This document shows positions 1 through 64,000 of a stretch of 64,000 bases of DNA, one piece after another; the stretch's first letter is position 1; every line of letters begins with the position of its first letter. The notes under the pieces are model-generated. The model saw only the letters and a program-made list of their open reading frames with translations, ran no database searches and was not told where the DNA came from. This DNA is from Tubulanus polymorphus. Taxonomy: Eukaryota; Animalia; Nemertea. The stretch is from assembly GCF_964204645.1 (NCBI RefSeq), contig NC_134035.1, positions 9,084,451 to 9,148,450 of the forward strand. Direction: 5' to 3'. Made by a program: the position numbers and the translations under genes.

Positions 1-342
1 TTTTCATTATTTTTGTGGTATTCTCAATGGATTATCGTTAATAGTAGTGTTTTATCAATGGAACTCAAAGGTAAAACTTGGTAGAACCTTTAGCCTATAC
101 AAAGAGTAAGAAACTGTCTAATGTATTACCATACGAGGAAGGGCGTAATGTATTACCAGGAGTGCATCTAACATATTACCAAATAAAGACATGTAGTCTG
201 ATGTATTACCATACAATGACAGGGTGTATAATATTACCAGGAGTGAATTTAATGTTTTACCAAGTCAAGACATCTAATCTAATATATTACCAAGTATGTT
301 TGTTGGATGTAATGTATTACTGGATGCGCGAAAATTTGTAAT

Positions 343-3300
343 ACCTGAATAATTTTTTCATGACGTAGATACTGTAACATTGTAGGTTCATCTTTCGTCA
401 GTATCGGGATATAATCACTCTCCTTTTCTCGTACCCACCAGTCGACTTGTGAATGCCTGAAAACACCACGAAACAAAGCATTTTACAATCAAACTTTAAT
501 CAGGGGCCGGTTGCATAGTCATGGCTTAGACTTAAGACCAGTCTAAAACCTAAAATCAATATAATATCTTAGAACCAGTCTAAACTCACTTAGGTTCTAT
601 AACCAATCTAACAACTTAAGACATGTATAAGCTCATTTTGGTTCTATAATCAATCTAACAACTTAAGACAGGTATAAGCTCATTTTGGTTCTATAATCAA
701 TCTAACAACTTAAGACCAGTCTAAGCTCATTTAGGTTCTATAATCAATCTAACAACTTAAGACCACTCTAAGACCATCTTAGCTCTATAGCCAATCTAAC
801 AACTTTAAACCAGTCTTAAGACCATTTTCAAGCTTAAGTCATGACTTCACCCAGCCCTAGAAACTAATTAGCATTAGGTATACTCACCATTTATGTTGTC
901 TATCATATCGAGTGTAATGATACTTGTACAACGTAGCTTTCATATAGATCGGTGGCTTATTCGGAAACGGGTTTTTCTCCAACAACTCTATAACTACAAT
1001 CACAAAAAACGCAGTTGAAAGAGGATATGGAGAAATATCTCAGATTAACAGACTCATCAAAGAGATAGAAGATATTAGATAATCTTTAATGATTAGATAA
1101 TTTCTTATAACTTATGAACTATTCACTTAAAGAAATCTCTCCAATTCGATCGGACATTCCCTAAAGTTTGAAAGTTTTCAGGTCTGAGACGAGTAGAACG
1201 ACTACGACCGCTGTTAATTTCCACACGAAAAACTAACCTTCTTTTTGTCCCGTGAGCAAACGATAAACGAGATTAATAAACCATGGATTATGCTGATAAT
1301 TTCCGAGCGCGGCGAACCACATTTGCCAGTCGAGTCGCGGTTGATGCGGAGCTACAATTCATACAGAAAAAAACACGGTCACCAAACAGTTCATTTATCG
1401 GCGATCACGGATCAATGAACTCCGAAATCTACACATTTTTCCACATCTTTTAATCAGTGTCTACATAGATCAGTTATTCGTTGTTTTCAAGGAGAAAATT
1501 TCAAATTTCAAGCAGTGTCTGCATCACTTTCATATCCCAGTTACTGTAGACTCTGCGTAAATCGGTACTATTTATCTCGGTAAACAATTAATTGGTTTTG
1601 TAAGCAAAATGTTTATGCCATGCAATACAGAACTAGGGTTCTTATTTGGAAACCTTTAAAAAAAATTCTGGTCCAAAGAGAATCGATTCAGGTGTAGTTT
1701 ACTATACAACTACATACATTACATGAATAAGTCAGTGGGTCGAGGGTATTTAAGAGAAAAAAATCTGATATTTGTAAGTAATACTTACCCACAATTGGCG
1801 GCATTACTGAGGTATTTCCTGGTTTATATAAGAAATCGTATTCGTGCCACGGTCCTTGTAACGAATTGCTGCCTTCGATTACGAGTTCAGGACGACCGCC
1901 GACACCCGTCATTCTAAATACATGTAGTGAAACGATGAAGATTTCAGACACCGCTATGAAAACACGTTAAATTATCACGCCTTTTTTTTATTCGAATTTC
2001 GGTACTTAAATCATAAAATTCACCAGACAAGAAACGAAGGTGTCAATGTGCACGAAACTAAAGCTTATTAAAATAAATGCCAAGTTACGCAGTCACAACT
2101 TAAATCAGATCAGTTTTATTGAAAAATGTAAAATTGATGTCAAGGACCCAGTTGCATAGTCATCACTTGAGTACAACAGTGATGGTCATAAATCGTACAG
2201 CTGTCCTTAAGCTTAAGCTCAGGCCGACTAACGACCCAATCAGATCATCGGAAGATCATCGATCCGCGATTTTACTTATATGACTGTGATGGATTGATCG
2301 CAGACTCGTCGTAGGCCAAATGGCAAGGATAGAACCAGTTCTGTTTTCTATAACCCGATCAGATCATCGTAGCCAGTCAGCGACGAGTTATGCATCACAT
2401 GACCTTTAAACTCCGCGATGATGGAGTCGTAACCGACCCGCGTGCTGTTACGACGCCACGACTCAACGGTCATGTGTTTACTACCGCTGTTCCTACGACG
2501 AGATGAACGGCTCGTAAGTTGGCCTGAGCTGAGCGTTTAGATTGACAGTGGATGGTCTCAAACTGGGGCCAATTGCTCAAAAGTTGGTTAAAGATAACCG
2601 GCGGATAGATACCATAGTAACAACGCAATTTCAATTGTCACTATGTCAACTATCCACTGGTTAACTCTAAACTTTTGAGCAACTAACCCCGGGTCTTCAA
2701 TAAAAGCCACGAATGTGCAACTGGCCCCAACAGTTTCCTAAGATTAAAACTGATCGTAAGATTAAGTAATGAATAGGCAACAAGAGAGATCAAGAATCAC
2801 CGCAAGATAAACATTATAATATGACGTAACAAACAGGTTTTAAGTAATAAACACAACGGTGAAGTTTTTAGACATAAGAAAGACGAAGAAAATCAAAATG
2901 TTAAATTCACCGGAAGAAAAAGATAGTCTTACGTGCGAAACAGGCCATAAGAGCTGGCAAGCTGCAAGCGGTCTACTTTATTAAATGCAGTTTGTAACGA
3001 AGGCCACAGACTTCGATACGCGTTCACCTCTAAACCACTGGTATACGGAACCTAAAAATACCAAACAAAAAAACCACACCTCTCAGATTCACACCGACGA
3101 CATACCGAGAAACACAATATATACGATCTATCAACACCTCAAAAATCACTCAATTCAAAAGAACACCAGTCAGGAACAGGCATCGATAATGTGTGCGTTT
3201 ATTAATAATAAGGGGTGGGAGGAAAAATGTGAAACTAACTGAAATAAACTGAAAATTAAATTGTAATATATAACAACAGGGTTCCTACCGGTTATGAATT

Positions 3301-5021
3301 TTCCACGCCCTTAAGCTACACATCGCCAACTAGAACAGGCAATATAGACCCATTCGAAGTGAAGTCAAAGTGCATATTATCAATACCATCGACATATTTT
3401 TTTCATAATGTTTGTTATCAAATGTGTAGTAAGACATTTAGGCATAAAGCCTGAAATTTGAAATAGGAAAATTTCATTTTGAGACCGTTTTCTGATGTTC
3501 CATACCTCTTCCATTCCCATTTACCAAAACTGTCCAAAACCTTGAAGAACCCTGTTTTATTACAAGCAACAGTCGTTTTAATCAGAACCAGTCTCTGAGA
3601 AACGGAGAACGAAATTGTCAAGTTCTCAGTTTTAGAGACAATCGGTGATTATTGCGACCTGTGTCTGTTATGAATAACCAGTGAAAGCATTAGAATTAAA
3701 ATAATACGAACATTGAAACCCTCACTAATTACAAAACTATAGTCATTGAACATTTTCAGGGTGGCCACTTTTTCTCAGACTATGCCCTGACATGTGCATT
3801 GTTTTCTCTGACTTGATCTGCTAAGAATCCAATCAATTAACACAGTCAAATACATACAATATAAATAGAAACTGTTTGATCATACGTGTAATGTATCTCA
3901 ATACATTTCCCAGACTTTTCCCTGATTTTCAGCCGTTTTACAAAATTCCCGATTTCCAGGTTAGGTGGCTACGCTGAAATTGTTCAGAATTCAAAATCTA
4001 TGATTGCATGAGAGGCTCAATGTTAGGGTTGTTAATGATAACTGATCCCGCTTTACTACTACCTGCGAAATAGTCCGTATCCACTGGTTATGTGGAACGG
4101 ACGCGTCGTCTCGTACCACGTTTTGACTTGTGGCCACTTTTTAAGGTTCATTTTATTCGCTAATCTTGCATGAGGTACCTATACATACACGAGATACATC
4201 ATATGCCGATCACTACATACGCCAGGTTCCCTTTATGCCTGAAACCCGACCCACAAAGACTCATATATCCTAGGTTCGGAAATTACTCCTGGGTGGCCCA
4301 AGTTGCACAGTCGTGACTTAAGTCCAAAAGTGGTCTTGAAACTTAAGACTGATCTTAAGTTGTTAGGTTGACTATAGAACTAAGTTGGTCTAAGACTGAT
4401 CTTAAATCTAAGCCATGACTGTGCATAGGGCCATTGGGTCCAGTTTTTATTACTGAAATTATTGGAATGGCTATAGGACCGAAATAGGCTTAGACCGGTC
4501 TTAAGTTAGAACCATAGTGGGTGCACTAAAAGACCGGTCATGAATCATTGGCCATTGGAATTAGAAAATTCATGTCTTTAATGAGGACAACGATTCAAGC
4601 TTAACTGTTTTCAGCAAGTTTTTTCTCAAACTGGACCCTGGGCTATAGATCTATGTCATGAATGTACAACTATTGCAGCCCATTGTTGAGAATTTCCTAA
4701 ATTCCAAAAGCGTGAACTCACCAAACTGACTCCGAACATCATTCCGGCTAAAGCCGAAAATAACAACGTTCCTAAAAGTGCCGAAAACTTCTTCGGTAAA
4801 CCACGTTCCCGCAAAGACCTGAAATCAAAGACACGAATCGATTCTTTAATGTGAAAAGACCAGCAACAATAAATTGATTCAGTTAATTTAAGGGATCACT
4901 GACCTGTATATAGCCGTCAGTACTTCAAGACCTAATGACGCTATACCCACATAGATCGTTACCGGAACAGCCTTCTCCAACCAGTTATCAAACTCTTTAC
5001 GCGTAAAACCTGTGAATGATG

Positions 5022-5055
<34 letters not shown>

Positions 5056-8000
5056 TAATACATTGTTCTTATATGGCACGAGGATCCTATGGTGCAGTTC
5101 AAATGCGCCCCTCTGCGAAAATCTTATCGTAATAGTCACAGAACAAGGCGGTTTTGAAGCAGTCTTTTAAACTGGTCCGCATTGAGATGACACAAATCCG
5201 AAAGACTTGGATTCATTCCAAAGTCTTGGCGATAGACGTGAGGAAGCTCGCTGTCCAAAAGTTGAAGTGTCTAAAGTAGGGTCGGATATAGTCTGTTTTG
5301 AAATGCTGATCGAAGACTATGTGGAGGAAAAATCCGGAAAAACAATGATTTCTAATAATTCAGATTTTCTTAATCAGAATGCTTGCAAAAGAGTAAAATA
5401 TTACAGGAGCCATTTGCCATGACCAACTGTCGTCGATTCACTCCGATTTGACTCTGAATATTTCATACCTATTTTTGATTCGATTTGCCAGTTCTGTTTG
5501 TTGAGCGTGAGATTGAAGTATTTAATCGTGCTGTAGATGATGTAGATGATAACGGCGAGAACGGTGACCTTCGTGAACAGACGGACGAGGAAACCGACGA
5601 CCGGTATACTATCAATACCTTCTCTAAACGTTACTGCAACAACAAATACAAAATCTATCATTATTAAGAAGGGTCTCTTAGAGAGACCAGCACACACGGG
5701 CCGCCACTTTCCGCCCATTTTTACAAATCTTTGATTTTTCCATGTGATTACAAAGATTCCCAGAATGAATCAGAGAAATTACTAGGTTTAAAATGTAACA
5801 ATTCATTCATTTTCAATTGAATCATGTACTGATAAAGAAACATGTGGTCAATAACATTATTCGAATTCCCTGAATTTTCAAGGTTTTTGATAAAATTTGT
5901 CAAATTCCCTGATTTTCTCTAGATTTTTTTTAGTGCATTTCGAATGTTTTAAACCCAGAATTGATTTCCACTCCGAAACCCGGCTAAATCTCTTTAAGTT
6001 TAAAATCATCCCGGAGCAAAGACTTCACAAAGTTTTATACCATAGATCTAAAATACTCAATCTTTAACTTAACTCGATCGACTTTACAGTTATTCTCGAA
6101 TTATTCAATTACCTTTGCGTCTCTTTTTGAGCGAGAACAAATAGTCGTCGTCGAGTAACGAGATGCACAGCGCCATCGTGAGGAAATTAAAGAAATTATA
6201 ATTGCCCGTCAAAATAATCATCACTTGAAGCAACATCTGCAAAATACGATTTAAAGAATATTTTCTGATTTAGACTCGTGACATTTCTTTTGATTAGGAA
6301 TGAAAAAGAATTTAGAACCAGCTGGTCAGCCAAACGCTTTGAATGGCATATAGAGTTACATTAGAAAATCTCCTAAAATGGGGTGGGGGGGGGTCCTATG
6401 CAAACCCCATAAACCTTTATCATAGATTTACAAGACTGTTAACCTCTAAAAAGTGCTATCAGTAACAAATTGAATTTTTTTTGGTAACATTTCATTGAAA
6501 TATATGAAAGAAAATGTTCAAATTAATCAGTTATCAACAGTACGACCCTCAGTAACATCTTTCCTGTTTCTGTACGCATCAAACTAATCAAAACAGCATT
6601 TCTCATTAGTAGAGAAAGTAAGAAATACTGAAAATCGGGAACAGTTGACAGCTCTATAGATCTAAAGGGCTAAGTCACTTCTCACAACACGTAAAACTAA
6701 ATGAACATTTATTTGAGCGGTTCATTCACTAGTTGTACAAACAACAACCAGTTTATTAGCTTATACAAACTCAACCATAACGCTTCCTATTATCAGCACT
6801 GCAAAACAGAGGAGTCTTAAATACACAATAACGCCTGAACCAAGGAAGAGGTCAGTTTCTTTTTTGACAGTAGTAGTTAACGGTACGTTTAGAAATAGAT
6901 TTCATTGCTCATAAAATTCCACAAATCAAGACTGAAATGTTTCCTCGATCTAACGCTTTATTCAACGTTTCGACTACATTCTTCTAAACTTCAGCATTTC
7001 TGAAGATGACTATAAGGATATACAGTTGAGAAGCGTTGAATAAACTATCAGCTCAAGGAAACATTTCATTCTTGGTTCTTCATTTGAAGCGTGGGATTTT
7101 CGAAGTCATCGTCACGACGCAACATTTCATCAACGGTGGTAATAGAGATAGATTTCATGGAATTCTGATAGGCTTTAATTTCCAAAATGTTTGAAATCGA
7201 AGCACCATCACTAGGGCTCGGTACTGGTAAAGTATTCCCGATTGCTACGAAGACGATGTTCCATGTTTGTTCGCACCATCGGAATAATCGACAGAACGCA
7301 AATATTACTGTCAGCATGAACTGAATCTCAACTCGGAGGTGTTGTTAGCGCTGCTCCGAGCACGCTCACCGCCAAAGCTTGAGAATTTCAAACTCCATTA
7401 TTCAACTATAGTAAGGTAGCGTTTAATGGGCGCTGTAATCATTCACCATGGTGATATATCACACACCTGTACCGCAGTGAAATATCGCTATTCTCAATTC
7501 TAATTAATGATACATTTTCAGCGGGCAATCGAGTGTATCGCATTGTTATACACACACATAAAGCTCTACTCAGGACGTCGCCGATGACCTCAACTAAATC
7601 ATTACGCTCATTTTTGTAAAAAAAAGCGGATGGTTTTATTGATAGCAGCGCGAATGATTATGGATATTCTTCAAGCGAGTTTTAAATAAAAGAGCAAATC
7701 GTTTTTACAGTAAGATGGAAGAAGAGTTGGTAGGAGATGGACACCGGCCGACAGAAGATGAGGTCTTCGTCAAGAATGATGAAATCGCTATTCAGCAGGT
7801 ACGCATTAACTCATAGGTCCAATAGAAATCATTCTTACACTAAACACTCAAATAACGCATACTAAATTCAGTGTTCTCCGCAACAGGTTTTAGTAGGGTG
7901 ACCAACCCTTTCATTTTTACATTCACCCCTCTGAAAATCAGCCGTCAAAATATCTTACAAAATATCTCATGCCCCTGTACTACCAGAGTCGATGTCAATA

Positions 8001-11000
8001 TTCTATCAATTCTGATAATTGCTTTGAAATGTATTGCATGGTATATGTGCAAAAATAGAAGAAAGATTACAACGAAATCATTAAGGTTGAATTTTCTGTA
8101 TTTTTTGGGAGATCAAAAGAGCCTTGCTAATTCAGCAGCCACCATGTCAGCCCGTATAGAAGTCGAGCGTTGGAGAACACCGACTAATATTCTATAACAA
8201 ATCAAATATCCGCGGAAAATATTTCAAGATGAATCTATTCAATTCTGAAACCATTGTTTCTATATAATTCTGCGTTGTTCTTCCAAGCGTTCTTTCCTCC
8301 AAGAAATCCACCTGCGAACGTTCTAAGCATAAATAAAACTAACGTATTAACGGGACATTTGTACCGTAGGGGCTTCGTGAAAGTGAGTATGATCGACTGC
8401 GGCAATTAATTACACGTAGCCATGGTTCGCATTCAAATACCCGAACGACGAATAGCTTTTATGATTTACGATCAAAGCTAATCAAATTCTCTACTAATCG
8501 TCAACCTGTATACCACCGCTGCTGTGAGTCAAGTGCAGCTTGAAAGCAACTGAGAGTAGAGGAGAGTAGAAAGAAGTAGTATTTCGTCAGAATAATTATG
8601 GTTTCATTCGATTAATTAGTTTATACCTAAAGAGTTGATTAAAGCTAACACGAGATTAGAGCGGATATGTTTTTATAAGTAAGGGGGGGTAGTGCTGTAA
8701 GACGAGCATTGTATGAAGTCAGTCGACCGGAACCATTATACAGGTTTACAGTACAATACTGATCAACGGGCAAACCTGTCCTAACAACCACAAACACATA
8801 TACATACACGCAGACGTAGGGCTGTCGTGCGTGCGAACCCATAAATATTCAACCGAACGCATTAAACGGACGGATTTTATGAGAAATATTTACAATGAGC
8901 TTTTGATTTTATTACGAGGTATGTTTTATAGCCGTGTATAGAATGGATAGAAATCTGTGAATATTTCATGTCATAGTTATTAGTAGTCTCCTGTCTGAAA
9001 AAAAAAAATATCTATTTGTTATATGCTACAAAAATAATGAAGACAGGGCGGCTACTTTTATTTGACTTGGTTATTTCGCTGACTATTCCCAAGTCGTGTA
9101 AGTTGTTTTCCCTGACTTGATCTGCTAAGAATTCAATGAATTGAACACAGTCAAATACGCAGAACATAGACAGAAATCTTTTGATTTTATGCGCGATCTA
9201 ACATTCTCTACAAATTTTCCCGAGTTTTCCCCTCATTTATAGCTTTTCCACAAAATTCCGCGACTTTCATGAAGCAAAGAAAATTCTCTGACTTTTTCCT
9301 GATTTCCGGGTATAAAGTGACCACCCCGACTAATATAAGCTGTAGTTCGAGGCACCGAAACGCACAGCAAATTGTCCGCCCAACAGTTAGAAATAAATCA
9401 AATTAAACAATTCTCGTCCTGATAACAATAAAACTTGTCGTAAAGTTTATCACGATGTGATATAAGATATTGTCAATTTATATTGACAGTTAACACTGAT
9501 AAATAACCCTTTCGCGCGATGCTCGCTTATAGTGTTTGTGTGACATCATTAATCAAATATACAGATTATCGAAACATATACAGTCTACATATATATTTAT
9601 AAATATATGGATAGCTGATATGCGAAACGGCTTTTGTTTCGTTTTTTAAGTTGTGTCAAGTAACAATTAACAACAGTCTTCTTGAACGGTAACTAAGTGG
9701 TAGGAATATACATCTTAGGGATGGCGAGTTGTCTAAAAGTCGACCGTGCCACGAGCACTACTGATTTACCGAAACCGGTAAATTTACAGCAGGTTCGTTT
9801 TTTCTGAAAAAATCTGTATTGTATATCGATTTTTTAGCATTACGCATAACGTCGTTATGTATTAATCTTCTCAAGTGATTGCCCGACCGCTGGTTGGGAC
9901 GAAGGATGAACAATAAGGAGTGGAATCTCATCACAACGAACTTAATATTAACAAATAAGCCCTAAGTAGATAATTAGAAAAGTTTATCATCCGACAGTTT
10001 TGGGGTAACTTCTAAACCCCGACATCAGAGAAACTAAAATCGATTTGTTACCTCTACACTGGGATTAATATCAGTTCGTTATAATCAGGAACTTAATATG
10101 TTTGTTATACCCAATAGTTCCTTATATCCAGTATAAAAAAAATCACTAAAATTATCTTATTATCGGGATGAAATTCCAGGACTGTAATAACCAATGAATT
10201 TTCATATCCGAGGCAGGGGCGGATCCTGGGCCCTATCTCGAGGGGGTTCCAAATTGTATAGGGGCACTCACTATAATGGGGCGGGCATTTTCTATGTCAA
10301 AGCATAGCAAACAAGGGCACTAAAAATCAAACTTTTCAAAGGTTTTTACTACTCCAAATCAAGCCGAACAAGGGCACTTTTACGTCAAATCCATGGATAG
10401 GGGCATCTCCAAGGGACACAGACACAGCTCGACGGTATTCCAGAACCCTCAGAACCCCCCTGGATCTGCGCCTGTGAGGTCCCTGTAGATAATTCAGTAA
10501 CCAATGACTATCAATTTTAGGACACAGACCATATCGAGAGCGGCGACATGTCAGCGACGCAGAAAAAGTCAGTGAGCGGAACCTCCCCGAAAACTGGCTC
10601 GGCGCAACGCACCAGATCGAAGTCTCCACCGAAATCACCCGGACGAAAAAATACCGCCAAAAAAGGCAAAAAGAAAACGACGATTTCGACTCCGACAGAG
10701 AAAAACAGCTGGAAAGTCGTGGATTTCTCGTACCAGGGAATAACGGCTATTCCGAATAATATCTTCTCTAGTGAGTTACGAGCAAGTCTTAATCTTTTCA
10801 GCACATCTACACTGCAGTGCGGTGTATTAATCAGCAATGCACTTTTTGGTAAATTCACCGCATAGCGGTGTATTGATGTAATCAGTTATTACCTGCTCTC
10901 TGTATTGAAAGATGGCAGCACCTGATGAACGTAGTGAAATACGAGTATCTAACAATACATCGCACCGCGGTGTAGATGCACTTAAGCGGTATGCGCGTAA

Positions 11001-14000
11001 TTCAGCACACCGGGGTGAATTTTATCAAGATTTTCAAATCATCTCATGGATGAGCAATTTTGGATATCAATCAGCAATGGAGGGGTTTAAGCAAAGAAAT
11101 ATTTCATACCAAATCACTTTAAACTGAAAAGACTTCACTACCTAGTATGAGTTAACTGAGCTGTTGATACAAGTAGAAGATAACACAAATACAATCAACC
11201 CCCGATATACCGCCCACATCGGTGCAGAACGATTTTGGCGGTACATAGAGTATGGTGGTATATGGGGGGTGTTTTACTATGTATTTGTATAGAGATGTAC
11301 ATTGAGAAAACCTGGCGGTAGGCGAGGGTGGCGGTATAGACTATATTAACTGTATATATTGACTGTAGTGTTGAAAAGCAACATCGTTCTAGCCACTTAA
11401 AATCTCTCTTCGACTTTCAGAAAAAGAAGTCAGCGAATTACTTTTGCCGAGCAACAACATCCGATCGTTACCGACCGATATGAGAAAATTGCGCAACCTA
11501 ACGAAACTCGACATAAGTCGCAACGGTATCCGGTGCACGGGTCCCAACGATTACGGAGGTATGCCGAGCGAGATGGAAATGTTGACGAAACTGGAAACGT
11601 TGATCATGGCCGAGTGTAATTTTCGTTACATCCCGCCAGTCGTCTGGAAATTACAAAGTCTCCTATATCTGGACATCAGTCGTAATAAGATCAACGCGTT
11701 ATCGCCGGACGTCGGCAATCTTTACAAACTGCGTCGTTTGAATTGCCAGGAGACGAACATCTCGACGTTGCCGCCGGAGATCGTCTACTGCGACGACCTC
11801 GAGGAGCTGCTGCTGTGGGGCAACTCGATCGAGACGCTGCCCGAAACGATGGTCGAAATGACGAATCTCGAAACGCTGGCGATCAACGCGCAGGGATTCA
11901 CGCAACTCGTCGACTCGTACATGGAAACGCTGTTACAAAAAGGACAAATCCAGTCGGAGCACGTGCCGGCCGTTCTGTTCGAGATCCCGAAATTGAAAAA
12001 GCTCGATCTCGAAAACACGATGATCAACAACATTCCGTCGAGCGCCAATCGAACGCTACGCGAGCTCTACCTGAACGGCAATTTCTTCTCCGAAATCCCG
12101 ACCGCCGTTCTCAACATGGCCGCCCTCGCCGTGCTCGAAATATCTGACAATTACCTGAAAGCGATTCCGCACGAGATTCAGCTCGCCACGGGTTTGAAAT
12201 CGCTGAAAATGAACAACAATCAAATCGAGAAATTGCCGAAAGCCGTCTGTTCGATGACGAGTCTCGGGGTGCTGGAATTGGGCGGCAATCGTTTGCAAAA
12301 GTTGCCGCGCGACATCGGAAATTTGCGGCATTTGCGCAAGTTGATTCTCGATCGAAACGAACTGCGGATTCTTCCCGATTCGACGTGCGATCTCGCGAAT
12401 CTCGACACGCTCGACTTGACCGCGAATCAAATCGCCGAACTTCCGATCGACATGTACAAGCTGTCGTCGTTGACTACGGCGCATTGTTACCGCAAACTGT
12501 TCAAACACGGACTGTGGCTGCACTTGAATCCGTTGACCCTGCCGCCGGAACAAATCTGGAAAACCGACAACCCGAAAAACATCTACGACTACCTGAAACG
12601 ATGGAAGATTCTGAACACGGAGAATCTTCAACGTCTGAAGGTGATAACCGTCGGTGAACATCAGTGCGGTAAAACGAGTTTACTGAAATCGCTCGAATCC
12701 GGCAAATCGTATTTGACAAAACCTGTCGTCGATAGCACGGAGGTTTTCGCTCAGATGCACGGGCAAACGCCGAATAAAGTTCGGTTCTCGTTGTGGGAAC
12801 TCGGCGGGCACGAAGCGTATCAGGTGACGACTCCGCTGTTTCTCGGCGACAAGTGTTTATACATGCTCGTCTACGATCACGCCGCGTTTCGACCGGACAA
12901 GTTCAACGCGGCGATCGGTCAGTGGTTGAATCTGATCACGACGTACGCGCCGGGGAGCGTCGTCAAAATAGTCGGCACGAAACTCGATTTGCGCGATGAG
13001 GCAGACGGAGAGAATTTCGAAGCAGACGGAGGAAATTTTGAGGCAGACGGAAAAAGATTCGAGGCAGACGGAGAAAGATTCGAGGCAGACGGTGAAAGTT
13101 TCGAGGCAGACGGTAAAAGTTTCGTCGACACGAAATCACGAATAGTTAGACGAATGATCGCGCGACATCTAAACGAATGCGAAGACCAACTGAACGAGAC
13201 TTTGAATCGAATCCTAAAACTGATCGACGACGGTTCCGACGACACGACTACTTCTCGAAAACAACTCGAAAATCAGCGCGAACGACTCGAGTATCTGATC
13301 CGCAATCCGTTACGCGTCGAATCGCGGATCAATCTCGTAACGTCGATCGAAGGCACGGCTGGAATGAACGCATTGATATTCGACCTGGAATCGCTGATCA
13401 TACGGAAAGATCTATTCCCGCACAATCAACGCCACGTTCCCGTTTACTGGAAGAAACTGCAATCGCGTATCAAACAACACGACGGTCACTTCGTGACGAT
13501 CGAACGCGTTCGCGACTACGCGCGCGAGTTCAACATCGTCAACGCCGACGATCTGAACCATTGTCTCGCGCACCTCGTCGATATGGGCGAGATTATCTGG
13601 AAGTCGGACGACCCGCGTTTGAACGACTTCGTTTTTCACTCGCCGACGAAACTGGCCGCCGTTCTCGCGTGTCTGTTCCGCCACGACTTCGACGAGTATT
13701 TCGACTTCGATCGTAATCGCGTGTTCACGTGTAAAGGTCTCTACGACGACTACAACGACTTCACGAAGGCGAAAGACGACGTTTTCACGCACGGCGAAAT
13801 CCCGCGTCCGATTCTGCGGTGTTTGTGGTTTTATTTGCGTCTGCGCGAGGAACGATTCGTCGAGTTGTTGGATATTTTGTCGTCGTTGCGTTGCGCGTAC
13901 GTCGTGCCGCAGCCGACGATCACGACGCCGACGAGTTACCGCGAACCGCTCGTCGTTCTACCGTGGTACAACACGGACGTACAACCCGAGAACCTCGACG

Positions 14001-17000
14001 AATTCTGGCCGGCGAACACCGGCGAATCGGAAGCGCGCGTCGAGTTTGTATTCCCGATCGAATTTTTGCACGGCGTCTTCGAACGGATGTCCGTGCAGCT
14101 GCAGGAACACGTCGACGCGCGCATCGACTGGCAGGATCTAGTTTACGCGACGTACACCGGGGGGAGCTTGCTGCTACAGCGCGGACTACAAATCGACACG
14201 TACGACTTGTCGATTCAGATCGCGATTCGCGGCGAAAATGAAACGATTACCGTCGAGAAACTGAAAGATCTCGCCGAGATTATGAGAGAAATGTTAGAAA
14301 GGCGACCGGGGGTTGTTTGGTACGAGTATTACTCGTCAAATAATTGTGATACGCATATAGCCAGGTACTTAAACAGCGATCTAAATAATGAAAGTTGATC
14401 ATTTATATTAGGTTTGTAAGTTCAGGGGTGGATCACCGTTCAGGAGAGGAAGGTGTCTACTTTTAAACACAATGATTTTTTAGATCTTCTATAATTGGTC
14501 AAACAGTAATTGGCCCGATGATGGCTAGAAGTATTTAGCCGAAACTTTGCTCGAAATATACATCATTTTACTATAGAACTTTCTCTTTTTTTGGCTGAAC
14601 CTATTGTGGGATTTTTCTCAGTATAATAACTGCTTTAAATACATACGAACTTAACGATAGTACATGCGTGCGCTGTCGTTTTTCGAAACGTTCCACGCTT
14701 TAAATGTCTTACCTGAGCGTAAAACGAGAAAATCCGCAGCGATCGAAACGGTACGAAGAACAGGAAAGGAACGATGATTTCGATGACGAATACGATCGCG
14801 ACGCCGAGTTTCTGAAACCATTCCGGAAACTGATGAGCGTACCACGCCAGCGGTGTAGGAATACACTGCGATTCGTAATGATGCAACAGAGCTACAAATA
14901 ACAACAATACACCCGGGTATGAATTTCATAATATGAAAACTTCGTCACAAAGAGTCCGTGAAGATAACTGGAGCTAGTGGTATATTCGACGTTTACTGAA
15001 GATGACTACAAGGGCAGAGCTAGAATTCTTTGAAGGGGCTGGCCTGAATATTGGAGTGGGTACTTAGATTGAAAAGGGCATATCATTGGAATATTGGTGG
15101 GGGTTCCGATGGCCATCCAACAGAAAATCTAGGATGAAAAAGGAGTCAGGGCCCTTGTGGATTTATTTTCGTCTTTCTTAAACTTTTCTTCGCAAAAATT
15201 TTTTTTTTTGAAATTGAAGGGGGTGTTCCAGTCCACCCCCTAAATCAGCACTTGGATTATCAGGATATAGTTTGAAATGTTTCGTTCGGTTTATTCAACA
15301 TTTTAAACTGTTTTTTCCCTCTTTTATGGTGGAATTCCTGACTTATCACGGATATTACACTATTTTTACAGAATTAACCCGACTATTATAAAGAGAAGAA
15401 AATTCGCTGTCTTTTCCTCAGAATAATACCGGTACATGTGATAGGGAAGCCACTGATTTTTCCATTTGATTACACAAAATCCTTTGAATGAATCAGAGAA
15501 ATATCTTCTTTGTTGAAAAATGTCAATTTATTCATTTCTCATGGTGCTCAATAGCATTACCAGAATTCCCAGGTTCGAGGTAAAATTATTCAAATTCCCT
15601 GATTTTTTTCTAGATTTTTCTGATTCCCTGAGTTTTCCAGGTATTTCCAGATCAGTGGCCACCCTCTATTTAATAACAAGAAATATCTAAGACCGTCATC
15701 AAATACCTGTTAAACCCCACCACGTAGGGCAGCCGCTCGTTAGCTTAACAACTCCAGACGCGAACATCAAACGAAACAGTAACCATTTAACGAGCCACAT
15801 TGTTATAGAGTCGTGATGGTGATAGTAAGAACACGAGAAACGGCCGAGTTTCAAATTCATCGGAGCGATGAGAATCGTTAGGAATCCCGCTTCCAATATC
15901 AGACTATCCCTAGAAAACAGAACCAGACGATTTCAGATGGAAATTCAAATAACAATCGTAGATGATACAGTTCCACAGTTGTGAGTTAAGGTTGACTCGG
16001 AAATTTAGTTCATTTTGAATGAGTTTACAGTCAAATCTTAACTCACAACTGGGCCCTAGTATCAGATTGAATGAGATAACAGGTAATGCTTCGAGGTTCA
16101 CGTTTACCTGGTGAAGCTATATATGCTATAAATGAAATATCGTGATTTCTAATAAAATCGGTTAACCTAGAGGTACTTGTTTTCAAATTCAAATAATTAA
16201 TGTATCAAGTTAGAAGTAGCCTTTGTTTAAATGAATTGATAATTTTAGACTCATTAGACTTTCATGACAGATTTACTGTACTCGGTTAACTGTAATTGTA
16301 TAAACAAAGTGTAGATTATGTATTCGTAATATTCATTATAATTCAAACATTAAAAACTTACCATTGGAAATAGAGAAACGTTTGACCAACCTAAAACAAC
16401 AATCAACGATATCGATTTAATCAAAAGTCATTTCCGAAATTTCTTGCAAAAGGAATAAACTGTTTATCATTATTTGACGTGAAATGATACTGAAATGATT
16501 GTGGCCGTGAGTTGAGATTTGAATCTCGAGCTTAAACATTGAAAATAAACTCATTGAACTTTTTGAGTCGAATTCTACCAGGGGCTGTAGATGACTTCTT
16601 AGCTTCCTTCTTTGAGTTCCATTATATAATTGTGTTCTCATGACTAATGACACGCAGTTCCGTAAAAACGAGAACTCTGGAACTGTTGGCAATCATTCCC
16701 TATTTGACTTCGCTAGTACGCCATATTGCAGTATATTTAAGTTATTAGTAATTAGTTTTTATCTCTATTGTAAGTTGTCAACACACTAGGATGGAATTTT
16801 TCAAATTATCTCTTTCGGATATTTATCAGTCAGTACTGAAAACGTTAAATCCATGGAGAATTTAGTGTAACTCTCAAGACAAATGCGCAAATTGTAACGG
16901 AATCAGAATTGGTTCTTCAATTGGTTCTTCAGACCACTGTTTACATTTACCTGATACAAAGAGAAGTATAGAACCCATAGTATGACGAACCCGACGCATT

Positions 17001-18483
17001 CACGAAACGATTTCGCAATCAACATGATGAACGAGAACAGAATACCGATGAGGCAGAGTAAATCCATACCGGTCTCCGGTTCGAGACCGAGTTTAGGCAT
17101 TAGAGACATCAATGTCGGGTGATTCTGCATGAAATCATTGAAATCTTTCGGGGCTTAAAACGAAAATAAATGAGTGTTACTGAGAGTTTATATTCAATAA
17201 TGCATTTAACCCCTCACAAGCTATCACAGTAAAACTCGCCTATTCGGATAACGGTTTCATTCGGATTTTCACTTATTTCGGACTAAAATTCCAGTCCCCT
17301 CTAGTTATTTCTATTCAAATGAAAGTGCACATAATTCGGATTTTGGTTAATTCGGACAAAATATTCCAGCCCCAGGTGATCCGAATTACGCAAGTTCTAC
17401 TGTACTTAATATTCTTACGTTTTGGAACTTTAAGGTGAACCGGTAGGATGCCATTCTCTCCGTAAAGGCCTGAAAATAAAGAACCAGACCAGGTCATTTC
17501 AATGGCTACTAACCTCAGCGATGTAGTTTCAGTAGGGCTAAATAATCACTGGAATAGAAAGCGATATGTTCAATTTAAATCATGATGGGGGTTAAATCAG
17601 TAGGCCTAACCTGTGTGGTTTAGTTTCACGTTCGGATATTTTCACAAACCAGTCAGTAATGAGAAGCCCATCTTATTATAAAAGCTTACCACCAATGAAT
17701 AGGTAACTATCTAGATGAGGGCTAACCCAAATACCAGATTCAGATTGGTATTCTGTAAATCGCACAATGGTATGTAGTCTAGTACCTAGCCGTCGTTCCA
17801 CAAACAACGATGTAGGGAACCAGTAACAACGACTGGTATTCAGACTAAATGGTATTGTACCAACGTCAAACACTAGTTAGTTACCTTATAGTCGGTGGTA
17901 CGCTTTTTTTAATAGGATAGGCTTATACCATAAATTGTGGATTGTGAAATATCTGATCATGAAATTAAAGCATAGACAGGTTACTGACTACGTCAATCAC
18001 CAGTTTTTTAGACTCTCAGCCACACATTATTGGTTATTGATAAAAAAGAAATTGGTTTCATCTTGGGCTAAATCTTATTCTCGGGGTTTCTGGGGTTGGC
18101 ATCCAATGATCATTGTCCTTCCTTCTTATGCCCTTCCTTGTCTTGTTTGTCAATGCTGTCGTCGCATCTCGAGAAGGAAGGAGAGGACCTCTTTCAAGAG
18201 TGCTACATCTACTCTATCTGGCCACTCGAGCACAGCACCAGTTTGCTTTCGAAATAGCCATTATTTTAGGAAGCTCTGTCTAGAATCACTCCAGAACACC
18301 TGGGTGAATCCTTTATAATGAAACCGGCTGCCCTGGGACTCCAAATGGTAATAAAGACTTGATTTAACGTTGAATTGATGGTGTTATACCTGGAATTTGG
18401 ACGTAAAGCGACGCGAATGCGAACAAATATACAACCGACATCGCCCACAGATACAGATCTCTCGTTAGATGATACGAGCTCAT
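343..18483 (-). CDS. LMF2: Lipase maturation factor 2, multi-exon, 3' end beyond the window start
   Basis: GT-AG exons read on the minus strand. 18483-18390 gives [32 protein letters not shown]. Further exons: ~17469-17420 ([10 protein letters not shown]), ~17153-16951, ~16391-16362 (QTFLYFQW), ~15909-15707 (LEAGFL...[22 protein letters not shown]), ~14890-14713 ([17 protein letters not shown]), ~6237-6112 ([11 protein letters not shown]), ~5637-5468, ~5010-4903, 4818-4722, then 4178-4063 or 3051-2933, ~1913-1788 ([15 protein letters not shown]), ~1351-1238 ([16 protein letters not shown]), ~993-888, ~457-343. These are LMF-family motifs and resemble LMF2. Confidence 0.93.
504..857. mobile_element. 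Same Harbinger-like MITE family with an internal 47-bp tandem expansion
   Basis: Starts GGGCCGGTTGCATAGTC. The unit gctcattttggttctataatcaatctaacaacttaagacaggtataa is repeated about five times (~585-820). Confidence 0.7.
2933..3051 (-). CDS. LMF2: LMF2 alternative exon B ([39 protein letters not shown])
   Basis: tttttag acceptor and gtaaga donor. 119 nt, phase 0 in and phase 2 out. Resembles the vertebrate LMF2 segment VPY...LQLANSYGLFRR. Confidence 0.85.
4063..4178 (-). CDS. LMF2: LMF2 alternative exon A ([38 protein letters not shown])
   Basis: gtatag acceptor and gtagta donor. 116 nt, same phases as exon B, with the same VP...W...YGLFR frame. Confidence 0.8.
7715..14398 (+). CDS. MFHAS1: MFHAS1/MASL1-like ROCO protein (LRR repeats, Roc GTPase, COR), nested antisense in an LMF2 intron
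   Basis: Large exon 11421-14398 encodes many LRRs, a P-loop (GEHQCGKTS), a G3-like LWELGG, G4 VGTKLD and a COR-like C-terminus. It splices in frame from exon 10521-10770 (ATG at 10548; gtgagt donor). Candidate first coding exons at 7715-7798 or 9721-9792 are both phase 0 and in frame; the 5' structure is less certain than the rest. Confidence 0.8.
12998..13123 (+). repeat. Coding 21-bp minisatellite, 6 copies (EADGxxF) inside the Roc domain
   Basis: Six copies of a gaggcagacggagagaatttc-like unit, translating as [42 protein letters not shown]. Confidence 0.95.
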
Positions 18484-19040
18484 TGTGGCATCGATTTCTG
18501 GGCAGAAAAAGCGAGGAATTTAGCGAGAATGTTTTCTATTTTTTGAAGCGGCTTAAAGAGCCGAACAACATCTGTTTCGGGTACATGCGCATCGAAATAG
18601 TTATCCGCTTCGGAAAGTATTTTCTACTGTTCAAACTGCATTTATTACCAAATTATGAATAGAAATAATGAAAATTAACTAAAGAACGTGATATGTGGTT
18701 TTAATCGCCGATTTAAAAGTCGATGCACTCAATGAACACGTTTGTATGCAAATTGCAGATGCGGACTCGGCAACCGGACGAAATGAAGCATCCTCCACCT
18801 TCCACAAACAAGAGAAAAAGAGGACGATATTTAAATACTATATAAGAATATATTTACACTATAATAGTAATGATAATATTAATAATGTGACATATAACCA
18901 CCATATTTTACACAATCATTAACATAAAATTCTGTACCATTAAAAATCGGTTGCTATAAAAAAATAAATAGTTCGACTCGAATCCCTTGCGGCGACGAAC
19001 TGCCGTGTAAAACTGAAGTCCAAATAAAAAATTTATATAA

Positions 19041-22000
19041 TCATATATCGTCGTGAGACGGAACTCGGTATCCTTCCAGTTCCTCGTGATGTCGTTTCAG
19101 TGATAAAAGTTTCAGCGATACTGAATCCATACCGGACTCCGATGAGTTTTCATCAGTAGAGATTTGTAGGTTATAATTATTAGCCTGAAAATATAAAAGA
19201 TGAATTATTAATTCATCAAAGATGAACACAAGACGAACCATGCGCCACGCCCTAAATAACAAGGAGGCCACTTTCCATCCATTTACTAATTCCCTGAGTT
19301 TTTTCCTGAATTTTTTGTTATAACACAATTCCATGAGTGAATCCAAGAAATTTCTAGGTTGAAAATGTCATGTTACAATTTATTCATTTCTCATCCCTGA
19401 ATTTTCCAGGTTTTAGGTTCAATTTGTCAACGTTTCCCTGATTTTTTCTAGATTTTTCTGATTCCTTCAGCAATCCAGTCTTTCAAGTCAGTGGCAACCG
19501 TGAATAACCAATTTTCCCCCTACTAACATTACAGAGATGCACAAAGGGCTTCACAAATCCCCCTGCAAAAAATTCCTTATTTTGAAAATTCCTATGAAAG
19601 GATTAATTAAGACGACTAATAAGAAACTACGAAGTTTAGTAACAAAAGGATATTGACATTAGAAATTATTTCTTGAATTATTTTCTTATTTAGAAATACT
19701 TCTACATCATGCACTGCCCTGACTATTTCCCCAACCCTTCCTAATTTCTTTACAAGAGGTTCCTTGCGTAATTCATTACCGGTACCAGCAAGAAAACCTA
19801 GACAATTTTCATGATTTTCAAGAAGAGTCGTTATTAGATATTTTTGAAGAAAATATGCAATTTCTGAAAGTGAGTGTTGTTAAAAAATTTGCAATCTTTG
19901 ATTCGACGAAAAGGGGAACCTTAAGACCCGAGACCACCCCCCAAAATTCACTTCTGGGAATTGAAACGCGTGTCTAGTAATGTGTGATGCGTACCAGTTG
20001 TAACGTAGCGGCGAACAGGCGACAAACTTCGTGCGGCGTTTGAGTTTTAGCGATGTCGTTAAACGACACCGATCGCGATTTAGTCGGGAAACTTTCGAGA
20101 ACGGCGCTGCCATACGAGTGAATATCGAACGCCGGGCGAGTTTCCTGCGAAATAGAAATACAAAATTATTCCGATAAAACTAGCAGTATTTCAGTAAAAC
20201 TATCATCAACTGAACCGAAAAATGTCGAACGAACCTCTTCTTCTAGTTTCGGGACGACTTTATCTTCCCATTCACCGACTCGCTTCGATAATTCAGTCAA
20301 TTCGGCGAATTTCTGAGCACTCGTCAGAAATTCATCCTACGAAATAAGAAAACATACATCGAGGTTATGTTCTGTTCCCTACCAGCTTGGAAAACAACCC
20401 ATATGGGAATCATTCACTTTACATCCACGTAAAATATGAATTTTTCAACCCCTCATGTATGCAATAACAGCCATTTTTCATACACATTATTTAAGCATTA
20501 CAGTACGCAATTGCACGGACCCCTCCACATCCCGTAATGTGTACGTAATAAATGAATGACTCCTGCAATCCCGCGTAATTCAGTTATGAATTTCTCCGAA
20601 ATTTTATTATCTGGGTCCAAAGTTTAACTAATTTTTTATGTAATTGCTATTGGTTACTTCATATTTTCAATGAGGAAAACGATTCAAACTTAACCAATTT
20701 TGGATTAAACTTTTTTTCATGAAACTTGGCCCGGTACTTACCACATATTTTCTAACCAACTCCTCGTACGATTGCGAACACAATAAATCAGATTGCTGCG
20801 AGAATAAATCATCGTCGATTCGAGCTGCGTTCACGGCTAACGGGTCGTCGTGAATATCAACCGCCGCGCCGACATCATCAAAATCAACAACATTATCATC
20901 ATCTCCGTCATCGTCGTCAGCGGCATCTAATAATAACAACAGTTCAGAAAGAACACAAAATATAAAATCAAAGCTTCTCGTAACGATGGGCATATTCTTG
21001 AAAAAAATACAACTTCCAACGCAGCTAAATCTTAATGACCTGCAGGTATACCGAGTTAAGACTGAAAAGAGTCTGATGACTTCGGTTAAAGGGTCGTTAC
21101 TTTCTCATGTCGATCCGATGAGCTTTCGGTAGATTTTACACTCATATATGGCCTGGTATCACTTGGTGCTAGTTCCCTTCAACGACAGACCAGCTCACAA
21201 ATCATACCAGGACACATACAGTATAATCCTTACGTCTATAATATCCTGATTCAACGATAGAATAGACGCCAATACATCGGCAGCACAACACGATCGTTTG
21301 CGGCTTACTTGTCCGTAGAGTTATAGGGTATGAATGTTTTCGATTGAGAATTCAAATTCGAAATATTTACCCAAATATTCAGGCTCCGTAAATCTCGGTT
21401 CTTCCTCTTCTTGCTCATAAACATCGACAGCGTTGGCTCCATAATTGTTCTGAAATAGTTCAAACCACAAGCTTATAACAGTCATAACGAATCACGGAGA
21501 TATTTGTATCAGGGTCCCTATAGATCAGTCATTCCTGGATATAAGGAGAAAATCTCACATTTCTAGGAAGTGTCTGCATCCCTTAGTTTCATACTGTAGA
21601 TTCTTAAATCAGTACGTTTTATATGGGTAAACCGTTAATTCATGGTTTAGTAAGCAAATTTTTATTCTTACGACTACCTAAACTCGATAACTAATATGGC
21701 AAAAAACAAATCCCAACTATCACAATTTAAGCATAGTTTACTGTACAACTACTAACTAGACAAATATTTCTAATTGCCTATTTCTCAAAATTGAAGGAGT
21801 CTAATTATTCCTCACCGAACGAACCCCTTAAAGGAGTTTCAAAGGAATCAAGAAGTCGTAGGGACCCTGTATGATGAAAATGTGTAAAATACAAACCCGA
21901 ATCAATGTTTTCAGTTGTTTACTGATCTGTTGCCGGCGCTTGTATTCGGTCCAATAAAGACGTTCGAACCCTGCGTACGACGGAACCTTTAACGCATTAC

Positions 22001-25000
22001 TCGTGAATTTTGATCTATGCGAATCTGTAAACGACAAATGAATGAAATTCATCATCGCGATAAATTCTTCAGAGCTTTCATTTTCTTCTTTAAAACTATT
22101 TTCATTCAGAAATATTCCGATATTTTTCTATACAGTAGACTGCGCTTGCATCCAGCGAATGCAGGACTGAGGATTTTCCAAGACGCAGTTGAAGCAGGGA
22201 TGAGTCGTTATCTGACGAAAAATCTGAATTAAGAAAATCTATACATTTCATATTGATATTCAATCTGTCGTCCGGAGCATGTGCGATAATCTGATGTAAC
22301 AAATCCTACTAGAGCCATCCATGAATATGAAGGTCAACAGTTGCCTGAAGCCCTAGTATCACTTGGTGCTAATGTGAGTAAATACAATTAGCCCACAAGT
22401 GATATTAGGACCCGAGAAAATGTAATAGAACTGGCAGAATGAATGGGGAACCCAAAAAACCAGCTCAACAGATGGCGTAGCGAGCAGTGGGTCTTTTGGT
22501 GTCAAAATGCGTTCATTTTCAATGAACTTTGAACTGGACTCCTGAATCCTGATATTATCACAACACCCACCAAATATACAATTCTCTCATTCTTCCTACT
22601 CGGATATCGGTATAGTTTTCATGAAAAATTGATTCATTTTAGGAGAAAATTTCATTCGGATTTGATTGAAATGTAGAAGGAATCGAACGCTGACGACCAC
22701 CTACAAACTTGGCATATGCTCGGAATCCGCAATTGCCACTGTAGCACTCTGGGTATGCAACCCATCGTCGATTATCTATGGGTCATTCCTGGTATCATTT
22801 GGTGCTAGTAAATTCATCTAACCACCACACAAATCATATCAGGAACAATCTCACAAGAGAAACTACTATCATAACTCAATTCTATTTTCCTAGCTAAGTG
22901 GTGAACTCAAATGCATTGCTCTTCACACTTTCCTCGAGATGAAAAGAAACGGTAAATTCCTGGTATCACTTGGTGCTAGAGTTCCCTATAATCGTCCAGA
23001 ACACACAAGTTATAACAGGAAAATACACGTTTCTGTCGGGGGAGCAAAGTAAAACCTAGAACAGAATCCAGTTGTTGAGAGTATTCTAATCTTTCAGCCC
23101 TGGTATCATTTGGTGCTAGCTACTTATTATGATTGATGCTATCACACAAATGATTCCAGGCCTGATAGAACTAGTAGCACTAGGTTCCTGCTATCGACGT
23201 ACATCGGCTAGCATGTGCCCTGGTATCTCCTGGTGCTAGTCGTCTAGTAACACACACTATCACTCAGGATATAACAGGCCACTAACTATTAGCTATCGCC
23301 CAATAATAATATTCACTACTAACTATTCATTCTAATATTTGATTTTCCATAATTCTCCGATTGCTCTACAATCCAGTTATTCGAGTCAAATACTAAACCG
23401 TCGAATTGACATGAGAAATTCCAACCCGAGGATTATAGGATCAGCGAATATGAGAGCACTAGTCCTGATATCACCTGGTGCTAGTATACCGTCTAATCGA
23501 CTAGCACACAGATTATATCAGGATCAGGACACCACACTCTGAATCCTATTCTGAGTATAGTAGAATAACCATTTTTTAACATCACCCGACGATGGTCTCT
23601 ATAGAGTCCGAAACATTATGTCTTTTGTTTTAAACTTATGACAAATAAAACGTTTCTTATCTTTATAAGAATTTTGTGTAAGAATTTTGGGGGTTTTAAA
23701 CTTATTATGGATTGAGAGAAAATCCACATTTTGTCCATATTTTAGTCATTGTACTTACAAGCTTTAGAGAGAAATTGACAGAGAGGAACATCCTTAGTCG
23801 GTTTGACGTTTCTGTCGCTTTTCTTATTTGTTTTCAACGCAGCAGGAATCACCAGTTTCACTGAAAACAAAAAGGTCAGTCGGAAATGTAAGAAGCATAT
23901 ATAAATCTTAGCAAGAGTCTTCGATAAATAGACATTACCTTTCTTGGGAGGTTTCTCTTTTTCGACAGTCGTTTGATGAGGATCGAGTAGTTGCCAAAAA
24001 TCAGTTTTCTGCAATAACATATCTTATGATAAATAACATAATTTACTGCAATATTCAAGACTTCCAACTTTAGTGTTCAAAATTAATTGAACAATGAGCG
24101 TCTAAAACTAACATGGAGCGGTTGTTTAACTTACCTTTGATTTAGATGCAGTGGCGTCTTCAAGATTAGATGTAAACTGTACTCGTTTACGACGCAGCTG
24201 CATGTGCTGCTGATTTGCATCGGGCTACAAACATAAAACACACCAACATGAACCCTCTACTCAGGGTGGCCACTATCCGTCCATTTAACAAATACAGTGA
24301 CTATTCCAAGGCAAAAATGTTGTTTTTTTTCCCTGATATGACTCTATCGGCTAAGAATCCAATCAATGAACACAGTCAAATATGTTAAACAGACGGAAAA
24401 TTTTCGATCTTATTGACAATATAGCAATCTCAGTAAATTTCCCCTTTTCCCCTGATCTTAAGCTTTTTTTTCATACAAAATTCCCTGAATATTCCCCGAT
24501 TTCCAATAAAGAGGCCACCCTGCTTCATAAAACCATTTATTCGTTCCCCGTGAGAAAAACCTGGTCATTTTCTTCAGAACTTACTAGTTCTTGATGAGGA
24601 GCCTCATTGACAGAAACTTCCGCAGCCGCCGCTGGATCTGGAATTTCATCGAAATCCCCGCCGCCATCGTCATCATCGTAGCGATCATCGCCAACATCAT
24701 CCGACCGAACCTCACACACTTCATCATTTCGCATGACGTCACCCGTAGATGGCGCCGATATTGCCGTCGTTAACTGCGTCGCCGATGACGATTCTTTCAA
24801 CAATGATAAATGCGACAGGTCTAGAATCAGCGATCCGATTCGTAGAATTTCCGACGTGTTCATTCGGAAATCTAAACGACTGCCAATTAATTCTCCTTTA
24901 CGACTGTAAATACGAGAAACACTTTAATTAACGCATTATCTACGCGAGACACAGGCTTCGCGGATCACAAAATCCTTAACTCAGATATTTCCATGACCCT

Positions 25001-27005
25001 TGACCAAAAATTCCCCGATTGAACTATCAAATATCGCCAGGAGTGATTTTCTCAAGAGGCAAACTCTAACACCAGCTGGAGAGCGGGCGGTTAAAGAAAT
25101 AAAGTCCAAATATGGAGAGGCATTGTGGAGAACGACTGTAGACTGGTTGCCTGTCAAATTCTGAATCTAGACTGGTTGCCAGTATAATAAGTTAAGCGTT
25201 ACGTTGAATGCGTGTCTTTCATCGCACATCAAGAAGTTGTTCCCAAGAAATTCCCCAATTTTCCATGCAGGGAAAAGTATCTCTGGTATTCCATGATTTT
25301 CCCTGATCTGTTAAAACCCGGATGGGAATTAGACGAGTGAGAGAGCGATGATTAACAGAATTACCTGATTAATGGATTATCACTTTTATCAATTGCATCT
25401 ATCTTTACAAGCACCATCGGAGTTCTAGTTAAATCTTTTAATATTCCCTGAAATCATCGAAAGTTAAGTGTAAATTGTAGTTTTGTTCATCGGCTTAAAA
25501 CTACTGATATTTCTACTATCAAAACTGCGTAGTTGCCTTAAATTAATTCTTAAGTTAATCCAGAACGGACCCATCTACATCTAAACTTACCAGAGTTCCA
25601 TCTCTTAAATCGATGTTATTTTTAGGCGCCACATCATCAAGAGTTAGAAATTGCTCTTCACCATCGTCAGCATCATCAGCAACGTCATCCCCATCATCTC
25701 CTCCACCGGCCGTGGCGCCTGCTTTCTTTCGGTTATTCTTTCTGAATTAGACAACAACAATTTCATATTAAATATTCGTTTAACTTTAACGGTTTGCTTT
25801 CATAATTTCGGTTCATAATTGCTTACTGCGTCGCGGTGACCATCTCTAAAACTTTACACACATAACTGTACAAGTACTCAACCTGCAGGTACAGAAACAA
25901 TTATTAAACATTTGATTCCAATTCGATTCAAATATCCCACCAAAAAATTCAACAACTCTAAGAGTTAATCAGGGTGGCCACTGTTATTTCACTTGTTTTT
26001 CCCCCGACTATTCCCTGACATATATCAGCTAAGGATCCGATCAATTAACAGTTAAATACATAAGACATAGACATAAACTATTTAATTTTACACGTGATAA
26101 TTATCCCTGACTTTTAAAAATATATTTCCATTATTTCTAGCTCCGACTATAATTACACCTATTTGTATCATTCTCACCTAATTGATTTGAGTGAGGTGTA
26201 CTGAATTATCAAAAAGTTTCTCAAATTACGAAGAAAAAGCCAAGCACAAACCTTTTTGCTATAAACACAAGCCGAGCCTTGTATGAGCATCGCCGCCTCG
26301 GCAAAATTCACCGTAGTTTTCCCTCCATCAAACGATATCTGAATCTGACCGACCTGTGAATGAAACTCATATTTTTTTATCTCACAAAATTATACGTCGA
26401 ATGGGGAATTTTGTCATCCTTGATCAAATTCAATACTTTTCGATTCAACTTTGAATTCATTTTCATCGATGTCTATTTTTACGGCAAAATTCTAATAATA
26501 CGCAAAGAATCGAAGAACAAGTCGATGTTAATAGGAATCTTCGATCCAAGCTCGTCTTCCAATAATCCTTTCCCTCAATTTTTCAGGGATGAAAATATAT
26601 TGAAAAAGTCGGAAAATATCCCGAATTAGAGCCGCTTTTCCAATGAGACGCCATATTGGTTTCTTCGACTCCACAATTGTGCTAACCAACGCCAAAAACT
26701 GTCTTAAGGAGCACTCCTTAAGGGGCTCCGATATGACGTGCGTGATTGAGGCGATTTACACTGATCTCAGGAATGACGAAAATAAAAGAGAAAGTCGGCA
26801 ATCCGTCTATGGTTGGAAGATTTTCATCCCCGATTTTTAGATTTAATTAACGATGATGATAAAATGTGGGAACCTGTTGAAGGTAGTCGTCTAATTGCTC
26901 CGCTATTTGAACGTTCCAATTTTCGTTCAGATCGCGAATGATCGGATGCATCAACTGAGCGAGATGCCCGGCTGCATCACCGCCTGCCGCTGCAGTTTCA
27001 CCCAT
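19041..27005 (-). CDS. NCAPH2: Condensin-2 complex subunit H2 (kleisin beta), ~15 exons
   Basis: Exon 27005-26874 ([25 protein letters not shown]), 26353-26252 ([29 protein letters not shown]), then VEYLYS. C-terminal exons give [29 protein letters not shown] and ANNYNLQI...LKLLS, ending at the stop at 19041. These match the CAP-H2 N- and C-terminal domains. Confidence 0.93.
21150..21211 (-). ncRNA. Pre-miRNA-like hairpin 1, miR-29-family seed; predicted 3p UAGCACCAAGUGAUACCAGGCC
   Basis: ~60-nt fold-back cctggtat...ataccagg in an NCAPH2 intron. Two G-U pairs on the minus strand; CNNC (CUAC) at +18. Confidence 0.8.
22350..22410 (-). ncRNA. Pre-miRNA-like hairpin 2; predicted 3p UAGCACCAAGUGAUACUAGGGC
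   Basis: Stem cctagtatcacttg/caagtgatattagg plus an upper stem; CNNC (CUUC) at +18. Confidence 0.8.
22786..22845 (-). ncRNA. Pre-miRNA-like hairpin 3; predicted 3p UAGCACCAAAUGAUACCAGGAA
   Basis: Stem ttcctggtatcatttggtg/cacacaaatcatatcaggaa; CNNC (CGAC) at +16. Confidence 0.8.
22957..23021 (-). ncRNA. Pre-miRNA-like hairpin 4; predicted 3p UAGCACCAAGUGAUACCAGGAA
   Basis: Stem ttcctggtatcacttggtg/cacacaagttataacaggaa; CNNC (CAUC) at +16. Confidence 0.8.
23094..23164 (-). ncRNA. Pre-miRNA-like hairpin 5; predicted 3p UAGCACCAAAUGAUACCAGGGC
   Basis: Stem tcagccctggtatcatttggtgctagc/gctatcacacaaatgattccaggcctga. Confidence 0.8.
23217..23280 (-). ncRNA. Pre-miRNA-like hairpin 6; predicted 3p UAGCACCAGGAGAUACCAGGGC
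   Basis: Stem with compensatory changes (tcctg/cagga); CNNC (CGUC) at +18. Confidence 0.78.
23462..23523 (-). ncRNA. Pre-miRNA-like hairpin 7; predicted 3p UAGCACCAGGUGAUAUCAGGAC
   Basis: Near-perfect stem tcctgatatcacctggtgctagt/actagcacacagattatatcagga with a compensatory A-U pair. Confidence 0.8.
24262..24522. mobile_element. Representative of an abundant CAGGGTGGCCAC...GTGGCCACCCTG non-autonomous element family
   Basis: Terminal inverted CAGGGTGGCC/GGCCACCCTG with internal TTCCCTGA repeats. Related copies lie near 3757, 5700, 9044, 15450-15665, 19262, 25970, 36353, 38550, 40675, 41588, 50413, and nested at 53903-54546/54193-54529. Superfamily uncertain. Confidence 0.7.
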
Positions 27006-27329
27006 CTTCGTCGTTCGTTCAAAATTCTCGTCTAAAAATGAATAGCAAAAAAAACACACACAATTATCATTCGTTATTCTTAATCACGAAAAATGGATTC
27101 TAAAAGATATCTGATGTAAAAAGCTGATAATTCAAACAGAGTATTACGTATCACAAATATTAGAAGTATAAACGTCGAACGGACAAGTCCGGGTCGTAGT
27201 CCGAACTTTGAAACGAATTTCGCATCGGAGTTCTAATCGTAATTAATGATTCTACAACCTCAAATACGGCTTCATTTTTGTGACCAATAATTCGTCAACA
27301 TTAAGTCATACCAATATCTCAAAATTACA

Positions 27330-27490
27330 GCGTCAAAAAGCGGGAAACTTCGCGAATATCAACCGCATAATTCGCGGTCTGCACATCGGGCGCCATTTTG
27401 AATATCGCGGTGTTTGGACTGGTTCCGCGACGGAAAATACCGAGACTGGTTCCGCTCCGAAAAGAAGCGCGGATTTCTACGCGATTGCGG
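27330..27490. promoter_or_regulatory. Putative bidirectional promoter between NCAPH2 and MEI4-like
   Basis: CpG-rich patch with an E2F-type site GCGGGAAA (27340-27347; TTTCCCGC on the minus strand) and a YY1-like CGCCATTTT (27391) overlapping a CHR-type TTTGAA. It lies between divergently oriented genes. Confidence 0.5.
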
Positions 27491-28830
27491 ATCACTTATT
27501 CAAGACAGATTTTTTCAGACAAACAACACTCTAATTAGGATAGATAAGGATAGATTTTAATTATTTTTCAAAATTTATAATCGACGAGAGTAGATAGCTT
27601 TGGAAATTAATGCGCGCACGGATCGGACTACTGGTCGCACACTCGCTTGCCACAGAAAATAGAAATCCCTTCAAATAGTACACAATCTAACTTACCCTGG
27701 CTACGCGCTTTTCAGGCTTGTAGAGGGTGTTTCTCGGTTGTTTTCTTCAGCCTTTTCCTCTATATATGCTAAAAAATAAAATTCAATCGGATTGATATAA
27801 TCAGATGACGCAAAATACACGAGATTTCGAAGTCGGGTTTTCACTTACTGGTATTTGAAGTTACACACGATTGAAAGCCCTTTAAAAACCATATCTAACT
27901 GCCTTGGCGATTAATTTAACTAATACTGACAGTATAAATCCCTCAGACGCCCGTTGAACCGACGGGAGTCGACGAGAGTTCAACCAGAATGAAAATCAAC
28001 GAAAAGAATTCATTACCGGAAACAACTTCTCCACACTTGATAATCCTAAAATGTGGATATCTGCAAATGGCTCTATGCCATATAAGTCCAAGAGACGTCT
28101 TGTGTGTCAACCGGCCATAATAAATATTTTTGAACTTTTTTCCAATACTTTGTTCCCCATATTGTCTTTATAGTCATTAATGAGCTATTCGTTTTGCATT
28201 TCGCGTATCAAAATAATACGGGTTCGAACCCTGAAGTTCGCGCATGGACGTTGGTCACGCTCAATGAATGTGGAGCCCCGGGGAAATATGAACCGTGAAA
28301 TCTGCGTCAAAACGTGCCGTCAAAACAAACAGTGAAAAAGTGATTTCAGATGAAAAATAGTTAAAATCGAACTCGGGATGCATGATTATTTCATGAGCTG
28401 GTTTTGACCAGCTGCTGGGTTATGCCATGGTCGAGGAGGATGAGTTGGGGGGTTAAGCCCAAAGAGGGACTATCGGGCTAAATCAGGAACGAAGTGACAC
28501 CGGATCGGAGCGGAACCAGACTTGAGGCTTAATTTTGAAGGACTTGTCGCATCCTAAAATGGGCACATTCATGTCGAAGCAGGCAGCATTGGATCCAAAT
28601 TTGAGTTCTATGATTACTCCCGCGCTGAAATCCACCAACCCAATTATCTTTGTTGTCTAAAAAGGCACTCAAAAATGTGATGGACTTCACGTCCTCCTGC
28701 TGGCCTAGGTCCGCACCTGCACATCAAATGAAGAAACAACACTATTTTTTCAAGTTCGTTAGGTTCTCCGTTAAATACTTCTGGCAACAGTTAGAAACAA
28801 ATTATCTATATGAATTATGTTTTCAGTACG

Positions 28831-29922
28831 ATGGATGCTACAGATGAAGAAAATGAACACACTCCAGTGCATACTGACGTCTCTGAGGCTGATATACACG
28901 AGGTCCTATCGATGAAAATAGCCACAGCAATCGCCATCATATCTCTGAAACCAGACGGACTGACAGGCGAACAATACGCCCGAATCCTCTTTCAACAGAT
29001 GCACGATCGACTCGAGAATATGACGAAAACATCGGCGACGCGTGAAAACGAGGAATTCGAACTGCGTCTTCGAGTGGAAGATTTGGAAAAACGACTCGGC
29101 GAGGAATCCGCAGTACCAGCACCAGCAGCAGCCGCAGTTGATTGCGATGAATCACTGTCGACTGTCAGCAGCCGCGTGGCACGAGGTCCTCGTACGTTTT
29201 TCAAGAGCTATCAATTCTTACAGACTTATTCCAAACTCAGTCGATCGGAACAAATATCGAAAGTCGAATCGCTCGACGAAAATTTGGCGACTATTTTCGA
29301 AATTATTCGCCGTTTAGTAAACAACGACGATCCGGAGAATCGGGAGCGAGAAACGTCGTTTAAGGTGATGAATCGCGCGTTGGTGATAATCGCAGAAACG
29401 ACTAAACTCGAAAATGCGGATGACGTCGTTCAGAACGCGATGATATCACACATTAATAGATTCCTGGACGAGCTCATAACGACGCTTTACGAACAAGACC
29501 CATTCGATGAAAGTTCGTCGTCGTCATCATCGCCCGCCGTCGATAAACAATTCCTCGTGAATTTAGCCGGGATTTTAACCGGTTGTTCGGCCAGAGTTTT
29601 CGTGCGTAGTTTCGAGGAAATTCTGTCACGAATTGGCGAATTCACGAACGAGCTGCGCGAATGGAAACGAGGCGAAGGCGCTGCTGAACGCGAATTGGAC
29701 CCGGTTCGTTGCGAAAACGTTTACTACTTGATGAAACTGGGCGAAGATTCTTTACGCGCCGTTTGTGAAAATCCCGATTTAAAGCGCGCTTTGAGCGACG
29801 AAAAATTTGCCGAATTTCAGAATTTAGCCGACGATTGTTTACTGCACGTATCGGACGAGTTTCCCATGTTTTGCTGTTGCATGTGGACGTTACAAGATTT
29901 AATGGAACGAATTAGAAAATAG
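28831..29922 (+). CDS. MEI4: Meiosis-specific protein MEI4/Rec24-like, single coding exon
   Basis: N-terminal KIATAIAIISLKPDGLTGEQYARIL and C-terminal LLHVSDEFPMFCCCMWTL resemble the conserved MEI4 signature motifs. The ATG at 28831 follows a ttttcag acceptor, implying a 5' UTR intron. Confidence 0.75.
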   Translation: MDATDEENEHTPVHTDVSEADIHEVLSMKIATAIAIISLKPDGLTGEQYARILFQQMHDRLENMTKTSATRENEEFELRLRVEDLEKRLGEESAVPAPAAAAVDCDESLSTVSSRVARGPRTFFKSYQFLQTYSKLSRSEQISKVESLDENLATIFEIIRRLVNNDDPENRERETSFKVMNRALVIIAETTKLENADDVVQNAMISHINRFLDELITTLYEQDPFDESSSSSSSPAVDKQFLVNLAGILTGCSARVFVRSFEEILSRIGEFTNELREWKRGEGAAERELDPVRCENVYYLMKLGEDSLRAVCENPDLKRALSDEKFAEFQNLADDCLLHVSDEFPMFCCCMWTLQDLMERIRK

Positions 29923-30959
29923 CTCAAATTTTGTCTTGAAAAATTCCTCATTAAATGTCCGAATCCGAGCTAGAAATTGAAAACGACTTACTTTTTCTTA
30001 AGTTTTTCAGAAATTTTATTTTTCCCTCTATTCGAACTATGCGACATATGAAAATTAGAGACTAATTTTTACTTCTTTCGTTTTTTTAAATAAAGGAAAT
30101 CTCTACAAAAACGTATCTACAAATAATAATAAATAGCACAGGTGATAGTTTTCATTTCTGTAACAAAAATCACTGCATAAGTCATGGAATGTAAAAAAAA
30201 TACATAAATAAGAATTCTGTCAGTATTAATTCGTTTTTTTAAGTGCTGTACAGATTTTTGGTGGATAATTAAATAATGAACTCGTAATGAAATGCAAGAG
30301 AAAATAAACAATGAATGCAACAAAGACATACTCTGTTTTTTAATAAGACCTGCTGTTACCGTAATATTGATTATTTTTGAGTTATGGACGGACAATTGTT
30401 TTCACTGTATCGATGACATCTACACTGGTATTAATAAACAATATTAAAACATTTCTGATTAGTTTTACCATGTACTCTAAAACGAATAATTTAAGAGTCC
30501 ATGGTTTTACATGCCACATACATTTAGGTATACATGAACTATTATATATAAGACTGCTTTACTCATCAAGGGTGAGGGTGCAAGAGGTGCATACCCTATC
30601 TCCCCCTAAAAATGTCGAGTTGCCCAGGGAAAATGAAAGATATTTAACTGATACCTAAAAATTTTCAATTTATAAGCTCATTCTCTGTACTTCCAAAAGT
30701 TAGTAAACGTTTTGCAATGAGCTTTCTTTCAGGGATGCCCTTTTCATTATATAATGTGCCCTATTTTGGGGGTGCACCCCTCCCTGAATCAGACGCTAGG
30801 TCCACCCCTGCTCATTAAGCTTTGAAAAAAGCAATCTCATCAGAACTTCATCCACTTCATTGGTATAGAGGTTCTAAGCAGTCGAATGTTATACAAGATT
30901 AAATTTGGGAAATGTGATGCATCATTGAGGCAGCATTTTTTCCTTATATTTCGTATTGT

Positions 30960-33900
30960 TTAATTCCATGGATTCTTTTTATCCCCAGCTTCCAATGAAT
31001 CTAAAAATACATCAAAAATTCCGAAATCACATTCAAAATTCAGTTAAAAACAAGTTTTTTACTAGTGACACTCCAAAAATTCTACTCACCAGTAACCGAG
31101 ACATTCGTCAGATTCGATTTCCTCAACTGGATTTCATCTTGAGACATTTGTCTCAGATCTTTACGCGATATTCTGACCGGGGTCAGAGCACCGGGTTCGG
31201 CCGACTGATCCACAGCGGTAGACGCTTCAAACATGTCACCCTGCGATCTCTCAGGCCGCGGAGTATCCCTGGAAATAGTTAAAATAGTTACAGGATGAAT
31301 TACATTCCGATCTTACAAATCCCTGTTGAGTGCCACAGAAGAGGAAAGAAAACAATACCTGTTTGATTTCGGTGTTCTCACACTATCCGGCGTTATATCC
31401 ACACCTTCAGTAGCACCGATATGAGCCATCAATTCTCTCATCTTCCTCTTCAAATCGCGACTAGTTTTTTTGTAATAATACAGATCTTTCTCCAGCTGAT
31501 GAATCCTACGGATTAGATAACGGGTTATTCATTTATTATGTAAGCATCAGGGCAGGGCTAAGGGCAATTGCATACTAGAATGTATGTGCAAAAATGAGTC
31601 AGGGGAAGGGGTTCATGCTGTTGAAAAAATACAATTGCTTTCCCTGGAACAATTTGCTACTCTAAAAATCCCTAAAAAATTGTTCTAATTCTTTATTTTT
31701 CGCCTTATAGTGTTCCTGAAATTTGTATTCTGATTAAAGCCATATTATGGCTTCGATCAGACATGCAGAAAGCAGCAAAGATCGAACATTCATTCAAAGA
31801 TTTTTTCACAATAAACGTCAAACACTAGTACCCGGTATCTTACACGGAAAATTTCCAGTACCGCGTAGTGTCTGACAATAAAGTTTAACGATGATTTGTG
31901 CTATCATTCTTACAGGATTTGGGTGATACGTATATACAACATATTTTGTCCACTAATTGTGCATAGAATTGATGGCTGTCTGCTACCTATCGTACACATT
32001 TCGTAAGATCTGACTCACAGGTCCTAGCTAGACCATGCGTACGTACTATATGGATGGCCCCTAATGCTAGGATTGCCAGTTCTATATTCTCAGGGTTCAG
32101 TTTCAGTGACTAGGTGTAAATACAGCCAATAACAAATTGACTGTTAATTGTGGAGTGCTATACCATATTCATAAGACTAAGAGGCTAATCCTTAACTCGC
32201 ACAAGAGATAAATAAACTCACTTGGTTTCTTGTGAATAGTCAATTTTAGTCAAGTCTGATTGACTACCTCCGAGTTGTTTCATTAATGCTTGGATTTGTT
32301 GTTCGTATTCCTGCTGTTGCTGCGTCAGTTTACGATCCATCTCTAAAGTGTTGTGTTCCAGCGTGTTCTCCATCTCTTTCACCAGACGTTCCTGTTCATC
32401 GATTTTCATCTGAAATCACAAATAGTCCGATAGATAATTAGAATAACACAGATAAATGAAGACCGGTAAGGTTGAAAAAACTGATACCTTGTTTCTGCTA
32501 AATAATTTACCTGGCCGGCTGCCTATCTACCCTGTACATTACTTTTTTTGATATCATGATCAAGTATTATGGACTCGGCAGTTTATTGCAGTTAACAAAA
32601 TGACGGATTAGGAGAAACAGGTATCATTCTTTTTTAGCCTAAACCCTCCGTTAGTGAACACTACTGTGAATACCTCCAAACAGTTTTTTCTTGGACCCAA
32701 TAAAAATTCTCAAAGAAGTGAACCCTCTCGAGAGTGAATGTTTTGTAAACGTGGTCAGCACTGTCAAGAGGTTTTTTTTTGTTAATTCAAAATGAATTCA
32801 GACATACCTCTAACTCACTACACTGTAGTTCATGTTGGTGTTCCGATTCTCTCAAATCGACCACTTTCTCAAAGTATTTAGACAGTAACGCTTTAGCATC
32901 CGACAGATTCAACATCTGCAGACGGCCGAATAAATTATCTTCACTCTGAAATATAACATTGAAGCCGATGAAAGCAGAATTATCATTTCTCATCCCAATC
33001 AGGGTATCTATGTTGGTAGCTTATGTACAAAATATGTCCTTTCCCACATACAAGTTGAACCAGATCAAAATTTAGTCAAACCCACAAAATCCAGATTCAG
33101 TTCATTCTGGATATTGATCTAATCTTAAAATCATTTAAGTCCATGAACTGTTCACATATATGTAGGTAAGATTATTTTTCTAACTTATCCCAAGAAATAT
33201 TAGTAAGTATAAAGTACCTACGGACTATGCAAAATGTATGCTTTCCCTAGGCCGACTACTTTATATGAGTTGAACCAGATGTAAATAATTAACTATCAAA
33301 AGTCATTCAGACATTTTACCAACTCTTTTCTCAAACTCTTTTCCCTTCGCTCCCCTCACCTTCTCTATATCTCTCTCTTCGCGAGACTTACTTGGGAAAG
33401 TATCTGCGATCTACGAATGTCGTCTCGTTGATTTTGAATCGTATCATTTTTATATTCGATGGCTGCGTCCAACGCTTCGATCGCCTCATCCAGTTCTATC
33501 AGTCTGCGTTCCTCTTGTGGAGACAGCAGAGTTCCGTCGTGTAGTTTACTCTCTAAAACGTTACGTTGTCTGAGTAGACGCTCTTTACCGGTCGATAAAC
33601 TCTTCATCTCTTCCATCAACACAACCTGCTGATCTTCGGTCATCGACGCCACTTCTTGTGACTTTTCTTCTAGTTTCTTCTCGACCTGTTCGAGTTTGTT
33701 CGAAACAACCGAAATATCTTTGCTTAGAACTTGACTCGAACGAAGTTTCTTCATTTCCAGTTGACTTTTCTCTTCGAGCATCATTTCCTTTTTGGATACG
33801 ATATCCTCGCGTCGATGTAGGTCCTAGAATTGATCGGAAAATATTTCAAAACAAGACAAGAGGAAAATTCAAGACTTAATGAACAAAACCCATAGTTGAT

Positions 33901-36900
33901 ACACATGTAATAACAATTTATTCCAACAGTTTTGAAGTAGAGAAAAGAAAATGTCGGAATCGAAACTGTCAGAATTAATTTTCAAATCATCAACTGTGGG
34001 TTTTGTTCATTAACTCGAAAATACTGAGATCAATATCTGTCTAAAAGTCAAAATTCTGGACGTTTTTCAGTGCTAGCATATTCACCTCTTGTAACTGAAT
34101 GACTTGTTGTCTTTGTAATAACACTTTCTCCACCTCGCTGTCCAGCCATCTTTTTTGCTCATCCAATCTTTCTTGCTCTTCGCTGAAATTCATTACAAGA
34201 CAATTCGAATCTTGTTACGGAGAACCTATTGCGGCTATCTTATTCACTGCACCCTCAGACTACTGACACACAGATTCAGAGTGGTTTTACTGATCAGTGT
34301 AAAATAATCCCCCATTTAACAATCATATAAAACATTTAATGTCTCAATTCATCTACTTATTGAATAAATGTATACATGATATTGCTGGTATTACAGGTAA
34401 TAAAGTATATTACCTGGTATTACTGGTAGTTGAGCCGTGTCTCAGTTTTCGCTGTACAGCCGCGACCTCTTCGGTTTTTCGTTTCAATATTTTCTGTTGT
34501 TGTTGATTTCGTATTTCGAGTTCTTTGGTTTTTTGCTGTTCTTTCTGCATTTCACGCTGTGGACAGAAATATCAATCATTCCTTATAGCAAACAGTACAG
34601 AGCTGTTCACAATAGATATCGGTGACCCTGAATCGTTGAGACAACCGACCTCTAATTTAGATTTTCGTTCTGTTTCCTCTTTCAATTTGCGTTGTAAATT
34701 GTCTTGTTGTTGCCTCATCTTTTCCACAGCATTTTCTAAACCTTGGATTCTGTAATCGTAAAAGAAACAGGACATTCAAAATACACGACGGCTCGGTCAT
34801 ACCGTAACTACCACTGCTATATTCGACTTAATCGTACTTACTTTTTCTCATTTTGTTCCGGAATTCTCGTTATTCTCTCCGTTTCTCGTTTCTTTTTCTG
34901 AACGACTTGAATTCTAGTTTTCGCAGCCTCGATTTTCTTCTGAAACTCACTGAAAAATATATGAAATTCAAGATTCCGAACCTACATCGACATTTGAAGC
35001 TAAGATTAATATAAAGTATATACTATACTCTACTAGTTCATATTTAGATGATTTCATTTCTGGCTATAGCTACATGCAGTTTTATCTACCTTTGTAATTT
35101 ACGTTTTTCGCTGGTTTCCTGTTTTTCCAGTTCAGCCATGGCTTTCTGCATTTCCAAATGTTCATTCTTCGCCGTTAAATGCTCCTAATAAAACATTCGT
35201 AGAGTAGCCGTGTTAACCAGGTTTAAAATAAGTAACGAGACGAGTAGTACTATATAGGTTAAATACTTATTTGACGCACGAGCTTTCGCTTCTAATGAAT
35301 AGAAGCTTCATCAGGTGAATGAGTATAGTCAATGGAAAAACAACAGTATTTGAAAATTTGAAATTTGAAGTATTTGAAACAATGGAAAACAACTGTTGTT
35401 TTTCCATTGACTATACTCATTCACCTGATGAAGCTTCGATTCATTAGAAGCGAAAGCTCGTGCGTCAAAGAAATAGTTTACCTATACAGTACTACTCGTC
35501 TCGTTACCTAATAAAACAGCACAGTATAGTCAGTATATTATAAATTGAAACGGTCCAACAGACCACTCATTTCTGAAATACCTTCTCAAGTTTTTTAATC
35601 CGCTCCGCGTATTGCTTATTGACCGTTTCAGACTCTTTGCTCGTTTTCACCAATTCCCTGATCAACTGTTCTTTCAATCTGGAGAATATCAAACAACACA
35701 ATGAAATCAAAAACTAGGATAGTGCTAGAATAAAGATAGAAAAATAAATACGCTTGATATCATGGTTGTAGATAGTTGTTTCCAGTGTTGATAAATATCA
35801 TGGAGAGGAACCCACAATATCAATTTAAACAACTGAGTTACTTTTGTTTTTTTCTTACGTTTTCAGGTGGAATCCTTTCAGCCACTTGCAGAGTTTATTT
35901 GAAAAACTCTGAAGGCAGGTGGAATGATTCCACCTGAAACATAACATTAAAACATTAACAGTTGTTTAAATTGATATTGTGGGTTTCTATATAATGATAT
36001 TATTTTGTACCTAATATTGATCGCTAAATCTCTCATTTTCTGATTAGCGTTCTGTAATTTCAGCTGAGATTCTTTGATTTTGCGTCGTTGTAAATCGGTA
36101 CTGATATCGTTCCTCATAGCCGAGTCTGTTCGACTGGCCCAGACTTCCTCAGAATCTACGGTATCTACTCCAGCACCGGTAGCAGCATCTGCAAAAAACA
36201 AAATACATCTCGACTAATATGAACAATTCAAACAAGTCAAAATAAAAAGTACACAGTTCTGTATTGTAAATGGATTGTGAGAAAAACCTAGTTCACAAAC
36301 AGTGGAACTTGGTTCAGGTCCACAGTTCTAGATTTTTTAGCCAGTTTGAATTCAGGGTGACAATTTTCCACCAATTTACTAATTCGCTGAGTTTTCCTTA
36401 CACTTTATTCTTTTTTTAATGAATTAGATATTGATAAAGAAATGCGTTGGTCGATCACATGTTAAACTCCCCAAGTTTTCCAGCTTTTTGGCAAAATTTG
36501 TCAAATTCCCTGAGTTTTCGAGGTTTTTTTCCAGGTCAGTGGCCACCCCGCAGAAAATGTTTGAGCAGAACAAGCATTACTTGTACTCACACTGGTACTC
36601 ACACTTACACACACTATCTATCCATAATCATAGAACTGGACGAAGATGTATGCGAAATTCAGCTGAAAATTTGAGTATTTTCTAATTTTCTTAAGCATAC
36701 AATGCGATGAATTCCTATATCTACGGTACCTTGTTGTTTTTGACTTTTAGCCGAGTGGCTCAGCGGAGGTTTCTTATCTTTAGCACTTTTTGAAATTTTG
36801 TACGTTCCACGACGTTGAAATGGTTGACCGCTGAAAACGATACACACGCGTGAAAAATAGAGAACTTAAGATTTCTATTGAAAAATGAATCCGGGAATGA

Positions 36901-39900
36901 AAGAACTCACTCTTTATCGGGTTCATCTTCGGCGAATGTTTTCTGTCGCACGTAGTCGTCGTCGTCCAACTGATTGACTAATAGCTGACTACGAGCTCGA
37001 AAACTCTGTAAAACACGATCCAACGAAATCAAAGCCGGACTCGTGTGGATCTTACGCACTTCATTCTGAAAGAGAGACGCAGAGAGAATATAGCACATAA
37101 TGCTTACAAATCCTGAAGCTTTACCGATGTCACCAGCATCAACTCATCGCTCGATAACCTGGCTTCACTTAGACAGGTATCAATCTGCAACTCTAGGATC
37201 AATTTCACGAAAAGGTTTAACTCTTAAATCAATTTAATTCCTTCATTTGATTATATTTTTCGTCTTAAATCGATTTAGGAATTAATCCCATTTGAGATAC
37301 TGCTGAGCCCAGAACCACACTACTGTATTGTAAATGGATTTTTCCTATGAGACGAGAAGATACACAATGTCCGTGTATGAAGATAACAAGAGAAATCCCA
37401 CAATAACAAAGCCAAAATTGAAAAGTTCTATATCAGAATGATTATATTCAGGGGCGACGTTTCGGCTAACAACTATTAGCCATCATCAGACGAACTGATT
37501 TTCGGCGTTTTCCTGATCCACCTACAATAATATCCATCAATATAATAACCCTAATTGTTATAATTGTTCCATTTTCTGAATTTTCTAGCTTACTCACAAA
37601 CTCTCCTTGAATTTACTGAATCTATCGATTCTTATTTCGTTTCACCTTGTACCTTCATTTTCCTTGCCTTTTTTACTGGGTGCTTGCGATAGCGGCCTTA
37701 AGGCTTTGTTCGGCCCAAACGGAAAGCTACTTTTCTTTCTCTTTTTATAAATGTTGTTGAAAAATTGTAAATTCTATTGTTTGTTTTTAGTCTCCTTTAA
37801 TAACTATTCACTATTTCAATCATGCATTCACTATTTCAATCAAATATTATTAGAAATAGATTCTTGATAAAGTAACAACAAATGGTTGAAAGGGATGCAA
37901 AATCCAGCGTGCAGAATGATACCTGCATTAATATAAATGTATTACCAGTACCTGGTAAAGAAGTAATTTTCAAGGTTTTTGGTAGATTTAACTTACGCTG
38001 TTTTGTCGGTTGATTTTACTCGCCGGAACTGATTTCGCTCGTTGCTGTTGTTGAGCGTACGACGACTGATCTAATTCTATATCGGTACTGCTTCCTAGAC
38101 TGACGTGTCGCTCCTGGAAATAGCAGAAATAGTTTTGAAGACAATTCTCCACATATTTTATCCACAGCAAAACCTGTCTCAGGCGTAGCTAGATACATGA
38201 ATATACCTTGCTAGATACATGAATATACCTTAATGGTTTTATCCATTTCATCAATTCGTAATTGCTGTTCCACTAATAACTGCGATTGCTTATGAAGTTT
38301 TTCTTGCGTATCGGAAAGTTGAAACCGGTAATCCGATCTTTCATTTTCCTGCAACAGGTGATCATAGAAATCATGCCACAGAGAATCTATTGAAAAAAAA
38401 AAGAAAAAAAAATTTTTTTTCCTCGTGACTTACGAGCATTTGAAGATTGTTTTTGAGGTCGTTTATTTCTTTCGTCCGTTCGGCGAATATCTTCTCGTCG
38501 CTTTTCAAATCTTCTTGACACTGTAATTTAAAAGATCAAAAGTTTAAGTCTCGCCGAATTTTCCCTGATTTTTCCGCGCGATTAAACAAAATTCCCAGAG
38601 TGAATAGGAGAAATTTCTAGGTTTAAAACGTTACGATTCATTCAGTTTTCATTGAGATATGGACAGATAAACAAACACATGGCATTATCTCCTTGGGATA
38701 AATGCATTTTTTTAACATATGTTTTTACATGTCTTTTACTCCCGTTTTTCAAACGTTATTCCCTTTTTCTGTGAGTTTTCCAGGTTTTTGGTAAAATTGG
38801 TCGAATTCCCTGATTTTTTTCTAGATTTTTCCCGGTGTTTCCCAGGTTTTGCAAGTCTGTGGCCACCCTGTAAAATGATAGTTGATTTGCTGTACATTAT
38901 GCGTGATCGAACGATACCTTTTTCAGTTCATTATTGAGGTGAATAATGGTCTGATTTTCCCATTCATCTTTGTTGAGAGTATGCGGTACTTTACTCTTCA
39001 GTTCATCCATCAGATCCATCCAGTCTCTCAATCGTCCCGTTTGACTCTTCGATAACAATTCTCGGTTGAGTATATCGGTTAACTGTTTATAAGCCTCTTC
39101 AGCTACAACTCGATAATGTTCACATTCTGTTTGTAACCTACAATTAAATATTCATCGATTAACCCAGCCACTTCGTCATCATTCTTTCAATTCCTGATTG
39201 TTCAGCACTTCGCCAGGGATATTTCTAATTAGAAATTACACATTTTATCAGTACACTTTCAAAAACTGATCGTCCACACTACATTTGTGATCAGGAACTT
39301 CATGAGACATTTTCAATTGAAAATGGATGATAGACACCAGACATTTTATCAGCACAGTTCATACTAGGAGTAATCATTTGAATGATTACTCCAAGGTTCA
39401 TAAGTGATCATCCATACTCCATACTAATGTCAAATGTCTGGAGGGATGGTTCTATACTGGAGACTGATCATCAACTTTCTTTTTATTTGAACAGACATTA
39501 ACTTGTAAACTGTATCAAGATATGAACATAGATAAAACAACAAACCTAACAACTTGTTGTTCTAATGATTTTATTTGAGACGCATCTTGCTGTCGATCCA
39601 CATCAGAACCAGCTGTGTAAAGTGACGTTCTTTGTTTAGCTAATTCTTCTCTTAAAGCCTAGAATGAAAACATTTTCTTCAAATAAATAGTGCAGGCCTA
39701 TATAAATCCCATTATGGACAAAATAAGAGGCTGAATGCAAATGGACAACTAAAATACCGTACCTTAATTTCACTTTGCATTTCTTCCAGTCTCAAAGTCT
39801 GAGGATCACGATTCACAATCGGTTTATTACGGATGTTTCTAGCCTGAAAAATGACGGATGATATTCTGAATTAATACGACACACACACGCACACGCACAC

Positions 39901-42900
39901 GCACACGCACATAGAAGGGGAAGAGAATATCGAGATAATCGAGATACTTACTCGATTAGCGTATTTCAACGAATTCAACGATTCATCAAAACTCGTAGAC
40001 GCAGGAGAAATACAGCATACCATTAACGTTTTAGCATTACCACCCAGCGAATCCTACAAATATATCGAAAAATTCAATGTTTTGAAACTCTGAATATTTC
40101 TAAGGTTTCAGATCATCTATACGTTGATGTATTCAATCCACGGCTAACACTCATCGCCTCAAAGGCTAAAAATATTTCTAACTTTTTATGAGCTTTTTGT
40201 TACAAAATGATACATTTTATTATCATTTCATATCTTTAGATAACATAGATAAGATGAATTCTTTATCTACGTGACATGTGTCTTAACAATATTGATTTGT
40301 AATTATTTTGAATTTCCACACCAGCCTCGTTTGGCCTAGAAGTTTACAGTTTAATACCTTCAGAATCCTGGTTATTTTAGCATCTCTGTATGGAATGTGA
40401 GTCACTTTCTTCTTAGGGTCGCCTAAAGCACTGATAACGTTACCCAAAGACAATAAACCGCTGTTTATATGAATCGATTCTGGAATATTCAAAAGAAAGC
40501 GTTAAAAATACTGCCATGGAATAAAATTGGGACTGGCGAAAATTTATGGCTTACCTTTGAATCTATCACCGACGTTACCAGTTCGGTGAGCTCTTTCTGA
40601 ACCGGCCAAATCGACGAAATGGAACTTGCTGCACTTGTAGAATCCAGACACTGAAATATAATTGCATGTTTCAGAGGAATCCCTGGTTTAGACAGGATGG
40701 GCACTTTCCGCTAATTAAACCGAAAATTCCCTGAGTAAATTTGAGGAATTTCTGGGTTTTAAATGTCATAATTCATTCATTTTTCATTGAATCATGTACT
40801 GATAAAGAAACATGTGGCCAATAGTATCATCAAAATTCCCTGATTTTTTTTTGATTCCTTGAGTTTTCAGGTCGGCGCCCACCCTGTTAGAGATGAGATG
40901 AAATTGATACCACAACTTACAATCGATATCGTTGAGTTCTTCATCATCGGTTTCACTCGGTTTTCTGCCTGTGTTTTGTTCATCGGTCCATCTTTGTTCT
41001 TAAGACAAAATACGCATAGCAAACGATCAATAATCACCAATAACTGGTGCAGCGCTAAAGATGTCATGGATAATCAATCCAAACTCGAATGTAGTACGGT
41101 AAACCTTGTCTAGCCTAAAGTCGGACATGGCCTACTCCGACTTGTCACTAACTTGGACAAAATCGAAATTACTTTCAGATTAAAAGCTGAATTTTTTTGA
41201 TTATAAAACTTGGACCTCACTTCGCTGACAAACTTCGCCGCACAAAGTTCTCCGGTTAAGGCTAGAGGTTTACTGTATAACAACGATGTGAAATTTCGAA
41301 GAATATTCAATGTTGTTGGAATTTTCTTTTGTAATAGAGAACAAGAATTGATTTCCGGTAGTGGTTTAGATAGACGATTACCGATAAGCATAGTGAATAT
41401 AGAATGAGACCGACTGGAGTGCTCATTCATCTGAGTCGAACCGGTATGACGCAATGATGACCCGGTTACCAGACACGACATCACTTCTTCGCTGGTCTGA
41501 CATTCAACTTCTTTTATACCAGCAATTACTGAAACAATACCGGTACATCATGAATCATGTATAAATAAAGAAACGTGTGGTCAATACAGGCTGGACACTT
41601 TCCACTGATTTACAGATTTACCTGATTTTTCCATGTGATTAGACAAAATTTCTGGACTGAGTGAGATATATTTCTAGGTCTAAAATGTTATAATTCATTC
41701 ATTTTTCATTGAATAATGTATTCAAAAACACATGGTCAATAACATTATCTGGATTCCCTGAGTTTTCTAAGTTTTTTTGGTAAAATTTGGCAAATTCTCC
41801 TGATTTTTTTCTAGACTTTTCTGGTTCCCTGAGTTTTTCAGGTCAGTGGTCACCCTGTTTCTGAATTCCAAATTTTCCAGTTCAGTGGTCACCCCGATAA
41901 GGAACCATAAAACTTTCATTTCAACACTGTACTCACTTGTATTACCCTTGTCATCTTCTCTGATATGAATATCTTTCGGCGATTCTTCCGATTCTAACAA
42001 ATCCTGCAATTCTTCTTTATAAATCTCGAGATACGACACTTTTACGGTGAACTCAATTTCAGAACTTTTCTCCTGAAAACGAAGAAGACAAGTCACTCAC
42101 TAGAAAACCTGAGAAAAAATGTAAAAATTTTCACTACAAGATTGTCTACTAAATATATTTATATAGAGTTTTGGGTATTTTGTTTAAAAACTAAAGGAGC
42201 CAAGGAGTTGTAGGGACCCAATATTATATCCCTTAAACAACCACCCTCTATGTCTATGTTTCTCGAGCTTAACCCTTTCAGTGCGGTGTTTGAATCAGTG
42301 ATAGATTTTGCTAGTACACCGCAATGCGGTGTATTGATGTAATTAGTAATTATCTCTCTTGAAAGATGGCAGCACCTCTCAAACATAGTGAAATACTAGT
42401 AACTAACAATACACTGCGCTGCGGTGTAGACGCACTATAGTGGTATTCCCGTTATTCAACAGACTAGGGTGGAATTTTTAAAGATTTTCAAATTATCTCC
42501 AGCACTATAGGGTATTAATTAGTCAGCACTGAAAGGGTTAACCAACAACCACATACTGTCTCTGGATAGACACTGTCTCTCCAGATAGACACTGTCTCCT
42601 GATAGACACTGCCTCCTGATAGACACTGTCTCCAGATAGACACTGTCTCCTGCTAGACACTGTCTCCAGATAGACACTATCTCCTGATAGACACTGCCTC
42701 CTGATAGACACTTCCTCCTGATAGACACTGCCTCCTGATAAACACTGTCTCCAGATAGACACTGTCTCCAGATAGACACTGTCTCCTGAAAGACACTGCC
42801 TCCTGATAGACACTGTCTCCAGATAGACACTGTCTCCTGATAGACACTGCCTTCTGATAGACACTGTCTCCTGATAGACACTGTCTCCAGATAGACACTG

Positions 42901-44350
42901 TCTCCAGATAGACACTGTCTCCTGATAGACACTGCCTCCTGATAGACACTGTCTCCAGATAGACACTGTCTCCTGATAGACACTGCCTTCTGATAGACAC
43001 TGTCTCCAGATAGACACTGTCTCCAGATAGACACTGTCTCCTGATAGACACTGCCTCCTGATAGACACTGTCTCCTGATAGACACTGCCTTCTGATAGAC
43101 ACTGTCTCCTGATAGACACTGTCTCCAGATAGACACTGTCTCCAGATAGACACTGTCTCCTGATAGACACTGCCTCCTGATAGACACTGTCTCCAGATAG
43201 ACACTGTCTCCTGATAGACACTGCCTCTCCGCATAGACACTGTCTCCGGATAGACATTGTCTCCGGATAGACACTGCCTCCTGATAGACACCGCCTCCTG
43301 ATAGACACTGCCTCCTGATAGACACCGCCTCCTGATAGACACTGCCTCCTGATAGACACTGCCTCCTGATAGACATACCTGCATCTGAACGAACATTTCG
43401 CGTATAGCTCTTGGGATGATACCGTATTCTTCTTCCATCAGTGAACTGATGTGTCCACCACCGATAGTGTAAGTCTTTCCAGAACCCTGTAAATAAATAA
43501 ACAAGTAGTCTCAGGCATGACAATCAGTTCCGCAGTTCTGAGAACTGGGTCAACTAACAGTTCACTTTCAATGTCTCTGAATTCAATGCAAAACTCAACA
43601 TTACGAATAATCATCAATTTGTTAAAAACATTAAAGATGATGGATTTCGACAATTCTGAGAAATAGAGCTTATTCTTGAATTAAGATATGCTCACTTACA
43701 ATGTTTTTATTGTAAAATCGCAATTGACATTTGATTTTTTATTATCTATTTTTAGATTTTCAAAAATGGTTACTGACCGTCTGTCCATAAGCGAAAACCG
43801 TTGCGTTATAACCTTCAAAACAACTACTGATTAAATTATTCATCAGTCTATCGTACATCTCCTCCTAAAATACAATCACACAAAAATTAACAACAGGTAA
43901 AATATTTCGATAGTACCTAGGCAATTAAAGAGGGCGCTGAGTCTATCGAACACAAACCTGCGAACATTTTGAATTGAGGACGTAGTCGAACGTAAAAGCT
44001 CTGTCTTTCCCGAGTATGAGCTGATTGTGAGCGGGTACAATACGAACGCAAGGCTGATCCCCGGCGAGTTTCTCTCTCTGCAGCAACGGGCGAACCTGAA
44101 CATATAAACATCAAAATTCAGAATTCTGTCATAAGACACAGTAATAATAATGTTTACAATGAGGACAATTGTTCAATTTAAAAATAATTAGCTTCAAATT
44201 TATCATGAAACTGGATCCAGCCATATAAATAAGTAGGAAGTTATAACTTCAAACCAGGGTTTGACTTTATTGGTATCGTAAAACTCTGCCTCTGCAAGCC
44301 ACTTTTTAAAATCTTACCCGGACTGCAACTTTAACGTTATCTTCTGCCAT
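30960..44350 (-). CDS. KIF27: Kinesin-4 family KIF27/KIF7 (Costal-2-like) motor protein, many exons
   Basis: Start [11 protein letters not shown] at 44350. Motor motifs: [23 protein letters not shown]|[70 protein letters not shown] long coiled coil includes [27 protein letters not shown]. The C-terminus [11 protein letters not shown]...[13 protein letters not shown] ends at 30960. Invertebrates generally have a single KIF7/27 gene, so the symbol is approximate. Confidence 0.88.
35232..35507. mobile_element. ~115-bp inverted repeat of Penelope-like terminal fragments, each with a minimal hammerhead ribozyme motif
   Basis: Arms 35232-35347 and 35392-35507 are reverse complements. Each reads CAC-CTGATGA-A-GCTTC..GAAGC-GAAA-GC-TC-GTG (35422-35462 on +, 35317-35277 on -). 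Confidence 0.65.
37454..37492 (-). ncRNA. Second minimal hammerhead-like motif (Penelope pLTR type)
   Basis: The minus strand reads CTGATGA-T-GGCTAA-tagttg-TTAGCC-GAAA-CG-TC. Stem I is weak. Confidence 0.5.
42273..42537. mobile_element. piggyBac-like MITE
   Basis: TIR CCCTTTCAGTGC...GCACTGAAAGGG flanked by TTAA on both sides. Related degenerate copies lie near 10790-11030, 48795-49080 and 51965-52221. Confidence 0.75.
42555..43377. repeat. 17-bp tandem satellite (gatagacactg(t/c)ctcc(t/a)), about 48 copies, in a kinesin intron
   Basis: Directly visible. The 17-aa periodicity of the three overlapping minus-strand ORFs equals 3 x 17 nt. Confidence 0.97.
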
Positions 44351-45094
44351 TGTCTACAATAATTCCATAAGATTGATTATAGATTCTCTAGAAAAATATT
44401 GGGAAAATTCATTCATCATTTCTAATCCGAAATATGGTAATTAAATAATATTGATTGATTTGAATTGACAAAGCCTTAGGCATTTTTCACACTCAAAAGC
44501 TTTTAAAATAGATTTTTGAAAAATACAAATTGTATATTTTGCAAATAGAGGTGTACACTTTTAGTTGAATTATACCAATCTCCAAAAATAACGATAAACA
44601 ATTGAGTAGTGATTCCAAAAACGACAAAAACTCACGTTTGAAGATATTTTTGACAGAAACCAACGACGCTTTATTTACTGAGTCGGACACATGGATCGGA
44701 ATTTACCTATCCTTTTACTTATCAGACGGATTTATCAGAAACGGTTTCTATTTGTTTGGAAAACGATTTATTCATATTGATTAATCTATATAATAGGCCT
44801 ACTTGTAGTAAACATTTCCATGCGTTGTATTGTAGGCCTATTACTTCTTTATCTCCTTAAGTTTTCTTCTATTGTGCATTCTTTTTAATTTGCTTGTTTG
44901 TTGTTATTGTTCTTGTTTTTTCTTCATTCAAAAATCTTATTCTTTGGATTCATGATGAATGAATTGAAATTGCGGCGTCGAAATATTTACTTGGTCGTTT
45001 TTATTCTAGGAGAAACATCAGTGCAAGGCGGTCTGGCCGTTTCTCTTCTAGGAAAAAGTTCGTAGAAATTTTACTCGCCGCTACCAAATAAATC

Positions 45095-45170
45095 AGTCGC
45101 GCCATCTATCGGCGGTCAGCTTGCGGGCTATCTGATTGGCTAGAGCGGGAATTTTAAAGAAATGGCTGCC
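45095..45170 (+). promoter_or_regulatory. Putative G2/M-type promoter of FOXM1-like, divergent to the kinesin gene
   Basis: Inverted CCAAT (ATTGG, ~45135), then CDE-like AGCGG (45144-48), a 4-nt spacer and CHR variant TTTAAA (45153-58), then YY1-like AAATGGC. Confidence 0.55.
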
Positions 45171-45586
45171 ACCACCCCGTGACTGTGTCAAAAATGTGAG
45201 GCACAATATTTGACGGTTTCACGCTTTCATTTCAGGTTATTTACGCGAGGTAAATGAAGAATTATTTGTAATTTAATATCCATTTATTCCTGTGCGTGTG
45301 TGCGGTGTTTAATACCCTATATGTTAATAGAAATATGAGATAAAACATTAACTTTTTGGAAACCGGAAGAGAGAGTCGTCTTCAAAACCCGGCCAGGTTC
45401 AACCGTTGGCGTTTCAATATTTTGGAGCATTTCGTCTCGGCCCCCACTAAAGTGGGAATGGGCCTACATTTTAGCCAGGGTTATGGTCAGTGGGTTTTCA
45501 CAGAAAAAAATAGGTTGTGCAAGTTATTAAAAGCGAAGACTTAAGAGGCTTTCGCTAATGCTTGTTTTCTCTTCGTTATTTGGCAG

Positions 45587-46402
45587 CTGCACTGCTGCAG
45601 GCACAGGGGTTTGGCGATGGGCTTGGATTTTATTTCCGGGTTGTTGATAATCTCGCGAGAATGGCGCTAAATATGAATTGCGAATAAATTCAAAATATCA
45701 CGGAAATACCTTGTGTTTATATTGTTTATTTATCCGCTATAAAGTTTCGATAAACAATTGGTCGTTAAGAATCATTATCAGACGGTCGTCACGCTACTAT
45801 ATAAAAGAACAAGGGATGAAACGCCTTCAGAGTTGTGCCAGCCAGAAAGTTGGGACAGTCACGTGACTTCACGCTTCTTATTTGACTGAACGCGAACCTG
45901 AAGCATATAAGATGGAAACTATGATACGAAAAATATTTGAGAATAACTTACATTCAAATGCATTTTTTTACTATGAATTATATATTTCGTCATAATTTAT
46001 TCCTTATAAGTTATTTATTTCATATGAATCATAATCTGACAATTGATATCGGTCTGTGAATATGTTAACTTTTCGTGTTGAAGTTTTAAATGCGATGACG
46101 TCATCAGAATGTCACGTGACTGTCCCAACTTTCTGGCTGAAAATTTAAGTACAGCGGAGGCCTGGCGTTTCATCCCTTGTGATTTTATATAGTAAAGCGT
46201 GACGACCGTCTGATAATGATTCTTAACGACCAATTGTTTATCAGAACTTTATAGCGGATAAATAAACAATATAAACACAAGGTATTTCCGTGATATTTTG
46301 AATTTATTCGCAGTTCATATTTAGCGCCATTCTCGCGAGATTATCAACAACCCGGAAATAAAATCCAAGCCCATCGCCAAACCCCTGTGGCTGCAGGTGC
46401 AG
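45587..46402. mobile_element. Foldback/MITE-like element with ~280-bp terminal inverted repeats
   Basis: 45587-45867 is a near-perfect reverse complement of 46111-46402 (CAGGGGTTTGGCGATGG...CCATCGCCAAACCCCTG). The ~240-bp AT-rich spacer has no transposase. Confidence 0.8.
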
Positions 46403-46741
46403 GCAGCGTGTAGGCCTATAACAACAAGAATTAATAGTTAAATTTTAGGCTAAAATCAGGGTTTTCAGCTGATTTTAGGGGGAATAATCATTTTGATAAA
46501 TTTGGTTAGGCTATCTTGACAGCACTTAAATTAGACGGATTGCCTGTTTGTTTGTTAATCGTTAAAATATATGATAACATTGCCAGAGGTAGTCCTCCAG
46601 TCTGGGAATTTATCGTCTTTCTTGTTTTATTTTTTCATAATCTAGGCTGACCTGCTCATACGGAAAGCAGAGACGAGGGCTAGCGAAAAATTGAAAGTGC
46701 AGGAAGATCTATCACAGGTTCAACTGACAAAGTGAAATAAG

Positions 46742-49700
46742 ATGAATATGGATTGGAACGGAGGTGGTAGACCACCGATGAGCGACGCACCTAATTACCA
46801 GCATCATCCGCCATTTCATCCGATCGGTCTCAACACGTCTTTAGAAAAATTCTTACACCAGCAAAACACATCCGCGTCGTCTTTACTGAAATCGGGACCA
46901 CCAGGTGGCGCTGCGGATTTGTGGGATTGTCCTACGATCAAGAGTAACTCGTATTACTGCTGGAATCTGAACGACGATTCCGGATTCGTCGACAATTCGA
47001 TGACTTTTAACGATTCGCGGCAAAACTTCGCCGACCGCGGCTCGAAGGAGCGCAACGACGTTAAAACCGACGACGACCGCGTGAACGTTTTACTGGAAAG
47101 CGCGCAGATCGCGTTCGACGCAGCCGTCCGCAAAGCTCGATTCGAACCCATACATTCGCCGTCGTGGGCGAAACAGAATCTACCCGGCGCCGGGAAACAT
47201 ACGTGGACAATTTTCAAACCGGATGAAATCCGCGAGAAATTCCGCATCGCGACGCCAGCAGACGCGTCGCGACCCGTCGATTTATCGATGAAAGGCACCG
47301 GAAGCTCGTCGACGAGTCCGAAAGCTAGGCCGACGATTCTGAATAAGTCGACATCATCGACGTCTCCGCGAACTGTCAATATCGAATTGGTCGCCGCTAA
47401 CGGTTTCGACGTGTCGGAATTACCGTTAACGCGGATTAAGCCGTCGAAGAGTGTCGTCGCCACGGATACGAGTAGTAAACATAAAGAGAAACGCAAAAAG
47501 AAAGGTAAAAAATAAGACTAAATTCAGTGTTCTCTTCTTGAGGTTTTCACATAGGCTTTCATAACCTTGATGTCTCCGGATGAAAATAATTTCTGGTTCC
47601 CTGGTTCTGCTAATTCATATTTCAAACTGTCTGTTTTCAGTTGCTGCTGATCAAATTGACGGCAAGAGTTTAGAATTGAACAAATCGTTGAGCAATATGG
47701 AATGGTTGGAGAAACTGGAGAATCAGTCATTGAAAAATTCAGCGGAGAAAGGAACGCTACTTACTGAACAGCAGCTGAAAAAGGTCAGTGTATCTCATGT
47801 ACTATTGATAATCCAGTCCAGGGATAATCGGGCCCGTGCCAAGCTTCCTTGAGGGGCACAGTTCTATTTCAAGTAAAAGGGCACTTTTTTATCGGAAAAA
47901 GGGGCACTTCCTATTGAAGAAGGGCCTTAATTGATATGAAGTAGTCCTTGAAAACTCCTTATATCCAGGAAGGACTGATCTGTACGGACCCTGACTGGTC
48001 CCTGGTTAGATTGTTAAAAACTATATATCTAAATTGTTAGAATTTTGACGTTTATTGAAGCCTGTTATGTTTGTAGTACATAATTTGTAGTTAATTTGAT
48101 TGACAGGTTCAGAACGAGTGCGGCTCAATTAAACGACCTCCGTTTTCGTATATGCATCTCGTCATGTTAGCTATAAACAGCACGACCGACAAACGTATGA
48201 CGTTACAAGAGATTTATCGCTGGATCGAAACGACGTTTCCGTATTTCAAGTACCACGCTAAAGCTGGCTGGAAGGTATGTATTAAACGCGCTCAGTTGTA
48301 CATTTCACCTGAGTCGCTCCAAAAGTGTGTCATAGATCTTCGTCTAAAGCGATTGTAAGTTACCTGGAATTAGGGCAAGGGAAAATAGGCAATGGTCGTA
48401 GATCAGATTGTGTAATCAAATCAAAGTTTTGGTTACTTCATGTTTTCAAAGAGGACAACTGTTTTAAGCTTAAACCTAAACTTTTTTCATGAAACGTGCC
48501 CAATTGTTTCCACATCAATATGTTTTCCATAGAACTCTCAATAACTCTACATTCAATTAGAACCTTTTCTATTTTTCGTTCATATTCTCTCTAATTCACT
48601 TCTCTTTTTCTACAGAATTCCATTCGTCATAATTTATCTCTGTACAACATATTCGTGCGGGAACCGGCGATAAACGCCGATGACAACAATACAAAAAGCA
48701 AACTTTCCTATTGGACTATTAAAACCGACAAGGTCGGCTATCGGAAAAAAAATCGAAAGCCGTCTGACAGTAAGTATCACTGAGATGTCTTTAAAACCCC
48801 TTCAGTGTGGACTAATTTATTAACACCCAATGTTAATGCTGGAGATGATTTGGAAATCTAGAAATTCCACCTAGTGTGTTGAATAACAGCTTTAGTGCGT
48901 CTACACCACAGTGTGGTGTATTGTTTGTTACAAATACTTCACTATGAGAGGTGCTGCCATCTTTCAATATAGATGAAAACTAATTATCGATAACATCAAT
49001 ACACCGTGATGCGGTGTACTAGCAAAGACCATCAACGAATTATACACCGCACTATGTATGGTGTGAATGCCCTGAACAGTTCAATACTCAATAGAGATCT
49101 GTAGTTTTGGGTTGTTAGTAATGATGCAACATGTTTTGCATTACAGCCAGTAAAAAGAGGGCTCCACGACCGATAATGCCTAATCTACCACATATCCACG
49201 TAATGCCAGTGACTGGTCAGTCTTCAACGTCCAAACCATACATGATGTTGAAAGCTACTATTCCAGGTACGATATAAGGCTACATTTTCTCGCTGATGTT
49301 AATGTCTAATGCAGGTACCCTCGAACCGCCCCAACACCCCCCCCCCCCACATTTACTAATGCAGGTACCCTCGATCCGCAGGTACCCCCCCCCTTGCATT
49401 TACTACGAGTGCTGATAAATAGTCTAGCGTTCGGCGTTTTTAGTACATTTCCGATTGATAATATCTCAGGTGAAGTATAGAGCATAGTGTAGCCTCATCA
49501 TGCTTGTCATTTAGCTTCCAATTTTTTATTGTTCAACCCCTATGCAATCAAAAATTAAAAGGCTTATATTTTTTGCGCTTAAAGCGCAATGAGAGTGTAT
49601 CAAATGTCTTTGAGGTGCTGGCATTTATCTCACTCCTCACAGACCATTGATTTTCTGTATAACAGTGTTTCGTGTCGGTATTCATGCAGGTCATACACCT

Positions 49701-51934
49701 ATCCTACCGAAACCGTCGAACGATTGTCCCGTATTCACCGGAGTGGTGACCGTATCGACGAAAAACAACTGTAAAAACGCAGCTGATCACGACCGAACGC
49801 CGACCACACCACAAATTACTGTTTCGGGTATGTTACTCCTGTTCTTTGTTTAAGTTTCGTTGGATTGAACGAAGAAGAGCTCGATTTACATTTCAGGGAA
49901 TGCATGCAGTTTGAGATAGAGTTGCCCAGTGGGCAGTTGACATAGTCAGTGACAATTAAAACTGGGTTTTTACACTATAGTACTTATCCACCTGTTATAA
50001 TCAACTTTTGGGCAACTATCCCATTTATATTTTATTTGGGAATACTTTTCGTTTGTCCTAATCAATAAGGGAAAAAAGTAAAACTTGCCTCTCCTTTGGA
50101 TGTGTTGTTCTGAATTAATAGCATTATTAGAGGGAGTGGTTAAAAATCAGCAAAGTTTTACGTATACGGTGGAACCTCGTTACAACAAACTTCTTCGCAT
50201 GATTAGAAAATCTGAGGCTGATTTTTGTTAAAAAATTGGTTAGAGTTAACCATTGTTAGTATTTTATTTGCCAATTATCTTTAACCAACTTTTCAGCAAC
50301 GTTATAAGCAATTGTTTGTTACACGTATATCTTGTGTGAAATTGATTGAATTTTCATGAACTTCTATATTTGTTTTATGAGTTCATTATAACGAGGATCC
50401 ACCGTGCTTTATCAGGGTGGCCACTGACCTGAAAAAACTCAAGGAATTCGACAAATTTTACCAAAAACCTGGAAAACTCTGGGAATTTGGATAATGCTAT
50501 TTAACCGTGTGGGGTCATTCATTTATTACGTACGCATTAGGGGAGGGTTCAGTGCAATTGCGTACTGTAATGCTTAATGTATACGAAAAAATGGCCGATT
50601 TTATGTAGAGGGGGAGGGGGGGTTGAAAAATTCGAATTTTATGCGTACGTAATAAATGAATGATCCCTGTGTTTCTTTTACGGACGTGTTTCAATGAAAC
50701 AATTATTAAATCATAACATTTTTTCTACTCGATAGATGCTTCTGCTCCGTCTGTCCAACCGATAACCAGTACACCGGTCTGCGGCGAGAAAACCGTTCCG
50801 AAAATCAACCGAAAACGTCATCAAAACAACAAACAAGAAGCTCAGACGACGACGACTCGACAAACATCTAGTAAACACGCTAAAACTGAGCGCGGTTTAT
50901 CCGTGGAGATGCCGCATGTTTATCTATCTCCCAGTTTCATGGATTGTAGTAACATTCAGTCGCCGTCGAACGACTGGAGTATATTCAACCTCCGTCAACA
51001 ACATCCGTTGCCACGGAATTTTTCTGATTCCGGAATCGAAATGCCGATCGATTTGAGCGGATTCACCACCGAATCGACGCCCGGGAAATTACGACCGCCG
51101 CACGAATTCGCGAGCACCGAAAAACACAGTAGGAAATCTCGTAAACCGCGCAGCAGCAGCTGTGGCATCGGTTCTAATAACGGTCGGAATGCGCAAGCGG
51201 TGAATTGTAATAAAGAGAATGGGTTATTAACGCAGCATCGCGCGGAGGTCGGCGTTAAAGTGGAATCGCAGTTCGTCGTCGATTCGTCCGCGGCTGTTAG
51301 ATTCGATGAGCCCGATTCGTCTTTTCACGAAAAAAGCCTCATCGATTTCGACGCTTTTCAATCGCTGCGCTCGCACGTATTGTTGACGCCTCCGCGACTG
51401 GCGACGAAATCGTCGGACGCCACGATGAAAACGTCGACGCCGCATAAGGAGACGTTTTTAACGTTGAAATCGTCGAGTCCGAAGTGGAATGGCGGCGCCG
51501 CCGCCGTCTGCACGCCGCTGAAACGCGTGACGACGCCGTTCAAACCGAGCACGCCGAAAAACACCATCGAAACGCCGGCGGACACGGCGTTGAATACGCC
51601 GGCGCAAATACGCCTCGATTCTAGTCACCTGGAGAGCCCGGTTACGCCGCGAAATAATACCGGCGTTTCGTCGTCGCGTAATAAGATCAGCCCGTCGCCC
51701 GGACGATTGTTGAATTCGTCGTTCGGGATGATGCCGTTAACGGGATTCACGCCGCTGCGCGGAATACGTCAGATATCGGGAATCAACGACAGTTTCGGCG
51801 ACGTTTTCCCCGATTTGCAACTCGACGATCAATTGTTGCACGATAACGGCGTGATGCCGATCGATCTCGGCAATTTGAGCTGGTTAACGAATGCCGATCT
51901 GACTGACAGCCATCTTGAAATCAGTCACCATTAA
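46742..51934 (+). CDS. FOXM1: Forkhead box M1-like transcription factor
   Basis: Exons ~46742-47504, 47641-47783, 48107-48274, 48616-48769, ~49147-49266, ~49690-49827, ~50736-51934. Forkhead RPPFSYMHLVMLAINSTTDKRMTLQEIYRWIETTFPYFKYHAKAGWK|NSIRHNLSL is close to FOXM1. It has an upstream LNKSLSNMEWL motif and a C-terminus rich in S/T-P CDK sites. Confidence 0.82.
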
Positions 51935-53298
51935 ATATACATATATGACTAGATATGAAATCTTTCTGTGTGTCTACACCGAAGCGCGGTGTATAAATCG
52001 GTGATCTACTTTGCTAGTACACCGCATCGTGGTGTATTGATGTTATTAGTAATAAGTTTTGTGAGATGGCAGTACCTGTCAAACATAGTGAAAGATTAGT
52101 AATTTGATACACCGCACTGTGGTGTAGATGCACTATAGCGGTATGCCTGTTACACAGCACACTTGGGTGGAATTTTAGCACTATTGAGTTGGTATTAATT
52201 AGTCAGCAATGAAAGGGTTAACAGTGGACCAGGTATCCAATTGTAGGATGCAGTTTGATGTAAATGTATAAAGAAAATGGTTGTAAATTTTCAATAGGTT
52301 TAAAACCATGATTATTTTGATCTCAAAATCCTGCTCTTTATCGAAATTAGGCACACGTGTAACTAGAAATTATGTTGTTGTAATATAATGATTATGTTGA
52401 ACCTTGCCTAACTCTGCGCATTCAGAATTAAGTTTTGGAATGTACTTCATATCTACGATGCTTTTTTATGGTCTCAGTGGATCTTTCGTTTAGTACTGTG
52501 CATTGTGCATGTGTAATTATACATATCTAGCTGTTTGCCGATGATTTGTGTGAAATTTTTGTTGCGTGTATATTTATTGTGAAAATGATTACACCTAATT
52601 GACTGAATTGAATAATGGAGTCGCATGTAAATAGAAGAAAATTATAAATCTCGTTCGAATGAATAACTGTAAATACGTGTAAATGGAGTTAGTGTGAGCT
52701 AGCGATGCTTAAATGTTTGTGTTTTAAATGATATATGAGCACATATAGAGGGTCTGATGTGCGTGCACACCTGTATTTTAAATTTTTGTTGAAATTTATT
52801 GAAAATTAATTTTGCCTATTATTGTTTGTGTTATGAACAAGATAATGATAAGGAAGCCTACCTATCATTATCAAAAAATAGAAAACCTGGTAAAATATGT
52901 CTTAGCCTTCGAAAATAGATTGTTTGGTCGGATTGGTAATACATTCAAAGTTGTTGTAATGCCATCATGAAACCAAAAGAAAATATGGTGTTATAACGAA
53001 TTTTGTTTAAGAGTGGAACCTTGTAACATCGAATTTCAGGGGACCTGCAAATCTTTTGTCTCGATTTCTTAATATATGAAATTATCAAAATTGGGGCCAG
53101 AAAATCTGTTCGTTTATAACCGATAGTTTGTTATATCCAGCATAAAATTTACTGAAATATCCTACTTTGGATGATATTCTAGGTATGTTATAACCGATAA
53201 ATCATTGAAACGAGGTTCCACTGTTTAAAAGATTGAATGACATTTTCGTTGAATTTGAGTGAGATTTATTTGTTCCCATTGTTTAAGTTAAGCACCTG

Positions 53299-53437
53299 GG
53301 GCCGGTTGCATAGTCATGGCTTAGACTTAAGACCAGTCTAAGACCAACTTGGTTCTATAACCAATCTAACAACTTAAGACCAGTCTAAAGATTTAAGACC
53401 ACTTTTGGACTTAAAGTCACGACTGTGCAACTGGCCC
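53299..53437. mobile_element. PIF/Harbinger-like MITE
   Basis: TIR GGGCCGGTTGCATAGTC...GACTGTGCAACTGGCCC with a 3-bp TSD CTG/CTG. Confidence 0.8.
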
Positions 53438-53478
53438 CTGGCCCTAAAAAGGATAACGTTGTAAGAACAGATATCCAG

Positions 53479-53616
53479 GGGCCGGTTGCATAGTCATGGT
53501 TTAGACTTAAGACCAGTCTAAGACCAACTTAGTTCTATAGCTAATCTAACAACTTAAGATCAGTCTTAAGATTTAAGACCACTTTTGGACTTAAGTCACG
53601 ACTGTGCAACTGGCCC
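53479..53616. mobile_element. PIF/Harbinger-like MITE, second adjacent copy
   Basis: Near-identical to 53299-53437 but with TSD CAG/CAG. Other family copies lie at ~504-857, ~2144-2728 and ~4291-4432. Confidence 0.8.
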
Positions 53617-56600
53617 CAGGACTAGTACGTGTAGTGAATGCTGTTGTTCTAACCGATATTTCTATTGATGTTGTTATGATCTTCGATTATGAAAACGAAA
53701 TGAAAAAAATGCTTTATTCAACGTAAATCTTGACGAATCTATCGAATGAAATGAATGTTGTAGAAGCTTTTTATGTGCGCGCATTTTTTGTTCAGTTTCA
53801 AACTGAGAAGTGAATGTTGTAAGTCGAGGTGAAATGAAATGAAATCATTTGAATAAAAGAAAAGATTGATCGTAAATTCATTCGTTTGCTTTTGTCCTGT
53901 TTCAGGGTGGCCGTTCGTATGGAATTCAGGGGAAAATCAGGGAATTTGATTTCACTTAAAAAGTCATGAAATAGTAAGGGAATTTTATGAAAAAGGTCAA
54001 AATCATGGAAAAGTCGGGGAAAACTGTTTTTGTGCACACGACGTTACAGAAAAGCACGGCAAAACGTAAATTCGAAATTAAATATACCGTAGTTGAGATA
54101 ACTTAGGTCATGAAATTTTGGTTAATGTTCATGGAAAAACAAAATCAGATATAGGTACCTATACAGGTATAGGTATCAGATATAATCAGAGACAGGGTGA
54201 CCACGAATCTGGAAAACAGGGAAATGATTTTTCTCAGGGAAATTGGTAAAAATATGGAAAACAGGGAAATTACTTTTGTCTCGCACGCGCGTTTTCACCG
54301 CGAATGTTTACAATTGACTACCTGATTATATATCAAGGATCATATGGTAAATAATACAAAGTTATAGCGCCACTTTCTAACAAATTCATAAAATCACAGC
54401 GGAGCTATATCAGACGATAGGCTGCTTGTCTTTAATTTTATATTTGTCATGGTCTCCATATGACGCCCAGCACAGGGAAAATCAACTTTTCACAGGGAAT
54501 TTGCAAGTGGGCGGTTTGTGGTCACCCTGTATAAGTAGCCACCCTGTATTTACTTGTCATATCCAGCAGTATCCAGTAATTGTGTTTCATAGACTACAGA
54601 CAAACCTCGTTATAGCGCCAGCCCCATGACCGTCAAAATTGTGGCGGTAACGAATGTGGCCATCATGAGTGTTGACATGGCATACAAGACATGACTATTG
54701 ACCAAATCCAGTATTGACATAAATTAATCTTAATTTAGGAAACCTAAAGGTCTTAGCTTATTTCATTTAGATAATAGAACAAACAATTATTTGTACAGTA
54801 GATGCGTGATACTACCGACCACATTGTATCGATTCTGAACCAAAAGATTGGAAACGTCGTTGACGAAAGATCGTTGGCGGTTAATAACGAATGTTTTTTC
54901 TATGAGTTTGAATAGGACTGTTTAGGATTTCGTGGGGGTTATGGCGGAGGGTGAGGGGTGGTAAAACGAGAGCTATTTACATACATAGATACCAAATGAA
55001 CTGTGCACAAAGAAATTCTTGACGATAGGTGAATTTGGCGGTATTACGGATGGCGGTCGGTACAACGAGCTTGGACTGTTTCAATATAAAGCCGCGCACA
55101 CATTTTGTCATTAAAAATCTTAAACACCGTGCAAATAATGCAGATATAAATCTGCTGACTGGACCCATCCCTTCGGCGTTCGATACCTACCTCGTCATGA
55201 TTTCTATTCGCCTCCGACATTATTTATTGTGAATGGACAGGGTTCCTACAATTCCTTGAAAACTACTTAATGGAAGGTAACGCTTTCAAACTCCGCATGT
55301 ACTGTAAACTATGCCTTAATTGGTAGAGTTCCGGGATTTGTTTTTACCCTATTAGGCAGTTTAAGTAATCTTAAGGATAAATATTTGCTTACAAAACCGA
55401 ATTCATGGTTTTACCAAGATCATGGACATCTACTTAATACTCCATGCCGAGATAGATGGTACCAATTAGGCCTTTTTTAATAGCTTGGTTTACGGGAACC
55501 GCCTCCGAAATTTGAAGAAAGGTCAAATTGATTTTTTTTCAATTCCCATCCGTGGAACGAATTCAGTGAAAAGAATGAGCAAAAAATGTTTTTCGTCTCT
55601 ACCGAATGAGAATCCTGGCTTAAATGATGAAAAAAAATTGAAAAATGCGAAGTTCTTTTTTGATTGCAGTGCGCAGAATCCGAACTTTCCAAGAATCATT
55701 TGTTTGGACATAATGTATACTGCCCTATCGAAAGTTCCATCTTCCTACAAAAAGCGATTTTATCTCAATAAGGGAATTCTCTTAAAAATGATATTTCAAC
55801 AGGTCTACCCCGTAAACCAAGCTATTAAAAAGGCCTAATTGGGATACGTATGTATAATTGACGCAGACGCTTCATGGAAATCTGAAATTTTCTCCTTGAA
55901 AACTCCTTAAAGAATTGAATTTTATTTTCATTATACTTCAGATACAGTAACATACATACAATCTTACACAACAAGAAAAGACAATAAATGATGTAATAAT
56001 TTGATTGGCAATATTATGAAGGACACAGTACAAGCCTGACGACTGCCAGCTGGAGGTACTGTGCCCGAGCGATGAAATGGAGGTGGGATGAGGGGTATTT
56101 ATGTATATAAGATAATATATGTATATAAGTCAGCCATCAAATGCACTACTATGAAATGTTGAATCCCAGATGACTGGTAGAAGTAAATAGTACAAAGAAA
56201 TGCAACACAAATTCATACAAATATCTTAGATATATAGGATGATAAGGAATATCGATAAAGTTAGCTTATTAATAAAGCGGTAATGATATGCTTCTGTAAC
56301 CTATGTACACAAGTTTCAATTGTTTTAGCTTATATCCAGGAATGACTGGAAGACCCTGATGGACTATTACATCAGCGATCACTTCACCATCCTTCAATAG
56401 ACTAATCATTAAGAATGGCGAATTCCTGACGAGGTGGATCCTGTAAATGTAGGTATTCCAAGATAAAAGTGATATCGAAGAACATTGTCCCCAAGTTATA
56501 CATCGAACAGGAACATATAACTAATAGCTGGCTTCACTTTATTCACAAATTGTATATAGGAGAGGTAAAGAAGCAATTGTCTTGGTGAAAAGTCCACTTA

Positions 56601-56666
56601 TATACGTGTATGTAAGCACAAAAAGCATATGAACTTTTGATTTTTGATTAAGTTATGTATAGTTCA

Positions 56667-59600
56667 TCAGTTAGCCAGTAAAACCTCTCTCTCCCTACGT
56701 CTCACTCCTTCTTCCTTAACGTCATCTCTTAACAACGTTTCATAACTGACACCATTCGGATCGTTCATGCATATCGGTAACGGATCAATACTAGGGAAGT
56801 TAGCCCTAAATTCGAGCTCCGCCTGCGTGAGGTTCACTTTTGCCGACAAGGACTCGTACATTCTGTCCCAGAACAACCCTAAGGGGTCGGCCTTCTCGTT
56901 GAAGTAAAGTTTCGTCAGAGGTTTCATAACATTGGGCGGATTGGCCATCGTTTCTCTGTCCAAATACACCGGTACAATTCTCGCCGTACCTGCAATTATT
57001 AGTTTTCCTTTTAGTTAGTCAGGAAAAATTTGAAGTTAAACTGTTTGTTCTTTAGACGCTTTTCCACTATCTAGATTTTTCATCACTAGATGATTCTTGC
57101 TTTCAGCCGAGTATTTTACCTGGATTTAAGCAATGGGCGTACTGCGTTTGGAATTCACATTCTTTGCTTCTCCAATAAGCTGGCGTTACAATTGTTATCA
57201 TTTGTCTACATCTGAAACACAACCACAAATTCAGATACTCTAAAAGAGAAAAAGCGACGATGGATGTCGTGGATACAAGGATTCACTATAGAATTAATTA
57301 CGATGGATACTCATAAGGTATAACAAATGCAACTACCGTTGGAATAGTTTTAACTATTAGTTGGCCCTTCTATTTGTCCCTATTTTCTATGTTTAAAGAA
57401 AGAATAAAATATCACCTCTTTTCAATCAGTTGTATGGAAACGTTTATTTGTTCGGTACCCTGCGCAACCAAGAAATCGCGCTGTGGAACTAGAATTTTCA
57501 TCCCTCGTTTTGTTTCCATTTCGTTGATGAGTTTTATGACGAATTTCAATTCTTCGCTGTTCAAACTCTGATCAGCGAAACACACGTACGCGTCATAAAA
57601 CAAAGCCATTCCACTGAAAACTATGTTAAAAGATAGACGTTACGTTACGTTATATTATTATTATTATCATAATAATGAGTAATAAAGTGTACATGTTTGT
57701 ATCTTTAACTTTGATACCTCAAACAACTTAACTAAGAACAAAGGCAGTGCTTAAAGCAAATATTATACAGGAAAATTTAATGTTTTGAATACTCCTCGGC
57801 CGCAAGATGTCTTAACATCTATTAAAGCGGAGCTTGGAGATTTCTATATTATGTTTCTTTATCCTGTAATTTCATATGTATTATTTTCTAAACCGATCAG
57901 TCCCCCACCTGACTCCAGTGGGTGTGATTTAGTTTGTTATGGAGCTTTCTACAACCGACCGCTCAGCTTTTATGGCAAATAAACTTAAGATATAATAAAC
58001 GAAATAAAAAACAAAGTGAAACAACAACACGGATACGCTTAGGCATAAAAATACCCTCTTCAAGCATCGTGAACCCGATATGATATGATATATGATATGT
58101 GATGTGTGATATATGATAAGATGTTTTAGGAACACGAAGATTACACAGATTTTGAGTTAGATGTGAGTCACTTCTAACTCGCACCTATGTCACTGCGAGC
58201 ACGTAGGGTTCACACTGGTATACTCACTATCCTGTACCGTCAACAGGTCATAAACATTATTATGTTCAGGTTCCTCTTCTTCGGCGACGGCTTCGTCGTC
58301 TTCATCGTCTGATTTAGAAAAGGCTAATAACACAGGGTAAGCCTTACTACTGTGTAAGCCTTAATTATGGCTTACACATTAGAAATAGATAGGCCTATAT
58401 TTTGGCATACAGTCAGTGTTTGATTTCTGATAAAATTGCATTTTATATCGAAGCTCTTATGTACACGTTTCCACTGATTCCAAACGATTCCAATGAGGGG
58501 GCAGTGAACGAACCTAAGATTTTCAAAGTGTCCTTAAAAAGTCAGTGTCAAAAGATTTAGGTCAAAATTTTTCGAAATTTTGATACAATTTTCACCCTGT
58601 TTTGGAAAATGAAAATAATCCATCCTCAATTGATTTATTCGGGGACTTCATATTAAAGATCTGACTTTTTTTTCGTAATGAAAGTGCCTTCTTTCTAGAA
58701 ATAGAACTGCCCCCCCCAAAAAAAAAGCTCAGCACTCGGGCCTGCAATTCATAACCGCATATTTGGGGTCAGTTAAGTATTCTGTGATGGATTCATTAAA
58801 ATATGTGTGTGTGGGTTGATAACAATACCTTTATTACTTCCCGATGGCGTCTGAATCAGACTAGCTATGTATTCATCTATATCATGAACTGAAAAACAGA
58901 TACACATATTCGATACGAGTACCGAAACAAAACTATCGTGAAATCTAAATAGATATCCAAAATTAACACTGAAAAAAATGTTCTCAAGACCATACCGGTA
59001 TATCATGTAATTAGAGAGTATTGATCATTCATTATATTTTATGTATTGTGTTATTAGATATCATTATAAACATGCCAAGTAAGTTTCGCTTTTTGCGTAT
59101 CCTCTGAGAGAACCATGTGGCAAATTGAAGAGATCCAAAACAACCTAAAATAAGTCTTCGTAAGGGCGCTGTCCATCAAAGACCTCCAAGGTCGAGGGGG
59201 ATTTGTGATTTTGGACTTTTGTGGACGGGGGGGGGGGGGGGGGGGGTAAATTCTGCTTAATTCAGCTGAACAAATGATTAAGTGCAATACATGGAGTGAT
59301 TACTTTAACTTCGAATTAATAATGATGATAAATAATAATAATGAATAATAATAATTATAATGATAATGATGATAATGATAATAATAATAATGATAATTAT
59401 AATAATAGTAAATTTGTACATATTTGTATATATATAATTAGAAGAATTAGTTCAATTTATATACATTTTCAAGATCGTGTATGGAATAATAGTTATGGTA
59501 ATAGTAATATATTTTCTATTGCATTTTCCCCACTGTCATACAATGGCATTATTACCCCAGCCTATAAATCTAGCCAATTATCAATCATCCCTCCCTGGGG

Positions 59601-61045
59601 AAAAGTAACATTTTGCAGTTTCGTATGGACGTTTTTCATGGACAGGCCTTAACGGAACTATACTCACCTAAATGTGATTGTAGATCATACAGAGCATCTT
59701 CTCTACCGAGTTGGAATAGAATATCTATAAGAGATTGGATCGAATCGACAGCATTTTCCGGCACTCGATCACCGTTCCATTCACGCAGTACCTCGACCAT
59801 CGGGTCTCGTGATCTTTCGATGTTGGCCACGCTTATCGACTGAAATCCTCGCAATGCTGCTACTCCTTGCCAGTCGATTCTTACCCGTGGCTCATATTCT
59901 CGTAACAGTCGGTTTTCCGGGTTCAAGAAATCTGATAGGATTATTTTTGACCTTTTACCGAGGCAGCGGATCGGTATCGTATCAGTGCCTCGGTTCGTTT
60001 TCAAATCGTCGTAAAACGATTTGTTGTCCAGCGTTTGAGGCAACGATTTCGTCGCTTCTGAGGTAGCCTCGACCGGGATCGGTGCAAGGAACGGTTCGCC
60101 ACGGATCGCTAGGTAAGGTAGGACATTGGTGGAATATTCGCTGCGAGACCTCGGACGATGCTGTAGATTTGAAAACTGTTTCCAAGGAATAACTGGACAA
60201 CTGGAACATTTGTGAACTCCGACTGAATTAGGCTCAGTCTCGTCCAAATTCGGATACAATGAAATAGACGAAACCTCGGCGTATAACTCATTTTCATTTG
60301 AGCGTTGTTGATTTGCATTTTCCTGATTTATGTTATCTTCTAGCTGATTTTCGAACGCCAGTAAATGGTCAAATGGCTCCGATCGATGACTGGATGAACT
60401 TTCAACAATCTGGTTTGCATCCTCGTTGAAATAAGATGCGCCAACACCACGACAAGTTACATCAGTGGAACAGCCACCGATTTTAGTATCGTCGTAAATT
60501 GATGGTCGCCTTTCTTCGTTTGTCACCATGATACTCGTCGTTGAACCAGAAAGTGCCCATTTTCCTGAACAATTCCCGAACAGAGAGGAATCGTGTTGCT
60601 TACTGTTTGACGGTGAAGAAAATCGTACAAATCGTGCATAAGGCACGATTTCGCCCGAATCAACGCGATCAGATAAACAGTATTCAGCATAAGATTTGCA
60701 GCTATCATTTTCTTGGCAATCCGAGCAACCTGAACAACTCGACGAATTGTCCTGTTCATTCAAATACGCTTCTTCCCGGTCACCCGACGCTGTTTCCTCT
60801 GCCGTTATTTCATCATAACCAGCCACTTCAGTACTTTCATATTCCATTGTAATAGCTACCGTCAGCATTGGAGATCCTATCAGAACGCTAGTCTGACTAT
60901 GAATATGATAATCATCCCAGTCGCCATCGCCAGTAAATCCACCGAATGAGTAAAAAGATGTTTCCCACTTATGACTGATGTAATCGGCGAGATTTACAGA
61001 ACTGTTAGATGACCGTTTCGACGTCATGATGTTGTAAAGTTCCAT
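56667..61045 (-). CDS. MYD88: MyD88-like adaptor (death domain and TIR) with an unusually long N-terminal extension
   Basis: Exon ~61045-59668 ends in a death domain (IPIRCLG...LSDFLNP...DWQGVAALRGF...DPMVEVLREW...LIDILFQLGREDALYDL). Linker exons lie at ~58887-58807 and ~58323-58228. TIR exons are ~57613-57416 (FYDAYVCF...QLIEKR), ~57211-57120 (CRQMITIVTPAYWRSKECEFQTQYAHCLNP) and ~56988-56667 (RIVPV...FWDRM). Confidence 0.8.
59319..59410. repeat. (AAT)n-type microsatellite
   Basis: Imperfect aat/gat run. A shorter one lies at ~5021-5058 and (gcacac)n at ~39880-39912. Confidence 0.9.
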
Positions 61046-61976
61046 TGAGATCCTCTGCAGAACTGACTGGAAATTATTGCGAAGAACAAACACCGTTACG
61101 ACGATAGATATTCAATATCCAGATAGATTAGTGCAAGATCCAGTTTAACAGTCATGGGTCAAAATAAGGGCTCAACTCCGTTTTATGGTTAAGTAGTTCA
61201 GGCGGCGAATAACAGTACAGATTAAAACATCAAGGGCATTGTCGAAGAAATATCCTTCGACAATCCGACAATCAGAAGCATTGTCGAAGAAATTTCTTTC
61301 CAATCGGTTTCAAATTCAGCTGGAAAAACCGTTAAACTGGATATTACGTCATACGAAATATTGAGTTTTCTAGTCTCACCCACGTATGAAATAATTAACA
61401 TTAAAATCATTGTCCACAAAAACCTACCAGAAGAGGCTGGAATGAAATACGCCGGATACATGTGAAAATTTTCGTGTATATAATCCTACTTTCGATCAGG
61501 ATATGAAAGATAGCTTTTTTTCAGTGTGAATACCATAGATATATTATTAGAATTGATTGACTATATGAGTTATATTTTATTGTCTATATTTTTATATAGG
61601 TCACCCGCATCTTTCGATGATATCTGAAAATGATGCAGCAGCAATACTTTGACACCACTGTTTATTCAGCTCTGAATGTTTTTTTAATCCTTCTTTTTAA
61701 GTTCCGCTATAACGAAATGAACCTCAAACCACAAATCATAAAATTACTTTCTGAGTTATTTATAAATTAATCTAGATTATTGTTCACAAGTCGAAACTGT
61801 TACAGCGCAATTTATAAATATAATAAGAACAAATTTCCAATAAATTCAACACAATGACGGCTTATAAGGAAGGCTTTTCCAAGAAGATTACCACGAACTG
61901 AGCTACTTATTTTTTCGCTTTGTAATGTAATTTCTGGTAGAATGTAAGTAGTAAGAATCGCAAATTTTCCGTCGAA

Positions 61977-63957
61977 CTAACGAGTGCCAGTCGGGTATTT
62001 TTCGCGTTCCTTTTTCTCGTCGGGAAACCTGGGAGTGCACGCGAACCTGTCTCGCGGTGGATACCGAACATGTCCGAGCCGTTCGATCGTTTTCTCCTGT
62101 TTGATGAGAATATTCTTATGAAATATCTGCACCCGGCGTCGGTTGATGTTCTCGGCGAGATTTTTCTTCGTCCATTCCAACGTTTCCGATTTGTCTTTCA
62201 ACGCCTCTTCGCCTTTCGCTTCAAGTTCGGCCAATTCTTTTCGTTCTTCTTTCACCTTCCTTCTCAGTATCATAATTTCGTATCTAGAAAATTGCAACAA
62301 TTAAATTGAATGCTTTTTTCTCGAACACAATTTACAGCATAATGTACACGGATGCAAAATACAAAATACAGTAAATTAGACTTGAACAGGCATGTAGAAA
62401 CTAGGAAATAGTTTTATTTTGTCATTAACGTTACTACAAAAAATTATTAATGTCTATAATTCAGTTTGATTAGGGGATACATACATTAAGTAAACATTCG
62501 ATAAGCTAAAGTAGTTTTTTTGTGATTCCTCAAATTTAATTGTCACTAATGTTATTCCACAGGTCCAGATATCTTTACTGAAACTTACCTCCTTCGAACA
62601 ATATTAATCACTTTCAATGAAGAATGAAGTTACGTACTTCGCTGGTTAATGATTTAACCACTCACCTCCAGATATGTTTCTGTCGTCTCACTCGTACATA
62701 ATCGTCATGTTTAACCGAATATTCTTCAGCTAAAACGACCAGCGAATCTCGCTCGCGGATGTTCTTCACCGCTAAGATCCACAAATCGTAACACGTCTGA
62801 AAATCATCGTTCGAAATGGGAGTTAGCAGTTAAATTTTAGTTTTACATCTGGGCATGGGCGTATAAACCAAGGGTGGATCCAGGGTAACCTCATTTTCTT
62901 AAAATTCTATAAAGAAATATGAATTATTCCCTCATGACAGCCATCAAATAGCATAGGAGAAAACCTAAATGTCACAATATTTTCGGCTCCTCCCACGTTT
63001 GGGTGCCCTTCGTGATTACTTTTGTGCCCTTCAGTACCCTGGTCCCCACCTTCCCCAAAATCCTGGCTCCGGCCTTGTTAACTTTGGTTCTTAGTACAAT
63101 GATCCGAGCAACCTCCAGTCATCAAGAATCTATGCACACACGCTTTACGTGGTTCATATATGTACGTACTTGCCTCCGAATGTACGACCGATACCCTCCC
63201 CCTCCTCTGAATCTCCCGATAGCCACTAAAGACACTGATACCAGTTGCCCCGATTCTTACCTCTGCACATTCCGGAAGTCTTCCTTCAACGAACACCTGT
63301 TCCATCAATACACGAACCAGTGGACCTTGATATAAATCCAAGCCTAACTCGCCCATCGATTTGATCCATCTGGCTATTCTGTAGTGGTGAAATTCGTTGC
63401 TACAAAATAATTATCAACGAGATCAGTATCAGGTATCCACGATGTTTTGTTCGCATATTGGACCTAATTCAATTGGTACATTAGAAACGCTTTTTCGTAG
63501 ATGAATTATTTTTCGAATAACAGTCGGAAAATTAATTAGTCCATTTACTCGTTAATCAAGGTCATTCGCTCTTTGAAATACGGTTTGAATTCAATTTCGC
63601 CGGTTTCCTTATCGACCAGTTCCAAACCATAAAACTCATAAAACATCAACATGATTTTGAAAGCTCGTTCGTACACTTCAGGTATCTTTCTGAGCGCCTG
63701 GAAGTAACGCATATATTGAATAAGTCGAGATGACTCGCTATATCCGTGTGTAAGAATATACGAGAGAAATCCCACAATAATTCAGTCAAAGATGAAAAGT
63801 TCTCGAGGGATAAATTATTGTGGGATTTCTTTCGTAAAACGTATTGAATGCCCCTTCTGCGTCGAGCTCGTTTTACGATGCGAAACTTACTTTGATTTCA
63901 TGACGTTGAAGAACGTGCAAGTATTCGTTTGGTCCTCTGTCAGCTGTAGGTGTAACC
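61977..63957 (-). CDS. Opioid growth factor receptor-like (OGFr_N domain) protein, 5' part outside the window
   Basis: Exons encode VTPTADRGPN..., YERAFKIMLMFYEFYGLELVDKETGEI, HHYRIARWIKSMGELGLDLYQGPLVRVLMEQVF and YDLWILAVKNIRER, which align by eye with the OGFr conserved region. A charged C-terminal exon ends at 61977. Confidence 0.75.
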
Positions 63958-64000
63958 CTGTTATTGGAATCGTGTACATACATTCGGTAACGGTTTTAGA

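What the first reader, a model, noticed from the sequence alone, without database searches (positions are those of the whole stretch)
21150..23523. Expanded intronic cluster of seven miR-29-family microRNA hairpins inside the condensin II gene NCAPH2
Seen: seven ~60-nt hairpins (one at 21150-21211; six in the long intron ~22027-23753). Each has a conserved ~22-nt arm beginning UAGCACCA on the host-sense (minus) strand, divergent loops and flanks, and a shared bulge. Several show compensatory stem changes, and five of seven have a CNNC motif 16-18 nt downstream of the predicted 3' end. Known: AGCACCA is the MIR-29 family seed (miR-29/83/285/995/998/746), CNNC at about +17 is a Microprocessor-enhancing motif, and Drosophila mir-998 and mir-995 sit in introns of the cell-cycle genes E2f1 and cdc2c/Cdk2. 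Inference: a lineage-specific polycistronic miRNA expansion with a constant seed and diversified 3' halves, co-transcribed with a mitotic condensation gene. That would give a high-dose, proliferation-coupled repression module.
Basis: partly seen in the sequence, partly recalled or inferred. Interest (0 to 1): 0.92.

Follow-up and report, generated by a model that had tools for sequence, protein, structure and literature searches.

The report
Seven intronic miR-29-like hairpins in NCAPH2
Two introns of the condensin II gene NCAPH2 in the ribbon worm Tubulanus polymorphus carry seven well-formed, selectively conserved microRNA-type hairpins with the miR-29 seed; they belong to a much larger genome-wide expansion, and their expression could not be tested.

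Summary
UAGCACCA occurs seven times in the window, always on the minus strand (0.94 expected). Each copy opens the 3' arm of an ~80-nt hairpin.

Across the seven copies, identity is 0.86 in the 3p arm and 0.71 in the 5p arm. It is 0.25-0.28, about random, in loops and flanks. 12 of 25 stem pairs show compensatory changes, and 5 of 7 copies have CNNC at +16 to +18 (P about 2e-4).

The host is the RefSeq condensin-2 subunit H2 gene of Tubulanus polymorphus. Six hairpins lie in intron 22025-23758 and one in intron 20931-21371, all sense.

At least 60 hairpins of this type lie in about eight loci. Single copies or small clusters sit in sense introns of ANAPC4, exportin-4 and probably DNA ligase 1. 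The rest sit in large mixed tandem arrays with sister UAGCAC hairpins. A contig from another organism carries an identical 22-nt arm in the same cluster order.

The family is clustered, not dispersed, and shows no transposon features.

Rfam mir-29/mir-83 matches are significant but below gathering scores. No RNA run was available, so processing and host co-expression remain inferred.

Verdict: very probably real miRNA genes and new MIR-29-seed members. Interest is moderate.

The parts
21141..21221 (-). Hairpin H1; predicted 3p arm 21171-21150, UAGCACCAAGUGAUACCAGGCC
   Evidence: Fold -40.9 kcal/mol, z -6.25. CM R1 75.2 bits. Rfam mir-83 32 bits, E 0.004. CNNC at +18. Lies in intron 20931-21371.
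22341..22421 (-). Hairpin H2; predicted 3p arm 22371-22350, UAGCACCAAGUGAUACUAGGGC
   Evidence: Fold z -4.22. The C-to-U change in the 3p arm is compensated by G-to-A in the 5p arm. CNNC at +18.
22777..22857 (-). Hairpin H3; predicted 3p arm 22807-22786, UAGCACCAAAUGAUACCAGGAA
   Evidence: Fold z -3.88. CM 74.4 bits. CNNC at +16.
22948..23028 (-). Hairpin H4; predicted 3p arm 22978-22957, UAGCACCAAGUGAUACCAGGAA
   Evidence: Fold z -4.58. CM 69.1 bits. CNNC at +16.
23088..23168 (-). Hairpin H5; predicted 3p arm 23118-23097, UAGCACCAAAUGAUACCAGGGC
   Evidence: Fold z -6.95. Best Rfam mir-29 match, 36.0 bits, E 3.9e-5. The 22-nt arm is identical to the arm in metagenome contig L022. CNNC only at +20 and +23.
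23208..23288 (-). Hairpin H6; predicted 3p arm 23238-23217, UAGCACCAGGAGAUACCAGGGC
   Evidence: Fold z -2.96. The AA-to-GG change at arm positions 9-10 is compensated by UU-to-CC in the 5p arm. CNNC at +18.
23453..23533 (-). Hairpin H7; predicted 3p arm 23483-23462, UAGCACCAGGUGAUAUCAGGAC
   Evidence: Fold z -3.91. CM 79.4 bits. Rfam mir-83 33.7 bits, E 0.0016. No CNNC within 30 nt.
22025..23758 (-). NCAPH2 intron of 1734 nt that hosts H2-H7
   Evidence: GTAAGT donor at 23758 and AG acceptor at 22025, read. Flanking exons match RefSeq protein P0121 up to about residue 371 and from about residue 372.
20931..21371 (-). NCAPH2 intron that hosts H1
   Evidence: Exon 21449-21372 covers P0121 residues 409-437 and exon 20930-20742 covers residues 437-499. 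GT donor at 21370.
19044..27005 (-). Host gene: condensin II subunit H2 (NCAPH2), coding span
   Evidence: P0121 is XP_074659993.1, 630 aa. It maps as 12 tblastn segments on the minus strand, and two of these span an intron. CNDH2_N, CNDH2_M (weak) and CNDH2_C are all on the minus strand and are the only matches in the genome.

Best explanation
The seven loci are canonical animal miRNA genes: Microprocessor and Dicer substrates that yield a 3p-arm miRNA beginning UAGCACCA, with seed AGCACCA.

They are old paralogues of a nemertean expansion derived from, or seed-equivalent to, the MIR-29 family. They lie in sense orientation in two introns of the Tubulanus polymorphus NCAPH2 gene. They are most simply made from the NCAPH2 pre-mRNA, so their dose would follow transcription of this proliferation-linked gene.

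Shown here:
- hairpin anatomy;
- selection on the arms and on base pairing;
- CNNC enrichment;
- intronic sense position;
- the family census, and the presence of the family in another organism.

Inferred:
- actual processing;
- which arm is loaded;
- co-transcription with the host;
- any target or function.
For: Motif and fold:
- Seven same-strand copies against 0.94 expected.
- All fold as single hairpins, z -3 to -7.
- Geometry fits pri-miRNAs: a duplex of about 22 bp, about 10-14 bp of basal stem, and an 11-19 nt loop.

Selection:
- Identity among the seven copies is 0.86 in the 3p arm, 0.71 in the 5p arm, 0.25 in the loop and 0.27-0.28 in the basal flanks.
- RNAalifold finds compensatory changes at 12 of 25 pairs.
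- Across 24 family hairpins, 81.7% of cells are paired against 34-52% when partners are slid. 14 pairs have double changes, and 0 of 500 shuffles reach the observed values.
- Many G-U pairs fit the minus strand only. The covariance model scores the minus strand 25-40 bits higher than the plus strand.

Processing motif:
- CNNC at +16 to +18 in 5 of 7 copies, P = 1.7e-4. It is at +17 in the canonical miR-29 pair and in several of the other intronic copies.

Family resemblance:
- Rfam mir-29 at E 3.9e-5 and mir-83 at E 0.0016.
- The arm shares 15 of 20 positions with the canonical miR-29 arm on C3.

Other organism:
- A metagenome contig has an identical 22-nt arm. Only the 78-nt hairpin aligns to this genome, at 77-78%.

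Not a high-copy repeat:
- Hairpin regions have single-copy depth (33-42) in DNA of another individual, while neighbouring intronic repeats reach thousands.
- The only repeated stretches that cover all seven copies are the two arms.
- Both variants listed inside H1, at 21177 and 21201, spare the 3p arm. One is in the loop and one turns a U-G pair into C-G.

Host:
- The NCBI protein maps with the hairpins between exons.
Against: - No small-RNA or any RNA run was available, so no reads show 5' homogeneity, star strands or 2-nt overhangs.
- Rfam scores are below the gathering thresholds: 36.0 against 46.7 for mir-29, and 33.7 against 44 for mir-83.
- In the large arrays the same arm sits beside hairpins with seeds AGCACAU and AGCACAG. 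The group could therefore be a nemertean UAGCAC superfamily whose AGCACCA seed only coincides with miR-29.
- Conservation of this particular NCAPH2 cluster in another species could not be tested. The Mytilus NCAPH2 locus has none.
- H7 lacks CNNC, and in H5 it is offset.
- Independent intronic promoters cannot be excluded.
Confidence: 0.75

Rival explanations
1. They are real miRNAs but not descendants of mir-29. They would belong to a nemertean-specific UAGCAC superfamily, with types A (AGCACCA), B (AGCACAU) and C (AGCACAG), whose A type converged on the miR-29 seed.
For: - Types A, B and C are interleaved in the same tandem arrays and share nt 1-6.
- Rfam mir-29 and mir-83 scores are below gathering.
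- A separate canonical miR-29 pair, with a conventional 3' half, exists on C3.
Against: - The type A arm shares 15 of 20 positions with the canonical arm, not only the seed.
- It has the same 3p-arm placement and the same CNNC at +17.
- The whole hairpin matches the mir-29 covariance model at E 3.9e-5.
- Insect mir-995 and mir-998 show that true mir-29 descendants can lose similarity in the 3' half (PMC4238352).
Confidence: 0.15
2. They are repeat-derived hairpins from a satellite, MITE or transposon cargo. They fold well but are not processed into functional miRNAs.
For: - The arm recurs at least 60 times, mostly in near-identical ~920-bp tandem units on C5.
- Another first-stage note reports hairpin arrays carried by Chapaev-type transposons elsewhere in this genome (not shown to be this family).
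Against: - All copies are confined to about eight tandem, same-strand loci and are not dispersed.
- No transposase-like ORF lies beside the clusters checked.
- In the window, the only repeated stretches that cover all seven copies are the two arms, with no shared flanks or terminal repeats.
- Loops and flanks have diverged to random while the arms and the pairing are kept.
- The hairpin regions have single-copy read depth.
- CNNC is enriched at the Microprocessor position.
Confidence: 0.07
3. The functional product comes from the plus strand, antisense to NCAPH2. It would be a 5p-arm species complementary to the conserved arm.
For: The plus strand also folds (-24 to -33 kcal/mol) and gives weaker model hits (27-50 bits).
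Against: - G-U pairs become A-C mismatches on the plus strand.
- Plus-strand model scores are 25-40 bits lower.
- CNNC is positioned for the minus strand.
- The resemblance to miR-29 and the host-gene sense are both on the minus strand.
Confidence: 0.03

Closest known systems
MIR-29 family (vertebrate mir-29, C. elegans mir-83/mir-49, insect mir-285/995/998)
   Same: - Seed AGCACCA at nt 2-8 of a 3p-arm product, with a U at position 1.
- 15 of 20 arm positions shared with this genome's canonical miR-29.
- CNNC near +17.
- Significant though sub-threshold matches to Rfam RF00074 and RF00812.
   Different: - The 3' half is AAAUGAUACCAGG-like rather than UUUGAAAUCAGU.
- Scores are below the Rfam gathering cut-offs.
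- There are at least 60 copies instead of the usual one to a few, some interleaved with hairpins of other seeds.
Insect mir-998 (E2f intron) and mir-995 (cdc2c intron)
   Same: These are miR-29-seed paralogues mobilised into introns of cell-cycle genes (PMC4238352). Here the hosts are NCAPH2, ANAPC4 and probably DNA ligase 1.
   Different: - The capture is independent, in Nemertea rather than insects.
- The host genes differ, and there are seven copies in one host rather than one.
- One host, exportin-4, is not a cell-cycle gene.
Large multi-copy miRNA clusters of the mir-430 / mir-427 / C19MC kind (compared from general knowledge)
   Same: The family's arrays on C5 and C1 consist of dozens of tandem units that interleave a few related hairpin types on one strand.
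   Different: - This applies to the other loci, not to the window cluster, which holds seven old, diverged copies in a protein-coding host.
- The seed is unrelated to mir-430.
- No expression data exist.

Membership tests
MIR-29 family | Seed AGCACCA at nt 2-8 of the mature 3p-arm product | tested here: met
   All seven arms begin UAGCACCA and lie on the 3' arm of the fold. That the arm is the loaded strand is inferred.
MIR-29 family | Hairpin reaches the curated Rfam score for mir-29 (RF00074, 46.7 bits) or mir-83 (RF00812, 44 bits) | tested here: not met
   Best scores are 36.0 bits (E 3.9e-5) for mir-29 at H5 and 33.7 bits (E 0.0016) for mir-83 at H7.
MIR-29 family | Descent from the ancestral mir-29 gene, that is homology rather than seed convergence | tested here: inconclusive
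   The arm shares 15 of 20 positions with the canonical miR-29 arm at C3:26638069, and the arm placement and CNNC position are the same. However, sister types with other seeds share the arrays, and no intermediate genomes could be searched.
Canonical animal miRNA gene (Ambros 2003 / MirGeneDB criteria) | Imperfect hairpin with at least 16 bp between the arms, a stem of about 35 bp and a terminal loop of at least 10 nt | tested here: met
   25 consensus pairs, loops of 11-19 nt and about 10-14 bp of basal stem.
Canonical animal miRNA gene (Ambros 2003 / MirGeneDB criteria) | Conservation pattern: arms conserved, loop and flanks free, pairing kept by compensatory change | tested here: met
   Identities of 0.86, 0.71, 0.25 and 0.27. 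14 of 25 pairs have double changes, and 0 of 500 shuffles reach the observed values.
Canonical animal miRNA gene (Ambros 2003 / MirGeneDB criteria) | Reads from both arms with 2-nt offsets and homogeneous 5' ends | not testable with these tools
   No RNA run holds the stretch. X1 and X2 behave as genomic DNA.
Canonical animal miRNA gene (Ambros 2003 / MirGeneDB criteria) | Presence in a second species | tested here: inconclusive
   The family is present in another organism: contig L022 has an identical 22-nt arm and the same cluster order. Orthologues of this NCAPH2 cluster could not be sought in nemerteans, and Mytilus NCAPH2 has none.
Transposon- or MITE-derived hairpin repeat | Dispersed copies with shared flanks or terminal repeats, or an adjacent transposase | tested here: not met
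   Copies are confined to about eight tandem loci. In the window the arms are the only stretches repeated across all seven copies. Read depth is single-copy. No transposase domains lie beside the clusters checked.
Mirtron | Hairpin ends coincide with the splice donor and acceptor | tested here: not met
   The introns are 1734 nt and about 440 nt long, and the hairpins lie internally.

The most novel reading that the evidence does not exclude
miR-29-seed miRNAs may have been captured repeatedly and independently by introns of proliferation genes. In this nemertean the hosts are NCAPH2 (7 copies), ANAPC4 (1) and probably DNA ligase 1 (3). In insects they are E2f and cdc2c.

That would point to a selectable coupling between the dose of this seed and cell-cycle transcription across protostomes. 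In the same genome, the UAGCAC mega-arrays of more than 200 hairpins would be a nemertean counterpart of mir-430-type mass-expression clusters.
Probability: 0.3. Interest if true: 0.7.

Novelty: new member of a known kind. Interest (0 to 1): 0.5.

Why it matters
If expressed, these are unannotated miRNA genes in a phylum whose curated miRNA complement rests on one distant species, Lineus longissimus (MirGeneDB 3.0).

They would show one of the largest expansions of an ancient bilaterian seed family. They would also give a second, independent case of miR-29-seed genes housed in cell-cycle genes, the pattern noted in insects (PMC4238352).

That makes one question testable: is this seed's dosage functionally tied to proliferation? 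The window cluster alone is a conventional kind of object, an intronic polycistronic miRNA cluster.

Tried and rejected
- RNA evidence. The look-up of sequencing runs returned only two runs, neither on record as RNA. Laid on 19001-25000, they cover introns and exons evenly at about 38x with about 2% differences, so they are DNA of another individual. Expression is untestable here.
- Literature. No paper in the library holds the type A arm sequences tried, and the few matches to type B/C strings were unrelated papers. The accession prefix of L022 was not found, and no Tubulanus miRNA study turned up.
- Bacterial and archaeal genome scan. Six matches in MAGs and isolates, taken as chance hits to an 18-base pattern in 596 Gb.
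- Relatives' NCAPH2 loci. Exon-level protein searches with 21828-22055 and with the neighbouring 370-aa ORF found nothing.
- Lineus. The Lineus longissimus MFHAS1 locus keeps LMF1 next door but not NCAPH2, and has no model hit. The Lineus NCAPH2 protein was not among the representatives returned.
- Spliced model. I did not build or search a joined spliced model. Exons were searched one at a time by reference, and the full-length protein used (P0121) is a database entry returned by a tool.
- Mytilus. Its NCAPH2 locus (26 kb) has no UAGCACCA. The only model hit is a 19.9-bit AT-rich match.
- Autoregulation. There is no 8-mer site for the seed on any minus-strand RNA of the window. 7-mer sites lie only in an NCAPH2 intron (25410) and in the neighbouring LMF gene (18234).
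- Other hairpin families in the NCAPH2 introns. None were found.
- Transposon carriage. No transposase ORFs lie beside the clusters examined.
- PIP box. A PIP-box search meant to fix the first exon of the DNA ligase 1 gene found nothing, so the ligase host remains 'probable'.
- Human entries. Human NCAPH2 entries appeared in a cluster listing and were not used.


Full report
**Observation**

The octamer TAGCACCA occurs seven times in the window, all on the minus strand, at 21171, 22371, 22807, 22978, 23118, 23238 and 23483. 0.94 were expected, and no shuffle reached seven.

Each site folds as a single long hairpin with the octamer at the 5' end of the 3' arm. MFE is -29 to -41 kcal/mol and z is -3.0 to -7.0.

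A hairpin scan of the whole gene found no other strong intronic hairpins. The only repeated stretches that cover all seven copies are the two arms.

The full stems are nearer 80 nt than 60.

**Anatomy and selection**

An alignment of the seven copies (A1) gives a 25-pair consensus. Twelve pairs keep pairing through changes on both sides, and there are fixed unpaired positions.

Two examples of compensation. AA to GG at arm positions 9-10 in H6 is matched by UU to CC opposite. C to U at position 17 in H2 and at position 16 in H7 is matched by G to A.

Mean identity among the seven copies is 0.86 in the 3p arm, 0.71 in the 5p arm, 0.25 in the loop and 0.27-0.28 in the basal flanks. The copies have therefore diverged to saturation everywhere except the arms, yet the basal stem still pairs. 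This is the classic miRNA profile.

With 24 family hairpins (A2), 81.7% of cells pair, against 34-52% when partners are slid. 14 of 25 pairs have double changes, and no shuffle out of 500 reaches any measure.

G-U pairs and the covariance model favour the minus strand by 25-40 bits.

The stems comprise about 22 bp of duplex, about 10-14 bp of lower stem and an 11-19 nt loop.

CNNC starts 16-18 nt after a 22-nt arm in five of seven copies, with P = 1.7e-4 against the local background. It lies at +17 in both canonical miR-29 hairpins and in several other intronic copies.

**Host gene and organism**

The 984-aa ORF at 11444-14398 is identical to NCBI's MFHAS1 homologue of Tubulanus polymorphus, a palaeonemertean.

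A search with one CNDH2_N exon returned XP_074659993.1, 'condensin-2 complex subunit H2-like [Tubulanus polymorphus]', 630 aa. That protein maps on the minus strand from 27005 to 19044.

H2-H7 lie in the 1734-nt intron 22025-23758. H1 lies in the intron 20931-21371. All are in the sense orientation. Pfam CNDH2_N, CNDH2_M and CNDH2_C match only this locus in the genome.

I built no joined exon model of my own. Exons were searched singly by reference.

A pattern search and model R1 on the whole 268-Mb genome find at least 60 hairpins of this type (type A) in about eight loci.

The first group resembles the window cluster: strong, mutually diverged hairpins in sense introns.
- One hairpin at C2:31834817-31834896 lies between two ANAPC4-domain exons.
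- Three lie inside the exportin-4 gene.
- Three lie at C4:25.612 Mb between K/E/S-rich exons, about 12 kb upstream of the first core exons of DNA ligase 1 on the same strand. This position is probably, but not provably, an intron of that gene.

The second group consists of large arrays: C5:17.81-17.85 Mb (about 38 units of about 920 bp), C5:18.04 Mb, C1:29.82 Mb, C5:3.295 Mb and C2:28.43 Mb. In most of them type A alternates with two sister types. Type B is UAGCACAUGAGUAUGUGGGGAU. Type C is UAGCACAGGUCAGUGCUGGUAA or UAGCACAGGCCUGUGCUGGGAG. The fetched loci hold more than 250 such hairpins.

A canonical miR-29 pair (UAGCACCAUUUGAAAUCAGU and UAGCACCACUUGAAAUCAGU, 186 nt apart) sits on C3.

**Evidence from other organisms**

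Metagenome contig SMVA01271612.1 (L022) carries a hairpin whose 22-nt arm is identical to H5. It is followed by a type B hairpin and several type C hairpins, the same order as the C5 unit.

Only the 78-nt hairpin aligns to this genome, at 77-78%. The contig therefore comes from another organism, and the family and its cluster architecture predate that split.

The Mytilus NCAPH2 locus has nothing comparable. Nemertean NCAPH2 loci other than this one could not be reached.

**Is it a transposon-derived repeat?**

Recurrence is real, but it takes the form of tandem, same-strand clusters.
- No transposase domains lie beside the clusters checked.
- There are no shared flanks in the window.
- The hairpin regions have single-copy depth in DNA of a second individual, while true intronic repeats at 20401-20800, 21401-21800 and 24201-24400 reach depths of thousands.

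The two variants listed inside H1 fall in the loop and at a U-G to C-G position. Neither falls in the 3p arm.

**Comparison with known families**

Rfam gives mir-29 at 36.0 bits (E 3.9e-5; gathering 46.7) and mir-83 at 33.7 bits (E 0.0016; gathering 44). These are significant but fall short of curated membership.

The arm shares the seed and 15 of 20 positions with the canonical paralogue. On this evidence the loci work like MIR-29-seed miRNAs. Descent from mir-29 is likely but unproven.

The nemertean hosts NCAPH2, ANAPC4 and probably LIG1 echo that pattern independently, although exportin-4 does not fit it.

**What remains unshown**

No RNA run exists for this stretch. Processing, arm choice, co-transcription with NCAPH2 and any 'proliferation-coupled, high-dose' effect are therefore inferences.

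No seed-match site suggests feedback on NCAPH2 itself.

No paper in the library holds the type A arm sequences or treats Tubulanus miRNAs. MirGeneDB 3.0 samples Nemertea only through Lineus longissimus.

**Verdict**

This is a real and well-supported cluster of seven intronic miRNA-type genes with the miR-29 seed.

Confidence is about 0.75 for the main reading. Interest is moderate, at 0.5. It would rise if small-RNA data and other nemertean genomes confirm the link to proliferation-gene hosts.

Noticed in passing
G000:C5:17811001-17850000 (L012-L015); also C5:18038001-18054000 (L016/L017), C1:29820001-29836000 (L010/L011), C5:3293001-3299000 (L020), C2:28430001-28437000 (L037): Mega-arrays of miRNA-type hairpins, all on one strand. 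The C5 array has about 38 near-identical ~920-bp units, each holding one type A (AGCACCA), one type B (AGCACAU) and three type C (AGCACAG) hairpins. The C1 array holds about 45 hairpins spaced 110-140 nt apart. The fetched loci contain more than 250 UAGCAC hairpins. The type C arm is internally palindromic.
   Followed up: partly
L022 (metagenome contig SMVA01271612.1, 1095 nt): A contig from another organism carries the same cluster order: type A, then B, then several C. Its type A arm is identical to window H5. Only the 78-nt hairpin aligns to this genome, at 77-78%. The source organism is unknown.
   Followed up: partly
G000:C2:31834817-31834896 (L021:2817-2897, minus): A single type A hairpin (UAGCACCAAUGGAUAUCAGGAU, 56.9 bits) lies between two ANAPC4-domain exons on the same strand. 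It is therefore in an intron of the anaphase-promoting complex subunit 4 gene.
   Followed up: partly
G000:C4:25612285-25612627 (L018:3285-3627, minus) and L033:18-924: Three strong type A hairpins lie between K/E/S-rich ORFs, about 12 kb upstream of the DNA ligase 1 core exons on the same strand. They are probably in an N-terminal intron of that gene, but the first exon was not found.
   Followed up: partly
G000:C1:8019195-8020282 (L009:3192-4283, plus): Three type A hairpins lie inside the exportin-4 gene in sense orientation. One has C instead of U at position 1.
   Followed up: partly
G000:C3:26638069-26638274 (L019:3058-3324, minus): The canonical miR-29 pair, two hairpins 186 nt apart, each with CNNC at +17. 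It scores only 14-22 bits with the model built from the window hairpins.
   Followed up: partly
window 20401-20800, 21401-21800, 24201-24400: These stretches of the NCAPH2 gene reach depths of hundreds to thousands in DNA contigs of another individual. They are high-copy repeats, probably transposon fragments, and are unrelated to the hairpins.
   Followed up: no
window 28810-29922 (+): A 370-aa uninterrupted ORF lies 1.8 kb upstream of the NCAPH2 start. It has no detectable homologue among 5.8 billion proteins and is itself absent from that collection.
   Followed up: partly
window 11444-18483 and L038 (Lineus longissimus): The MFHAS1-like LRR-Roc-COR gene and the lipase maturation factor gene are neighbours in both Tubulanus and Lineus. 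In Lineus the MFHAS1 gene is nested inside LMF1. NCAPH2 is adjacent only in Tubulanus.
   Followed up: partly
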